A stretch of DNA of 64,000 bases from an uncultured Solirubrobacterales bacterium (GTDB lineage Bacteria; Actinomycetota; Thermoleophilia; Solirubrobacterales; Solirubrobacteraceae). Numbering within the stretch: position 1 is the first letter of the stretch; each line of letters begins with the position of its first letter. The translations under genes were made by a program, and so were the position numbers. The notes below the pieces were generated by a model, which searched no databases, was not told the origin of the DNA, and saw only the letters and a program-made list of their open reading frames with translations. The DNA is taken from NCBI GenBank assembly GCA_963744195.1, contig CAVUSY010000009.1:225720-289719 (forward strand), given 5' to 3'. This document shows positions 1 through 64,000 of this stretch, piece by piece.

Positions 1-1259
1 AGCAGCGGACCGAACACCTCCTCGGAGAGCACGGGCGAGTCTCCCGGAAGGTCGGTAACCACCGTCGCCGGGCAGAACCAGCCTTCACCGCCTGGGGCGG
101 ACGCGACGGCCACGACCCGCCCCTGGCGCGCGGCGATGTCGGCGTAGCGGTCGATCCGCTCCTGGGCGGCGCGCTCGATCACCGGCGGGACCTCGACCCC
201 GAGCGTTTCGGCCTGACCGACGACGAGCACCTTGACCGCGCCGGCGAGGCGCTCCAGCAGTGGCGGCGCGAGGGCCTCGTGGACGAGCACGCGGGAGGCG
301 GCGGAGCACTTCTGGCCGGCGTAGGCGAACGCTGAAGCCACGATCGCCGGCACCGCCTCGTCGAGATCGGCGTCGCCGTCGACGATCACGCAGTTCTTAC
401 CGCCCAGCTCGGCGATCACGCGCTTGAAGTGGCGCTGGCCGTCGGTGGTGTCCGCCGCGCAACGAACGATCTCGCGTCCGACCGGGAGCGACCCGGTGAA
501 GGCGATCGCCGCCACCTCGGGATGGCGCACCAGGGCCGCGCCGACCTCCCCCTCACCGGGCAGCAATCCCAGCGCGGCGGGCGGAACGCCGCCGGCCCGC
601 AACGCCTGCACCAGGCGGGAGGCGAGCCCCGGCGACTGCTCGGCCGGCTTGAGCACGACGGCGTTACCGGTCACCAGGGCCGCCGCCGTCATCCCACACG
701 GAATCGCGAGCGGGAAGTTCCACGGCGATATGACCGCCACGATCCCGCGGGGGGCATAGCTGAGGTCGTTGCGCTCACCCGGGACCTGCAGCAGCTCCGG
801 TCCGCGCTCGAGCTCCATGGCGGCTCGCGCGTAGTACTCCAGGAAGTCGATCGCCTCGCAGACGTCGGCGTCGGCCTCGATCCACGGCTTGGCGCACTCG
901 CGCACCTCCAGTGCAGCGAGCTCGAGCCGCCGCTCCCGCATCCACGCGGCCGCGGCGATCAACGCCTCGGCGCGCCGCGAGACCGAGACGGCACTCCAGG
1001 CTCGAAACCCGCGTCCTGCCGTCTCGATCGCGGCCTGGATCTCCGCCTCGCTGGCGGCCGCGGCCCGGGCCACCACCCGGCTCGGCTGTCCGGGGTCCGT
1101 GGAGGTCAGCTCCGCGCCCGGACGCGAGTCTTCGCCGACCTGGACGCGGACGTCGATCGGGAGCTCGCGGTCCACTCGCCCCAGCGCCTCGGCGAGCTGG
1201 GAGCGAACAGCGGAGCGACGGAGCTCGAGGACGGGCTCGTTGGCAAACGGTGCGGGCAT
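1..1259 (-). CDS. Delta-1-pyrroline-5-carboxylate dehydrogenase (aldehyde dehydrogenase family), runs off the window start
   Basis: Translated by hand from ATG 1259 (not in the ORF track): MPAPFANEP...EAIDFLEYY...ISPWNFP...KPAEQ...FTGS...ELGGKN...AGQKCSA...EEVFGP. Lies directly downstream of proline dehydrogenase. Confidence 0.9.
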   Translation of the reverse strand, partial: MPAPFANEPVLELRRSAVRSQLAEALGRVDRELPIDVRVQVGEDSRPGAELTSTDPGQPSRVVARAAAASEAEIQAAIETAGRGFRAWSAVSVSRRAEALIAAAAWMRERRLELAALEVRECAKPWIEADADVCEAIDFLEYYARAAMELERGPELLQVPGERNDLSYAPRGIVAVISPWNFPLAIPCGMTAAALVTGNAVVLKPAEQSPGLASRLVQALRAGGVPPAALGLLPGEGEVGAALVRHPEVAAIAFTGSLPVGREIVRCAADTTDGQRHFKRVIAELGGKNCVIVDGDADLDEAVPAIVASAFAYAGQKCSAASRVLVHEALAPPLLERLAGAVKVLVVGQAETLGVEVPPVIERAAQERIDRYADIAARQGRVVAVASAPGGEGWFCPATVVTDLPGDSPVLSEEVFGPL

Positions 1260-1315
1260 GTGGTGTCGCAGACGTTAACGCGCCGCGCCGCAAGCTTCCC
1301 GGTCTGACCGAAGCC

Positions 1316-2663
1316 TCACGGCGCCGCCAGCAGTTGCTCCACCGGGGTGCCGCGCGCCTGCTCTGAGAGAAACGACTCGTTGCTGGTGTTCTCGAGCAGC
1401 CGGCGGACCAGGTAGGCCATCCCGGCGACCAGATCGCCGACCGGGCAGTAGGCGCGCACACGGTAGCCGCGCGTGGCCAGCGCGTGCTGGAGCTCATCCC
1501 CGAGTCCGCGCAGGACCTGGATCTCGAGGTCGCGGTCCTCGCCGCCCGCAACTCGGTTGACGGCGATGGCGTGGGCCACGGAGCGGAGGTTGTGCGAGGC
1601 GATCGCCACGCGGACCGCCGGACGCGCGGCCAGGAGCCCGCGGGTCAGCGCCTCGAAGTTGCGATCGCAGTCGCGCTTGTCCTCGAACACCGGCACCGGC
1701 CACCCATGCTGGCGGGCCTGCACGAGCTCGTGGTCCCAGTAGGCGCCCTTGACCAGACGTACGGTCAGCGGCGGGCGGCGCCGGGTGGCGCGGGCCCACG
1801 ACACGATCCGCGTCAGCTGCTCGGGCGAATCACGCAGGTAGGCCTGCAGCACCAGTCCCGCCGATGGACCCTGACGAAACTCCTCCTCGTCGAGCAGCTC
1901 GAGCACCAGGTCGAGCACCGCCTCGCGCGAGTCCAGTGACTCCATGTCGATGTGCAGGTGGGCGCCGTACTCCTGGGCGCGGCGCAGCAGCGGGCGCAGA
2001 CGATCCGGCCGCGTCTCGCCGGCCCAGCTCCGGAGCGTCCGGACGCAGCATCGGCGTCAGCGCCGACACCTTGACGCAGACGTTGGCACGGGGGAGGGGA
2101 CCGACCCCGTCGACCTCGAGCCGCTGGCGCGGAGGCCACCCGCGCGTGGCCGGCGCCAGCTGCTCGATCGCCTCCGCGCAGCGGGCGGCGTAGCGATCGG
2201 CCTCACGCGCGGTCACCGTCGCCTCTCCGAGCAGGTCGATCGAGCTGGCAACGTCGTGGTCCCACAGCTGGCGCAGCGTCCCCAGGGCCGCGTCGGGGGT
2301 CTCGCCGACGATGAAGCGGTGGGCGAGATGCCTCACCCCACCCGCCGCCGCGGCGCCCAGCGCCGCCCTCCCGGCTCGGGTGTGCGAGATGCGCATGGCC
2401 GCGGAGATGGGCGGCGGGGTGTCGGGCAGCTCGGCCAGGAAGCCGGTCAGATGACGCGCCAGATCGTCCAGCGAGCGGCATGCCGGGACCACATCGACGA
2501 AGCGAAACAGGGCGGCACGGAGCTCACGATCGCCCGAGGCCATGTCCATCGCCCGAGCGTCCAGAGCGCGGATGGGATGGCGACTGCTGGAGGGAAACGA
2601 AGCCGCCAACTCGCTGCCGACCCGCTGCAGCTCCTGCTCGATCAGCGCATCGGAGCCGTCCAT
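1316..2663 (-). CDS. Proline dehydrogenase (PutA-type PRODH domain), one frameshift near 2005
   Basis: ORFs 1830..2744 and 1316..1945 join: LFRFVDV, IDLLGE, VKVSAL, HIDMES, RLVKGAYWD, ASHNLRS, YLVRRLLENTSNESF. ATG 2663 overlaps the upstream TGA. Confidence 0.88.
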
Positions 2664-3346
2664 CAGCCGAGAATGTTGACCGCTCGGGCGACCACCAGGC
2701 CGATCGTGACCAGCGCGGTCAGCGCCTGGAGGCTCATCAGCCATTTGGCGGTCGGGCTCAGCGGCATGGTGTCGGTGGGGCTGAAGGCGGTGGCATTGGT
2801 GAATGACGTGTACAGGTAATCGACCAGCCCCGGCGTCCAGTTCGGGGGAGCGTATTGGGGCACCGTCATCTGTACGAACAGGAAGTCGGGCAGGACGTCA
2901 GGTCGCTCCGCGCGGGAGACCGGACCGCCGCGATCCAGCTCCCAGTACCACAGCGCGAACAGCAGCACGTTGGTGACCCACAGCACGATCCCGGAACCGA
3001 TCAGCTCGCGCCCGCTGGCCTTGCCGCCGCGCAGCAGGAAATGGCAGAGCAGGACCAGGGAGATGCTGTTGACCAGGCTGACCAGGCCGATCAGGCCGAT
3101 GGCGATTCGCCGGCGCGCCGGGGAATGGCGCATCCGGGGGTGCGGTGAGGCAGCCAGCAACGCGACCAGAGCCAGAGCCTCGAGGCTGGGCAGCAGCCAG
3201 GTCGGTCCGATCGTCAGCTTCTTGGGCAAGGCGAAGTCCAGCACGATCGCCCCGGCCGCCAGCAGCTGTGGGCCCCAGAATGGATCGTGTTTGGCCAGAC
3301 GCTCGCGTTCCCGTTCGCTGCCGGGGGGAATCGGAGCATCGCTCAT
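2663..3346 (-). CDS. DUF1345-like integral membrane protein
   Basis: Several TM segments plus LWYWELDRGGP, DFLF.QM and DYLYTSFTNATAFSPTDTMPL motifs; start MSDAPIPP at 3346. Confidence 0.8.
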   Translation of the reverse strand: MSDAPIPPGSERERERLAKHDPFWGPQLLAAGAIVLDFALPKKLTIGPTWLLPSLEALALVALLAASPHPRMRHSPARRRIAIGLIGLVSLVNSISLVLLCHFLLRGGKASGRELIGSGIVLWVTNVLLFALWYWELDRGGPVSRAERPDVLPDFLFVQMTVPQYAPPNWTPGLVDYLYTSFTNATAFSPTDTMPLSPTAKWLMSLQALTALVTIGLVVARAVNILG

Positions 3347-3476
3347 GGTCTGGATGGTCGCAGGCCGTTTGAGCTGAGACCCGGCACGGTGGGCCTTTGG
3401 GCTCAGACCGACGGCCGCGGCGGGCCGTATCTCCCGCGGGGAGGATCTTGCCCGGCGCGGGCCGAAGATCACCGCT

Positions 3477-4199
3477 GTGCCCATCCACGTCGCCTCCCCG
3501 CCGATCCGCGTCACCGCCCTGATCGCTCTCGCTTCGCTCGCGCTCGCCTCCTGCGGAGGGTCGGGCGCGGCCACCGGCACGCGGGCCTCGGACACCGCCG
3601 TGACCAGCGGCTCACGCAGCGTGACGACCGTCACCCGGACCGCCACCGTCTCGAGCGCCACCGGCGCGGTCCCCTCGAACCCCACCAGCGCCACCACCGG
3701 CGCTCCGCCGTCCAACGGCGGTGTTCCGGTCAGCGGCGGCACCGGAACCTCGGCCGGAGGCGGCCCGCCGCCCTGCCGCGCGGCCGGGCTGTCGCTGTCG
3801 TCCCTCGGCCAGCAGGGGGCCACCGGCCATGGCGAGCTCGGCTTCGCGCTGCGAAACACCGGCAGCTCCAGCTGCAGCACGATCGGCTATCCCGGCATCC
3901 AGTTCCTCGATCGCTCGGGGGCCGCCCTTCCCACGGTACCCACCCACACCACGCACGACTTCTTCGGCTCCGCGCCGCTGCGCGGACTGGTGGTCGGCGC
4001 GGGCCAGACCGTGTCCTTCCGCCTCGGCGTGACCCACGGCATCGGCTCGGGCGCCGGCTGCACGACCGCCTACGGGCTGCAGGTCATACCTCCCAACGAC
4101 ACCGCCAGCCTGCGCGTGACGATCCCCGACGGGGGCGCCGCCGAATGCGGCACGGCCACGGTTTCGCCGCTTCGCCCGGGGGCCGGCGCCTACCCCTGA
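3477..4199 (+). CDS. Lipoprotein with a DUF4232-like C-terminal domain
   Basis: Lipobox LASC, Ser/Thr-rich linker, then C..AGLSL...GATGH...LRNTG...C...GYPG...LQVIPPND pattern. Confidence 0.75.
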   Translation: MPIHVASPPIRVTALIALASLALASCGGSGAATGTRASDTAVTSGSRSVTTVTRTATVSSATGAVPSNPTSATTGAPPSNGGVPVSGGTGTSAGGGPPPCRAAGLSLSSLGQQGATGHGELGFALRNTGSSSCSTIGYPGIQFLDRSGAALPTVPTHTTHDFFGSAPLRGLVVGAGQTVSFRLGVTHGIGSGAGCTTAYGLQVIPPNDTASLRVTIPDGGAAECGTATVSPLRPGAGAYP

Positions 4200-4247
4200 G
4201 CGCGTCGCCTCGGGTCTGGTGACGAGCTACCCTCGGCGCCGCTGGGG

Positions 4248-6512
4248 TCAGGGCCGGGCAGAGAGCCAGGCCGGTCCCTGCTCGAGCAAATGCGTGGCCT
4301 CGGCCGCGGGCATCGGAGGGGCGAAATGGAAGCCCTGCGCGAGATCGCACCCCATCCGGGACAGCTCGGCGACCTGGCGCGCGGTCTGCACCCCCTCGCC
4401 GACGACCTCCAGTGACAGGGCGTGCGACATCGCCACGATGGCCTCGGTGATCGCGGTGTCGCGCGGCTCGGTGCCGAGCCCGTCGATGAATGAGCGATCG
4501 ACCTTGAGCGCGTTCAACGGCAGCCGGGTCAGGTAGGCCAGCGAGGAGTAGCCGGTTCCGAAGTCGTCGAGCACGAGGCGGACCCCGAGCGACTTCAGGG
4601 CCGCGAGCGCCTCGGTCAGACCGTCGGCGTCCCGGAGCATCACGCTCTCGGTGATCTCGAGGCACAGACAGCCGGGATCGAGTCCGCTCACCCGTAGCGC
4701 CGAGGCCACGCCATCGGCGAGACCGCGGTTGGCGATCTGCACGGCAGACAGGTTCACCGACATCTGGATCGGCGCCACGTCGGGCCGCTCGTAGTACCAG
4801 CGAGCCGCCTGCCGGCAGGCGTGCTCGAGCACCCACCGTCCGATCGGCTCGATCAGCCCGTTCTCCTCGGCGACGGGGATGAACTCGCTCGGGGCGATCT
4901 GGCCCTGGGTTGGATGCTCCCAGCGCAGCAGGGCCTCGACACCGACGATGGAGAGGTCGCGGAGCGACACCACCGGTTGGTAGACAAGCGTCAGCTCATC
5001 GCGCTCCAGCGCGCGGCGCAGGTCATTTTCAACCCGCAGGCGGGAGATCGCCCGGCCCCGCATGGCCTCGTCAAACAGCTCGTAGCGAGCCCGTCCGCGC
5101 TCCTTGGCGCGGTACATGGCGGCGTCGGCGTCGCGAATCAGGTCCTCGGCGAACTCTCCGCCTTCGGCGAACGCGATGCCGATGCTGGTGGTGACGAAGT
5201 GCTCGTTGCCATCGAGCACGAACGGGCGTGTGAACACACTCGCGATCCGTTGCGCCATCTCGACCGCGTCGCGCTCGCCGGCGATCTCCTCGAGCAGGAT
5301 GCCGAATTCGTCGCCGCCGAAACGGGCGACGGTGTCGGTGGAACGCACCGCCTGCTTGAGCCGCGGCGCCGCGGCCGCCAGCAGCTCGTCTCCGATCTGG
5401 TGGCCGAGACTGTCGTTGACGAGCTTGAAGCGGTCGATGTCGAGGCACAGGATCGCGCCGAGCGATCGGCGGCGGCGCAACCGCGCGATCGCCTGCTGAA
5501 GGCGGTCGATGAACAGGATCCGGTTGGGCAGCCCCGTCAGCGGGTCGTGCAGCGCGCGGTGCCGGATGTCGTCGTCGGTCATCTGCCGCTCGAAGGCGTC
5601 ACCCAGCACGTTGGCCAGGGCCTGGACGAAGTCGACGTCGCCCGGCGTGAATTCTCGGACCGAGGTGCAGAACACGCCGAGCACGCCGAACGGCGCGCGG
5701 CGACCCTCGATCGCCACCGTCAGCCCGCTCCTCGCTCTGGCCACGGTCATCGCCGCAGAGCGGCTGAAGCGCCGGTCGCGCTGCCCATCGTTGACGATCA
5801 CGGCAGCGCCCGTGAGGATCGTGTAGCCCGCCTGGGACTGCTCGCCGGCCGGCATGACGGTGTCGGCCGCGGTGTCGGGCAGACCGCAGGACTCGCGGAC
5901 CACGAACGATCCGTTGCCGGGCATCAGCTCCAGCACGGCCCCCATCTCCAGCTCCAACAGCGCAGTGGCGGCGGCGGTGGCCTCCTGCATCAGCTCCGAG
6001 GTGCTCATCCCCTCCAGCGCGTGCTCGCCGAGCCTGGCTACGGCGGCCTGCTGAGCCGCGCGTCGCTCGAGCTCGGTCTCGGCCTGCTTCTGCTGGCTGA
6101 TGTCGGACATGACGCCGTGCCAGAGCCGGGTACCGTCTGAGCCGGTCAGCAGCAGAGCATCGTCGCGGACCCAGACGACGTGGCCGTCGCGATGAAACAG
6201 GCGGTACTCCGCTGCTCCCCAGGGCGCCTGGCCGGCCACGTCGGCCGCCTCGCTGGCCACGACCCGATCACGGTCTTCGGGATGCAGCCGGCTGAGCCAC
6301 CGGGCGGGGTCAGAGCACCATTCCTCCGGAGTGAACCCCAGGACCGCCTCGATCTGCGGACTCACGTACTGCCACTGAGCGACGGCGCCGGGCTCGGCCG
6401 TGTACAGGATCGCCGGAACCCGCTGGAGCAGTCCCAGGTAGTCCGTCGTAGGGGTGGGGCGCAGCTGGGCGAAGTCCGGGCGGCGAGACATATCCGTCCC
6501 ACCTATCGGCAT
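4248..6512 (-). CDS. PAS-GAF-GGDEF-EAL diguanylate cyclase/phosphodiesterase
   Basis: PAS_3 (LHPEDRDRV), GAF, HDPLTGLPNR, RxxD I-site (RSTD) with GGDEF, EAL, DDFGTGYSS, KVDRSF. Alternative start ATG 6491. Confidence 0.93.
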   Translation of the reverse strand: MPIGGTDMSRRPDFAQLRPTPTTDYLGLLQRVPAILYTAEPGAVAQWQYVSPQIEAVLGFTPEEWCSDPARWLSRLHPEDRDRVVASEAADVAGQAPWGAAEYRLFHRDGHVVWVRDDALLLTGSDGTRLWHGVMSDISQQKQAETELERRAAQQAAVARLGEHALEGMSTSELMQEATAAATALLELEMGAVLELMPGNGSFVVRESCGLPDTAADTVMPAGEQSQAGYTILTGAAVIVNDGQRDRRFSRSAAMTVARARSGLTVAIEGRRAPFGVLGVFCTSVREFTPGDVDFVQALANVLGDAFERQMTDDDIRHRALHDPLTGLPNRILFIDRLQQAIARLRRRRSLGAILCLDIDRFKLVNDSLGHQIGDELLAAAAPRLKQAVRSTDTVARFGGDEFGILLEEIAGERDAVEMAQRIASVFTRPFVLDGNEHFVTTSIGIAFAEGGEFAEDLIRDADAAMYRAKERGRARYELFDEAMRGRAISRLRVENDLRRALERDELTLVYQPVVSLRDLSIVGVEALLRWEHPTQGQIAPSEFIPVAEENGLIEPIGRWVLEHACRQAARWYYERPDVAPIQMSVNLSAVQIANRGLADGVASALRVSGLDPGCLCLEITESVMLRDADGLTEALAALKSLGVRLVLDDFGTGYSSLAYLTRLPLNALKVDRSFIDGLGTEPRDTAITEAIVAMSHALSLEVVGEGVQTARQVAELSRMGCDLAQGFHFAPPMPAAEATHLLEQGPAWLSARP

Positions 6513-6581
6513 CCGCCCCGTCGAGCCGGTCAGGGGATAGTCCCCGATCGGTGCGGCTTTCTACTGAATTTGCCGGGCCGC

Positions 6582-7615
6582 TCAGCCGGCGATCGCGGCA
6601 AACAGCGTGACCCGATCGTCCTGCTCCTCTCGCACCAGTCCGTCGGCGATCAGGAGATCGATGTGCCCCAGCACCTCCGAGATCGTCAAGAACGCCTGCG
6701 TAACCGCCACGTTGCCCCACATCCCGGTGGCGAGCTCGTAGGCCGACAGCGGCGCGGGCTCGAGCATCCTCAGCAGCTTCCGGGCGCGCCGCTCGTGCAG
6801 CCGGAGGCGCTCGTCGATCACGGCGCGATGATCAAGCACCGGGTCACCGTGGCCCGGTAGCACGAGCTCGGCCTCGAGCTCCCGGGTGGCCTGCATGGAG
6901 GCGATGTATCCCACCAGCGCGTGGGGGCGCTCCTGGACGCCGGACGGCCATCCAGCGGCCGGGAGATCAGCGGATTGGACGAGATGTGACCGAGGAGATG
7001 GTCTCCGGCGATCAGCGTCCGTCGCTCCCGATCCCAGAACACCATGTCCGAGGGGCTGTGCCCGGGCCGGTGCATCGCCTTCAGGGTGCGGTCTCGAAAC
7101 CGCAGCTCCTCGCCGTCGCGCAACGGGCGCGTGACCTCTCCGCTGGAACCGAAGGCGCGAAACGAGGCGCCGACCGCACCCAGCGCGGTCACCACCTCCG
7201 GCGGCACGCCGTGACGCAGCATGATCTGCATCGAGAATTCGTCATCGGCGGCGGCGCTGGCGCTGAAGTTCTGCAGGTACGGGCGGAGCTGATGAAAGGC
7301 GGCCACCTCGGCGCCGGAACGGCGCGCCAGGATCTCCAGCAGGCCGGTGTGATCGATGTGCTGATGGGTGAGGACGATCAGCTCCAGATCCTCGATCGAG
7401 TGCCCCAGCGACCCCAGGGCCCGCTCGAGCTCGTCCAGCGACTTGCCCGAGTTTGGGCCGGTGTCGATCAGTGTCAGCGGCTCGTCCTCGATCAGATAGC
7501 AGTTGACACGGCCGACCAGAAACGGCGTCGGCACGGAGATGCGGTGGATTGCGGCCTGGGCGGCGCCGTCGCTGGCGGGTCGGGGGCTGGGAACCGGCGG
7601 CTCGGGCCCGCTCAC
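6582..7615 (-). CDS. MBL-fold metallo-hydrolase with C-terminal winged helix, frameshift near 6940
   Basis: LIDTG, THQHIDH, PGHS, AGDH in 6818..7687; LPGHG and LTISEVLGHIDLL in 6582..6914. GTG 7615 overlaps the PMM stop (GTGA). Confidence 0.85.
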
Positions 7616-8994
7616 GAGCGGATCACGCTCAGAACCTCGTCGCGCCGGCGCTCCATGTCCTCCCGGGAGCGCAGCGACTCGAGGCACAGGCGCAGCAGCG
7701 GCTCGGTGTTGGAGGCGCGGACGTTGAAATGCCAGTCGTCGTAGTCGACCGAGATGCCGTCGAGCCGGCTCTGACGGCCGTCGCTGTAGCGCTCGGCGAG
7801 CGCCTCCATCTTGGCCTCCGGATCATCGACCTCGGAGTTGATCTCTCCCGAGATGAAGTAGCGCGAGCGGTAGGGCTCCAGCAGCTCGGACATCCGCGCG
7901 TCCTGCTTGGACAGCAGCTCCAGGATCAGCAGCGCCGGCAGCGTTCCGGAATCCGCGCAATAGAAGTCGCGGAAGTAGTAGTGACCCGACACCTCGCCGC
8001 CGAAGACCGCCCCCTCGGAGCGCATGCGAGTCTTGAAGAAGGCGTGGCCGACCCGGTTCACCAGCGCCGACCCGCCGGCTTCCCGCGCCGTGTCGGCCAC
8101 GGCGCGGCTGGCCCGCACGTCGTAGAGCACGGTCGGGGTGGGTGGGCCTGGATATTTGGCGATCATCGACTTGGTCAGCAGCGCGGTGAGGAAATCTCCG
8201 TCGACGAACGCACCCTGCTCATCGATGAAGAAGCAGCGGTCGGCGTCACCGTCCCAGGCGATGCCGAGGTCGGCGCCCCGCTTGACCACCTCGGACATGA
8301 TGAACTCGCGGTTCTCGGGCAGCATCGGGTTGGGCTCGTGATCGGGGAAGTTGCCGTCCGGCGTCCAGTAGGCGGTCTCCAGGTCCAGACCCAGGCGCTC
8401 CAGCAGCGGGCCGACCATGGGACCGGCCATCCCGTTGCCGCCGTCGACGACGACCCGCATCGGCTTGACCGTCGCGGCGTCGATGAATCCCAGTGCCGCG
8501 GACTGAAATTCGTCGTAGATCGACACCTCCTCCACCGATCCGCCGCCCGGGGCGTCGCCCAACCCCGCCTCAATCCGGTCCCGGACATCGCCGATCCCGG
8601 TGTCGCCGGAGAGGGCCAGGGCCCCACGTCCCACCAGCTTGGCGCCGGTGTAGGGCTTGGGATTGTGCGAGGCGGTGCACATCAGGCCGCCGTCCAGATC
8701 CCGTGAGCCAACCAGGAAGTAGAGCATCTCGGTCCCCACCTGGCCGGCGTCGAGCACCGTGGCGCCCTCGCTCGTCATGCCCTCGCGGTAGGCCTGCGCC
8801 AACTCGGGCGCGGTCAGGCGCATGTCGCGGCCGAGCCCCAGTCTGAGCTCGGAGGTCGGTTTGTCCTCCAGCCCGGCGATGACCCGGGTGAACGCGCGCC
8901 CGATCGCCAGCGCGGTTCCGGCGTCGATGTCGTCGCCGTACAGGCCGCGGATGTCGTAGGCCTTGAAGATGCCGGGATTCACACGGTCGCTCAT
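7612..8994 (-). CDS. Phosphomannomutase/phosphoglucomutase
   Basis: IFKAYDIRG, TASHNP, DGDADR, GEVSGH, RASNTEP. Confidence 0.95.
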   Translation of the reverse strand: MSDRVNPGIFKAYDIRGLYGDDIDAGTALAIGRAFTRVIAGLEDKPTSELRLGLGRDMRLTAPELAQAYREGMTSEGATVLDAGQVGTEMLYFLVGSRDLDGGLMCTASHNPKPYTGAKLVGRGALALSGDTGIGDVRDRIEAGLGDAPGGGSVEEVSIYDEFQSAALGFIDAATVKPMRVVVDGGNGMAGPMVGPLLERLGLDLETAYWTPDGNFPDHEPNPMLPENREFIMSEVVKRGADLGIAWDGDADRCFFIDEQGAFVDGDFLTALLTKSMIAKYPGPPTPTVLYDVRASRAVADTAREAGGSALVNRVGHAFFKTRMRSEGAVFGGEVSGHYYFRDFYCADSGTLPALLILELLSKQDARMSELLEPYRSRYFISGEINSEVDDPEAKMEALAERYSDGRQSRLDGISVDYDDWHFNVRASNTEPLLRLCLESLRSREDMERRRDEVLSVIRS

Positions 8995-9026
8995 GCTCAG
9001 CTGATGATGCCTGATAATCCCCCGCC

Positions 9027-9749
9027 GTGAGACCGAGCGTGTTGATCCTCTGCGGCGGCCGTGGCACCAGGCTGCAGGAGCGGACACAATCGATCCCCAA
9101 GCCCTTGGTGGAGATCGGCGGCCGTCCGATCCTCTGGCACGTGATCCAGATCTATCTGGCTCAGGGCTTTGACCGCTTCCTGCTGCTGACGGGCTATCTC
9201 GGTGACCAGGTGCAGCGGTTCGTCTCGCAGGAGGACTGGCCGAGCGGGGTCAAGGTCCGGTGCCTGCCCACCGGCGAGGACACGCCGACGGGCGGCCGGC
9301 TGCATCTCGCTGCCGGCGAGCTCGACGGCGGCGACTTCTGCCTGACCTATGCCGACGGGGTGGCCGACGTGGACCTCACGGCTCTGCTCGCCTATCACGC
9401 CGAGCACGGCGCCGCGGCCACGATGACTGTGGTCCGTCCCGAGCTGCAGTTCGGGGTCGCTGAGCTCGAGGATGACGGCGTCGTGCGCGGCTTCGTGGAG
9501 AAGCCGCGCAGCGAGCACTGGATCAACGGCGGCTTCTTCGTCTTCGGTCCGCAGGTCCTGGACGTGCTCGGAGCCGATAGCGTGCTCGAGCGCGAGCCGC
9601 TCCAGCGACTGGCCGCTAACGGGGACCTCCGCGCGTTTCGCCATGCCGGCTTCTGGCACTGCATGGACACCTACAAGGATGCGGTCGTGCTCAACGATCT
9701 GTGGAAATCGGACCCCACCCACCCGGCGCCATGGAAGCTGTGGAACTGA
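9027..9749 (+). CDS. rfbF: Glucose-1-phosphate cytidylyltransferase-like nucleotidyltransferase
   Basis: ILCGGRGTRL, PKPLVEIGGRPILWH, TYADG, GFWHCMDTYKD, APWKLW C-terminus. Confidence 0.8.
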   Translation: MRPSVLILCGGRGTRLQERTQSIPKPLVEIGGRPILWHVIQIYLAQGFDRFLLLTGYLGDQVQRFVSQEDWPSGVKVRCLPTGEDTPTGGRLHLAAGELDGGDFCLTYADGVADVDLTALLAYHAEHGAAATMTVVRPELQFGVAELEDDGVVRGFVEKPRSEHWINGGFFVFGPQVLDVLGADSVLEREPLQRLAANGDLRAFRHAGFWHCMDTYKDAVVLNDLWKSDPTHPAPWKLWN

Positions 9750-10717
9750 ACCGTCGCTCGGTGCTGGTCACCGGCGGCTACGGGCTGCTGGGAGCGTGGC
9801 TGATCAAGGCGCTGCTGGAACAGGGGGTCCGCGTGGTGGCGGTGCGCCGAGACGCGCCGACCCACTCGGCGCTGACCATGCTCGGGCTCGCCGATCGCGT
9901 CGACGTGGTCAACGGCGACATCTGCGACAACGGGCTGGTGGCCCGGGCCCTGAACGAGTACGACGTCGACAGCGTCTTTCATCTCGCCGCCCAGACCCTG
10001 GTGGGGACCGCCAACCGCGCGCCGGTGTCGACCTTTGAGACCAACATCCGCGGTACCTGGCAGGTACTGGAGGCTTGCCGCACACATGGCGTCGATGCGG
10101 TGATCGTGGCGTCCTCGGACAAGGCCTACGGGCGCCAGGCCGAGCTGCCCTACCGCGAGCACCAGCCGCTGGCGCCGCAGTACCCCTACGACGTTTCCAA
10201 GGCCGCCGCGGACCTGCTGGCGCGCTCCTACTGGCACACCTTCGAGCTCCCGGTGGCCGTCACCCGGTTCGCCAACCTCTACGGGGGCGGCGACATCAAC
10301 CGCTCGCGTCTGGTCCCCGAGGCGATCGGCGCCGCTCTGGCGGGGCGCGCTCCGGTGGTCCGCTCTGACGGCTCGCCCGAGCGGGACTTCCTCTACGTCG
10401 AGGACGCCGCCCGCGCCTACCTGTCGATCTGGGGTGCTCTGCTGGCGAGTCGGGGGCGCGGCGAGGCGTTCAACGCCGGTGGCGGCGAGCCCCACCGCGT
10501 GGGGGATGTGGTCGATCTGATCTGCCGGCTCACCGGCGGTGCGGTCGAGCCCGAGATCAGGGGACAGGGAGTCCCGCACGGGGAGATCGACCGCCAATGG
10601 GTCGATGCGAGCAAGCTGCGGGAGCTGACCGGCTGGGAGCCGACCGTCGCGCTGGAGGGCGGGTTGCGCCAAACCATCGACTGGTACCGCCGGCACCCCG
10701 AGGCGCTCGGCGGCTGA
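9731..10717 (+). CDS. NAD-dependent sugar dehydratase, CDP-glucose 4,6-dehydratase-like
   Basis: VTGGYGLLG, FHLAAQ, SSDKAY, YDVSK; overlaps the rfbF-like gene. Confidence 0.8.
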   Translation: MEAVELNRRSVLVTGGYGLLGAWLIKALLEQGVRVVAVRRDAPTHSALTMLGLADRVDVVNGDICDNGLVARALNEYDVDSVFHLAAQTLVGTANRAPVSTFETNIRGTWQVLEACRTHGVDAVIVASSDKAYGRQAELPYREHQPLAPQYPYDVSKAAADLLARSYWHTFELPVAVTRFANLYGGGDINRSRLVPEAIGAALAGRAPVVRSDGSPERDFLYVEDAARAYLSIWGALLASRGRGEAFNAGGGEPHRVGDVVDLICRLTGGAVEPEIRGQGVPHGEIDRQWVDASKLRELTGWEPTVALEGGLRQTIDWYRRHPEALGG

Positions 10718-10777
10718 GCTGTCCACCACCCGGGCGAGTCTGGCGCCGTGCCGGCAGCGCCTTCTAAACTGAAGGTC

Positions 10778-11527
10778 ATGTCCGGTCACTCCAAGTGGGC
10801 TTCGATCAAGCACAAGAAGGCGATCGTCGACCAGCGCCGCGGCCAGCACTTCACCAAGCTCGCCCGCGCGGTCACCGTCGCGGCACGTGAGGGCGGGGGC
10901 GATCCAGACGGCAATCCGTCGCTGGCGCTGGCGATCCAGAAGGCCCGCGACGCCTCGATGCCGAAGGACAACATCGAGCGCGCGATCGCCAAGGGGACCG
11001 GCGACGGGGTGGACGCCGATCAGGTCGAGACGGTGCTCTACGAGGGTTACGGGCCCGGCGGCGTCGCACTGCTGATCGAGGCCGTGACCGACAACCGCAA
11101 CCGGACCGGCGCCGATGTCCGCCACGCACTCTCAAAGCACGGCGGCAATCTCGGCGAGCCGGGCTCGGTCTCCTACCTGTTCGACAAGCGCGGCGAGATC
11201 GTGGTCGATGCCTCCCGTTACAACGAGGACGACCTGATCGTCGCGATCGACGCCGGCGCGGAGGACATCTCGCGCGACGACGACGTCTACGAGATCGTCA
11301 CCGAGCCGGGGGACCTCAGCGCGGTCCGGCAGGCGCTCGAGCAGGCCGGCGTCGAGATCGAGGCCTCCGATCTCACGCAGCGGCCCAAGTCCCGTGTCCC
11401 GATGAAGGAATCGGACGCCGCGAGGCTGATGAAGCTGATCGACATGCTCGAGGAGTCCGACGATGTCAGCGCCGTGCACGCCAACTTCGATGTCGACGCC
11501 GACGTCCTCGAGCGGATCGCCGGCTGA
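10778..11527 (+). CDS. yebC: YebC/PmpR family regulator
   Basis: MSGHSKWASIKHKK, YEGYGPGG, TDNRNRT; TAAACT -10 box 7 nt upstream of ATG. Confidence 0.96.
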   Translation: MSGHSKWASIKHKKAIVDQRRGQHFTKLARAVTVAAREGGGDPDGNPSLALAIQKARDASMPKDNIERAIAKGTGDGVDADQVETVLYEGYGPGGVALLIEAVTDNRNRTGADVRHALSKHGGNLGEPGSVSYLFDKRGEIVVDASRYNEDDLIVAIDAGAEDISRDDDVYEIVTEPGDLSAVRQALEQAGVEIEASDLTQRPKSRVPMKESDAARLMKLIDMLEESDDVSAVHANFDVDADVLERIAG

Positions 11528-11563
11528 CCGCTTCGCCGGCTGACCGCATCGCCGGCTGAGCGC
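11516..11563 (+). repeat. Three tandem 16-bp copies of the yebC 3' end
   Basis: atcgccggctgaccgc / ttcgccggctgaccgc / atcgccggctgagcgc. Confidence 0.9.
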
Positions 11564-11586
11564 TCTCGCTACCCTCGGGCACCTCT

Positions 11587-12167
11587 ATGCGTAAACCAAT
11601 CACACTCCCGTGCGCCCTGATCGCACTCTCCCTCGCCGTGGCCGGTTGCGGCAGCTCCGCCGCCCCCGGCGTGCAGTTGGCCCCGTCAGCCGGGGCTACC
11701 GCCGCCGCCGTCGACCACGGCCAGCTCCACGTCGAGCTCGGCCTCGACCTCAACCTCGGCCACCAGCACCAGCACCACCCCGCTGCCCGCCGCGCTGAAG
11801 ACCAAGCCCAAGGTGGTCCCGCCCTCGGGTCCGCCGCCGAAGACACTCGTGATCAAGGATCTGATCAAGGGCACCGGCCCAGCGGCGACGCCCAGCCTCC
11901 ACCGTGACCGTCCAGTACGTGGGCGTGCTCTACAAGGGCGGCAAGCAGTTTGACGCCTCCTGGAACGACGGCAGCGGTCAGCCCACGGCGCTGCCGCTCT
12001 CCGGCGTCATCAAGGGCTGGCAGCAGGGGATTCCCGGTATGAAGGTCGGGGGCCGCCGCGAGCTGATCATTCCGTCCAGCCTGGGCTACGGCGCGGCCGG
12101 CAGCCCGCCCAAGATCCCCGGTAATGCCGCGCTGGTGTTCATAATCGATCTGCACGGAGTTCAGTAG
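11587..12167 (+). CDS. FKBP-type peptidyl-prolyl isomerase lipoprotein, frameshifts near 11710 and 11897
   Basis: Lipobox VAGC; middle frame gives KPKVVPPSGPPPKTLVIKDLIKGTG; last frame gives VQYVG, FDASW, VIKGW, GMKVGGRRELIIP, LVFIIDL. Confidence 0.88.
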
Positions 12168-12194
12168 CCAGTCCGCTCGGCTCGGCCCGTGTGA

Positions 12195-12214
12195 CCGGGC
12201 CGGGTCCGGCCCGG
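12195..12214. terminator. GC hairpin between convergent FKBP and cyclase genes
   Basis: CCGGGCCGG-GT-CCGGCCCGG perfect inverted repeat; no U-tract. Confidence 0.4.
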
Positions 12215-12220
12215 CGGCGG

Positions 12221-13309
12221 TCAGCCGGGCGCCCGGGCCCGGAACAGCGGGATCGGCCCCGACACCCCTTTTAGCTTGTATCGCCCCGCCGCCGACCAGG
12301 TGAAGGCGTCCTTGGCGGCGTCACGCACCTCCCGGGTGCAGAGGACCGTCCCCGGCCGGGCCACGCCGGTGACCCGGCTGGCCAGGTTGACCGAGTGGCC
12401 GAAGTAATCGCCCGCTCGAGCCACGGCGGGGCCGAGGGCGATGCCGGCGCGCACACTCGGCAGCTCGGCGGCCTGGGCCTCGTCCACGAGCCTCAGGGCG
12501 ACCGCCACCAGCGGCTGCGCGTCGGTGCTGACGAACATCGCGGCGTCTCCGATGGTCTTGATCAGCCGGACCGGCGGCTCGGTGACGCTCGCGGCGAGGT
12601 CGGCCAGCCGGCCGGCCACGGTCCCGAGCTCGGACAGCTCGACCTGCCCGCCCAGGCGCGTGAAGCCAACCAGGTCCGCGAAGCACACCACCAGCTCGCG
12701 GGCACCGGCGGTGTCCCCCGCCTCCAGCTCATCGCGTCCCAACATACCTCGGCTGACGCTGTCGCGCAGGTGTTGCTTGAACGCTGCCACCAGTACCGGA
12801 GTGAGCGACGGGGTCAGCTCCTTGGCCAGCAGTTCGAAGCGCTCGGCGACGTCCAGCTCGGTATCGCCGGCGTGCAGGAAGGTATGCACGAAGGCATCGT
12901 TGATGGTGGCGGCGACCCGCGCCATCCCCTCGCCGAGCACGCGCGCGATCTCCAGGATCGGCTGCTCGTCAAAGCCGGCGTCCAGGAACTGCTTCATGGC
13001 GCGGGCCGCCTCCACGTCCTCCTCGTCGAAGGCCGGCTCCTCGCGACCCACCTCCGGTAGGCCGTGCAGACGGCGAACCCGCATCACGAGGTCGGCGGGG
13101 AAACCGGTCTTGGCCTCCACATCGGCGGCCGTGTACTCACCGCGCAGGAGTCGATCGACCGGCAGCAGCGCCAGACGGTGCTCCTTGACGGCCGCCTTGA
13201 GCTCGGGGAGTTCGAAGCCGTCGTCAGCGAGACGGCCCAGCAGCGCCTCGCGTGCCGCGCGCTCCTTGCCCTCGAGGCCATCGAGCAGTCCCTCGGCAGC
13301 GAAGTCCAT
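12221..13309 (-). CDS. Class III adenylate/guanylate cyclase with N-terminal regulatory domain
   Basis: FADLVGFT, IKTIGDAAMF, GDYFGHSVNLASR, LKGV. Confidence 0.92.
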   Translation of the reverse strand: MDFAAEGLLDGLEGKERAAREALLGRLADDGFELPELKAAVKEHRLALLPVDRLLRGEYTAADVEAKTGFPADLVMRVRRLHGLPEVGREEPAFDEEDVEAARAMKQFLDAGFDEQPILEIARVLGEGMARVAATINDAFVHTFLHAGDTELDVAERFELLAKELTPSLTPVLVAAFKQHLRDSVSRGMLGRDELEAGDTAGARELVVCFADLVGFTRLGGQVELSELGTVAGRLADLAASVTEPPVRLIKTIGDAAMFVSTDAQPLVAVALRLVDEAQAAELPSVRAGIALGPAVARAGDYFGHSVNLASRVTGVARPGTVLCTREVRDAAKDAFTWSAAGRYKLKGVSGPIPLFRARAPG

Positions 13310-13413
13310 CCGGAGATCCTCTCTGAAAGTCGCTCGGTTCGCTAGCATCTTGCACTTCTCGCGGGCGCTTTCAGTCGTGCGCGTCCGCCCAGCTGATCTC
13401 GAGTAACGCTGAC

Positions 13414-14100
13414 ATGCTCTCCATCCTGATGCCCGTCTACAACGAGCGCGAGCGCGTGGAGCGCGCGATCGAGGAAGTGCTCGAGACGGTGCTCCCGGCC
13501 GAGTTTGAGCTGATCATCGTCGACGACGGCTCCACCGATGGAACGCGCGAGATCCTGCGTGGCGCCAAGTGGGACGAGCGGGTGCGCCTGTTCGAGCACG
13601 AGCACAACCAGGGCAAGGGCGCCGCGATCCAGACCGCGCTGGCCCAGGCCCGCGGGGAGTACGCGGCGATCTTCGACGCCGACCTCGAGTACGACCCCTC
13701 AGATCTCGGCCTCCTGATGCCGCCGCTGCTCGATGGGCGCGCCAACGCCTGCTTCGGCGTGCGGGCGTTCGACGGTTACACCAGCCACTCGTTCCTGTTC
13801 GTCCTGGGCAACAAGGGCGTCACGCTGGCGTGCAACGTGCTCTACAACGTCTATCTGCACGACATCATGACCTGCCACAAGATGATCCGCACCGATCTGT
13901 TCCGAGCTCTGCCGCTGAGCGCACCGGGATTCGCGATCGAGCCCGAGATCACGGCCCGCCTGGTTCAGCGCGGCGAGCGGATCTTCGAGGTCCCGGTCCA
14001 CTATCGGGCCCGGGCCACCGAAGAGGGCAAGAAGCTCACGGCGCTGGACGGCGTGCGCGTGATCATGACGCTGTTGCGCTGCCGCTTCTCCCGCGGCTAG
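13414..14100 (+). CDS. GT2 glycosyltransferase, polyprenol-phosphate glycosyltransferase (DPM1)-like
   Basis: LMPVYNE, VDDGSTDGT, NQGKGAA, DADLEYDP, FAIEPEIT, YRAR..EGKKL. Confidence 0.9.
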   Translation: MLSILMPVYNERERVERAIEEVLETVLPAEFELIIVDDGSTDGTREILRGAKWDERVRLFEHEHNQGKGAAIQTALAQARGEYAAIFDADLEYDPSDLGLLMPPLLDGRANACFGVRAFDGYTSHSFLFVLGNKGVTLACNVLYNVYLHDIMTCHKMIRTDLFRALPLSAPGFAIEPEITARLVQRGERIFEVPVHYRARATEEGKKLTALDGVRVIMTLLRCRFSRG

Positions 14101-14121
14101 GGGTCAGCGCTTTGCCGGCGC

Positions 14122-16098
14122 TTAGGTGAGCGAACGGGCCGGCGCGAGCCGGCGGCGCTGTCGTACCAGGCGGTGGCTCTTGGCCTGCCCGGTGAGCGAG
14201 GGCGCGATCTGCACCGTCGACTGGTAGATCGACTGGATCACGCCGAACAGCGGCGTGTGGTTGCCGAACTGATCGATTTGGCCCTTCTGCACCCACGGCG
14301 GATTGCCGAACGGATTGCCGCCGGCCCATCCCGGGTGTGCCGCGAAAGTCTGCAACGCGAACCAGATCGCGCCTGAGATGTAGGGCTTGCTGGCGAACGC
14401 GTTGAGGTGGAACTGCGCTGCGTCGGCCTGGAATTGATAGGTCCCGCGCTCCTCCACCGGGCCGTTGCGATTGCCCTCAAAGCCGAACTCGCTGACCATC
14501 AGCGCTTTGTTCGGATAGCAGCCGTGAAGGCTGTCCAGGAACGGGCTGAGCGAGTCACGATCGTCGGTGCCGCCGCCGCCGGCGTCGAACCACCCGAAGT
14601 AGTCGTTGAAACCGATCACGTCCAGGGGCGCGTAGGCGGCCTGGCACGCCACCCCGGGCCAGTCGGAGATCGCCATCGCCACCGGCCGGGTCGGATCGAG
14701 CTGATGGGCGATCGCGGCGGCGCTGGCGATGTAGCTCGCCTGCGAGTCACCGGGCGGCGTCGGAAGCTCGTTGGCCACGCTCCACAGGAGCACCGAAGGA
14801 TGGTTCTCGTTCTCGAGGATATTGTCGCGCAGCATCGTGTGGGCCCGCGCCAGCCACGCCGGCTGACCCAGGAACTTGGCTTGGACCTGATACACGGGAA
14901 TCTCGGACCACAGCAGGATTCCGTCCCGGTCGGCCAGCTGCGCGATCTGCGGACTCAGCGGATAGTGGGCGCGGATGATCGTGGCTCCCAGCTCGCGGGT
15001 CCAGCCGACCAGCGCAGCCAGCTGCGAGGGGTCCAGCGCCGACCCGGTCAGGATGTTCTGCTCATGCACGTTGACGCCCCGGAGGTTGAGCCGGCGCCCG
15101 TTGAGCTGCAGCTCGCCGGTCGAGGTCACGGTGATGCTGCGGATGCCGCTGTTGGTGAAGTAGCCCTGCAGCCTGCGTCCGTTCCCGTCTGAGAGCTTCA
15201 GCGTCGCCTTGTAAAGGTGGGGGTCGTCGATGGCCCACAGGTGGGGTGATCTGATCCGGACGCTGGCCTGGGCGAGCCAGCTCTGGCCGGGTGCGATCGT
15301 CCGGCCGCCGAAGTTGAGCCGGCGTCCCCCGTAGCTGCCCTGGAGCACCACGCTCTGCGCCGCCGAGGTGGGGTTGGTGACCGAAACCTCCTCGTTGACA
15401 GTCGCGGTGCAGGTGGGGCAGGGCAGGCTCGGCCGGACGACGACCTGACTCAGGTCCGCGCGCTGCACCGGACGCAGGTACACCTCACGCTGGATGCCGC
15501 CGAAATTCCACCACCCTCCGCTGGGACCGGGCGGGAGATCACCGGGCCCGCGTCGATCGTCGACCCGCACGATCAGCCGGTTGACCCCGCTGCGCACGCC
15601 CGTGAGGTGGAACTCGAACGGCAGGTAGGCGCCGGAGTGCGTGCCGATCCGGCGACCGTTCAGCCACACCGTGGCGTTGTAGTTGACCGATTCAAAGCGA
15701 ATCATCCAGCTGCGGAAGCGGGCCGGCACGGAGCGGGCGAACGCTCCGCCCGGGACGGTGAAGTCGCGCCGGTACCAGCCGACCGAGCCTGACATGCTGG
15801 CATTGCTGAGGTCGCCGGCGTTGAACGAGTTGGGAACGGTGACGGTCGACCAGCCTGACGGGCTGGCGATGTTCCGCCACCAGCCGGCCTGGACGCCGAT
15901 GTCAGCGGGGTCGGCCTGGTAGAGCCAGGTTCCGCCGAGCAGATAGCGGTTGTCCTGACCGTCGGGGTAGAGCGCTCCCTTGGTGGGCGCCGAGGCGTAC
16001 GGGTCGCTGCCCTGGGCCGCCGCCGGCGCGCTCGCCCACAGCGCCACGGCCAGGCAGGCGGCGAGGGTCAGGAGCGAAACCCGGATCGATCGGCGCAT
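14122..16098 (-). CDS. Secreted glycoside hydrolase family 2
   Basis: Signal peptide; GWYRRDF, FESVNY, GGIQR, GVNVHE, RAHYP, NHPSVLLWSVANE (acid/base Glu), SEFG (nucleophile Glu). Confidence 0.9.
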   Translation of the reverse strand: MRRSIRVSLLTLAACLAVALWASAPAAAQGSDPYASAPTKGALYPDGQDNRYLLGGTWLYQADPADIGVQAGWWRNIASPSGWSTVTVPNSFNAGDLSNASMSGSVGWYRRDFTVPGGAFARSVPARFRSWMIRFESVNYNATVWLNGRRIGTHSGAYLPFEFHLTGVRSGVNRLIVRVDDRRGPGDLPPGPSGGWWNFGGIQREVYLRPVQRADLSQVVVRPSLPCPTCTATVNEEVSVTNPTSAAQSVVLQGSYGGRRLNFGGRTIAPGQSWLAQASVRIRSPHLWAIDDPHLYKATLKLSDGNGRRLQGYFTNSGIRSITVTSTGELQLNGRRLNLRGVNVHEQNILTGSALDPSQLAALVGWTRELGATIIRAHYPLSPQIAQLADRDGILLWSEIPVYQVQAKFLGQPAWLARAHTMLRDNILENENHPSVLLWSVANELPTPPGDSQASYIASAAAIAHQLDPTRPVAMAISDWPGVACQAAYAPLDVIGFNDYFGWFDAGGGGTDDRDSLSPFLDSLHGCYPNKALMVSEFGFEGNRNGPVEERGTYQFQADAAQFHLNAFASKPYISGAIWFALQTFAAHPGWAGGNPFGNPPWVQKGQIDQFGNHTPLFGVIQSIYQSTVQIAPSLTGQAKSHRLVRQRRRLAPARSLT

Positions 16099-16167
16099 TG
16101 CCGGGCCGTCGGCCGCGAGCACGAGCCGCGTCGCGTCGCGCGGGGCCGACGCTACAATCGCCCGCCG

Positions 16168-17709
16168 ATGCCTGCCGTCGATCGCCAGCAGGCGCGGCCA
16201 CCAGCGACCGGCTCAGACGGCGCTGGGTCTGATTCGCCAAGCGCATCATTGGCTCGCTCCTTTCGTAATGCGCCGCGCTCGCCCGCCGTGATCGCGGTCG
16301 TCGCCTGCGTGCTGCTCGCGCTGCTCTCGGCCGCGGTGCTGCCGACCGTCCCCAGCTACGACCCGTGGTCCTGGATCGTGTGGGGCCGTGAGGTGAGTGA
16401 TCCGCATCTCAGCTTCGTGATCAGCGGGGGGCCGTCCTGGAAGCCGCTTCCGTTCGTGTTCACGACGATCTGGGGTCTGTTCGGCGGCGCCGCGCCGACG
16501 CTGTGGGTGGTCACCGCCCGGGCCGGGGGACTGCTCGGCCTCGTCGCCGCCTGGCGTCTGGCCAACCGGCTGGTGGGAGGTGGGCGCCCCGGGGCGTTTG
16601 CCGGCCTGCTGGCGCTGATCGGCGTGGCGCTGACCCAGGACTGGCTCTACTACTGGCTGCGCGGGACCTCGGAGGTGGTCCTGATCGGCGCATCGCTGTG
16701 GGCCGTGGACCGGCTGCTCGATGGCCACAAGGCCCAGGCCTTCCTGCTCGCCGTGGCAGCCGGGCTGATCCGGCCCGAGTGGTGGCCGTTCATCGGGCTC
16801 TACGCGTTGTGGCTGTGGTTCCGCGAGCCCGAATTTCGGAGCTGGAGGATGCGTGGGCTGATCCTGGCGGGGCTGGTGTCGCTGCCGTTCCTGTGGTTCG
16901 TTCCTCCATGGGTGGGATCCGGGGACCCCTTCCTCGCCGCCAACCACGCCGCCCTGTACAACGGCCATCTGGGTTCCGATCCGTTCCGGGCGGTGGTCGG
17001 CCGCGGAATCGACCTGCAGGTGCTGCCGGCGCTGATCGCCGCGGTGATCGCGGTGGCGATCGGCTGGTGGCGCGAGCGCGACCGGCTGCTGCTGGCGATG
17101 GGGGCCGGGATCGCCGGCTGGTGGGTGGTGGTCGTGGCGATGACGCTGGACGGCTATCCCGGCCTGGAGCGCTTCTTCCTTCCCGCCGCGGCCCTGACCT
17201 GCGTGCTGGGAGGTGTCGGCATCACTCGCCTGGCATTGCTGGCCGGCGAGGCGCTGGGGCGCCGGGGCTCGGGAGTCGCCGCCACCGTGGGGGTCGCGGC
17301 GATTCTGGTCGCGGTCTCGATTCCGTTCACCACCAAGCGAGTCACCGAAGCCCGGGCGGCCGGGCCGGCCGCGTCGAGGGCGGTGTCGCTGCTGGACGAG
17401 CTCAGCGGCGCGGTCGCCGCCGTGGGTGGTCACGCCGGCGTGTTCCCGTGTCACTCGAGCTTCGCCGCGGTCAACCACTCCGTCCAGACGGCGCTGGCCT
17501 GGAAGCTGCACGTGACGCTCGGACGCGTGGGGACCGTGATGTCCAAGCCGGGAGTTGACTTCATCGGCCCCCACAACGCCACCGACGGTGCCCGCGCCCG
17601 GGTGGATCCACGACTGACCAAGGTGCAGACGCTGGCGCGCGTTGGCCGCTGGCGGGTGGTGCGGCTGACCGATCCGCGGCTGCCCGGCACCGGTTGCGTG
17701 GGACGCTGA
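16168..17709 (+). CDS. Polytopic membrane protein, possible GT-C-fold glycosyltransferase
   Basis: About 10 hydrophobic segments; first loop PSYDPWSW; SE and RPEWWP motifs; TACAAT box 9 nt upstream of ATG. Function is inferred. Confidence 0.6.
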   Translation: MPAVDRQQARPPATGSDGAGSDSPSASLARSFRNAPRSPAVIAVVACVLLALLSAAVLPTVPSYDPWSWIVWGREVSDPHLSFVISGGPSWKPLPFVFTTIWGLFGGAAPTLWVVTARAGGLLGLVAAWRLANRLVGGGRPGAFAGLLALIGVALTQDWLYYWLRGTSEVVLIGASLWAVDRLLDGHKAQAFLLAVAAGLIRPEWWPFIGLYALWLWFREPEFRSWRMRGLILAGLVSLPFLWFVPPWVGSGDPFLAANHAALYNGHLGSDPFRAVVGRGIDLQVLPALIAAVIAVAIGWWRERDRLLLAMGAGIAGWWVVVVAMTLDGYPGLERFFLPAAALTCVLGGVGITRLALLAGEALGRRGSGVAATVGVAAILVAVSIPFTTKRVTEARAAGPAASRAVSLLDELSGAVAAVGGHAGVFPCHSSFAAVNHSVQTALAWKLHVTLGRVGTVMSKPGVDFIGPHNATDGARARVDPRLTKVQTLARVGRWRVVRLTDPRLPGTGCVGR

Positions 17710-17768
17710 GCGACGCATCGCTTCACCGTGGGGGCGACGGGTCGGTCTGCGGTAGGGCATGCCGGCGG

Positions 17769-19667
17769 TCATGATCCGATCCGCAGCTTGCGCTTGACGA
17801 TGGTCCGGTTGCCGGCGCGGTCCTTGACGAACACCATCACCGTGTACTGGCGGCTGCGCTTGTAGACGTGGGTGGTCCTGAAGTGGCCGACGTGGAGGAA
17901 GGGCTTGGACCCGTCGCCCCACTTGACCTGGACCGACTTCACGCCCGAGGCCTGCGCGCGCCGCAGGGGCGGCGGCGAGTCGGTGTACTTGAGGCGCAAC
18001 CGCACGGTCGTCCCGACCCGGCGAGAGCCGGTCACCGTGAACGAGACCTTGGGGTGCGTCGTATCCACGAACACTGTCGCGCTGGGTGCTCCGGTGCGCA
18101 GACCGGCCTGATTGACCGCGCTCACCTGGTAGCTGTGGCGGCCGTTGCTCAGCGGCGTGGGAACGCGGATCGAGGTGGTGCTGGTGCCCGCGATCTGGAC
18201 CCCGTCCAACGTCACCAGGTAGTTCGCCCCGCCCCACAGCTCGGACGACGGGGACCAGGCCAGCACCGGGTTGGCGCTGGTGGCGTAGGTGAACGAGCGG
18301 GAGGGCGCGAAGCCGCCCGGCGGCTGGAACAGCTGGGCCACCACGATCTGCGTGCCGGCGCCGCTCCCCTGCACCCACGCCACCGCGGCATCGCCGGCGA
18401 GGTCGCCACCGGCCGCCAGCCCGCTGTCGGCGTTGGTGGGGCCCAGGAGCGGCGAGGAGATCACCTGCTCGGGGTCGAGATCGGATCCGTCGGGCGCGTA
18501 GCGCAGGCGGATCTCGGGCAGACCGGCGCTGCCTGGGCTCTGCTGCCACGCGATCATGGTCGAGGTCAGCCCCGCGGTGGCCGGCACGGCGTCCGGCGCG
18601 GCCGACATCACCTGGCTATTGACACGCTCGGTGATGGTCGGGGTCTCGTTGGTGGCCAGCGGCAGGGCGTAGATGTCGTGCGACGACGCCAGCGCGGAGG
18701 TGGCGAACCCCCGCCCGTACTCGGTCACCGCCACCCGCGGCTGGTCGGCTCCCTCGGGCCCGGGCGTGAAGGCGCCATCCGCCTGGGCGGCCCCGTCGTA
18801 CTGCGAGGAGTGCAGGCGGTTGACGAGCACGCGTGACTGGGGCGCCGCGGCGCTGCCGAAGGTTTCACGGAAGGCCACCGCCGCGTAGGACGAGTCGCCA
18901 CCGGCCGAAACCGCGGGCAGATCGGCCGAGACCTCACCCAACGAACCGATCGAGGGCACATCGGCCTGTTCGGAGACGATGCTCGGCGCGATGCCCCAGA
19001 CCCGGCGGGAGTAGATGTGCCCGGACTCGCCCCAGACCACGATCCCGACGCCGTCTCCGGCGGCCGCCACGGCCGGGCGACCGGTGCCGGTCCCGGCCCT
19101 GTCGCCGGGCGCGACGTCCAACGGCGTGGGCTCGAGTCCCCATTGGCCCTGGTAGTAGTAGGCGGCACGAACGTCGCCTCCGGCCGCGACGGAGGTGAAG
19201 GCCAGGTAGGCCTTGCCGAGCGTGCTGATCGACAGCGCCGGGTTGATGGCACCGTCGAACAGGTCGGTTGGGGGGCCCAGCGGCGTCAGGGCGTTGGGCG
19301 CCTGGACCGTGTAGAGCTGCCCGGCGTTGATGAAGGCGACCAGCAGCAGCCCGCCGTTGGTGCCTGCTATCACCGGCTGCGAGGAGGGACCGGGCAAGCC
19401 GGCGTCGACCTGCTGCGGTACGCCGAACTGACCCAGGGAGAGCCGGGAGACGAACACGTGGGCGACTCCGGCCACGCTCTTGAGGTACACCAGCCCACCG
19501 CTGCCGTCGCGGGCCACGGCGAGTCCGGACAAGCCGATGATGGCCGGGTCGGGGCCATCGATGACGGTGTTGGAAGGGCCCAGGGTGGGGCTGTGGGCGG
19601 CGGCCGCCATCGCGGCGGCGGGCAGCATCGCCAGGGTCGCCAGCGCGGCCACCAGCATTCCCGCCAT
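17769..19667 (-). CDS. Secreted protein with repeated beta-propeller-like motifs and C-terminal FN3/PKD-like domains
   Basis: Signal peptide; repeats P.VA..GDG..IVVW / AAVAW; C-terminal WGDGS...HVY...YTV..V.DRAGN PKD pattern. The ORF-track extension over ruvC is discarded. Confidence 0.7.
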   Translation of the reverse strand: MAGMLVAALATLAMLPAAAMAAAAHSPTLGPSNTVIDGPDPAIIGLSGLAVARDGSGGLVYLKSVAGVAHVFVSRLSLGQFGVPQQVDAGLPGPSSQPVIAGTNGGLLLVAFINAGQLYTVQAPNALTPLGPPTDLFDGAINPALSISTLGKAYLAFTSVAAGGDVRAAYYYQGQWGLEPTPLDVAPGDRAGTGTGRPAVAAAGDGVGIVVWGESGHIYSRRVWGIAPSIVSEQADVPSIGSLGEVSADLPAVSAGGDSSYAAVAFRETFGSAAAPQSRVLVNRLHSSQYDGAAQADGAFTPGPEGADQPRVAVTEYGRGFATSALASSHDIYALPLATNETPTITERVNSQVMSAAPDAVPATAGLTSTMIAWQQSPGSAGLPEIRLRYAPDGSDLDPEQVISSPLLGPTNADSGLAAGGDLAGDAAVAWVQGSGAGTQIVVAQLFQPPGGFAPSRSFTYATSANPVLAWSPSSELWGGANYLVTLDGVQIAGTSTTSIRVPTPLSNGRHSYQVSAVNQAGLRTGAPSATVFVDTTHPKVSFTVTGSRRVGTTVRLRLKYTDSPPPLRRAQASGVKSVQVKWGDGSKPFLHVGHFRTTHVYKRSRQYTVMVFVKDRAGNRTIVKRKLRIGS

Positions 19668-19862
19668 GGCACGCCGCGGCCGCAGGGGCGTTCGCTCCCT
19701 GCCACCGGTCCCCGCCCCCAGAGATGAAGAGATCGTCGGTCTGACAGGAGCTAGAACAGCAGAAGCCGCTCTAGGTTGCGCTGATTGGGGGCAATGAAAT
19801 GAATCTGGCAGCGGTGACGAGAGCCGGCAGGCGTCCGGACGGCGGCGCAGAATGTCAGCTGG

Positions 19863-20378
19863 ATGCTCGTACTCGGAATCGATCCGGGGACCGCGAGCAC
19901 GGGCTACGGACTCGTCCGCGGCACCGGCACGCGCCTGCACGCCCTCGGAGAGGGTGTCATCGCCACGCGCCCCGGCGTCCCGCTGGAGCGGCGCCTGGCC
20001 GAGATCCACGGCCGCGTCGGCGAGCTGCTCGACGAGCATGCCCCCGACGCGATCGCGATCGAGGAGCTGTACTTCGGCGCCAATGTCCGCACAGCGTTCG
20101 CGGTCGGGCAGGCCCGCGGGGTGGTGCTCCTGGCCGCCGGCCAGCGCGGAGTTCCGTCGTTGTCCTACACGCCGCAGCAGGTCAAGGCTGCGGTGTGCGG
20201 CAACGGCCGGGCCGAGAAGGAACAGGTGGCGCGGATGGTGGCCCGGCTGCTCGGGCTGGCCGCCCCGCCGACCCCTGACCACGCCGCCGACGCGCTCGCG
20301 GTGGCGATCTGCCATCTCAACCGGGCGCCGCTCGCCGAGGCGGTCGCCGCCTCGGCCTCCCGGGGTGCGAGGCGATGA
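19863..20378 (+). CDS. ruvC: Holliday junction resolvase RuvC
   Basis: LGIDPG, IEELYF, YTPQQVK, DHAADALA. Confidence 0.97.
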   Translation: MLVLGIDPGTASTGYGLVRGTGTRLHALGEGVIATRPGVPLERRLAEIHGRVGELLDEHAPDAIAIEELYFGANVRTAFAVGQARGVVLLAAGQRGVPSLSYTPQQVKAAVCGNGRAEKEQVARMVARLLGLAAPPTPDHAADALAVAICHLNRAPLAEAVAASASRGARR

Positions 20379-20953
20379 TCGCGCTGATCTCCGGGGTTGT
20401 CGCGGTCCGGCGTGCCGACCACGTGGTGGTGGACTGCGGTGGCGTCGGCTACCGCCTGGCGGTCTCAGGCCAGACGCTGGCGCAGGTCCCGGCGATCGGA
20501 CAGCCGGTGATGCTCCACACCCACCTGGTCGTCCGCGACGACGCCCTGGCGCTGTACGGCTTCGCCACCGAGCAGGAGCGTGAGCTGTTTCTGCTCCTGC
20601 TCGGGGTCCAGTCGGTCGGGCCCAAGGTCGCGCTGGCGGTGCTGTCGGGAGCGCCTCCGCGGGACCTCCTGGCCGCCGTGGCCAACGGAGACGTCGCGCG
20701 CCTGCAGGCCGCCCCCGGGGTGGGCAAGCGGACCGCCGAGCGGATCGTGGTCGAGCTGCGCGAGAAGGTCGGCGTCGCGCTTCCCGCCGACGTGATCTCG
20801 GTCAAGCGATCCGATGATCCGGCCTCCCTGGCCCGCGAGGCGCTGATCGGGCTCGGATTCACCCCGGTCGAGGTCGAGGAACTGCTCGCGGACGCCGCCG
20901 GGGCCAGCCCCGAGGACCTGATCGCCCAAGCGCTTCGGAGCGCCCGCCGATGA
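20375..20953 (+). CDS. ruvA: Holliday junction branch migration protein RuvA
   Basis: [27 protein letters not shown]. Confidence 0.97.
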
Positions 20954-21978
20954 GCTCGCTCAACGGGGGCCGCATCCAAACGCCCGACGAGCTGCCCGGC
21001 GACGAGATCGAGCTCGACCGCTCCCTGCGGCCGCGGCGGCTGGAGGACTTCATCGGCCAGGAGGGGGTCAAGGATCAGCTGGCGGTGTCGATCGCGGCCG
21101 CGGCCAGCCGCGGCGACGCGCTTGACCACGTGCTGCTCGCCGGCCCTCCCGGATTGGGCAAGACATCGCTGGCGCAGATTCTCGCCGCCGAGCTCGACGT
21201 GCCGTTCGTGCAGACGGCCGGACCAGCGCTCGAGCGCAAGGGGGATGTGGCGGCGTTCCTGACGGCACTGGAGCCCAGAGCAGTGTTCTTCGTCGACGAG
21301 ATCCACCGGCTGCCGAGGGCGCTGGAGGAGACGTTCTACCCCGCGATGGAGGACGGCGAGCTGCCGATCACGGTCGGCCAGGGCGCGGGGGCGCGGGTCG
21401 TGACCCTGCCGCTGCCGCCGTTCACCCTGATTGGCGCCACCACCCGCGCGGGGCTGTTGACGACGCCGCTGCGGGATCGCTTCGGCATCCAGCACCGGCT
21501 CGAGCACTACGGGGCTGAGGACCTTGGTCGCATCGTCGTTCGCTCCGCCCACCTGCTGGGGGTGACGATCGAGGCGGATGGGGCGGTGGCGATCGCCCGC
21601 CGCAGCCGCGGCACGCCGCGGGTGGCCAACCGGCTGCTCAAGCGGGTACGTGACTTCGCCGAGGTTCGCCACAACGGCGTGGTCACCGGCGAGGTGGCCA
21701 GCGCGGCGCTCGACCTGCTGGAGGTGGACGAGGCGGGACTGGACCGGCTGGACCGCGAGATCCTGTCGGCGATCTGCGAGAAGTTCGGCGGCGGTCCGGT
21801 GGGGCTGTCGACGCTGGCCGTCGCGGTGGGGGAGGAGCGAGACACCATCGAGGACGTCTATGAGCCGTATCTGCTCCAGCGCGGTCTGATCGAGCGGACC
21901 CCCCGTGGCCGTGCCGCCACCAAGCGGGCATACCGGCACCTTGGACTCGAGCCTCCCGGCCCGCTGGCACTCCTATAG
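20950..21978 (+). CDS. ruvB: Holliday junction helicase RuvB
   Basis: [41 protein letters not shown]. Confidence 0.98.
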
Positions 21979-22042
21979 GGCGTGTCATCGGCGGAGCGGT
22001 GCGACGAGTTCGGGCTCCGGGCCTGTCTATCCTGACCTGTTG

Positions 22043-22507
22043 ATGAGCCGAGAGCGTTACTTCATCTGTCCGCATTGCGGCAACCGATCCATGGGCGCCG
22101 ACCGCAACGCCGGCTTCCGTCGCGAAGCGCGCGGCTGCGAGAAATGCGGCTTCGCCTACCTGTTCGAATTGCTCGACGATTACTATCCGGCGCCGAACGC
22201 CGCCTTCTTCGCCTGCGACAGCGACGGGCGTATCGTGGATTGCGGCCGCGGGTCGTTCGAGCTCACGGGTTTGAAGACCGAGCAGGCGATCGGGCGTCCG
22301 GTCCGAGACGTGCTCGGGTTGCGCTTCGACGATGGCACCGATCACGTGGGGACCGCGCTGGAGTGGGAGGTCCGGGTGCAGGGCAAGCCGGTCGAAGTCC
22401 ACGCCGAGCATGACCTCCCCGCCCATGCGGTGGCCGACATCTTCCCCGCCTACGACGACGATGAGGGCGGTCTGCTCGTGGTGCTGACGCCGACCAACCA
22501 CCACTAG
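22043..22507 (+). CDS. Zinc-ribbon plus PAS-domain protein
   Basis: CPHC...CEKC followed by a PAS-like fold (ACDSDGRIV...FELTG...AIGRPV); TATCCT box upstream. Confidence 0.75.
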   Translation: MSRERYFICPHCGNRSMGADRNAGFRREARGCEKCGFAYLFELLDDYYPAPNAAFFACDSDGRIVDCGRGSFELTGLKTEQAIGRPVRDVLGLRFDDGTDHVGTALEWEVRVQGKPVEVHAEHDLPAHAVADIFPAYDDDEGGLLVVLTPTNHH

Positions 22508-22565
22508 TTCACCAGTTGTCGCGTAGCACCCACGACTCTCTAGCTGCTCTAGCATCAATCGACTG

Positions 22566-25500
22566 ATGTCAGACCGACAGCGCCACGGATTTGTCCTGCT
22601 CCTCGTAGCTGGGCTGATCGCAGCCTCGGTGTTCGTGATCTTCACGCAGAAGACCCGCTTGGGACTCGATCTCAAGGGCGGCGTGCAGCTCGTCTACCAG
22701 GGCGAGCCGACGGCCCAGACGCCGACGGTGACCCAGGATGCGCTCAGCCGGGCGGTCGACATCATGCGCCAGCGCGTCGACCAGCTCGGTGTCGCCGAGC
22801 CCTCGATCCAGACCTCCGGTGGCAACCAGATCTCAGTCGGCCTGCCCAGCGTGAGCAACACCACGCGGGCTGTGCAGCAGGTGGGGACGACGGCGCGGCT
22901 GGAGTTCTATGACTGGGAGGCGAACGCGCTGACGCCGAACGGCAAGACCGTCGCCAGCCAGCTCCAGGCCCAGGATCCGACCGCAACCCAGCTGAGCCAG
23001 GGCACCGGCGGGGGCGCCCCCGGCCAGCCCGGAGCCGGAAGCCTCCCGCTCTACCAGGCGGTCAAGCTGGCGTCGGCCCAGCCTCCCTCGGTGAGCAGCG
23101 ACAACGCCCGCGACGGCCAGGAGTACTACCTGTTCGGCGCGCCCGGGAGCACCGCCTGCGCGACGGCCGCCCGGGATCAGCACACCGTCCCGGTGGTGGG
23201 CCAGCGCTGCTTGCTATCGGGTCCGGTCGACGAGACCACGACCAATCCGCAGACCATCGCGCAGGACCTCGCATCGGGTCTGCCGGCTGGGGTCAGAGCC
23301 TCCCAGGGACAGCGGCTCGTGATCCCGCAGGGCACCGTGGTCGTCCTGGCCGCGCCCCCGACCGCCTCCGCCCTAAAGCAGTTCAACAGCCCGACGGCGC
23401 AGTTCTACGTGCTCAAGGATCACGTAGCGCTGTTCGGCAACGACATCACCAACCCCCAGCAGTCGACCGACCAGTCGGGCAATCCCGACGTGACCTTCGG
23501 CTTCAACTCCGCGGGCGGTAACAAGTTCCAGCACGTCACCGCGGCGATCGCGCGCCGTGGCGAGCTCGTCAGCACCTTCGGCCAGGCGCTCAACCAGCAC
23601 TTCGCGGTCGCGCTGGACAACAAGCTGATCACGGTTCCGTCGATCGACTTCAAGCTCTACCCGGACGGCATCACCGGCGGCAACGGCGCCGACATCACCG
23701 GCGGCTTCACGAACCAGTCCGCCCAGGATCTCGCCACCCAGCTACGGCTCGGCGCGCTCCCGATCAAGCTGAAGCTGATCTCGGAGTCCGATGTCTCGGC
23801 GACGCTGGGCCAGCAGGCGCTGCATCAGGGCCTCATCGCCGGCGCGGCGGGACTGCTCGTGGTGGCCCTGTTCCTGATCCTCTACTACCGCGTGCTGGGC
23901 GTCATCGCCACCACCGCGCTGGTGGTCTACGCGCTGTACTTCTACGCGCTGATCAAGCTGATCCCGATCACGCTGACGCTGGCCGGGATCGCCGGTCTGA
24001 TCCTGACCATCGGCGTCGCGGCGGACGCGAACATCGTCATCTTCGAACGGGTCAAGGAGGAGATCCGCGCCGGTCGGTCGATCCGGGCGGGGATCGTCAC
24101 CGGCTACCGAAAGGGTCTGACGGCGATCATCGACGCCAACGTGGTCACGATCATGACCGCGTTCATCCTGTTCGTGCTCGCCACCGCGGACGTGAAGGGA
24201 TTCGCGTTCACGCTGGGGATCGGCGTGATCGTCTCGCTGTTCACCGCCGTCCTGGCGACCCAGGCGATCCTGATGACGATGGGCGACTCGCGGACCATCG
24301 CCCGGCCCTCGGCGCTCGGCGCGGGCGGCAAGAAACGGGAGTGGCGATACGACTTCATGGGCGCCTCGAAGTACTTCTTCTCGATGTCCGGCGTGATCCT
24401 GATGATCGGAGCGCTGGCGATCGGCGGCCGGGGGCTGAACCTCGGCATCGACTTCACGTCCGGCACCCGCATCACCACGGGCCTGGTGCACCAGACCACC
24501 GCCGCGCAGGTCAGCTCGGTGGTCAGCAGTGGCGGCGCGACCGCTCCCGTGGTGCAGAAGATCACCAACAAGGCGCTCGGCAACAGCGTGTACCAGATCG
24601 CCTCAAAGCAGCTGCAACCGGCCAAGCTGGGAGCGGTTCGCGCCGCCCTGAACGCTCGTTTCGGGGTCCGGTCGTTTGACAGCAGCTCGGTGGGACCGAC
24701 CTTTGGTGCCACCGTCGCCAACAGCGCCGTGGTGGCGATCATCGCCTCGCTGCTCGTCATCTCCGCCTACGTGGCGTTGCGCTTCGAGTGGAAGTTCGCC
24801 GTCCCGGTGCTGATCGCGCTGATGCACGACCTGCTCATCACCAGCGGCGTCTATGCGCTCACGGGAAGGCCGGTGACGACGGACACCGTGGCCGCCCTGT
24901 TGACCATCTTGGGCTACTCGATGTACGACACGATCATCGTGTTCGACCGCGTGCGCGAGAACATCCCGCGCATGCCTCGAGCCGCGTTCTCGCAGATCGT
25001 CAACCGGTCGATGGCCGAGGTGATGACCCGGTCGATCGCCACGACCTCCTGCACACTGATGCCCATCCTGGCGCTGCTGCTGTTCGGAGGCTCGACGCTG
25101 AGGGACTTCGCGTTCGCGCTGCTGATCGGTGTCGCCTCGGGCGCATACTCATCGATCTTCATCGCGTCCCCGGTGCTCACCCACTGGAAGGAGCGCGAGC
25201 CGGTCTATCGCTCCCGCCGCCACCGGATCGAGACCGAGCTCGGCAGTGTCCCCGCCTACGCCGCAGCCGGCGGCGACATCGAGCCGGCCCGCGAGCGCGT
25301 GAGCCGGCGGGTCGGCCGGATCACCACGCCTGAGCCCGAGACTGTTTCCGCCGCCGAGTTCGAGCAGATGAAGCGCGACCTGGCGATCGAGGAGCTGGAG
25401 CCCAGCAGCCACACCTCGACGCTGACCAAGCGCCTCGCTCACACTCCCGATGAACCCGACACCAAGGCCAGCGCGGCCGGCACCGCCCGCGGCTCGAGGC

Positions 25501-25787
25501 CTTCCGGCGGGCGCGGTTCACGGCCGGGTCCGGGCGGGGCCTCGCCGCCCCCCGGCGGGCGCGGCTCGCGGCCGGGTCCGGGCGGGGACCCACTGCGGCC
25601 CGGCGCCCCGGTGGCGCCCAAGGACGCCGATCCCGCCACCACCGCCGGTCAGCCGTCCGCGCCCACCGGTGGGGATGGCGTCGTGGAGCCCGCTCCCGAC
25701 GAGGCCGAGAACGACGGCATGGCGCCGAGCCAGAAGCCCAGCCGGCCGGCCAAGCCCCGCAACCGCCGGCACGGAAGGCGCCGCTGA
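22566..25787 (+). CDS. secDF: Fused protein translocase subunit SecDF
   Basis: LGLDLKGG, RVDQLGVAEP, DANIVIFERVKEE, GIDFTSG, GYSMYDTIIVFDRVREN; long disordered C-terminal tail. Confidence 0.96.
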   Translation: MSDRQRHGFVLLLVAGLIAASVFVIFTQKTRLGLDLKGGVQLVYQGEPTAQTPTVTQDALSRAVDIMRQRVDQLGVAEPSIQTSGGNQISVGLPSVSNTTRAVQQVGTTARLEFYDWEANALTPNGKTVASQLQAQDPTATQLSQGTGGGAPGQPGAGSLPLYQAVKLASAQPPSVSSDNARDGQEYYLFGAPGSTACATAARDQHTVPVVGQRCLLSGPVDETTTNPQTIAQDLASGLPAGVRASQGQRLVIPQGTVVVLAAPPTASALKQFNSPTAQFYVLKDHVALFGNDITNPQQSTDQSGNPDVTFGFNSAGGNKFQHVTAAIARRGELVSTFGQALNQHFAVALDNKLITVPSIDFKLYPDGITGGNGADITGGFTNQSAQDLATQLRLGALPIKLKLISESDVSATLGQQALHQGLIAGAAGLLVVALFLILYYRVLGVIATTALVVYALYFYALIKLIPITLTLAGIAGLILTIGVAADANIVIFERVKEEIRAGRSIRAGIVTGYRKGLTAIIDANVVTIMTAFILFVLATADVKGFAFTLGIGVIVSLFTAVLATQAILMTMGDSRTIARPSALGAGGKKREWRYDFMGASKYFFSMSGVILMIGALAIGGRGLNLGIDFTSGTRITTGLVHQTTAAQVSSVVSSGGATAPVVQKITNKALGNSVYQIASKQLQPAKLGAVRAALNARFGVRSFDSSSVGPTFGATVANSAVVAIIASLLVISAYVALRFEWKFAVPVLIALMHDLLITSGVYALTGRPVTTDTVAALLTILGYSMYDTIIVFDRVRENIPRMPRAAFSQIVNRSMAEVMTRSIATTSCTLMPILALLLFGGSTLRDFAFALLIGVASGAYSSIFIASPVLTHWKEREPVYRSRRHRIETELGSVPAYAAAGGDIEPARERVSRRVGRITTPEPETVSAAEFEQMKRDLAIEELEPSSHTSTLTKRLAHTPDEPDTKASAAGTARGSRPSGGRGSRPGPGGASPPPGGRGSRPGPGGDPLRPGAPVAPKDADPATTAGQPSAPTGGDGVVEPAPDEAENDGMAPSQKPSRPAKPRNRRHGRRR
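25504..25587 (+). repeat. Direct repeat with 48-bp period in the SecDF tail
   Basis: Encodes GGRGSRPGPGG twice. Confidence 0.8.
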
Positions 25788-25788
25788 C

Positions 25789-26073
25789 ATGGGAATGCTG
25801 GCCTGGGTCATGATGGGACTGGCGCTGTGGCACTTCACGATCTGGCTGCCGGATCGCTATTGGGGTGGGATCGTCGGGGCGCTCATCGGGGCGTTGATCG
25901 GCGCGGTCCTGTTCGGTTTGATCGTCAACGGCTTCGTCATCCCGGGCCGCCACAGCACCCATATCTACACGGCGCTGGAGGCCATTCCCGGCGCGCTGAT
26001 CGGTATGGCGCTGGTGTACTACGAAGGGCTGCGCCGTGAGCGCAGCGGCCAGCCCGGCGCGATCCGGCTCTGA
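25789..26073 (+). CDS. Small membrane protein of unknown function (94 aa)
   Basis: ATG 1 nt after the secDF stop; MGMLAWVMMGLALWHFTIWLPDRYWGGIVGA...; three hydrophobic segments. Confidence 0.75.
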   Translation: MGMLAWVMMGLALWHFTIWLPDRYWGGIVGALIGALIGAVLFGLIVNGFVIPGRHSTHIYTALEAIPGALIGMALVYYEGLRRERSGQPGAIRL

Positions 26074-26153
26074 TCCCCCGCCGCGCGCTAGGACGCCTCC
26101 TCAGCGCCGTCGCAGCGCACCGATCCGTCTGGGACGGGTCATACGCTGGCGCC

Positions 26154-28593
26154 ATGTCCGAGGCTCTGCTCGTGCCCGCGATCGCCCCGCCGCGGCGCCT
26201 GGACATTCCCGCGTATTCCCTGACCGCGGCGCTCCGGCTCGAACGCGAGCTGGGGCTGGGGCATCCCATCGCGCAGGTGCTGGTGCGCCGCGGGCTGGCC
26301 GACCCTGAGCTGGCCCGCGCCTTTCTGGCCGCCGGGGAGGCCCATGACCCGATGGCGTTCGCCGGGATCGAGGTCGCTCTGGCCACGATCCGGCGCCACA
26401 TCGAAGCCGGATCCCGGATCACCGTGCACGGCGACTACGACGTCGATGGGATCTGCGCCACCGCGATCATGGTCAGGGCGCTGCGAGCGCTCGGCGCCAA
26501 CACCGGATGGTTTCTCCCCAGCCGCATCGACGACGGGTACGGGCTCGCGGCGGCGACGGTGCAGCGGCTGGCCGATCGCGGCACGGCCCTGATCCTGACG
26601 GTCGACTGCGGCATCACCGCCGTGGAGGAGGTCGCCCAGGCGCGGGCCGCCGGCGTGGAGATCGTCATCACCGACCATCACGCCCCCCGCGCCGACGGTC
26701 AGCTTCCCGCATGCCCGATCGTGCACCCCGCCGTCTGCGGATACCCCTGTCCGCAGCTGTGCGGCACCGCTGTGGCCTACAAGCTCGCCCAGGCCCTCGG
26801 GGCCGACACCGCCGACGACGATCTGGAACTGGTGGCGATGGCGACCGTGGCGGACCTGGTCGGGCTGCTGGGCGAGAACCGCCGCCTCGTGCGCGAAGGC
26901 CTGCACGCGCTCGCCAGCACCGCCAAGCCCGGGCTGCGAGCGCTGATGAGCGTCACCAAGGCCGATCCGAGTGCGCTTGACACCGGCACGGTGGGCTTCC
27001 GGCTGGCGCCGCGGATCAACGCCGCCGGACGGATGCGCCGGGCCGACTCCGGTCTCGAGCTGCTGCTCACCGACGACCCGGCGCGGGCGATGGAGATCGC
27101 GGTCGAGCTCGACGCCGTCAACGCCGAGCGTCGTGCCGTCGAGCAGCGGATTCTGTGGGAGGCGGAGTCGCAGGTGACCCAGCTCGGCCCGCGGACCGCC
27201 TATGTGCTGGCCTGCGAGGACTGGCACCCGGGGGTCATCGGGATCGTCGCGTCACGGATCGTCGAGCACCACCACCGTCCGGCCATCCTGGTCGCGCTGG
27301 ACGGCGAGCTCGGTACCGGCTCCGGGCGCAGCATTGCGGGCTTCGACCTGCTCGGCGGGCTGCATGCCGCCGCCGGCCACCTCGAACGCTACGGCGGCCA
27401 CCGTGCCGCCGCCGGCCTGAGCCTGCGCCGGGAACATCTGGACGACTTTCGGGCCGCCTTCGAGGCGCACGCCGCCGAGGTGCTCACGCCCGAGATGCTC
27501 GAGCCGGTGGAGCGCGTCGACGCGATCGTGTCGGGATCCGAGCTGGGGCTCGGCCTGGCCGAGGAGCTCGAGGCTCTGCAACCGTGCGGAATGGGTAATC
27601 CGGCGCCCCGGCTGCTGGTCCCGGGCGCACGCTTCACCGACGTTCGACCGATGGGGGAGGGACGGCACGCGCGGTTCTCGGTCAGCTCGGGCGGCGCGCG
27701 GGCCAAGGCGGTGGCGTTCGGCTGTGACGGACGGGTCGAGGGTGACGGGGGGCCGGTGGACGCGACCTTCAAGCTCGAGCGCAACGCGTGGAACGGAGCA
27801 GTGGAGCCGAGGCTGGTGCTGCGCCACGCGCAGGTCTGCCGTCCGGCCGGCATCGAGGTGATCGGGGAGCCCGGCGACTATCTCGGGACCGTGTGGGGAG
27901 AGCTCGAGGCGTCGCTGGAGCCGCCCCCGGTACCGGAGCTGTCGCAGGCAGCCGTCAGGACGATCCTCGATCGTCGCGGTGAGAGCCCGCTGGCCGTCCT
28001 CAGCGATGCGCTCGCCGGGGAGGGACCGGTGCTGGCGGTGTGCGCCGACGTTCCGCGCCGGCTCGACGGCCTGCGCGACCCGGGTGGGCGGCTTCTCCCT
28101 GGCGTGCTATCAGGCGCTTGAGCAGGATCCGTCCCTGGCGCCGCGATTTGCGCATCTGGTTGCGCTCGATCCGCCCACCGGCCCGGGCCAGCGGGAGCGT
28201 TTGCGGGCCGGGGCGGGGTTCACCCACCTGACGTGGGGCGAACCTGAGCTACGCTTTGCGGAGCAGATGCATGAGCTTGAGTACGGACTCCGTGCTTCGC
28301 TCGTCGCCATGTACCGGGCCCTCAGGGACCTGGGCCGGGCGGCCGGCGAGGAGCTCGAGCGACTGCTCCGCGGCGACGGTCCGCACGGTCGGTCACCACG
28401 ACTGGCCGCGAGACTGGTCCGGGTGCTCGCGGAGTTGGAGCTCGTCAGCCTCGACCGGGATCTGCCGGCCCTCGCGATCGCAGGCCGGGCGCCCACTGCG
28501 CTCGAGCACTCGCCGTCCTACAGGGTCTATGCCCAGCGATATGAGGACGGACGACGATTCCTGAGCCGCGCAAACCACCCACCAAGCGTCTGA
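26154..28593 (+). CDS. recJ: Single-stranded-DNA exonuclease RecJ, frameshift near 28080
   Basis: GDYDVDG, TVDCG, TDHH, APRINAAGR, GSGRS, GGHRAAAG; the C-terminal region continues in 27979..28593. Confidence 0.93.
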
Positions 28594-28619
28594 CGCGGGC
28601 CCTCGCCCGCGGCGACCAG

Positions 28620-31007
28620 ATGGGGACTGACCGCGCCGACCGGGCAAAGTCGGGCAACGGCGCCGGACCGGGCGGCATCACGACGCTGGCGGTCTCACGT
28701 GCCCCGGTGGACGGCCTCAGCGGCGGCGACAGCCGCACCCCGGTCGAGCGGGCCGGTCTCTCGCCGCTGGAGCAGGGGCTGCTGGGTGACCTGTTCGCGA
28801 TCGTCGAGGAGCATGCCGACCAGGCGGCCATCGCGATCGACCGCGACCGGGTGGAGGAGGCCTTCGTCTACGCCTGCGTGCACCACGCCGACCAGCGCCG
28901 GCGCTCCGGCGAGGACTTCATCACCCATCCGGTGGGCGTGGCCAAGATCTGCGCCGGCATGCGGCTCGACACCGAGACGCTGTGCGCGGCCCTGCTGCAC
29001 GACACCGTCGAGGACACCAGCGCGTCGCTGACCGAGGTCGCCGCTGCGTTCGGCGATGAGATCGCGGGTCTGGTCGACGGCGTCACCAAGCTGACCGGAC
29101 TGACCTTCCAGTCGCGCGACGAGGCGCAGGCCGAGAACTACCGCAAGATGGTCGTGGCGATGGCCACCGACATCCGGGTGATCCTGATCAAGCTCGCCGA
29201 CCGCCTGCACAACATGCGCACGATCGGCGCGATGCCCAAGCAGAAGCAGATCGAGAAGTCGCGCGAGACGCTCGACATCTACGCCCCGATCGCACACCGC
29301 CTCGGTATCCATGCCATCAAGTGGGAGCTCGAGGACCTGGCCTTCCAGACGCTGCACCCGCGCAAGTACAACGAGATCAAGGGCCTGGTGGCCCAGCAGC
29401 GCGGTGAGCGCGAGCGCTATGTCAACGAGGCCGGCGAGTACGTGGCGGCGGAGCTGGCCGAGCTCGGCATCCACGCCGAGATCTCGGGCCGCGCCAAGCA
29501 CTTCTACTCGATCTACTCCAAGATGACCAAGAAGGGCCGCGAGTTCAACGAGATCTACGACCTGACCGCGATGCGGGTGATCGTCGACTCGGTCAAGGAC
29601 ACCTACGGCGCCGTGGGCGTGATCCACTCGCTGTGGAAGCCGCTGCCGGGCCGCTTCAAGGACTTCATCGCGATGCCCAAGTTCAACATGTACCAGTCGC
29701 TGCACACGACGGTGATCGGTCCCGAGGGCAGGCCGCTGGAGATTCAGATCCGGACCCGGGAGATGCACGATCTGGCCGAGTTCGGGATCGCCGCGCACTG
29801 GATCTACAAGGAGGGCGTGGCCCGCCGGGCGCCGGGGACGGCAAATGACACCTCGCTCGGGCCTCAGGATCAGGACGGCAAGCTCAAGTGGCTGCGCTCG
29901 CTGCTGGACTGGCAGCAGGATCTCAACGACCCGCGCGAATTCATGGAGACCCTCAGGGTCGACCTGTTCGAGGACGAGGTGTTCGTGTTCACGCCCAAGG
30001 GCGAGGTCAAGTCGCTCGCCGCGGGCGCCACGCCGCTGGACTTCGCCTACGAGATCCACACCGACGTCGGCCACCGTTGCGTCGGAGCCAAGGTCAACGG
30101 CAAGATCGTCCCGCTGTCCTACCAGCTTCGTTCGGGGGACATCGTCGAGGTTCTGACCTCCAAGCGCGAGCGCGGCCCCTCACGAGACTGGCTGGCGCTG
30201 GTCAAGACCACTCGGGCCCGGAACAAGATCAAGGCCTGGTTCAAGGCCGAGTCGCGGCGTGACACCGAGCACACCGGTCGCGAGCTGCTCCAGGAGCACC
30301 TCAAGAAGCAGGGCCTCCCGGCCCAGAAGCTGGTCGGCTCGCCGCTGCTCGCCGACGTCATCCGGGAGATGGGCTTCCGCAAGGGGGACGACTTCTACAT
30401 CGCGCTCGGCGGGGCCAAGATCTCCGCCAAGGTCGTCGTCAACAAGGTCATGCAGCGCCTCAAGCAGGGCGAGGCGGCCGAGTCGGAGCCGACCGCGGCC
30501 GACGACCTGCTGCAGACCAACCGCCGCCGCACCCGGCCCACGACCTCCTCGTCGCGCTACGGGATCGCCGTCGAGGGGATCGACGAGGTGATGCTGCGCC
30601 TGGCGAAGTGCTGCCGGCCGGTGCCGGGCGACCCGATCGTCGGCTACATCTCGCTGGGCCGGGGGATCACCATCCACCGCGAGGACTGCCCCAATGTGGC
30701 CGTGCTCAGGAAGGACCCCGACCGCTTCACCCAGGTGTCCTGGGACGGCGACGCCGAGACCTCGTTCCGGGTCGAGATCGAGGTCGACGGCTGGGACCGC
30801 CACCGGCTGCTGGAGGACATGTCGCGGACCTTCGCCGAGGCCGGCATCAACATCCTCGACGCGCACTGCGCCGTCAACCACCCGATGGTCAAGAACCGGT
30901 TCGTGGTCGAGGTGGGGGACACGCGGACGCTGGATCAGGCGATCAACCGTCTACGCAACATCGACGCGGTGTTCGACGCCTATCGCGTCACGCCGGGCTC
31001 CGGCTGA
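28620..31007 (+). CDS. relA: Bifunctional (p)ppGpp synthetase/hydrolase Rel
   Basis: LLHDTVED hydrolase, KLADRLHNMRT, RFKD, YQSLHT, TGS, CC...HREDC and ACT domains. Start position uncertain. Confidence 0.96.
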   Translation: MGTDRADRAKSGNGAGPGGITTLAVSRAPVDGLSGGDSRTPVERAGLSPLEQGLLGDLFAIVEEHADQAAIAIDRDRVEEAFVYACVHHADQRRRSGEDFITHPVGVAKICAGMRLDTETLCAALLHDTVEDTSASLTEVAAAFGDEIAGLVDGVTKLTGLTFQSRDEAQAENYRKMVVAMATDIRVILIKLADRLHNMRTIGAMPKQKQIEKSRETLDIYAPIAHRLGIHAIKWELEDLAFQTLHPRKYNEIKGLVAQQRGERERYVNEAGEYVAAELAELGIHAEISGRAKHFYSIYSKMTKKGREFNEIYDLTAMRVIVDSVKDTYGAVGVIHSLWKPLPGRFKDFIAMPKFNMYQSLHTTVIGPEGRPLEIQIRTREMHDLAEFGIAAHWIYKEGVARRAPGTANDTSLGPQDQDGKLKWLRSLLDWQQDLNDPREFMETLRVDLFEDEVFVFTPKGEVKSLAAGATPLDFAYEIHTDVGHRCVGAKVNGKIVPLSYQLRSGDIVEVLTSKRERGPSRDWLALVKTTRARNKIKAWFKAESRRDTEHTGRELLQEHLKKQGLPAQKLVGSPLLADVIREMGFRKGDDFYIALGGAKISAKVVVNKVMQRLKQGEAAESEPTAADDLLQTNRRRTRPTTSSSRYGIAVEGIDEVMLRLAKCCRPVPGDPIVGYISLGRGITIHREDCPNVAVLRKDPDRFTQVSWDGDAETSFRVEIEVDGWDRHRLLEDMSRTFAEAGINILDAHCAVNHPMVKNRFVVEVGDTRTLDQAINRLRNIDAVFDAYRVTPGSG

Positions 31008-31026
31008 CCCGCACTCGAGCGACGCT

Positions 31027-31902
31027 GTGAGCGGCGGCTCCGTCCTGGTCGTCGGGTCCATCAACGAGGACGTCGTTCTGCGCGTCGCCAAAGCGCCCGC
31101 GCCGGGCGAGACGCTGATGGCCACCGGTATGAGCCGTCAGCCCGGCGGCAAGGGGGCCAACCAGGCGGTCGCCGCGGCGTGCGCCGGCGCCGCTGTGTAC
31201 ATGCTCGGCCGCGTCGGCGACGATCCGGCCGGTGCCCGCATGCTCGAGGCGCTGCGCGCGGCCGGAGTGCAGACCGACCACATCGAGGTGATGCCGGATG
31301 TGGCCACCGGCACGGCGTACATCACGGTGACACCCGACGGCGAGAACACGATCGTGCTCGACCCCGGAGCGAACTCGCGCCTGTCCCCGGCCGACGTGGA
31401 CGCCGCCCGCGACGCGCTGGCGTCGGCCCGGGTGATGCTCGCTCAGCTGGAGGTGCCGGTCGACACGGTTGCGGCCGCGGTGCAGCTCGCCGTCGCCAGC
31501 GGGGTGAGACCCGTGGTGACGCTGTCGCCGGCGCAGGCCGTACCAGGAGAGCTCCTGAGCGGGCTTGACCCCCTGCTGGTCAACCAGCCCGAGGCGGAGT
31601 TCCTGCTCGACGACGATCAGGCGCTTGATGATCCCGAGCAGGCGGCCGGTCGATTGCTCGAGCTCGGACCTCGCTCGGTGGTGATCACCCTGGGGGCCGA
31701 AGGGGCGGTGTTCGCCGATCACTCCGGCCTGGGCCGGTTACCGGCCCAGCCGGTGGAGCACGTGGTCGACACCACCGGGGCCGGCGACGCCTTCGCCGGT
31801 GCTCTGGCGGCAGAGCTGGCCGGCGGCGGCGGGCTCGCTGACGGGGTCAAGGCAGGCCTGGCCGCCGCCGCCCTCGCGGTCGGGCGGGCCGGGGCCCGGT
31901 GA
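31027..31902 (+). CDS. rbsK: Ribokinase / PfkB family kinase
   Basis: VVGSINED, PGGKGANQA, QLEVP, DTTGAGDAF. Confidence 0.85.
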   Translation: MSGGSVLVVGSINEDVVLRVAKAPAPGETLMATGMSRQPGGKGANQAVAAACAGAAVYMLGRVGDDPAGARMLEALRAAGVQTDHIEVMPDVATGTAYITVTPDGENTIVLDPGANSRLSPADVDAARDALASARVMLAQLEVPVDTVAAAVQLAVASGVRPVVTLSPAQAVPGELLSGLDPLLVNQPEAEFLLDDDQALDDPEQAAGRLLELGPRSVVITLGAEGAVFADHSGLGRLPAQPVEHVVDTTGAGDAFAGALAAELAGGGGLADGVKAGLAAAALAVGRAGAR

Positions 31903-31924
31903 GACGGTACCGGTGCGGACTCTG

Positions 31925-34273
31925 TCAGCGGCCTGCCTCGGGCTCCCGCGGCCGTCCGGGCGGCCGCCGTCCGGGCGGCGGGTGGGTCCGAGGCGGTCCA
32001 CCCGCCCGGTCGATCGCCGCTGACCCGCGTGGCAGCGGCAGGACCCGCAGCCTCGTCGCCTGCGCCACCGGCGTCTTGGTGATCATCACCGCCTGCCCGG
32101 TCGGCAGGGATTTGATCTCGTTCGGATGCACGACGAATCGCTCGACCTGCCGGCGACTCCCGCGGTAGGAGCCGCGGCCGAGCGGGCCCTGGATGTTGCG
32201 GGTCTCCTCCCACACCTGTTCGGTGCCGATCATCTGCGCGATCGTCTGGGCCGAGGCGGGGACGTCCTGGCGATGGGCCAGCTTGAGCGACGTGATCCCG
32301 AGGACCTGATCACGGAATCCGGGCGCGGCGCGGTCCAGGTCGGCGAGCTCCTGGGTCGCCAGCAGCACCGCCGCACCCGCCTCCCGGCCGCGGGCCAGGA
32401 GCGCGAGCAGATTGTCGGCGCCCAGGGCGGAGAACTCGTCGATCGCGATCATCGCCTGTGCCGGCGCCTGGCCCGCCTCGTCGGTGAGCGACAGGCGGTG
32501 GCCCACTTGGCTGACCAGATCCTGGATCACGAGCGTGCCCAGCTGCGCTCCGAGCTTGCCGTATACGCTCGAGTTGAGGCTGAACAGGACCACGTCGCTG
32601 CCGTCCAGAGTGGCCCGCAGGTCGATCGTCACCTCTCCGGGCCGCGCCGGCGCGAGGTAGGGGCCGGCGTGGGATTCGCTTACGATCGCCAGGCGCGTGC
32701 CGAGCCCGCGGATCGCGCTCAGCTGGTCGGGAGTGAGGCTGGCCAGGTAATCCTGGACCCGCTCACAGAGCGGGCCGCTCAGGTGCCTGAGCATGGCCGA
32801 CAGCCGGCGCGGCTCCATCAGCTCCACCACCTCCTGGAGCTGGGTGCCCCGCCCTGGCCGCGCCGCATGCACGACCTGGATGACCGTCTGCACGTAGCGC
32901 TCCGCCGCGCGCTGATAGTGGGGCTCGGTGAATCGCTCGGTGGCGATCAGCTTGTCCTTGAGCGAGGTCGCGTTGCCGTGTTCGAGCGGGTTCCAATGAC
33001 CGGGGCCGTCCGGGGTCCAGAGCCGGAAGGGACGACCGGCGAGCGCTGCGGCCTGGCGGAGCTCATGGGCGAAGGCAGGCGAGCCCTTGAGGTCGATGGC
33101 GACCACCGGGCGTCCGCGGCGGATCTGCTGACACAGAATGCCCAGCAATGTCGTCGACTTGCCGGCTCCGCTCGCGCCCAGGATCAGGCCGTGGGCGGCG
33201 AGCTGGCGCTCGCTGAGATGCACCGGTCGACCGTGATCATCGACCCCGAGCACGACCCCGTCCCCGGGCGCGGTCGCCTCGCCGCGTCGACGCCGCGCGG
33301 CGCGGCGTATCGCCACCACGGCGGTCACCGCCACCGACGTGGCCGCCATGGCCGCGACCGCCCAGGCGAACGGGAGCACGATCAACACGGCGAAGGCCGG
33401 AAGCGTCCAGTAGGGGCGGCGGGGTGGGGGAAGGGCGTACCTCATCGGGTGCGGTCGACAGGTCGTGCCGGCCGTCGCTGCGCGATGGCCGTCGCGGGTT
33501 CGCTGGCGGGTCAGCGTCTGGTCCGGCCGCCGATCGCCCTCACCGAAGCGCACCCGCTGGACGTGCACCAGTGAGGAGAGGCCGAGCCTGGAGGCGGAGC
33601 GACTCACCGCGCGCCCGACCGACGGCGATTGGACCAGGTAGACGACGGCGTCGATGCGAGCGTCCGCCCCGTAGCCGGCCAGGATCCCCTCCCGCCGGGG
33701 GCGCGACTTGGACGAGAGCTCCAGCTCGAGCGCGACCCGGTGTCCGGACTCCATCTCGAGGATCAGATCGGGGTAGTGCAGTCGATCCCGGCCGCCCGGA
33801 CCAACGCCTCCGAGCCGAACCCCGTATCGGTCCGCACGGGACTGGGCGCGACCATCGTGGGACCGCAGGTGGCGCTCGGAGACCACCTCTCGCACCGGAC
33901 CGAAGGCACCGTCGCGCGCTGCGAGCCACAGCCAGGCCAGGCCGATGTCGTGACGATGGCAGCGGAGATCGACCGCGCGCGGCTTCGGAAGGTCGCTGGC
34001 GATCGCGCCCAGACCGGTGCGCGAGACCTGATACCAGCCCGGCGCAGCGTGAAGCTGCCGGTCCCGAACCACATATCCGGCCTGGCACAACAGGCGCAGC
34101 CGGGCGTAGGCCGCTCCGGCTGTGACCCCGAGCAGCACCTGTATGTGGCTGCTCAGCAAGAACCGGTGCGCGGCCATGAACGAGAGCAGGTCATGGTCGC
34201 GGTCGGTGAGATGAACCCCGCGTCTTCTCCGGATGGTCCGCCTGACGGCTCGAGCAGGGGCGTCGTGTTCCAC
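31925..34273 (-). mobile_element. Orphan mobilisation module: MOB_C/Replic_Relax-type relaxase (about 33446-34273) plus TrwB/TraD-type coupling protein (31925-33445), one open frame
   Basis: N-part: LTDRD wHTH-like start and PD..x12..ELELSSK PD-(D/E)xK motif. C-part: TM segment(s), Walker A GASGAGKS, IDLKG, WNPL, Walker B IAIDEF, LATQ, VHPNEIKSL. Confidence 0.8.
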
Positions 34274-34337
34274 ACTGCATTGAGGCCGGCGCGAGCCGAT
34301 TGTCGCCCCCCGGGCTCAGCCCGGCGGCGCCCGGGAA

Positions 34338-35327
34338 TCAGGCCACGATGAGCATGGTATGTGGCTTGGCCGAGAAGGCGGCCTCTTTCACCTCGCCGAT
34401 GTAGTCGCCGTCGACCTGCAGCGGGAGGGCGCGGTCGTCGAGCGAGCGGACCCCGAGTCCCGCGAGCGCGCTGAACGGATGCACCCGGCGGTGGCGCGCC
34501 ACCCGCGCCCGGCGCGACAGCGCCCGCCACGTGATCGTGGGGATGTCGATCGGGCTGGCGCGCTTGAGCACCACCCCGGCCAGATCGCCGCTGTCGAGCG
34601 TTGCGCCTTCGCCCATGTGGACCGCGCGCTGGCCGAAGAACGTGTACGGCGCGGCGTTCTGGACGATCACCGTCACCCCGGCGATCCGCTCGCCGTTGAG
34701 GTCGGCCTCCAGCCGCGGCGGCCGCAGCAGGTAGCGCCGGTTGAACGTTCTGATCCCCGTCCACGCGTAGTACCACTCGCCCATGCGGACCTTCAGGCGT
34801 GGGTGGGCGTCGACCTGCTGCACCACGCTCGCATCGAGTCCGACTCCGGCCGAGAACAGAAAGTAACGGTCGTTGACGAGGCCGACGTCAACCCGCCGCG
34901 GGTGCCAGTCGTGGGCCAGCCCCAGCAGGTGCTCGGTCGCGTCGACCACGTCGGTTGGAATCCCCAACATCCGGCAGTACACGTTGGTGCGCCCGCCCGG
35001 CAGGCAGCAGAGCGGCGTCTCGGAGCCAACCAGCCCGTTGGCGGCCTCGTTGACGGTCCCGTCGCCGCCGAAGGCCACCACCACGTCGTAACCCTGGCGG
35101 GCCGCCTCGCGACAGAGCTCGGTGGCGTGATCGCGGGCTTCGGTATCGACGGCGTCGACCTGATAGCGGCCGCGCAGCGCGTACACCACCAGGTTCTTGA
35201 GCCGGTCGGAGACCGTGGTGGCATACGGGTTGACGATCACCAGCATGCGCCGGCTGGGCACGCCGGACTGCTCGAGCCCGACCATGGCCTCGAGGCGGTC
35301 CAGCGGATCGGTCGAGGCGGTCGCCAT
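34338..35327 (-). CDS. Diacylglycerol kinase family lipid kinase
   Basis: IVNPYA, FGGDGTVNEAANG, LPGGRTN, LQVDGD. Confidence 0.9.
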   Translation of the reverse strand: MATASTDPLDRLEAMVGLEQSGVPSRRMLVIVNPYATTVSDRLKNLVVYALRGRYQVDAVDTEARDHATELCREAARQGYDVVVAFGGDGTVNEAANGLVGSETPLCCLPGGRTNVYCRMLGIPTDVVDATEHLLGLAHDWHPRRVDVGLVNDRYFLFSAGVGLDASVVQQVDAHPRLKVRMGEWYYAWTGIRTFNRRYLLRPPRLEADLNGERIAGVTVIVQNAAPYTFFGQRAVHMGEGATLDSGDLAGVVLKRASPIDIPTITWRALSRRARVARHRRVHPFSALAGLGVRSLDDRALPLQVDGDYIGEVKEAAFSAKPHTMLIVA

Positions 35328-35447
35328 CGCCCATTGCCAACACCGATAGAGGCGGGTCGTTACGCCACTACAGTCGCATCGGCCCGGCGGTCCCGTGTTT
35401 CATCGTGTCGGGGGACCGGGCCGCTGGCGGACGGCCGGGCGCCTGGC

Positions 35448-35453
35448 TATACT
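35448..35453 (+). promoter_or_regulatory. -10 box of the riboswitch transcript
   Basis: TATACT about 20 nt upstream of the aptamer. Confidence 0.6.
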
Positions 35454-35471
35454 CCCGCCCACATAGCAGTA

Positions 35472-35577
35472 CGCATCACGAGGGGTGGAGGGACTGGCCC
35501 TATGAAACCCCGGCAACCTCCCGCAAGGGAAAGGTGCCAATTCCATCAGGCTCCAACAACAGGCCTGGGAGATGTGG
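35472..35577 (+). promoter_or_regulatory. SAM-I riboswitch aptamer
   Basis: CATC..GAG..GGAGGGACTGGCCC.ATGAAACC..GGCAACC...GGTGCCAATTCC...GATG, matching the S-box pattern. Confidence 0.93.
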
Positions 35578-35594
35578 AAAGGGCGGTTTCATGG

Positions 35595-35627
35595 ACCTCC
35601 GACCACAGACCCCGGCGGAGGTTTTTT
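35595..35627 (+). terminator. Riboswitch expression-platform hairpin with U-tract
   Basis: ACCTCCG...CGGAGGT followed by a T run; the 3' arm contains the SD sequence GGAGG. Confidence 0.7.
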
Positions 35628-35632
35628 CACAT

Positions 35633-36868
35633 ATGCCGCCAGAGTCGCTTCGCTGTAAGGAATGCAAGACCACCTACCCGCTTGACGCGAGGTACGTCTG
35701 CGAGCAGTGCTTCGGCCCGCTCGAGGTCGCCTACGCCTCGCGTGACGGGATCGATCCGGCCGCGCTGAAGCGCCGCATCCAGGCCGGGCCGCACTCGCTG
35801 TGGCGCTACGGGGACTTCCTGCCCGTCCAGACCCCTCCGCAGGGGACCCTGGCCGCCGGGTGGACGCCGCTGCTGCGGGCCGATCGCCTGGGCGAGCGCC
35901 TCGGCCTCAAAGAGGTATGGATCAAGAACGACGCCGCCAACCCCACGCATTCGTTCAAGGACCGGGTGGTATCGGTGGCGCTGGCGCGGGCGCGCGAGCT
36001 CGGGTTCGAGACGGTGGCCTGCGCCTCGACGGGCAACCTCGCCAACGCGGTCGCGGCCCACGCAGCGGCGGCGGGGCTGGAGTCCTACGTGTTCATCCCT
36101 TCCGACCTGGAGGAGCAGAAGGTGCTCGCGACCGGCATCTACGGGACCAATCTCGTGGCCGTACGCGGCAACTACGACGACGTGAACCGTCTCTGCACCG
36201 AGCTCTCGGGCGAGCACGACTGGGCGTTCGTGAACATCAATATGCGTCCCTATTACGCCGAGGGCTCCAAGACACTGGCCTACGAGACCGCCGAGCAGCT
36301 CGGGTTCGAGCTGCCCGACCGGGTGGTCTGCCCGATCGCCTCGGGCTCGCTGTTCACAAAGGTGGCGCGCGGCTTTGAGGAGTGGATCGAGCTCGGTCTG
36401 CTCGAGGGCCAGCGGCCGATCTTCAACGGCGCGCAGGCAGCCGGGTGCTCGCCGGTGGCCAGTGCCTTCGCCGCCGGGCAGGACTTCTGCCGCCCGGTCA
36501 AGCCGGACACGATCGCCAAGTCGCTGGCAATCGGCAATCCCGCCGACGGGCCGTATGCGCTCGACCTGGCCCGCAGCAGCGGCGGATCGGTGGACTCGGT
36601 CACCGACGACGAGATCCGCGAGGGCATAAAGCTGCTGGCCCAGACCACCGGCGTGTTCACCGAGACGGCCGGCGGGGTCACCACCGCGGTGCTGGCCAAG
36701 CTGGCCGAGCGCGGCGACATCGACCCCGACGAGCGCGTCGTGGTCTACATCACCGGCGAAGGCCTCAAGACCCTGGACTGCGCGCGAGGGACCTTTGAGA
36801 CCTGGGAAATCGACCCGACCGTGGCGTCGTTTGACCGTGCCACTGAGCACGTCGTCGCCCTGACATAG
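35633..36868 (+). CDS. Threonine-synthase-like PLP enzyme (candidate homocysteine synthase)
   Basis: N-terminal CxxC..CxxC, NPTHSFKDR, CASTGNLA, EGSKT, IAKSLAIGNPADG; under SAM-I control. Confidence 0.88.
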   Translation: MPPESLRCKECKTTYPLDARYVCEQCFGPLEVAYASRDGIDPAALKRRIQAGPHSLWRYGDFLPVQTPPQGTLAAGWTPLLRADRLGERLGLKEVWIKNDAANPTHSFKDRVVSVALARARELGFETVACASTGNLANAVAAHAAAAGLESYVFIPSDLEEQKVLATGIYGTNLVAVRGNYDDVNRLCTELSGEHDWAFVNINMRPYYAEGSKTLAYETAEQLGFELPDRVVCPIASGSLFTKVARGFEEWIELGLLEGQRPIFNGAQAAGCSPVASAFAAGQDFCRPVKPDTIAKSLAIGNPADGPYALDLARSSGGSVDSVTDDEIREGIKLLAQTTGVFTETAGGVTTAVLAKLAERGDIDPDERVVVYITGEGLKTLDCARGTFETWEIDPTVASFDRATEHVVALT

Positions 36869-36882
36869 ACTTCCGGCTGCCG

Positions 36883-37155
36883 ATGTCCGTAAGCGTCAAG
36901 ATTCCCACCCAGCTGCGGGCCGCCACCGAGGGCGAGGCGCAGGCCAGCGTCGACGGCTCCACGGTCGGCGAGGTGCTCGACGCGCTGTACGAGCGCTACG
37001 GCGAGCTCCGCAGCCGGATCGCCGAGGACGGCGGGCTGCGGCGGTTCGTCAACGTCTACGTCGACGGTGAGGACATCCGCTTCCTGGATGGTCTCGACAC
37101 CGAGGTGCAGGACGGCAACGAGGTGACGATCCTGCCCGCCGTGGCCGGCGGTTAG
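36883..37155 (+). CDS. MoaD/ThiS family sulfur-carrier protein
   Basis: Beta-grasp fold, LRRFVNVYV, C-terminal PAVAGG diglycine. Confidence 0.93.
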   Translation: MSVSVKIPTQLRAATEGEAQASVDGSTVGEVLDALYERYGELRSRIAEDGGLRRFVNVYVDGEDIRFLDGLDTEVQDGNEVTILPAVAGG

Positions 37156-37193
37156 ATCGACAAAGCGGGCCCGGCCTGTCGAAGATGACGGCG

Positions 37194-37892
37194 CTAGCGC
37201 GTCGGCGGCGCTGCGCTCGAAGCCGCCACGCCGGTTCCGACCGCTGACGCGCCGAGTCCCACCGGGCAGCTGACGCCGGTGCCGCCGAGGCCGCAGTAGC
37301 CCCAGGGGTTCTTGTGCAGGTACTGCTGGTGGTAATCCTCGGCGTAGTAGAACGTGCCGGCCGGGGCGATCTCGGTCGTGATCTCCGGAAAGCCGGCCGC
37401 CCGCAGCCGCTCGCCGTACGCGGCGCGCGACGCCTCGGCAGTCTGGCGCTCCTCGTCGGTGGTCCACAGGATCGCCGAGCGGTACTGAGTGCCGACGTCG
37501 TTGCCCTGGCGCATCCCCTGGGTGGGGTCGTGGTTCTCCCAGAACAGACGCAGGATCTCCTCGTAGGAGGTCTTGGCCGGGTCGAATACGACCAGGACGG
37601 CCTCGGTGTGACCGGTGCGGCCGGTGCAGGTCTCCTCGTAGGTGGGGTTGGGCGTGAAGCCGCCGGCGTAGCCGACCGCCGTCGTGTACACCCCGGGTAC
37701 CTGCCAGAAGACCTTTTCGGCCCCCCAGAAGCAGCCCATACCCACGATCGCCTGCTGAAGGCCCTCGGGGAAGGGCGGCCTCATCGGCGTCCCCAGCACG
37801 GCGTGGCGGTCCGCCACGGGAATCTCCTGCTCACGGCCGGGGAGCGCGGAGGAGGAATCGACCATCGAGGTCTTATTGAATAGTCCGAACAT
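37194..37892 (-). CDS. msrA: Peptide methionine sulfoxide reductase A
   Basis: [31 protein letters not shown]. Confidence 0.97.
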
Positions 37893-37991
37893 GTCCTCAA
37901 GACTACGCCGTCGCGATTAACGGCCGGAAAACCCGCGGCCTCGGGGCATGAGCCGGGCCGGTGGCGCTGGCGGATGCGCAAGACTAGGGGC

Positions 37992-38801
37992 GTGAGCGAT
38001 CCGGACACCCAGAGGGCCCGTTTCAGGCTCCGCTCCCTGGCGGCCGCCGTGGCGGCGCTGATCCCGGCCATCCCGATCGTGATCGCGCTGCTGCTGAGCT
38101 CCGGGGGCGCCCGGGCCGGCACCACTACCACGACGACGGCGAGGGCGTTGTTCGTCCCGGTCCCCGCCACCAAGGCGCCACCCCAGAACCTGTTGCTGCC
38201 GCCCGGCAACGGGGCGCTCGTCGCGCTCCTGGCGCACGGCACGGTGATGCGCTCGGCTCCCGGCGGCCGCGTGTTCGCCAAGCTCGCCACCCGCACCGGG
38301 TTCGGTTCCCCGCAGGCGTTCTGGGTGGTGCGCCTGTCCGGCGACTGGCTGGGAGTGGTCAGCCCGCAGGCCGGCAACGGCAAGGTCGGCTGGATCCCCG
38401 CCTCGGCCGCGTCGCTGACGCGCGTCGACTGGGAGCTGAAGGTGTCGCTGTCTCATCGCGAGCTGACCGTGCTGGAGAACGGCACGGTGCGAGAGCGCTA
38501 CCCGGTGGCGATCGGGAAGCCGAGTGCGCCGACACCCACCGGCCGCTTCGCGGTCACCGACCGGCTCAACACGGGCAACCCCGGCGGACCCTACGGGTGC
38601 TGCATCCTGGCCCTGTCAGCGGTGGCGCCGCATGCGATTCAGGGCTGGAGCGGCGGCAACCGGATCGCCATCCACTCGACTCCAGACACATCGACCATCG
38701 GCCAGGCCATCAGCCACGGCTGCGTGCACGTGAACCTGGCCCAGGGCCGGTGGTTGCTGAACCACATCCCGATCGGCACGCCGACCCTGGTCACCGGCTG
38801 A
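37992..38801 (+). CDS. L,D-transpeptidase (YkuD family)
   Basis: N-terminal TM/signal, VAIGKPSAPTPTG, IAIHS...SHGCV. Confidence 0.9.
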   Translation: MSDPDTQRARFRLRSLAAAVAALIPAIPIVIALLLSSGGARAGTTTTTTARALFVPVPATKAPPQNLLLPPGNGALVALLAHGTVMRSAPGGRVFAKLATRTGFGSPQAFWVVRLSGDWLGVVSPQAGNGKVGWIPASAASLTRVDWELKVSLSHRELTVLENGTVRERYPVAIGKPSAPTPTGRFAVTDRLNTGNPGGPYGCCILALSAVAPHAIQGWSGGNRIAIHSTPDTSTIGQAISHGCVHVNLAQGRWLLNHIPIGTPTLVTG

Positions 38802-38832
38802 GGACTCCCCACCGCGCGCGGCGAGCACCCCC

Positions 38833-39600
38833 TCACGCATCGCCCTCGCCGCTGGCGCGGCGGATCTTCTCGATCGCCGACCGCAGGAGCCGGGACACCT
38901 GCATCTGCGAGGTGCCCACCCGTCGGGCGATCTCCGACTGCGTGAGATCCCGGCCGAAGCGCAGGTACAGGATCATCCGATCGGCGTCGGAGAGCGACTC
39001 GACACCCTTTGCGATCACGCTCAGGTATTCCGCCTGCTCCAGGCGCTCGTCCTCGGCGCCGAGCACCTGCGCCGGCCTCAGCGCCGTGGACTCGTCGTCG
39101 TCGGGGCCGGCGTCCAGCGGGGCGGCATGGCGGCCGTGATAGGCCTCGATCGCCTCGAGCGTCTGCTCCTCGCTCGCCCCCAGCGCCTCGGCGAGCTCGG
39201 GTAGGGACGGGGAGCGGCCGAGGCGTGAGGACAGCTGGTCGGTGACGGCGGCCAGCTCGACCGCGCGCTCCTTGACGCCACGGGGAACGTGCACCGCCCA
39301 ACCGCTATCGCGGAAGTAGCGCTTGAGCTCGCCCAGCATGGTCGGTGTCGCGTAGCTGGTGAAGGCGAAGCCGCGGGCGGGATCGAAGCGGGCGATCGCC
39401 TTCAGGAGCCCCAGCCGGGCCACCTGGGTCAGATCGTCCAGCGGCTCACCGCGGGAGTGATAGCGGCGCGCCACGCTCCGGGCGAGCGGCTCGAAGCGGC
39501 GTACGAGCTCCTCCACGATCGCCGGATCGGGTTCCTCGCGATGGAGCCGGAACAACTCCTCGGTGGACAGCACCCGCAGCTGATCACGGCCGGAGGTCAC
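38833..39600 (-). CDS. SigB/SigF family sigma factor
   Basis: DDLTQVA.LGLLKAI.RFDP.RG..F.SYA.PT..GELKRYFRD; TQSEIA..SQMQVSRLL. Confidence 0.94.
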   Translation of the reverse strand: MTSGRDQLRVLSTEELFRLHREEPDPAIVEELVRRFEPLARSVARRYHSRGEPLDDLTQVARLGLLKAIARFDPARGFAFTSYATPTMLGELKRYFRDSGWAVHVPRGVKERAVELAAVTDQLSSRLGRSPSLPELAEALGASEEQTLEAIEAYHGRHAAPLDAGPDDDESTALRPAQVLGAEDERLEQAEYLSVIAKGVESLSDADRMILYLRFGRDLTQSEIARRVGTSQMQVSRLLRSAIEKIRRASGEGDA

Positions 39601-39719
39601 GCGTACCCCCTCCGCTGATCACGCCGCAAGGTCACGTCCGGCGCCGAACGCGTCTGGGCGTCCGGCGGTCCAAGTCTGCCGCCACATGCATCCTTCGTAC
39701 GTTGTGTCCGTACGACGGT

Positions 39720-39746
39720 CTGCCCCGGCAGCGCTCCGCCGAAAGC
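39720..39746 (-). promoter_or_regulatory. Putative SigB/SigF-type promoter upstream of the sigma gene
   Basis: GCTTT-N16-GGGCAG on the minus strand. Confidence 0.4.
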
Positions 39747-39838
39747 CTCCCCTCGCGGTCAGCTGGACGTCCTGAACGCGCGCACAGCGGGTTCCAGGCC
39801 AGTCGCCATCATACCGTCGCCACCGCCGCCGAGTGTGA

Positions 39839-40258
39839 TCAAGCGCTGTGGGCGGAGGTTCCGGATTCAACCGCCGGGGTCAGGACGAAGACCTCGACCT
39901 GAAGGTTCTGGTGCAGGTCGTTGGCACTCATGAAGGAGCGCACGGTGCGGCCCAGGGCGCGTGTCACGGCGGCGTTCATCGCCTCGCGCATGGCCTCCTG
40001 AAGCCCGATCCGGCCAGCCGCGACCAGTTCGGTCTTGTTGTTCTTCTCCAGGGTCTGCTCAGCCTTGGTGTAGCCGCCCTCGAGCAGGCAGACCACCAGA
40101 TCGCCGTCGATCGTGGTGCGAACGTTGGTGGGTCCACGACCGACGTACTCCTTGTGCAACCGCGAGATCGCATTGGACACCTCCAGCGACGGCCGCGAGT
40201 ACTGCCCGGGAGCATGCCCGTCGCCAAGAATCTCGGGATCAACGTTTTGCTCGAGCAC
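39839..40258 (-). CDS. DUF2294 (MpsC-like) protein
   Basis: SNAISRLHKEYVGRGPT...LVVCLLEGGYTKAEQTL...VRSFMS...EVFVL. Start uncertain (GTG 40258 or ATG 40354). Confidence 0.85.
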   Translation of the reverse strand: MLEQNVDPEILGDGHAPGQYSRPSLEVSNAISRLHKEYVGRGPTNVRTTIDGDLVVCLLEGGYTKAEQTLEKNNKTELVAAGRIGLQEAMREAMNAAVTRALGRTVRSFMSANDLHQNLQVEVFVLTPAVESGTSAHSA

Positions 40259-40353
40259 GACTGACGGGCGTCGGGCCTGCCCGGAGGGCAGGGTTGGTCT
40301 ACCCGCCTGTTCCGGCGCAGGTGATTGGTCCACAGGGCCTGGGTAGCCTGGCA

Positions 40354-40992
40354 TCAGCGATGACCAAGCCAGCGCGCCACGCGCTCAAGATCGGCCACGA
40401 ACTCGTCCATCGCGCTGTGGCGAGCCGGCTCATCCCGCATCCGCAGGATCGCCGACGGGTGGGTGGTGACGGTCACCAGGCCGGCCAGGTCGCTGTCGAC
40501 CGGCTGGCCGCGATCGCGCTGCACGCGGACATCCGGACCGAGCAGCGCCTGGGCCGCAGTCGCACCGAGGCACACCAGCGCTTCGGGGCTGACCATCGAC
40601 AGCTCGGCGTCCAGCCACGGCCTGCAGGCGGAGATGTGAACCGCCCCGGGCCGCTGGTGGATCCGGCGCTTGCCGCGCATCTTGTAGCGAAAGTGCTTGA
40701 CCACGTTGGTCACGAACACGTCCCGGCGTTCGATGCCCGCGCGCTCCAGACCGCTATCGAGCACGCGGCCGGCGGGTCCCACGAACGGGTGACCGTCAAT
40801 GTCCTCGCGGTCGCCCGGCTGCTCTCCCACCAGCATCAAGCGCGAGTTCGCGCGGCCCTCGCCCATCACCGCCTGGGTCGCTCGGGCTCCAAGCTCGCAG
40901 GCTCGGCACTCCTGCGCCGCCCGCCGCAGCCTGGGCAGCGTGGGACGGGCCGGGATCGGTGGGGGCGACGTCTGGGCGGCAGCTGGACACAT
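40354..40992 (-). CDS. udgX: UdgX family uracil-DNA binding protein
   Basis: CRAC Fe-S ligands, GEQPG, R-loop KRRIH, HPSAILR. Confidence 0.92.
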   Translation of the reverse strand: MCPAAAQTSPPPIPARPTLPRLRRAAQECRACELGARATQAVMGEGRANSRLMLVGEQPGDREDIDGHPFVGPAGRVLDSGLERAGIERRDVFVTNVVKHFRYKMRGKRRIHQRPGAVHISACRPWLDAELSMVSPEALVCLGATAAQALLGPDVRVQRDRGQPVDSDLAGLVTVTTHPSAILRMRDEPARHSAMDEFVADLERVARWLGHR

Positions 40993-41018
40993 CGGGGCAA
41001 GCAGGGGCTACCCGAACG

Positions 41019-41744
41019 GTGAAGCCGGTACGCATCGGGTGCTCGGGCTGGAACTATGACGACTGGCGTGAGCGCTTCTACCCGCCGGGGGTGCCGCGGC
41101 GCCGCTGGCTGGAGTTCTACGCCGAGCACTTCGACACGGTCGAGGTCAACACGACGTTCTATCGGCTCCCCAACCGCGACTCGGTCGCCGCGTGGGTGAC
41201 CCAGACGCCCGATTCGTTCACGTTTGCGGTCAAGGCCAGCCGGTATCTGACCCACATCAAACGACTGACCGACCTCGGTCAGGGCATCGCCCGCTTCTAC
41301 GAGCGGATCGAGCCGTTGCAGCAGGCCGGGCGCCTGGGACCGGTGCTGTGGCAGCTGCCCGCGAACTTCCATCGCGATGATGAGCGGCTGCAGCGATGGC
41401 TCCAAGCGCTGCCCGAGGGTATGCACACGATCGAGTTCAGGCACCCGAGCTGGTTCGCGCCGCCGGTAATGGAGGCCCTGCGCCGGCGACAGGTGGCGCT
41501 GACGATCGGCGATCACCCCGACCGACCGTTTCAGACCCATGAAGCGACCGCGCCGTGGCGATTCGTGCGCTTTCACTACGGCGCCCGGGGGCGGGCCGGC
41601 AACTACTCGGCGACCGAGCTGTCAACCTGGGCGCGCCGGATCGCTCAGTGGCGGACGCAGACCGAGGTGTTCGCCTACTTCAACAACGATTGGCAAGGCT
41701 TCGCTCCGGCCAACGCGATGACTCTGCGCCGGGCCTTGTCCTAG
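41019..41744 (+). CDS. DUF72 family protein
   Basis: IGCSGW.Y, VEVNTTFY, FAVKA, LWQLP, EFRHPSW, VRFH, YFNND. Confidence 0.93.
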   Translation: MKPVRIGCSGWNYDDWRERFYPPGVPRRRWLEFYAEHFDTVEVNTTFYRLPNRDSVAAWVTQTPDSFTFAVKASRYLTHIKRLTDLGQGIARFYERIEPLQQAGRLGPVLWQLPANFHRDDERLQRWLQALPEGMHTIEFRHPSWFAPPVMEALRRRQVALTIGDHPDRPFQTHEATAPWRFVRFHYGARGRAGNYSATELSTWARRIAQWRTQTEVFAYFNNDWQGFAPANAMTLRRALS

Positions 41745-41762
41745 CGTGCTCCGCGAACCGCG

Positions 41763-42185
41763 CTAGGCGCCGGAGTTGCGCGAAACCTCGGCGCGATCAA
41801 CCGGGATGCCGAAGCGCTCGCGCAGCTGCGAGTCGTCGACGTCCTCGCGGTACAGCTGCTCGTCCCGGGGGTGGGAGAAGATCACGATCCGGTCGGCCTC
41901 GAAGGTCCGCAGGGCATCTTCCACGGCTTCGAGCGGGTCGCTCTCGCCGGTGTCGGCGCTGGCCGAGATGCCGGCGTCCCCGAGCTGATCGATGGTCTCA
42001 GACTCGACCGCCCGTGCCTTGCCGATCGCCTCGTCGGCGTCAGAGACCCAGAAGCGCAGCGCGTTCTCGTGCAGAGCCGGGGCGATGACCATGACCTCGG
42101 CGTCGGATGGGTCGGCTTCGGCGGGCAGCGCCGCCCGCAACTGGTCGGCGGAGATCGGTTCGGTGGTCAGGACGAGCAACTTCAT
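41763..42185 (-). CDS. Universal-stress-protein-like protein
   Basis: MKLLVL..., V.VIAPA, GESDPLEAVEDAL..F.ADRIVI, ERFGIPV. Confidence 0.7.
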   Translation of the reverse strand: MKLLVLTTEPISADQLRAALPAEADPSDAEVMVIAPALHENALRFWVSDADEAIGKARAVESETIDQLGDAGISASADTGESDPLEAVEDALRTFEADRIVIFSHPRDEQLYREDVDDSQLRERFGIPVDRAEVSRNSGA

Positions 42186-42195
42186 GGCTGCCGAG

Positions 42196-42223
42196 CTACC
42201 CGGCCCGTGCCGGCAGGTAAACC
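42196..42223 (-). promoter_or_regulatory. SigF/SigB-type promoter of the USP-like gene
   Basis: GGTTT-N17-GGGTAG, 10 nt upstream of ATG; matches the actinobacterial GTTT-N15-17-GGGTA consensus. Confidence 0.7.
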
Positions 42224-42305
42224 GTACGCTTGGCCTGGCCCGACGCTCGCCCAGCCGTGAGCGCGTCGATTGTTCCCCCGATAAGGGGGGTAGCACCCTG
42301 GCACC

Positions 42306-42482
42306 ATGCGCGCTGCGATCCAGTCCGGTCTTCGCGGCCCGGGGGTTCCCGGTCCGACTCCCCCCGGGCCGGACCCTCAGCCGCCCTCGCCCGGGCCGGG
42401 GCCCGGACCCGATCCGGCCCCGCCCAGCCCGGGACCGAGTCCCGGGCCGCTGCCACCCAATCCCAATCCCCGTCCGATCTAG
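42306..42482 (+). CDS. Small proline-rich protein (58 aa), absent from the ORF track
   Basis: MRAAIQSGLRGPGVPGPTPPGPDPQPPSPGPGPGPDPAPPSPGPSPGPLPPNPNPRPI; GATT-N16-GGGTAG upstream; fills the intergenic gap. Confidence 0.5.
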   Translation: MRAAIQSGLRGPGVPGPTPPGPDPQPPSPGPGPGPDPAPPSPGPSPGPLPPNPNPRPI

Positions 42483-42527
42483 CTAACGCCGCCCTCGCGG
42501 GCGATCCGCGTGGGCGGGTGGGGCCGG

Positions 42528-44321
42528 TTACCGGTAGAGCGAGTCGAAGCGCTCCAGATAGCGTTCGTTGATGACGTTGCGCTTTACCTTGAGGGTGGGG
42601 GTGAGTTCGCCGTCCTCGATCGAGAGGTCGCGTTCGAGGATCGTGAACCGCTTGATCTGCTCGACCTGGGCGTAGTTGGCGTTGGCCCGGTCCAGCTCTT
42701 TCTGGACCAGCTCGACGACCTCCTCGTTGACCGCTAGGTCGGCGACGTCCTCGGGTAGTCCGTGCTCCTGAGCCCAGGGCACGATCTCCTCGGCGTCGAG
42801 CGTGATCAGCGCGACCGGATAGGGGCGACGATCGCCGTGCATGACGGCCTGGGATATGAAGCGCGACTGCTTGAGGTCGTTCTCCAGGTTGGCCGGCGTG
42901 AGGTTCTTGCCGCCCGCGGTGATGATGATGTCCTTCTTGCGGCCGGTGATGCTGAGATACCCCTCTGCGTCGACCTCGCCGACGTCGCCGGTGTGAAGCC
43001 AGCCGTCGATCAGCGTCTCGGCGGTCGCCTCCGGATTGCGCCAGTACTCCCGAAACACGTTGGGGCCGCGCATCAGGATCTCGCCGTCCTCCGGCGCGAT
43101 CCGGACTTCGACCCCCGGCATCGGCCGGCCCACGGTGCCGAACTTGAAGTGCTCGAGGGTGGCGACCGTCCCGACCGCGGTGGTCTCGGTCATGCCCCAG
43201 CCCTCCAGGACGGGAACCCCGCAGGCGTAGAAGAACTCCAGGATCTCCGACGCGATCGGTGCGGCGCCGGTCACCGCCTGGCGGATCTGATCCCCGAACA
43301 GGGCCCGCACCCGCGCGAACAGGCGCTCATCGGCCTGCTCGAACGCGTGCGCCATATCCTCGGGCACCTCGTCGCCGTGGTCACGGCGACGACGGACCTC
43401 GACGCCGAGCTTGATGGCCTGCCGGAAACGCTGCTGGTCCTCCTCGCTGGACTGCTCCTGAAGCTTCATCGCGGCGGTGTAGAGCTTCTCGAAGATCCGC
43501 GGCACCGAGGGCAGATAGGTCGGGTGGGTCTCGACCAGCTCGGCGATCACCTGCTTGGTGTCACCCCCGTAGTAGATGATCGTGGTGCCCTGATCAAACG
43601 AGGCCAGCTGAGCGGTCAGAGCGAAGGCATGGGCGAGCGGAAGGAACAGGTACGTCGCCTCGCCCGGCTGAACGAACGAGATCTCCTCGACCATCTCGCA
43701 CACCGACATCGCGTTGCGATGAGTGAGCACCACCCCCTTGGGGGGACCGGTAGTGCCCGACGTGTAGATGATCGTGTAGGGGTCCTCGGGGTCCACCGCA
43801 GCCTGGCGGTCGCTGAGCACCGCCGGATCGATCGACTTGCCGCGCCGGCGCAGCTCATCGAGGGGGATCTCGCCGCCGTCAGGCTCGATCGCGATCGTGG
43901 CGATCAGATCCGGAAGCTCACCGCGCACCTGCTCGATCTTGGCGAGCTGGCCCGCGTTCTCGCAGAACACCGCGCGGGTCCCCGAGTTGCCGAGCACCCA
44001 TTCGCATTCGCGGGGCGAGTTGGTCGGATACACGGGCACCACCACGGCCCCCGCAGCCGAGATGGCATAGCTGGCCAGGGTCCACTCGAGCCGCGTATCG
44101 GCGAGGATGGCCACGCGGTCGCCCGCCTCGATCCCGAGCTCGATCAGGCCCAGCGCGATGGCGTCAATCGCGCGAGTGACCTCGGCGTAGCTCAGCTCGC
44201 GCCATTCGCCCTCGAGCTTGTACCGCGCGGCAACCCGGTCGCCGAAGCGCTCGGCCGCCGATGCCGGAAGCGTCGCGACGGTGACGGCGCTCGCCTTGGC
44301 TTCGGGGGTCGTCTTGCTCAT
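42528..44321 (-). CDS. Long-chain fatty acid-CoA ligase
   Basis: YTSGTTGPPKG, EGWGMTET, WLHTGD, GRKKD, LTPTLKVKR; SD AGGAG. Confidence 0.94.
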   Translation of the reverse strand: MSKTTPEAKASAVTVATLPASAAERFGDRVAARYKLEGEWRELSYAEVTRAIDAIALGLIELGIEAGDRVAILADTRLEWTLASYAISAAGAVVVPVYPTNSPRECEWVLGNSGTRAVFCENAGQLAKIEQVRGELPDLIATIAIEPDGGEIPLDELRRRGKSIDPAVLSDRQAAVDPEDPYTIIYTSGTTGPPKGVVLTHRNAMSVCEMVEEISFVQPGEATYLFLPLAHAFALTAQLASFDQGTTIIYYGGDTKQVIAELVETHPTYLPSVPRIFEKLYTAAMKLQEQSSEEDQQRFRQAIKLGVEVRRRRDHGDEVPEDMAHAFEQADERLFARVRALFGDQIRQAVTGAAPIASEILEFFYACGVPVLEGWGMTETTAVGTVATLEHFKFGTVGRPMPGVEVRIAPEDGEILMRGPNVFREYWRNPEATAETLIDGWLHTGDVGEVDAEGYLSITGRKKDIIITAGGKNLTPANLENDLKQSRFISQAVMHGDRRPYPVALITLDAEEIVPWAQEHGLPEDVADLAVNEEVVELVQKELDRANANYAQVEQIKRFTILERDLSIEDGELTPTLKVKRNVINERYLERFDSLYR

Positions 44322-44378
44322 CTCACTCCTCCTCAAACGGTGTGCGTGGAGCGAACTCTCGCACGTCTGGCCTCTGGG

Positions 44379-45122
44379 CTAATGGATCGCCCCGCCGCGG
44401 CGATCGCGAAGCCGGCCGCCGGCCCGTCCGTGGCGGACCGCCACGACCTCGGCCATGATCGACAACGCCACCTCCTCGGAGCTCAGTGCCCCGAGGTCCA
44501 GCCCGACCGGGGCGCTGATCCGGGTCAGGTCAGCTTCCTGGACCCCGGCGGCGAGGAGCCGCTCGCGGCGTGAGTCCTGCGCGCGCTTGGATCCCATCGC
44601 GCCGATGTAGGCGGGCTCGGCGGCCAGCGCCAGGGTGAGCACCTCGTCGTCGATCTTGGGGTCGTGCGTGAGGACCGCGACGTAGGTCGCGGGGTCGAGG
44701 CCTCCGAGCTGCTCGAGCGCGCTGTGCGGCCACGCGACCACGACCCGGAGCGCATCGGGGAACCGCTCCGGGGTGGCAAACGCCGCGCGCGGATCGATCA
44801 CGTACGGTCGCCAACCGGTCACCCGAGCCAGGTGGCTGAGGTGGTTGGCGTGCTCGACGGCGCCGAAGATCAGCAGGCGGGGAGCCGGGGCGGTGACGTC
44901 GATGAACAGATCCCCGCGCATCTGCGACTGCTCGATCCAGATCAGTTCGCGGGCGTGAGCGAGCGCCTCCGCCTCGAGCTCGGCACCGTCCAACCCGCCC
45001 TCGGTCGTCCCGTCCGCGCGGACCAGGAGCCGGCTCCCGGCGTGGGGTCCGCGGACAGCGGTGACCAGCGCGGCGCGACCGTCCGCGCGAGCGATGTCGG
45101 CGAACGATCCCTGCGCGCTCAC
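44379..45122 (-). CDS. XdhC family protein, C-terminal part
   Basis: RLLIFGA, THDPKIDD, YIGAMGS, APVGLDLGA...VALSIMAE; GTGA overlap with the upstream gene. Confidence 0.9.
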   Translation of the reverse strand: MSAQGSFADIARADGRAALVTAVRGPHAGSRLLVRADGTTEGGLDGAELEAEALAHARELIWIEQSQMRGDLFIDVTAPAPRLLIFGAVEHANHLSHLARVTGWRPYVIDPRAAFATPERFPDALRVVVAWPHSALEQLGGLDPATYVAVLTHDPKIDDEVLTLALAAEPAYIGAMGSKRAQDSRRERLLAAGVQEADLTRISAPVGLDLGALSSEEVALSIMAEVVAVRHGRAGGRLRDRRGGAIH

Positions 45123-45433
45123 GGCTCGTAGCGCTCGACCCAGACGTCGATCTCGCCGCCGCACGGCAGCCCCACGTCCCAGGCATCGCTGTCGGGGATG
45201 CCGTAATGCACCAGGCGCGGCTCGCCGCCGGCCAGAACCTGCTCGGCCACCTCCACGACGGCGCCCTCGACGCAGCCGCCGGACACCGCGCCGTAGACCT
45301 CGCGGCGGTCGTTGATGGCCATCTTGGAGCCGGGGGGGCGTGGCGCGGAGCGCTTGACCGCGACCACCGTCGCCAGCGCCACGCGGTCGCCGCGGGCCAC
45401 CCAGTGGTCAACCTGCTCGATTACGTCCTTCAT
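45119..45433 (-). CDS. XdhC/CoxI family protein, N-terminal part
   Basis: SAPRPPGSKM, VSGGCVE, VGLPCGG. Confidence 0.9.
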   Translation of the reverse strand: MKDVIEQVDHWVARGDRVALATVVAVKRSAPRPPGSKMAINDRREVYGAVSGGCVEGAVVEVAEQVLAGGEPRLVHYGIPDSDAWDVGLPCGGEIDVWVERYEP

Positions 45434-45538
45434 AGCGCCGCGAGCTTACTCGTGATCGACCGGCTGGGTGATGCGAACGGATGATCGAGCGCTAGGCTGC
45501 CATGCGGCTCCGCCTTGTCGGCACAATAGACTGCCGCG

Positions 45539-46096
45539 ATGGCTCTGGCGGCGGGGACTTACCGGCTGGGACCGGACGATGGGACGCTCAGCGATTCGCA
45601 CCGGACGCGGCGGCGCCGTCGCCAAGGCGGGCCATGATCTCGTCATCCACGTCACCACCTGGGAGGGGACGCTGGACGATCGGCGAGGACTCCGCTCCGA
45701 CCGCGATCGCGCTTGACGCCGACGCGGGCTCGCTGGTGGTGCGCGAGGGCACGGGGGGGATGAAGGCGCTCGGCGAAGACGACAAGGCGGGGATCAAGCA
45801 GACGATCGACGAGGACGTGCTGCGAGGCGGCCCGATACGGTTTCGCTCCAGCGAGGTGCAAGTCAGGGGCCGACGGCGAGCACCACACGGTGCGGGGAGA
45901 GCTGACTCTGGTCGGCAACGTCCGTCCGACCGAGTTCGAGCTTGTCGTGCACGGCGACGAAGTGAGCGGCTCGGCACGGATCAAACAGAGCGACTGGGGG
46001 ATCAAGCCTTACTCGGCGCTGTTTGGCGCCCTCAAGGTCGCCGACGAGGTCGAGGTTTCGGTCGAGGCCACGCTGCCGGCGCCCCTTCGTCGTTGA
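45539..46096 (+). CDS. YceI family protein, frameshifts near 45592, 45677 and 45870
   Basis: Joined frames: MALAAGTYRLGP...AKAGHDL...IRFRS...GELTL...QSDWGIKPYSALFGALKVADEV; TAGACT box 6 nt upstream of ATG. Confidence 0.8.
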
Positions 46097-46147
46097 ACGC
46101 CAAACGCCTGGGTCGAATCCGCGCCGGGGAAGTTCGGCGGCGCCGAC

Positions 46148-47506
46148 CTACTTGGTGTGGGTGATGAGAGCGCGTAGCTGCGCCACCTCGGCCTTTAGCT
46201 GGTTGACCTGATCCTGCAGCCGGCGGGTGGTGGCCGTGGACCCGTTCGCAGGGGGCGCGCTCCCGGGCGCGGGAGCGGTTCCCAGCTGTCCGCTTGCGTT
46301 GATCACGACCTCTTTGGCGGTACCGGGGACGGTGACGCCATTGACCCCGGCCAAGAACGTGGCAGTCTGGGTTCCCGGCGTGCCGATCCGGATCTTGCCC
46401 GCCTCGCCCGCGATCCCTTTGTTGGAGATGTCGATGTTGCTCGAGCCGGTGGTCAGGTTCAGGCCCGCGCCATCGCCCAGCGCGACGTTGTTGCGGCCGG
46501 TCGTGTTAAAGAACAGGGCGTCGGTGCCGCTCGCGACGTTACCGAGGCCGGTGGTGTCAGACAGCAGCGCCTCGACGCCGCTGGCCACATTGTTGTTGCC
46601 GGTGGTGTTGTTCAAAAGCGCGTGGTAGCCGCCCGCGACGTTGCCGCTACCGCTGGTGTTTGAGAACAGCGCGTCGGTGCCGCTGGCCAGGTTCTCGCTG
46701 CCGGTTTTGTTGAGAAGCATGGCGTTCAGTCCGCTCGCTAGGTTGTCGTGGCCGGTGGTGTTGTTGGTCAAGGCCTGAGAGCCGGTGGCCAGGTCACCCA
46801 CCCCAGTGCTGTTAGAGGCCAGCGCCTCAAACCCCACGGCGACGTTGTTATCGGTCGTGTTGCTGCCCAGCGCCCGATAGCCGATCGCCACGTTATTGCT
46901 GCCATGCACGTTGCTGCCCAGCGCCCCCAACCCAGTCGCGACATTGCCCGAACCATCAACGTTCCCCAACAGCGCCTGGTAGCCGCTGGCGGTGTTACAG
47001 CAGCCCGAGACGTTCGTAAAGAGAGCCTCAAAACCGCTCGCCACGTTGGCATGGCCGTCGTTATTTCTGTTCAGCGCGAGACCGCCGATGGCAACGTTCT
47101 CGTCGCCGGTGGTGCCAGATTGCATCGCGCCGCTGCCGATGCCAACGTTGTCGCTGGCCGTGTTGGCCTCCAGGGCGGCCACGCCGATCGCGACGTTGCC
47201 CCCGCCGGAAGTGTCTGATTGGAGGGCGAAGTTGCCGATGGCAATGTTGGAAGTGCCGCTCGTCAGAGCCGGCATCATGCGGGGCCCCAGCGCAGCGTTA
47301 TCCGACCCGGTGACGTGCGAGCCCCACGTCGAGCAGCTCGGCGAGACAAGATTTCCCTCGCACACGTTCCCATTGGCGTCCTGGTAGTCCGCCGCGCGGC
47401 TGACCGCTGCGCCCCAAACCAACCCGGCGGTCGCCGCGAGCAGCGCGGCGATCACGGTCAGCGCCATGCGCCGAACCCGCCGGAGCTCTGCCACCTGTCC
47501 GAACAT
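46148..47506 (-). CDS. Secreted beta-solenoid repeat protein with C-terminal coiled coil
   Basis: Signal peptide, about 17 repeats of 16-17 aa (xxNVAxGxxALxxNTTG), terminal LQDQVNQLKAEVAQLRAL. Confidence 0.8.
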   Translation of the reverse strand: MFGQVAELRRVRRMALTVIAALLAATAGLVWGAAVSRAADYQDANGNVCEGNLVSPSCSTWGSHVTGSDNAALGPRMMPALTSGTSNIAIGNFALQSDTSGGGNVAIGVAALEANTASDNVGIGSGAMQSGTTGDENVAIGGLALNRNNDGHANVASGFEALFTNVSGCCNTASGYQALLGNVDGSGNVATGLGALGSNVHGSNNVAIGYRALGSNTTDNNVAVGFEALASNSTGVGDLATGSQALTNNTTGHDNLASGLNAMLLNKTGSENLASGTDALFSNTSGSGNVAGGYHALLNNTTGNNNVASGVEALLSDTTGLGNVASGTDALFFNTTGRNNVALGDGAGLNLTTGSSNIDISNKGIAGEAGKIRIGTPGTQTATFLAGVNGVTVPGTAKEVVINASGQLGTAPAPGSAPPANGSTATTRRLQDQVNQLKAEVAQLRALITHTK

Positions 47507-47621
47507 GATTCCCCCGTTCCTGGTCCTGTCGACCGTTGTGGCGACGCGAGCGCGCCGGGGGAAGAGTCTGCCCGTCCGCAACAACGAGCGCAACCGCTCC
47601 GTCAGGGCTCAATGGCTTTGA

Positions 47622-47694
47622 CGCGCCCGGCAGGATTTGAACCTGCGACCTTCCGCTCCGGAGGCGGACGCTCTATCCCCTGAGCTACGGGCGC
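47622..47694 (-). tRNA. tRNA-Arg(CCG)
   Basis: GCGCCCGTAGCTCAGGGGATAGAGCGTCCGCCTCCGGAGCGGAAGGTCGCAGGTTCAAATCCTGCCGGGCGCG folds as a cloverleaf; anticodon CCG; CCA not encoded. Confidence 0.97.
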
Positions 47695-47725
47695 TGGGAT
47701 CGGGGAAGATCCCGGCCAGCTTACC

Positions 47726-48214
47726 GTGGAGATCGCGATCGTCTCGGATACGCACATGCCGCGCGGCGCCCGGCGGCTGCCGAGGTCGTGCGAAGCCGTG
47801 CTGCGGCGGGCCGATCTCATCGTCCACGCGGGCGACTTCTGCAGCCTCTCGGTGCTGAACGAGCTCCGCTCGCTCGGCCCGGTCGTGGCCGTGTACGGCA
47901 ACGTCGACGAGCCCGCCGTCCGTGCCGTCCTGCCCGACACCGCCACGGTCGAGGCGGGGGCGTGGCGCATCGGGGTCATCCACGACGCCGGACCGGCCCG
48001 GGGGCGGCTCGAGCGTCTGCGCCGGCGGTTCCCGGGCGCGGACGCCGTGATCTTCGGTCACTCGCACCTCCCTCTGCACGAGCGCGGCCCCGATGGCTTT
48101 CAGATCTTCAATCCCGGCAGCCCCACCGAGCGGCGCCGTGCCCCTCAGCACACCATGGGAATCGCGTATGCGAGCGAGGCGGAGCTGCGCTTTGAACCGG
48201 TGGGGCTCGGCTGA
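47726..48214 (+). CDS. YfcE-like metallophosphoesterase
   Basis: SDTH, HAGD, GNVD, GHSH, NPGS. Confidence 0.92.
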   Translation: MEIAIVSDTHMPRGARRLPRSCEAVLRRADLIVHAGDFCSLSVLNELRSLGPVVAVYGNVDEPAVRAVLPDTATVEAGAWRIGVIHDAGPARGRLERLRRRFPGADAVIFGHSHLPLHERGPDGFQIFNPGSPTERRRAPQHTMGIAYASEAELRFEPVGLG

Positions 48215-48272
48215 CTGGCGGGCGCGGCTCGCGGACTGACGGGGGCGGCTCGGCTGGCAGACTGCAGCGGCG

Positions 48273-49246
48273 ATGGACCTCTCGATCTTCTTCGCCGGCA
48301 CCGGCGGCTCGGCTCCGACCGCTCGGCGCGGACTGCCCGCACTGCTCGTGCGCCGCGGCGGCGACCGGATCCTGTTCGACTGCGGCGAGGGGACGCAGCG
48401 CCAGCTGGTCAGCTCGGTTGGCCTGACCGACCTGACCGAGATCTTTCTGACGCCACTTTCACGCCGATCACTGGCTGGGGCTGCCGGGCATGCTCAAGAC
48501 CTTCGATCTGCGCGGCCGGGAGCGGCCGCTGGCGATCCACGGCCCTCCCGGGCTGGGCGCATTGCTGAGCCTGGTCTTGCGCATGGCGGGTCGGGTGGGG
48601 TTCGAGCTGACCGTGGTGGAGGTCGAGCCGGGCGACGTGCTGGCGCGGGACGGCTACCGGATTGCGCCGGTGGCGGTCGCGCACCGGGGGCCGGCGCTGG
48701 GGTACGCGTTGTTTGAGGACGTGCGCCCGGGCGTGTTCGATCCCGAGCGCGCCGTCGCGTTGGGGCTCCAGCCGGGGCCGGAGTTCGGTCGGGTTCAGCG
48801 GGGCGAGACGATCCGCGACGTGCGTCCCGATCAGGTCATGGGGGAGCCCCGGCCGGGTCGCAAGATCGTCCTCTCGGGCGATACGACGCCGTGCCGATCG
48901 CTCCAGATCGCCGCCCACCGAGCCGACGTGCTGGTCCACGAGGCCACCTTCGCCGAAGAGGAGCGCGAGCGCGCGGACGAGACCGGGCACTCGACGGCGG
49001 CCCAGGCCGCCACCATCGCTCGTGACGCCGAGGTGACGATGCTGGCGCTCAATCACGTCTCCATGCGTCATCCGGTCGGGGTACTTCGCGCCGAGGCGCG
49101 GGAGGTCTTTGCCCGGACGGTGATTCCGCGTGACTTCGACACGATCGAGATCCCGTTCGCTGAGCGCGGGCGAGCCTGCGCTGGTGCGCTGGGACGCCCG
49201 GGCGACGACGCTCGAGGCGCCCCCGGCGGCCCCGCCGGCGCCGTGA
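48273..49246 (+). CDS. rnz: Ribonuclease Z, frameshifts near 48452 and 49169
   Basis: FDCGEGTQRQ; THFHADH restored by removing one base; SGDT, HEATF, HST, NHVSMR. Corrected end ERGEPALVRW...TGA at 49246. Confidence 0.9.
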
Positions 49247-49314
49247 CCGCGGTCTTCGCGAGCGGCGGCAGCCGCGCGCGCCTCGGCTGCGAATCGGCCG
49301 CGGCGCTTAACGCA

Positions 49315-49342
49315 GAAGGGGCCGGCGTGAACCGGCCCCTTC
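49315..49342. terminator. Intrinsic terminator hairpin between convergent genes
   Basis: GAAGGGGCCGG-cgtgaa-CCGGCCCCTTC perfect 11-bp stem. Confidence 0.75.
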
Positions 49343-49377
49343 CTGGCTGCTTGGGTTGTAGTGTGGGCTGCTGGTGC

Positions 49378-50664
49378 TTACCGGCCCGGAGCTAGCTCGG
49401 GGGGTGGGGGATAGGCGGCCGCAGACGCGCTGGCCACCTGGATGTCAGATCCGATCGGCAGGCCTGCGGTTGGGCCCTTGACGGTGATCTCGATCATCCG
49501 GACCGTGATGCTGTTGCCGGCGTCTGGATCACCCGGTTCAGCCAGACGGTGATGCCGCCGAGGCTGATCTTGGTGTTCGGTGGGACGTCAGCGGGAATCG
49601 CGTTCCCGTTGACGTTCGAGATTCGTGAACGTAGTCCCGGCCTCGTCGAGGCTGACCGTGGAGCCCGTGATCGAGGCGTGGGCGTCGGCCTTGATGGCAT
49701 CGACGGTGACCAGGCCCGACAGCAGATTCACGTTCTGAACCGTCGCGGTGCTCTCCGACGTGGACGTCGGCGTACCGAGTGTCCCGTTCGCGGTGTTGGC
49801 CGCCGTGCCGGTGGACAGGATCCCCGGGACGTTGGTGCTCGCGGCCCCGTTGGTCACGGTCTTGCCGCTTGGTGCTCCCGCAGAAGCCCACCGCGAATTC
49901 CTGCCCCGCGGTGATCAGGGTGCCAACATGCGCCGAGGCGCTGAACGCCGAACCCCGAAGGGTCGGAGAGTCGGCGCTGGGGACCTCGGTGAGGCCGCTC
50001 GCGGCGTGTCCGACGATGATCCGCGTCCCGGCCGGGATGCCGGGCAGCGCCGTGGTCACGGTGATGTCGATCATGTTCACCGTCAGCGTAAGCGCCGGTG
50101 GACGTGGTGTGCATGGTCTGCTCGTTGAGCACGACCTTGCCGATTCCCGGCAGAGGCAGGGTGGTGTTGGGGGCCGGCATGAGCAGGATCGGCACGCCGG
50201 CGACTTCAGCCCGGCGAAGCCGGAGCCGGCGCCGCTGGGGTGATAGCCCGGTGGCATCAAAGCTCGTCTGACTGACGGCGTGGATCCCGCCGGCGGTCAC
50301 CGCGCCCGCGAGGGCGCTGGACGTTGGCGATGTTCGACGTGGACTTCGACAGCGTCGGGCCACTGGCTGGTCCGGTGTTCACCGAGGTGTTGATGGCGCC
50401 GGCCTGAGCGACGCCGGTGATGTTCACGCCGGCCGTGGTGTTGGTGCCTCGTGAAGCCCGGGCGGTGCCTGCGGAGCGCAGGGCAGTCCGACTGGGACTG
50501 CTCTGGCCGGACTGGACCGTGTTGGCCACGTTGGCGCAGGTTCCGAACGCGCTGCCCTGATAGGACTGCCCCGGAAGCGGGGCGGCGGCAGCGGTGCCGA
50601 CCAGACCGATCGACATCGCGAGAACTGACAGCGCGATCAACCCGCGCATAGCCCTCTTCTTCAT
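49378..50664 (-). CDS. Secreted two-repeat beta-rich protein (choice-of-anchor P-like), several frameshifts
   Basis: MKKRAMRGL... signal peptide with SD GAAGGAG; twice-repeated pattern GSAF...VVLNEQ/VWLNRV...LTVNMIDITV/ITVRMIEITV...I.V..A. Confidence 0.65.
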
Positions 50665-50896
50665 GCTGGTGCTCCTTCCGCCCCGAAGGGCTGTTTGGTA
50701 AAGCTTCTTTCTGCGTTCCCCTCCTGTGTCGTACGAGTCAGCAAAAAAGGGGTCTAACGGGCGCGATCGTGGACACATGTACGAGACTGTTCGGCGGAGA
50801 GCGGCGCCGCCGCGCGCGAGCGGCGGGCCGCGCGGCGGCGGACCGGGAGGTCGCGGGCGTACGCCGGAGGCGCTGCTAGGCTGACCTGAAGTCAGC

Positions 50897-50930
50897 CCCT
50901 TTAACCCGGTCCGGAGAGGCCAGGAAGGAG
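50897..50930 (+). promoter_or_regulatory. PyrR-binding RNA loop overlapping the pyrR SD sequence
   Basis: CCTTTAA..GGTCCGGAGAGGCC..GAAGG fits the CUUUAA/RUCCNGNGAGGY pattern; TAGGCT -10 box at 50877-50882. Confidence 0.85.
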
Positions 50931-50934
50931 CGCA

Positions 50935-51507
50935 GTGAACGCCGCCCCCACGGTCGTGCTTGACCGTGACGACATGCGCCGCACGCTGGTGCGGATCGCC
51001 CATGAGATCGTCGAGAAGAATCCTGGCGGCTCGATCGCAATCGTCGGGATCCAGCGGCGTGGTGCTCACCTCGGTCGCCGTCTCCACGCGCTGACGAGCG
51101 ACCTGCTGGAACCGGCGGTGCCCCTCGGCACGGTGGACATCTCCTTCTACCGCGACGATCTCGCGATCCGTCCGAGCGCGCCGATCGTGCACGCCACCGA
51201 GCTCGACTTTCCGGTCGAGGGGCGGACGATCGTGATCGTCGACGACGTCCTCTACACCGGCCGCACGGTGCGGGCCGCGATCGACGAGATCTTCGACTAC
51301 GGCCGTCCGGCCCGGGTTCAGCTCGCCGCGCTGGTCGACCGGGGCCACCGGGAGCTTCCGATCCGGCCCGACTACGTCGGCAAGAACCTGCCGACCTCAC
51401 AGGATCAGCGGGTCAACGTCCGCGTGGAGGAGGTCGACGGCCACGACGAGGTCACGATCGAGGGTGGACACGGCCCGAAGCCCGAGCGCCGAAGGGAAGC
51501 GGCATGA
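50935..51507 (+). CDS. pyrR: Pyrimidine operon regulator/uracil PRTase
   Basis: RIAHEI, FYRDD, VDDVLYTGRT, DRGHRELPIRPDYVGKN. Confidence 0.97.
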   Translation: MNAAPTVVLDRDDMRRTLVRIAHEIVEKNPGGSIAIVGIQRRGAHLGRRLHALTSDLLEPAVPLGTVDISFYRDDLAIRPSAPIVHATELDFPVEGRTIVIVDDVLYTGRTVRAAIDEIFDYGRPARVQLAALVDRGHRELPIRPDYVGKNLPTSQDQRVNVRVEEVDGHDEVTIEGGHGPKPERRREAA

Positions 51508-52487
51508 CCACGACTCCATCCCGACCCTCGCCCCGCGGATTGGCCCAGCCGGTCAGTTCCCGCCGAATGCCCCGCCATCTGATCTCGATCGACGATCTGG
51601 ATCGGGCCGGCATCGAGCGGATCCTGGACCGCGCCGAGTCGTTCGCGGAGGTCTCTGGTCGTGAGATCAAGAAGGTCCCGGCGCTGCGCGGGCGGACCGT
51701 GGTCAACCTGTTCTACGAGGCGAGCACCCGGACCAGCTCCTCGTTCGAGCTCGCCGCCAAGCGGCTGTCCGCCGACGTGGTGAGCGTCCGCTCGGCCGGC
51801 TCGAGCGTCGACAAGGGCGAATCGCTCAAGGACACCGTTCAGACCCTGTCCGCCTACGAGCCGGCGGCGATCGTGATCCGCTCGCCGCACGCCGGGGCGG
51901 CGCAGTTGGTGGCGGGATGGACCGAAGCGGCGGTGGTGAACGCCGGCGACGGCAAGCACGAGCACCCTACGCAGGCGCTGCTCGACGTGTTCACGCTCCG
52001 GCGCCGGCTCGGCCCGCTCGACGGGACGCGGATCTGGATCGTCGGAGACGTCCTCCACTCCCGGGTCGCGCGCTCGGGGATCCTGGCGTTCACGCGCATG
52101 GGAGCCCAGGTGACGGTGTGCGGGCCGCCCACGCTGCTTCCGCGCGAGATCGAGGCGCTGGGATGCGAGGCCACACCGAGCCTGGATCGGATTGGCGAGG
52201 CGGATGTGGTGTACGTGTTGCGCATGCAGCACGAACGCATGCGCGAGTCCTTCGTGCCGTCGCTGCGCGAGTATGCGGCTCGCTACCAGGTCAACGCGAG
52301 CCGGCTGCGGCCGGGGCAGCTGGTCATGCACCCGGGTCCGGTCAACCGAGGCGTGGAGCTCTCCGGGGACACCATCGATTCGCCTCAGGCGCTGATCGGC
52401 GAGCAGGTCAAAGCGGGCGTCGCGGTGCGGATGGCGGTCCTCTACGAGCTGCTCGTGAGCTCTCCGGTTCTGGCGGCGGCAGGATGA
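51504..52487 (+). CDS. pyrB: Aspartate carbamoyltransferase
   Basis: FYEASTRT, KGESL.DT, HPTQALLD, MHPGP. Confidence 0.97.
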   Translation: MTTTPSRPSPRGLAQPVSSRRMPRHLISIDDLDRAGIERILDRAESFAEVSGREIKKVPALRGRTVVNLFYEASTRTSSSFELAAKRLSADVVSVRSAGSSVDKGESLKDTVQTLSAYEPAAIVIRSPHAGAAQLVAGWTEAAVVNAGDGKHEHPTQALLDVFTLRRRLGPLDGTRIWIVGDVLHSRVARSGILAFTRMGAQVTVCGPPTLLPREIEALGCEATPSLDRIGEADVVYVLRMQHERMRESFVPSLREYAARYQVNASRLRPGQLVMHPGPVNRGVELSGDTIDSPQALIGEQVKAGVAVRMAVLYELLVSSPVLAAAG

Positions 52488-53940
52488 CGCGCGGCGGGAT
52501 GAGCACGAACGGCGATGCAGCGCACCCGTCCGCGGCGATAACGGCCCAGCGGTTGTTCTGCCGCGAGCGCCCGGGGGCCGAGCTGCTGATCCGCGGTGCC
52601 CACGTCCTCGATCCGCGGACGGGGCTCGACGAGGCCCATGACATCCTGGTCCGCGAGGGCCGCATCGCCGAGCTGGGCGCTCCCGGCTCACTGCCGTCCG
52701 CCGACCACCTCGACGTCGATCGACGCCACCGGCAAGCACCTGTTTCCCGGGTTCGTGGACCCGCACGTACACCTGCGCAGTCCCGGCCAGGAGTACAAGG
52801 AGGATCTCGACACGGGCACGGCCGCAGCCGCGGCCGGTGGGTTCTGCGCGATCGTGGCGATGCCCAACACGTCACCTACGGTCGACGGCGCGGCGATCCT
52901 CGGGTCGCTGGTGGAGCAGGCCGGACGCCAAGCGCGCGTGCCGGTCGGCTTCCTGGCGTCGATCACCCGCGGATTGGCGGGCGACGAGCTGACCGAGATG
53001 GCCGAGCTGCGCGACGCCGGTGCGCTTGGCTTCACCGATGACGGCAAGCCCGTCGTCTCCGCCGGCCTGCTGCGCAAGGCGCTGCAGTATCAGCGGCTGT
53101 GCGGCGGCGTCGTCGCCCTCCACGAAGAGGACCCGGAGCTCTCCGGCGATGGAGTCATGCACGAGGGAGCCGTGTCGACCCGCCTCGGGCTGGCCGGGAT
53201 CCCGTCGGTGGCGGAGTCGACGATGGTCGCCCGCGACGGCGCGCTGGCGCTCTACGAGGGCGCTCGCGTGCACTTCCAGCACCTCTCCTGCGTCGGAGTC
53301 GGTGGCGGCGCTGGCCGCGGCCAAGGCGGCCGGTGAGGCCGGGGCCGGTGGGGGGCGCGTCAGCGGCGAAGTCTGCCCGCATCATCTGACCCTGACCGAC
53401 GACATGGTCAGGACGCTCGACAGTCGCTTCAAGATGAATCCGCCGCTGCGCGGCGAGGCCGATCGCCGAGCGCTCGTGGACGCGCTCAGATCGGGCGTGA
53501 TCGACTGCGTCGCCACCGACCACGCCCCGCACGCCAAGCACGAGAAGGAGGTCCCGTTCGAGCAGGCTCCGATGGGCACCACCGGTTTGGAGACCGCGTT
53601 CGCGGCGCTGTTCACCGAGCTGGTGATGCCAGGCGAGCTGCGGCTGGCGACGCTGGTGGAGCGGATGACGGCGGGGGCGGCGCTGTATGGCCTCGCCACT
53701 CCGCGGATCGCAGTCGGCGAGGCCGCCAACCTGTGCCTGGTCGACCTCGACGCCCGCTTCGTGGTCGGCGAGGACGGCTATGCGAGCCGCTCCTCCAACT
53801 GCTGCTTTGAAGGCCGCAGGCTCCACGGCCGGGTGCTGCTGACGGTCGCGGCCGGCTCGGTCGCCTACCTGCGTCCGATGCTGGTCTCGCGGCCCCCGGT
53901 CACCACCGCCGGCAACGGCTCGCCGGTCGAGGCCGGTTAG
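52484..53940 (+). CDS. pyrC: Dihydroorotase, frameshifts near 52718 and 53292
   Basis: DPHVHLR, MPNT, FTDDG, EVCPHHL, KMNPPLR, ATDHAPH across three frames. Confidence 0.93.
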
Positions 53941-53941
53941 C

Positions 53942-55198
53942 GTGGCCTCGGTACCGGCCAGCGCCTACGTCCTGCTCGAGGACGGGACGCGCTTCGACGG
54001 GATCGCCTGCGGCGCCGACGCGCCCGCGGTGGGGGAGATCGTCTTCACCACCTCGATGTCGGGCTACCAGGAAGCCGTCACCGACCCCAGCTACAGCGGT
54101 CAGCTGATCGTGTTCACCTACCCCCAGATCGGTAACTACGGCGTCAGCACGGAGGCGATGGAGTCAGATCGCGTGCACGCGCGGGCGGCGATCATGCGGG
54201 TCGGCGTCGACCGCGAGGACGCCCCCGGCGCCGAAGCCGGGTGGCTGAGCTGGCTCACCGACCGGGGCATCCCGGCCATCACCGACCTCGACACCCGAGC
54301 GCTGGTGCGCCACATCCGGGAAGCCGGTGCGATGCGGGGCGGGGTGTTCCCGGCCCGGGTCGACCCGGCGACCGCCCGCGAGCTGATCGCCGCCGAGCCC
54401 CCGATGACCGGCCGCGACCTGGCCCGCGAGGTGGGTACAGCAGAGCTCGTCGTGCTTCCGCCCACCGAGCGTTCGGACACCCGAATCACCAGGAGTTGGC
54501 CGCCAGGCCAACTCTCAAGCGATTCGCGAACGCGAATCGCCATGATCGACACCGGGGTCAAGCGCTCGATCCTGGCCAACCTCCGTCAGCGCGGAGCCAC
54601 CGTGGAGCTTCACCCCTGCGACGTCAGCGCCGAGGAGCTGCTCGCCGGCGACCCCGACGCCGTGTTCCTGGCCAACGGGCCCGGCGATCCGGGCGCGCTT
54701 GACTACGTGGTCGCCACGGTGCGCGAGCTGGTCGGGCGCAAGCCGGTGTACGGCATCTGCCTCGGCCACCAGCTGCTGTGCCGCGCCGTCGGCCTGGAGA
54801 CCTACAAGCTCCCCTTCGGCCACCATGGCGCCAACCACCCGGTCAAGGACCTAACGACCGGCCGGACCGAGATCACGAGCCAGAACCACGGCTTCGCGGT
54901 CCTCGGCCCGAGTGGGGCGCGCACCATCGACCGCGACGAGGCGATCCGGTGGGAGACCGACTTCGGGGCCGCCGAGCTGACCCACATCAACCTCTACGAC
55001 CGTACCGTCGAGGGTCTGACGCTGCGCGACGTGCAGGGCGCCACGGTGCAGTATCACCCCGAGGCGGGACCCGGCCCGCACGACGCCCTGTACCTGTTCG
55101 ACCGCTTCGTGGCGGAGATTGCGGAATCGGCGGAATCTGCTGGCGCAGATTCCGTTGGAGAATCGCCCAGAGGGCGATTCTCCGGAGGGGCACGGTAA
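53942..55198 (+). CDS. carA: Carbamoyl-phosphate synthase small subunit
   Basis: [36 protein letters not shown]. Confidence 0.97.
54470..54540. repeat. Tandem/nested palindromes inside carA
   Basis: GAGTTGGCC-GCCA-GGCCAACTC (54493-54514) and GCGATTCGCG-AA-CGCGAATCGC (54519-54540). Confidence 0.9.
55131..55183. repeat. Two perfect palindromes in the carA 3' end
   Basis: CGGAATCTGC-TGGC-GCAGATTCCG and GGAGAATCGCCC-AGA-GGGCGATTCTCC. Confidence 0.9.
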
Positions 55199-55203
55199 CG
55201 GCC

Positions 55204-58200
55204 ATGCCCCGCCGCGACGACCTGCACAAGATCATGCTGCTGGGGTCGGGCCCGATCGTGATCGGCCAGGCGGCCGAGTTCGACTACTCGGGAACGCAGG
55301 CCTGCCGAGTCCTGGTTCAGGAGGGCTACGAGGTCGTACTGGTCAATTCCAATCCGGCCACGATCATGACCGACCCCGAGGTAGCGACCGCGACCTACAT
55401 CGAACCGTTGCTGCCGGGGCCGGTGGCGCAGGTGATCGAGCGCGAGCGGCCCGACGCGCTGCTGCCGACCCTGGGCGGCCAGACCGCGCTCAACCTGTCC
55501 AAGGCGCTGCACGAGGACGGGACCCTGGAGCGCTTCGGCGTGGAGCTGATCGGCGCCGACTACGAGGCGATCGACCGCGCGGAGGACCGGGAGCGCTTCC
55601 GCGACACCATGACCGCTGCGGGGCTGCGCGTCCCGCGCTCGGCCATCGCCCACAATCTTGACGACGCCTACGCCGCGGTCACTGACCTCGGGCTGCCGTT
55701 GATCGTCCGCCCGGCGTTCACGCTCGGCGGCAGCGGCGGCGGGGTGGTGGCCACGGAGTCGGACATCCCCCGTGTGGTCGGAGGCGGCCTGGCCGCGTCG
55801 CCGATCGGCCAGGTGCTGCTGGAGGAGTCGGTGCTGGGATGGGGCGAGTTTGAGCTCGAGGTGATGCGCGACAGCTCCGACAACGTGGTGATCGTCTGCT
55901 CGATCGAGAACCTCGACCCGATGGGTGTTCACACCGGCGACAGCGTCTGCGTCGCACCCCAGCAGACGCTCACCGACAAGCAGTACCAGGCCCTGCGCGA
56001 TCAGGCCATCGCCGTCATCCGGGCGGTGGGGGTCGAGACCGGCGGCTCCAACGTCCAGTTCGCGGTCAACCGCGCCACCGACGAGATCGTGGTGATCGAG
56101 ATGAATCCGCGGGTGTCGCGCTCCAGTGCCCTGGCCAGCAAGGCGACGGGATTCCCGATCGCCAAGATCGCGGCCCGGCTAGCGGTCGGCTACACGCTGC
56201 AGGAGATCCCCAACGACATAACGCTCGCCACGCCGGCGAGCTTTGAGCCTGCGCTCGACTACTGCGTGGTGAAGTGGCCGCGGTTCGCGTTTGAGAAGTT
56301 CCCCGGGGCCGAGCCGGGGCTCACCACCCACATGAAGTCCGTGGGGGAGGCGATGGCGATGGGCCGGACCTTCCAGCAGGCGTTCGCCAAGGCGCTGCGC
56401 TCGCGCGAGCTCGACTCGCAACCGCGCCCTCCCGACGACGATCACGAGCTGCTGGCGCGCCTCGAGGTGCCCGGCGCCGAGCGCTACGACCACCTGCTGG
56501 AGGCGCTGCGGCGTGGCATCTCGATCCAGGAGCTCGAGCGGCGGACCAGCATCGATCCGTGGTTCCTGCACGAGCTGAGCGCGCTGGCCCTCGATCCCGA
56601 CGCGCCGTTCACCGGTGTGCGGACCTACAAGGCGGTCGACACGTGCGCGGCGGAGTTCGCGGCCCAGACCCCGTACTACTACTCGGCCTGGGAGCGCCCG
56701 GGATCGGACCCCGCCAGCCCTCGCCACGAGGTCACTCGCGGCGAGCGGCCCAGCGTGGTCATCCTGGGCTCGGGCCCCAACCGGATCGGGCAGGGCATCG
56801 AGTTCGACTACTGCTGCGTCCACGCCGCCGAGACGGTCCGCGCGCTCGGCCGCGATGCGGTCATGATCAACTGCAACCCCGAGACGGTCTCCACCGACTA
56901 CGACATCTCCGATCGGCTGTACTTCGAGCCGTTGACGCTGGAGGACGTGACTGCGGTCTGCGAGCTCGAGCGACCAGAAGGCGTGGTGGTCCAGTTCGGG
57001 GGCCAGACCCCGTTGAAGCTCGCCGCGGGACTGCACGAGGCGGGCTTCTCGATCCTCGGCACCAGCATCGATGCGATCGATCTGGCCGAGGACCGCTCGC
57101 GCTTCGGCGCGCTGCTGGACCGGCTCGGCTACAAGGCCCCACCGTACGCCACCGCTCGCTGCGCCGAGGACGCGCTGGAGCGTGCACCGCACGTCGGCTT
57201 CCCGCTGCTGGTGCGCCCCAGCTACGTGCTCGGAGGACGGGCGATGGAGATCGTCTACAGCGTCGAAGGTCTGAGCGATTATCTGCGGCGAGCTGGGCAC
57301 TACGATGCGCCGGGGATTCGCGCCAGCGAATCCCCCCAGCCGCCGAAGGCGGCCATCTACCTCGACCGCTTCCTGGAGGACTCGATCGAAGTCGACGTCG
57401 ACGCCCTGTGCGACGGCGAGGACGTGTGGATCGCCGGAATCATGCAGCACGTGGAGGAGGCGGGGATCCACTCCGGGGACTCCGCCTGCGTGCTGCCGCC
57501 GCACGCCCTCGGCGAGGAGATGCTGGCCCAGATCCGCGACCAGACGGCCGGGATCGCCCGCGCGCTGGGGGTGGTCGGCCTGCTCAACGTCCAGTTCGCG
57601 ATTCACGGTGACGACGGACTGCACGTGATCGAGGCCAACCCGCGCGCCTCCCGGACCGTCCCGTTCGTCTCCAAGGCCATCGGCCTGCCGTTGGCCAAGC
57701 TGGCCTGCCGGATCATGCTGGGCGAGCGCATCTCCGACCTGGAGCTGCCCGCCGATCCGGCCAACGGTCACGTCTGCGTCAAGGAAGCCGTGCTCCCCTT
57801 CAACCGCTTTGCCGGGGCTGACTCGTTGCTGGGACCGGAGATGCGTTCGACCGGTGAGGTGATGGGAATCGCCCCGGACTTCCCGACCGCGTTCGCCAAG
57901 GCCCAAGCCGCCGCCGGCGCGGGCCTGCCCAGCCGGGGCACGGTGTTCATCACCGTCGCCGACGGCGATAAGCCCGCTGCCACCGGGATCGCCACCTCGC
58001 TGCACGACCTCGGCTTCAAGATCGTCGCGACGCGGGGCACGGCGCAGGCGGTCCGGCGGATGGGCATACCGGCCCAGGACATCAACAAGGTCGCCGAAGG
58101 CTCCCCGCACGTGGTCGACTGGATCGAGCGCGGCGACGTCGACCTCGTGATCAACACGCCGATCGGCACCGGCGCTCGGTCAGACGGCTATGAGATCCGT

Positions 58201-58416
58201 TCAGCCGCGATCACGCGGGGGATCCCGTGCGTCACCACGATGGCGGGGGGGATGGCGGCGGCGCGGGCGATCGCGGCGGCCCAGCGAGGCGCACCCGATG
58301 TGGTCTCGCTGCAGGAGATCCACCGCCACCGCCACGAGCGGCCACCGAGCGACGAGCCGCTACCGAGCGACGAGCCGTCGCCGAGCGGCGTGCAGCGTCC
58401 GAGCGAGGTGCATTGA
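55204..58416 (+). CDS. carB: Carbamoyl-phosphate synthase large subunit
   Basis: [48 protein letters not shown] domain. Confidence 0.98.
57312..57335. repeat. Perfect palindrome inside carB
   Basis: GGGGATTCGC-GCCA-GCGAATCCCC. Confidence 0.9.
58345..58410 (+). repeat. 18-bp tandem repeat (4 decaying copies) in the carB tail
   Basis: CCGAGCG recurs every 18 nt, encoding [22 protein letters not shown]. Confidence 0.8.
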
Positions 58417-59225
58417 GCCCGGAACGGGTGACCGCGCCATTCGGCCGTCGGCCAGCCCGGATCACCGCGCGTGAGCAGTACGGCGCCTACGTGGTGCTGC
58501 GCTGCAGCGATCCCGGCGGCCCACGCCCGCAGGCCGGCCAGTTCTACATGCTCACCGCCGCACAGCGGTGGGGCGGAGGGGAATCCGAGCGGCCGTTCCT
58601 GCCCCGGGCGTTCAGCGTCATGCGCGCGTCGGCGTCCGGCGGCGAGCTGCAGTTCCTGCTCGAGGACGTCGGCCCCGGCACCGAGCGACTGTGCGAGCTC
58701 AAACGCGGCGACGAGCTGCTGCTGGTCGGTCCGCTCGGGGCCGGCTTCCAGCCGCCCGTCCCGGGACGGCGGCCGGTGCTGGCGGGGGGCGGCGTGGGGA
58801 TCGCTCCGCTGGCGATCTGGCAGGATCAGCTGGGGCTGTCCACGCCAGTGCTGCTGGGCTTCCGGGACGCTCTGCACGCGCAGGGGGCGACCCTGTTCAG
58901 CGGGGCCCGGGTCGCCACCGACGACGGTAGCGCCGGGCACTACGGACTCGTCACCGACCTGCTCGCGGCCGAGCTCGCCCGCGATCCGCGAGCCGAGGTG
59001 TACGCCTGCGGCCCTCCGGCGATGCTCGAGGCGGTGCGCATCCTCTGTGCTCGGCGTGACATTCCGGCCCAGCTGGCGCTGGAGTCCGGCATGGCGTGCG
59101 GCTTCGGAGCGTGCTTCGGATGTGTGGTGCCGACCCGCCACGGCTACGTCCGGGTCTGCGTCGACGGGCCGGTGTTGCGGGCCTCGGAGCTCGACACCGC
59201 GCTGGTGGCCGGAGCCGGGCATTGA
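58413..59225 (+). CDS. pyrK: Dihydroorotate dehydrogenase electron-transfer subunit
   Basis: [35 protein letters not shown]...VCVDGPV; TTG start overlapping the carB stop. Confidence 0.93.
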
Positions 59226-60109
59226 GCGTTGACTTCTGCGGCATCCCGCTCGCGCACCCGATCATCAATGCGTCAGGGACGTTTGACGCGATCGCCGCCC
59301 GCAGGGCATTTGGCGACGAGCTACTGCACCGCTTCCCGTTTAGCGCCTTCGTGTCCAAGACGGTGACCATCAGCCCGCGACAGGGCAATCCGCCCCCGCG
59401 CCTGTGGGAGCTGCCGGCCGGTCTGATGAACTCGATCGGCCTGCCCAACCGGGGCCTGGAGGGGTATCTGGCGCACGACCTGCCCGAACTGGCGCAGCTG
59501 CCGGTGCCGCTGATCGTCAACGTGATGGGATTCAGCCGCGCCGAGGTCAGCGAGCTCGTGACCGCCTTCGCGCGGCGCCAGGAGGTCGCGGCGCTCGAAC
59601 TCAATGTGTCCTGTCCCAACGTTGAGACGGGGCTGGTGATGGGGGCCGACCCGCGCGAGGTGGCGCTCCTGCTGCAAGCCGTGCGACCGCTGACCGACAA
59701 GCCGCTGATCGTCAAGCTGACCCCCAACGCCAGCGACGTGCCGGCGGTGGCGGTGGCCGCCCAGGAAGCCGGAGCGGACGCCGTCTCGCTGATCAACACC
59801 GTGCGCGGGATGGCACTGGACCCCCGTTCGGGCGAGCCCTGGCTGGGAGGCGGGACCGGTGGCGTTTCGGGCCCGGCGGTGCGCGCGATCGCGCTGGCAC
59901 AGGTTCACTCCGTGTGCGAGGCGGTGCAGATCCCGGTGGTGGGGATGGGTGGCGTTCAGACCGGCGCGGATGCCCTCGATCTGATGCGTGTCGGAGCCAC
60001 CCTGGTGGCGGTCGGGACCGAGAGCTTTCGTGACCCCGCCGCCGCGGGGCGCATCGCCGCGGAGCAGTCGCCGACGACCGCCGGGATCCCGGATTCGGTA
60101 CCTCGCTGA
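59222..60109 (+). CDS. pyrD: Dihydroorotate dehydrogenase (class 1B)
   Basis: ASGTF, GNPPPR, NSIGL.N, NVSCPN, VKLTPN, LINT, GGVSG. Confidence 0.95.
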   Translation: MSVDFCGIPLAHPIINASGTFDAIAARRAFGDELLHRFPFSAFVSKTVTISPRQGNPPPRLWELPAGLMNSIGLPNRGLEGYLAHDLPELAQLPVPLIVNVMGFSRAEVSELVTAFARRQEVAALELNVSCPNVETGLVMGADPREVALLLQAVRPLTDKPLIVKLTPNASDVPAVAVAAQEAGADAVSLINTVRGMALDPRSGEPWLGGGTGGVSGPAVRAIALAQVHSVCEAVQIPVVGMGGVQTGADALDLMRVGATLVAVGTESFRDPAAAGRIAAEQSPTTAGIPDSVPR

Positions 60110-60253
60110 CAGCCCAGCGGGGTGCCTATCCCCGCGGACGGTCGAGACTTCACCGGTCTCGACAAAGACCCTGCAAAAGCTGGCTATTCCCGAAACTAGG
60201 CTCGACATTGCTGGACCTCAGGTTGAGGTTCAGCTGAATTACCCGGTTTTGGC

Positions 60254-60281
60254 TTGATCGCCCGGCCCCAAGATGTATAGT
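60254..60281 (+). promoter_or_regulatory. Housekeeping-sigma promoter for mihF (leaderless)
   Basis: TTGATC-N16-TATAGT, 8 nt upstream of ATG 60290. Confidence 0.65.
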
Positions 60282-60289
60282 CGCCGCCC

Positions 60290-60634
60290 ATGCCGCCGGT
60301 GAGTGAGTCGTTCTCAAAACCAGTCGCCGCACCCGAACGTTCGCTCGTACAGCGGATGGAGGCGCTTCAGCGCGCCAACGATATCCGCAGCCGCCGCGCC
60401 CAGCTCAAGCGCGATCTCAAAGCGGGTCGCCAGCCGATCCATGAGCTGCTGCTCGACCCGCCGGATTACCTGCAGACGGCCAAGGTGTTCGACCTCCTGC
60501 TCGCGGTCCCCAAGTACGGCCGCGTGAAGGTCAACAAGATCCTCTCCTCGTGCCGGATCTCGCCGAGCAAGACACTCGGCGGTCTGTCCGAGCGTCAGCG
60601 GGGCGAGTTGGTCACGCTGATGCGCCGCCGCTGA
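60290..60634 (+). CDS. mihF: Actinobacterial integration host factor
   Basis: QR..AL..A...R..RA.LK..LK.G, KV..LL..VP..G.VK, GLSERQR; located upstream of gmk. Confidence 0.9.
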   Translation: MPPVSESFSKPVAAPERSLVQRMEALQRANDIRSRRAQLKRDLKAGRQPIHELLLDPPDYLQTAKVFDLLLAVPKYGRVKVNKILSSCRISPSKTLGGLSERQRGELVTLMRRR

Positions 60635-60654
60635 GCCCTCGGCGGCCCGGCACG

Positions 60655-61230
60655 GTGGCCAGAGTGTTCGTGATCACCGGCCCCTCCGGGGTCGGCAAGG
60701 GGACGCTGATCCGGGGTCTGCTGCAGCGAGTGCCCGGGCTGGAGCTGTCGGTCTCCGCCACCACGCGAGCGCCGCGGCCGGGGGAACGTGACGGCGCCGA
60801 ATATCACTTCATGACCGCCGAGGAGTTCGACCGCCGCGCGGGCGACGGGGAGTTCGTCGAGCACGCCACCTACTCCGGTCGCCGCTACGGCACCCTGCGC
60901 TCCGAGCTCGAGGGACGCCTGCGTCGCGGCGCTCCGGTCGTGCTGGAGATCGAGCTGCAGGGCGCACGGCAGGTCCGCGAGGCGATGCCCGACGCCCTGG
61001 CGGTGTTCATCGCGCCGCCCTCACGCGAGGCGCTGAGGGCGCGGCTGGTGGGTCGCGGCACCGACGCTCCCGAGGAGATCGAGCAGCGAATGCGGACCGC
61101 CGACCGCGAGCTCGAGGCCCAGCCCGAGTTCGCCCACGTCGTCGTAAACGATCGGCTGGAGCAGGCCACCGATCAGCTCGAGGCGATCGTGCAGGAAGCG
61201 CTGGCGGGAAAGCCTCAAGCCGACCGCTAA
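60655..61230 (+). CDS. gmk: Guanylate kinase
   Basis: GPSGVGKGT, SATTRAPRPGE, YGT. Confidence 0.97.
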   Translation: MARVFVITGPSGVGKGTLIRGLLQRVPGLELSVSATTRAPRPGERDGAEYHFMTAEEFDRRAGDGEFVEHATYSGRRYGTLRSELEGRLRRGAPVVLEIELQGARQVREAMPDALAVFIAPPSREALRARLVGRGTDAPEEIEQRMRTADRELEAQPEFAHVVVNDRLEQATDQLEAIVQEALAGKPQADR

Positions 61231-61261
61231 CCTTGCAGGCCCCGACCAAAGGTAGCCATCC

Positions 61262-61489
61262 GTGATCTCACCCCGCATCGACAAGCTGCTCGAGCACGTT
61301 GACTCCGACTATGCGAGCGTGGTCGTGGCGGCCAAGCGCGCGCGTCAGATCAACTCCTACTACCACAACCTCGGCGAAGGAACCTTCGATGAGTTCCCGC
61401 CGCCGATGGTCGACACCCGCTCCAAGAACTATCTGACGATCGCCCTCGAGGAAGTCGCTCAAGGCAAGATCAAGTACCACTACCGGTAG
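61262..61489 (+). CDS. rpoZ: RNA polymerase omega subunit
   Basis: IDKLL..VDS.Y..V..AAKRARQINSYY, IALEEV. Confidence 0.95.
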   Translation: MISPRIDKLLEHVDSDYASVVVAAKRARQINSYYHNLGEGTFDEFPPPMVDTRSKNYLTIALEEVAQGKIKYHYR

Positions 61490-61543
61490 TCGCGGCCCGG
61501 TGAACTCGGACTACCGGCTGGGCGTGTAGGCGATCGGGGTCCA

Positions 61544-62866
61544 GTGCCGCGAGTGCTCCTCGGCGTGAGCGGCGGGATCGCTGCCTACAAGGCGCTCGAG
61601 ACCGCGCGGCTGGCGATCAAGGCCGGCCACGCCGTGCGGGCCGTGCAGACCGCAGCGAGCCAGCGATTCGTCGGTGCCGCCTCGTTTGAGGCGATCACCG
61701 GCGCGCCGGTGCTCACATCCGAATTCGATCCCGACCCGTTGCGCGGCGCCTACCCGGGTGACCCGGCGCCGGAGCGGACGGCGATCAGCCACCTGGCGCT
61801 GGTGCACCGAGCCGACGTCTACCTGATCGCTCCGGCCGGTGCCAACACGATCGCCAAGCTCGCGCACGGTCACGCCGACAACCTGCTGACGGCCGCGGCG
61901 CTGGCGGCGACCTGTCCGGTGCTGCTGGCGCCGGCGATGAACCACGACATGTTTCGCCACCCGGCCACGCAGGCGAACCTGGAGCAGCTGGCGGCGCGCG
62001 GGGTCATCGTGATCCCCCCCGGGGAGGGCGAGCTGGCCTCCCATGGCGAGCATGGAATCGGTCGCATGGCTGAGCCCGAGCAGCTGCTGGCGTCCGTGGA
62101 GTCAGTGCTGGCGTCGCGGGCGGCCGGGGCGCGGTCGTGGTCGGGCGGCGCCGATTATTGGACCGGCGTTCGCGTGCTGGTGAGCGCCGGCGGGACACGC
62201 GAGCCGATTGACAGCGTTCGCTACATCGGCAATCGCTCGTCGGGGCGGATGGGCTACGCGCTCGCCGCCCAGGCGGCGCGGCGGGGGGCCGACGTCACGC
62301 TCGTGGCGGCCAACGTGAGCCTGCCGGTCCCGGCCGGTGTGGAGGTGATCGAGGTCGCCACCGCCGCGGAGCTGGCGGCCGCCTGCCGGGCCGAATTCGA
62401 TCGCTGCGAGGTCCTGCTGATGGCTGCCGCGGTGGCCGACTTTCGACCCCGCGACCCGGCGGCGACCAAGCTCAAGAAAAGCCGGGGTGCGCCCTCCATC
62501 GAGCTCGAGCCGACCGAGGACATTCTCAGCGCGCTGGCCGCCCGCCGCCGCCCCGGTCAGGTGCTGGTCGGGTTCGCCGCCGAGCACGGCGCCGGCGCGA
62601 TCGCCTACGGTCGGGACAAGCTCGAGCGCAAGGGTCTTGACGCGATCGTGATCAACGACGTCTCCCAGCCGGGCATCGGCTTTGACTCCCGGGAGAATGA
62701 GATCACGGTCCTCACCCGCCATGGCGGTGAGCGTCATGTCGCCCGCGCGGGGAAGGATCGTGTCGCCTCGGTCGTCCTCGATGAGGTGACCCAGCTGCGA
62801 GCCGCCGGGAAGGAGAGCAATCATCGAGCCGTCCGAGCAGACCCCGTTAGCGCCCCAGGAGTTTGA
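61544..62866 (+). CDS. coaBC: Bifunctional phosphopantothenoylcysteine decarboxylase/ligase
   Basis: SGGIAAYK, APAMN, GGTREPIDSVRYIGNRSSGRMG, AAVADF, GFAAE. Confidence 0.96.
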   Translation: MPRVLLGVSGGIAAYKALETARLAIKAGHAVRAVQTAASQRFVGAASFEAITGAPVLTSEFDPDPLRGAYPGDPAPERTAISHLALVHRADVYLIAPAGANTIAKLAHGHADNLLTAAALAATCPVLLAPAMNHDMFRHPATQANLEQLAARGVIVIPPGEGELASHGEHGIGRMAEPEQLLASVESVLASRAAGARSWSGGADYWTGVRVLVSAGGTREPIDSVRYIGNRSSGRMGYALAAQAARRGADVTLVAANVSLPVPAGVEVIEVATAAELAAACRAEFDRCEVLLMAAAVADFRPRDPAATKLKKSRGAPSIELEPTEDILSALAARRRPGQVLVGFAAEHGAGAIAYGRDKLERKGLDAIVINDVSQPGIGFDSRENEITVLTRHGGERHVARAGKDRVASVVLDEVTQLRAAGKESNHRAVRADPVSAPGV

Positions 62867-63788
62867 GGCGTTCGCCGCCGTCGGGCGGGCGCTGGCGGCC
62901 AATGTCAACAAGGCGGTCCAGGTCAGGCAGGAGACGCTCCGGCACCTGATCGTGGCCCTCCTGGCTGAGGGCCACGTGCTGGTGGAGGACTATCCCGGTG
63001 TTGGCAAGACCGCGCTGGCCCGCGCGGTGGCGCGATCGATCGACTGCCAGTTCGCGCGCGTGCAGTGCACCTCTGACCTGCTGCCGGCCGACGTGGTGGG
63101 CACCAATGTGTACGACCAGCGTGAGCAGCGGTTCGAGTTCCGCCCTGGCCCGGTGTTCGCCAATGTGGTCCTGGTCGACGAGATCAACCGCGCCTCGCCG
63201 AAGACCCAATCCGGGCTGCTGGAGTGCATGCAGGAGCGGCGCGTGACGGTGGACGTGCAGACGCACGAGCTGGCCCGCCCGTTCCTGGTCCTGGCGACGC
63301 AGAACCCGATCGAGTACGAGGGCACCTATCCGCTGCCCGAGGCGCAGGTCGATCGATTCATGATCCGGATCTCGCTCGGCTATCCCGATCGCTCGGCCGA
63401 AGCGGGCATGCTGGCCGCGCACGAGACCGGAGACCAGGTGCTGGCCCTGCGGCCGGTGGCCACCGCCGCCGAGGTGCTGGCCGCCCAGGACGCCGCGGCA
63501 CGGGTCCGGGCGTCGGCGCCGCTGCGTGAGTACGTCGTGCGCTTGTTGTGGCGCACGCGTGAGGATCCCCGCGTCGACCTCGGCGCGAGCCCCCGCGCCG
63601 GCCTCATGCTGCTGCGCGCGGCGAAGGCCCACGCGATGCTCACGGGCCGTGACCATGCGCTCCCCGACGACGTGCAGGCGCTGGCCGAACCGGTGCTCGC
63701 CCATCGCCTGGTGCTTGCCCCCGAGACCCCCCGAGCGGCGGCCCGGGACGTGATCGCCGACGCCGTATCGGCCACCCGGGCGCTCTGA
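62823..63788 (+). CDS. MoxR family AAA+ ATPase
   Basis: GHVLVED.PGVGKT, DEINRASPKTQS, ATQNP.E.EGTYPLPEAQ.DRF. Start is either ATC 62823 (inferred) or GTG 62952. Confidence 0.93.
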   Translation: MEPSEQTPLAPQEFEAFAAVGRALAANVNKAVQVRQETLRHLIVALLAEGHVLVEDYPGVGKTALARAVARSIDCQFARVQCTSDLLPADVVGTNVYDQREQRFEFRPGPVFANVVLVDEINRASPKTQSGLLECMQERRVTVDVQTHELARPFLVLATQNPIEYEGTYPLPEAQVDRFMIRISLGYPDRSAEAGMLAAHETGDQVLALRPVATAAEVLAAQDAAARVRASAPLREYVVRLLWRTREDPRVDLGASPRAGLMLLRAAKAHAMLTGRDHALPDDVQALAEPVLAHRLVLAPETPRAAARDVIADAVSATRAL

Positions 63789-64000
63789 TGCGCCCACCGC
63801 AGCTGTTCGCGGGAAGAGCCGCGGCGGTGGCGGCAGCGGGCGTGGTGCTGACGCTGGTGGCGTTCCTGTTCGACGCGGCCCCGCTGTTCGTGCCCGCCAT
63901 CGCCTTCATGGTGCTCGGAGTCCTGGCGCCGGCATGGGTGTGGATCACCGCCCGCGGGGCCCGGGCCGGGCGCATCCTGCACGCCGACCGGATCGTCGAG
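63788..64000 (+). CDS. Probable DUF58 membrane protein, runs off the window end
   Basis: ATG overlaps the moxR stop; two TM segments; MoxR-DUF58 is a common gene pair. The domain itself is not visible. Confidence 0.6.
   Translation, partial: MRPPQLFAGRAAAVAAAGVVLTLVAFLFDAAPLFVPAIAFMVLGVLAPAWVWITARGARAGRILHADRIVE

Follow-up and report, generated by a model that had tools for sequence, protein, structure and literature searches.

Organization of the locus

At 31925-34273 on the minus strand of the window (the whole stretch of DNA that was analyzed, 64,000 nucleotides), one frame of 782 amino acids holds a relaxase-like protein and a type IV coupling protein together in this assembly. An earlier note on this DNA placed the two between ribokinase and a lipid kinase with gaps of only 22 and 64 bp. 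The gaps are as given, 22 bp to rbsK and 64 bp to dagK, but the ribokinase gene is a local insertion and the conserved left neighbor is relA. We annotated the following features:

28620..31007, plus strand: relA/spoT, the conserved left flank of the site
31027..31902, plus strand: PfkB ribokinase (rbsK), a local insertion unseen at this site in relative loci
31925..33445, minus strand: type IV coupling protein (TrwB/TraD type), with an internal start ATG at 33445
32432..32443, minus strand: Walker B IDEF (D612) of the coupling protein
33152..33178, minus strand: Walker A GASGAGKST (aa 366) of the coupling protein
33305..33412, minus strand: predicted hydrophobic membrane anchor, aa ~288-323 of the fused frame, from hydropathy only
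33442..34273, minus strand: MOB_C-like relaxase gene (winged helix aa ~15-95, PD-(D/E)xK aa ~100-246)
33460, no strand: probable extra base joining the relaxase and coupling protein frames, missing from one run X3 contig
34281..34285, minus strand: -10-like half CCTCA, 7 nt before the GTG start, which predicts a leaderless transcript
34302..34311, minus strand: -35-like half of the conserved promoter motif, GGGGGGCGAC
34310..34324, no strand: hairpin, present but not significant
34338..35327, minus strand: DAGK-family lipid kinase (dagK), the conserved right flank

In each of the 23 relative loci examined, the relaxase ends in a stop codon and the coupling protein has a gene of its own; in 21 of these 23 the two genes overlap by ATGA or GTGA. 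They are likewise split in a relative with 84% identity. The ATGA is kept here at 33445-33442, and its TGA is the probable natural stop of the relaxase, out of frame in this assembly. We also noted that the one base at 33460 is missing from one short run X3 contig (151 bp, depth 2.6), and that 17 of 133 tested genes of this assembly have frame changes. Given the split relatives, the surviving ATGA, the contig without the base and the frame changes across the assembly, we rejected a natural fusion and believe that the single frame is probably an assembly indel; a private frameshift in this strain may be the cause instead. Reading the locus as two proteins, as had been done before, agrees with the relatives but not with the frame as assembled.

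The composition of the module had been called host-like. This holds for the coupling protein (GC3 at the 47th percentile), but the relaxase is at the low end, with GC3 at the 9th and the codon score at the 4th percentile. The reported lack of an integrase and of direct repeats was borne out: seven recombinase queries had no match in the window, and there is no convincing repeat flanking the module.

The relaxase-like protein and the coupling protein

The model of the first ~246 residues of the frame (pLDDT 92.9) has a winged helix and then a restriction-like domain, so the wHTH and PD-(D/E)xK folds that had been read from the letters both appear in confident models. The winged helix has a MarR-like structural match (Z 10.6, rmsd 3.3, 77 aligned), and the best match of the C-terminal PD-(D/E)xK fold is the LlaBIII nuclease, with a middling Z of 8.2 (rmsd 3.7, 116 aligned); restriction-like nucleases make up most of the top structural matches of this domain. 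The motif PDLILEMESGHRVALELELSSKSRPRR is present and fits the MOB_C pattern D..E-x-E-x3-K-x3-R, and, as first noticed, the Tyr that should follow is missing, which we now see in 27 of 27 copies: position 194, the position of TraX Tyr181, is R in 18, L in 7 and M in 2 of them, and never Tyr. H108, Y167, D169, E183, E185, K189, Y201 and Y212, all active-site or Tyr residues, are invariant in the 27 copies, and R193 is found in 24.

D152, E170, E172, K176 and R180 of a MOBC-typed protein from an E. faecalis plasmid align with D169, E183, E185, K189 and R193 of the relaxase, and its Y181 aligns with R194, in an alignment with a low HHalign probability of 8.8%. We take these five residues to be the TraX catalytic set, and the Tyr directly after the Arg (TraX Y181) is presumably a functionally important position. 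As far as the accessible text of a review goes, TraX has an N-terminal winged helix and a restriction-like active site, and a covalent intermediate was not observed (PMC12857230).

Against the MobC_subf model NF041423, the relaxase scores 22.6 bits, below the curated cut-off of 200, and against solved-structure sequences and in Foldseek it obtained just HTH or weak matches. The HMM searches that had been proposed as a check gave matches above cut-off for TrwB_AAD_bind and TraG-D_C, but none to Replic_Relax for this copy; that profile matches weakly in 10 of 35 relaxase homologues. We use the name MOB_C-like because the protein would act as a MOB_C module does yet misses two strict features, the Tyr and the profile cut-off. 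It is predicted to nick DNA.

A much closer homologue is the relaxase of the Brachybacterium plasmid NZ_CP107021.1 (HHalign probability 99.6%, 30% identity over 206 columns), which is full-length, heads a complete T4SS operon on a plasmid with no other annotated relaxase, and also has no Tyr after the Arg. In the genome G042, genes for VirB4, PrgI, VirB6 and pilin are found near the relaxase-coupling pair. A second relaxase-family gene of the genome studied here is on C18.

The coupling protein scores 46 bits against TrwB_AAD_bind and 37 bits against TraG-D_C, both above the Pfam cut-off. With these two domains, Walker A, Walker B and a hydrophobic stretch that is its predicted N-terminal anchor, it has the features that define TrwB/TraD/VirD4 proteins, which upholds its first description as a membrane-anchored TrwB/TraD ATPase. 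The coupling domain also matches PADLOC mad8 at 1e-14, a generic ATPase match. In two relatives, the coupling gene is frameshifted.

A fixed and vertically inherited site

We found the pair in 26 of 28 same-genus Solirubrobacteraceae genomes (22/24 and 4/4), and the two genomes without it are 75% and 62% complete. After two extra non-syntenic copies among the 24 genus loci were set aside, the pair lies between relA and dagK in 21 of the 22 orthologous loci, in some with inserted genes, and the remaining locus retains the dagK side alone. Four fragmentary loci agree with the relA-dagK site up to their contig ends, one of them without dagK, and a separate scan, which possibly overlaps with the first set, found both flanks in 16 of 18 loci. 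In 5/5 outgroup genera, relA and dagK adjoin without the pair. The pair cannot be a requirement for division, since most genera of the family do without it.

The codon-model dN/dS is 0.107 for the relaxase and 0.094 for the coupling protein (recJ 0.117, dagK 0.060, thrC 0.044, relA 0.028), with synonymous sites partly saturated and pairwise values of the relaxase ranging from 0.12 to 0.51, the highest in one saturated pair. Values of about 0.1 indicate purifying selection. Pairwise identity across the relatives that carry the pair is 38-92%. Among 19 genomes with all genes, the module tree has 10 of 16 splits in common with linked core genes (random mean 0.3) and one strong conflict; its patristic correlation with an unlinked two-gene set is weak (0.28). 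One of the 24 relaxase-site loci had a recombinase match, at a distance of about 7 kb, in a search with seven queries whose positive set is mostly the queries' own loci. The hallmarks of an integrative element, namely an adjacent integrase, att repeats, patchy presence and a host-discordant tree, were not found at the relaxase site.

The fixed site, the vertical tree, the purifying selection and a host-type promoter (below) support domestication well, and we are nearly certain that the module is a domesticated core operon, as the earlier note had proposed. That note would have taken homologues confined to larger ICEs or plasmids, together with relaxed selection, as the sign of a decaying remnant. 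The genus-wide synteny and the dN/dS show neither, although mobile homologues do exist. In the coupling-protein tree, the two fixed groups (the second is described below) adjoin different non-fixed copies, and the nearest relatives of the genus clade include integrase-linked copies. The mobile homologues are likely the source of the pair. A relaxase-coupling module is commonly read as the sign of a mobile element, and here such a module is a core, selected and host-regulated operon across a whole genus of soil Actinobacteria.

A T4SS operon elsewhere in the genome

The pair had been described as an orphan, a minimal module that borrows a channel. This is wrong for the genus, which has its own fixed T4SS operon, and on top of it the genome carries an ICE of patchy distribution on C10 and, on C2, what remains of an ICE. 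The fixed operon, at C2:517396-523831 and unlinked to the relaxase, encodes a DUF6112 pilin, an SCO6881-like protein, SCO6880, a short VirB4 and its own VirD4. SCO6880 is above the cut-off; VirB4, SCO6881 and VirD4 are below the NCBIfam cut-off and are supported by Pfam. The predicted products comprise the VirB4, VirB3/PrgI, VirB6, pilin and VirD4 set of a Gram-positive conjugative T4SS.

Of the 28 relatives, 26 have a VirB4 orthologue, at 79-91% identity in 25 of them; one is frameshifted. In the 44 other genomes, any match was found in just 4. All VirB4 absences are soft, because TIGR00929 missed a real VirB4, the one on C10 of this genome. One relative with the pair, G176 (96% complete), had no VirB4 orthologue detected. 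Gene order is the same in 27 loci up to the contig ends; an oxidoreductase gene flanks the operon in 20 of them and, at the opposite end, a glutamate decarboxylase gene in 23, and the seven queries found no recombinase at these 27 loci. There is no relaxase beside the fixed operon. Its genes have dN/dS of 0.03-0.09. Of the 16 splits in its tree, 10 recur in that of the relA-region genes, to which it is unlinked (r 0.88, without strong conflict; random 0.3). Agreement with the relaxase module comes to 8 of 16 splits, with three conflicts that a single pair accounts for, and the operon's own neighbors likewise agree in 8 of 16, with four conflicts; the two core sets themselves share 8 of 16. Using queries from three related mobile clusters, we found no homologue of the wall hydrolase-like and VirB8-like genes in this genome. 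The C10 ICE has a VirB4 and a hydrolase-like gene.

Upstream motifs and the search for an oriT

Upstream of the relaxase, the motif GGGGGGYGAA-N15/16-GCTCT occurs in 24 of 28 regions. In this genome, there are five motif sites of at least 18 bits and none in two shuffles, and weaker matches are at chance level. Four of the five strong sites are followed by a start codon after 7 nt; the genes behind them are the relaxase (a training-set member), a response regulator and two small genes. The orthologue of the response regulator has the motif in 13/13 genus loci and 3/7 loci of other genera (first matrix). The small genes are in only 3 of 28 relatives and were rejected as parts of the system. The exact pattern has 8, 8 and 4 sites in three ComEC-positive genomes (0, 0 and 1 in the reversed control) and none in G083 or G188, and it heads the cpaF Tad operon in all three ComEC-positive genomes with matches. 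It was found before comEA/comEC at 0 of 13 loci, and on this count we rejected it as a full competence promoter. By sequence reading, the motif also precedes genes resembling REP-associated transposases, Uma2 nucleases and AbiEi-like proteins. An ECF-like sigma factor encoded beside the T4SS operon is unlikely to read the motif, since G049 has the motif yet just a 32% match to the sigma factor.

Before the pilin gene, 24 of 24 T4SS regions have AATT repeats (TCTAATTGAGACTAA). The only other strong site of this kind in this genome, C24:271626, precedes an HTH_17 gene and a gene for a 157-aa protein, with a large secreted-looking protein gene opposite and tatA, dprA and a PRTase gene downstream. 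The site is the best match in 21/21 C24-type loci and is absent from six mobile clusters; the 157-aa family occurs in 28 of 28 relatives. Homologues of the HTH, 157-aa and secreted proteins also lie in the ICE remnant on C2. The dprA-PRTase pair of this third fixed locus matches ShosA/ShosT models, and the genome has a second dprA. BldC binds direct repeats of AATTXXXX(C), according to the accessible part of PMC5859096, and the HTH_17 protein is predicted to bind the AATT repeats, which resemble this consensus. With its inverted and direct repeats, the AATT region is a possible oriT. We favor an operator because it lies between divergent genes and recurs before the HTH_17 gene. The promoter motif was found neither at the T4SS loci nor in the second clade, and the AATT operator was not found at the relaxase loci, so only co-occurrence ties the two halves together.

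At the relaxase locus, we found no conserved non-coding oriT candidate; just the promoter is conserved upstream, and downstream the coupling gene ends less than 60 bp from its neighbor in 20 of 22 loci, which leaves no room for one. The hairpin CCGGGCT-C-AGCCCGG at 34310-34324, put forward earlier as a nick site, is present and abuts the promoter-like element. In a folding test, the 81-nt stretch did not exceed its shuffled versions (z 0.33), and we rejected the hairpin as an oriT. By eye, this hairpin was not seen in the upstream sequences of relatives.

Competence genes and a second clade

None of the 35 genomes with fixed pairs (22 relatives and 13 genomes of the genera g14, g20, g30 and g36) yielded a ComEC (0 of 35), against 18 of 19 other genomes of the family, a correlation that reflects only two or three independent events, too few for statistics. 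In the genome studied here (88% complete), ComEC was not found; leuS, a 158-aa gene and holA lie side by side, and there is no comEA or comEC at the expected place. On the criteria of identity and position, every one of the 18 ComEC-positive genomes has an orthologue of the Tad ATPase and no other genome does; a paralogue of it with 50-57% identity is present in 8 of 23 genus genomes. G050 has neither ComEC nor the pair. The presence of the pair mirrors the absence of competence genes, which makes it testable whether transformation can be given up in favor of a conjugation machine that the lineage itself encodes.

The other fixed cluster lies beside hrcA-dnaJ in the genera g14, g20, g30, g36 and g45, and consists of ssb, a relaxase, a coupling protein, a regulator, an uncharacterized gene and a VirD4-Replic_Relax fusion. 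In this second clade, a search that is known to have missed one real VirB4 detected the protein in 3 of 14 genomes and in 0 of 5 in g36, and some members have patchy VirB4 clusters. In a CarB+RpoB tree of 31 taxa with FastTree supports, a single clade of all ComEC-lacking carriers was rejected (AU p 0.001) and one clade for g14/g20/g30/g36 was not (p 0.07), in a test with 2000 replicates, fewer than advised. We infer that the pair was captured separately at least twice in Solirubrobacteraceae.

Possible roles of the pair

Our best single reading, to which we give a probability of roughly 0.45, is that the pair serves a domesticated, host-regulated transfer of chromosomal DNA that replaces natural transformation. 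The fixed pair and the fixed channel operon, with DNA-uptake genes not found, speak for an exchange of chromosomal DNA by a tamed conjugation machine. An ancestor of the genus would have captured the pair from an integrative element whose integrase was then lost, and an alternative sigma factor, which elsewhere would drive the Tad pilus operon, would now switch the pair on. The relaxase would nick chromosomal DNA, its winged helix picking dispersed nick sites or binding with low specificity, and the coupling protein would pass single-stranded DNA into a channel, either the SCO6880/VirB4 one or that of a visiting ICE. The recipient would recombine the donated DNA, and this route would take the place of natural transformation in gene exchange. 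Hfr-like transfer by the module is plausible. More doubtful is the full scenario, in which Tad and ComEC transformation was lost at least twice in Solirubrobacteraceae and replaced by host-encoded, conjugation-derived donation of the chromosome, with the parts, in this genus, scattered over three core loci, without integrase and oriT, and wired to the former promoter of the uptake pilus.

Several results count against transfer: no oriT candidate was found at the locus and no hydrolase or VirB8 homologue with the queries used, the two halves have different promoters, and the T4SS operon has its own VirD4. The second clade is mostly without VirB4, G176 has the pair but no VirB4 orthologue, and G050 lacks both ComEC and the pair. 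The missing Tyr, the lack of the motif before comEA/comEC and the small number of events behind the ComEC correlation weigh on this side too. Some of these points would fit a pair that works inside the cell, as a membrane-anchored DNA motor and nickase for chromosome handling (segregation, unlinking or repair) with the T4SS separate, for which the accessible text on Streptomyces cmdABCDEF offers a precedent (PMC2782261). The second clade retains its hrcA-dnaJ cluster, including the VirD4-Replic_Relax fusion, mostly without VirB4, and the separate promoters and the oriT that was not found agree with such a role, but the ComEC/Tad pattern and the promoter in common with cpaF are left unexplained, and we consider this account unlikely. 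Defense or surveillance, in which the nuclease would cut incoming or resident mobile DNA and the ATPase would load or activate it, seems to us less probable again. It draws on the restriction-like fold of the relaxase, the motif before transposase-, Uma2- and AbiEi-like genes, the mad8 match and the ShosA/ShosT match of the third locus. Defense genes are usually patchy in distribution, whereas the pair is near-universal, single-site and vertical; PADLOC 2.0 returned no system with both components matched, just the generic mad8 for the coupling protein and nothing for the relaxase, and the nearest context outside the genus is conjugative.

The pair could also be kept to hitch-hike on visiting ICEs or to mobilize small oriT-bearing islands in trans, as CloDF13 does, with the fixed T4SS exporting proteins through its own VirD4. 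The second clade without a fixed channel, some of whose members have patchy VirB4 clusters, is consistent with this, as are the patchy C10 ICE and the second relaxase-family gene on C18 of this genome, and, in the accessible text of PMC3158045, T4SS that have no relaxase close by often export proteins. Selection of recJ strength throughout the genus would be hard to sustain from rare visitors, however, and a cognate oriT was not found; we place this explanation behind defense. A stranded, decaying remnant of an integrative mobilizable element is very improbable and already largely refuted. The integrase-linked near relatives, the frameshifts here and in the coupling genes of two relatives, and the pairwise relaxase dN/dS of up to 0.51 in one saturated pair would suit it, but the active site is invariant, the model dN/dS is about 0.1, 26 of 28 relatives carry the pair at 38-92% identity with a conserved promoter, and frameshifts are common across this assembly. 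Our order is therefore chromosomal donation, channel-free DNA handling, defense, hitch-hiking and decay.

Comparison with known systems

Conjugation-derived parts kept by hosts include cmdABCDEF, the Patescibacteria T4SS, the gonococcal island, TraB and mycobacterial transfer (PMC2782261, PMC12102498, PMC12857230), with further precedents for tamed conjugation parts in PMC3158045, PMC3218068 and PMC12378983. In the accessible text of these sources, the Patescibacteria T4SS are mostly without a relaxase, unlike the pair here, and Streptomyces TraB and the mycobacterial ESX of distributive transfer use none. The gonococcal genetic island, a single mobile block, feeds into natural competence, whereas here the parts are split and ComEC was not found. 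That same text does not describe a split relaxase-coupling pair and T4SS with ComEC loss, and our literature search, with most subscription journals outside its coverage, found no account of this system or of its coincidence with the loss of competence. The case bears on the role of chromosomal T4SS without an adjacent relaxase.

Micrococcus luteus transforms via Tad pili with ComEA/EC, and also has an HTH_17 regulator according to the accessible part of PMC8467076; in our genome, the Tad orthologue and ComEC were not found. The AATT operator of the T4SS resembles the AATTXXXX(C) repeats of BldC-type regulators, as far as the accessible part of PMC5859096 describes them, with binding by HTH_17 here just predicted. 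It and the promoter motif are two conserved regulatory motifs now defined in a poorly known group.

The actinobacterial SCO6880/SCO6881/DUF6112 T4SS clusters have the same gene order, DUF6112, SCO6881-like, SCO6880, short VirB4 and VirD4, but the operon here is vertical and has no recombinase match in 27 loci, no adjacent relaxase and no hydrolase homologue that we could find. The MOB_C modules of pAD1 (TraX/TraW) and CloDF13 (MobC/MobB) have the same winged helix and PD-(D/E)xK fold, with a related coupling protein as partner. In contrast to these, the module here is chromosomal, fixed and vertical, with no Tyr after the Arg and no adjacent oriT. On NZ_CP107021.1 and in the ICE-like clusters of G042 and G161 (Solirubrobacteraceae), all parts are on one mobile unit, whereas here they are split over fixed sites. 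The NZ_CP107021.1 relaxase, directly upstream of its coupling protein, belongs to the same subfamily as ours, a subfamily that current typing misses: the plasmid that carries it is typed as non-mobilizable.

Fixed loci and a shared promoter

Beyond the studied pair, we list the following loci from the source genome (G000; C numbers are its contigs, L numbers excised loci) and from other genera of the family (g numbers).

G000:C9:45082-46603 (L128:7083-8604), response regulator and kinase, preceded by the relaxase-type promoter
G000:C2:517396-523831 (L065:6397-13304), fixed SCO6880-type T4SS operon
G000:C24:270855-277408 (L130:6856-13409), third fixed locus
L045-L047, L050-L055, L057, L058 and L107 (g14, g20, g30, g36, g45), second fixed cluster, adjoining hrcA-dnaJ

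The relaxase-type promoter belongs to an alternative-sigma-like regulon that spans the family and includes cpaF, regulator, transposase-like, Uma2-like and AbiEi-like genes (L181-L200), all of them leaderless with the 7-nt spacing. The C9 response regulator and kinase lie immediately ahead of mraZ in the source genome, and in the ComEC-positive genera a cpaF-tadBC operon intervenes. The tad-like genes at a contig end (C7:159600-162559) are fragmentary and do not resemble the cpaF orthologue typical of the family (52% over 75 aa).

An ECF-like sigma gene is divergent to the T4SS operon, where AATT repeats in a conserved, AT-rich, inverted layout surround a CTAGCA-N15-TGCTAG palindrome. These AATT repeats, a predicted operator, recur at the C24 locus, which encodes an HTH_17 regulator, a 157-aa unknown protein, a secreted-looking protein, TatA, and a DprA and PRTase that are ShosA/ShosT-like.

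The hrcA-dnaJ cluster comprises ssb (preceded by the conserved motif GTCCCAAGCG..TAG), relaxase, coupling protein, response regulator, an unknown gene of 250-330 aa and a VirD4-Replic_Relax fusion of 1060-1340 aa.

Mobile-type elements and probable assembly errors

Plasmid NZ_CP107021.1 carries the relaxase subfamily of the studied pair (L300:815-1531) upstream of a full T4SS operon and is nevertheless typed as non-mobilizable, which marks a gap in current relaxase typing.

Elsewhere in the source genome we noted a patchy ICE with an 899-aa VirB4 (C10:11467-22706), a degraded SCO6880-type ICE (C2:700000-720000), a serine-recombinase element after smpB with a frameshifted Replic_Relax gene (C20:549571-554335), and, at a contig end, a second relaxase-family gene next to a 157-aa-family gene (C18:696-2142). 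A frameshift also breaks recJ (window 26154-28593; ~830 aa in relatives), one of the many indel errors that this assembly probably contains.
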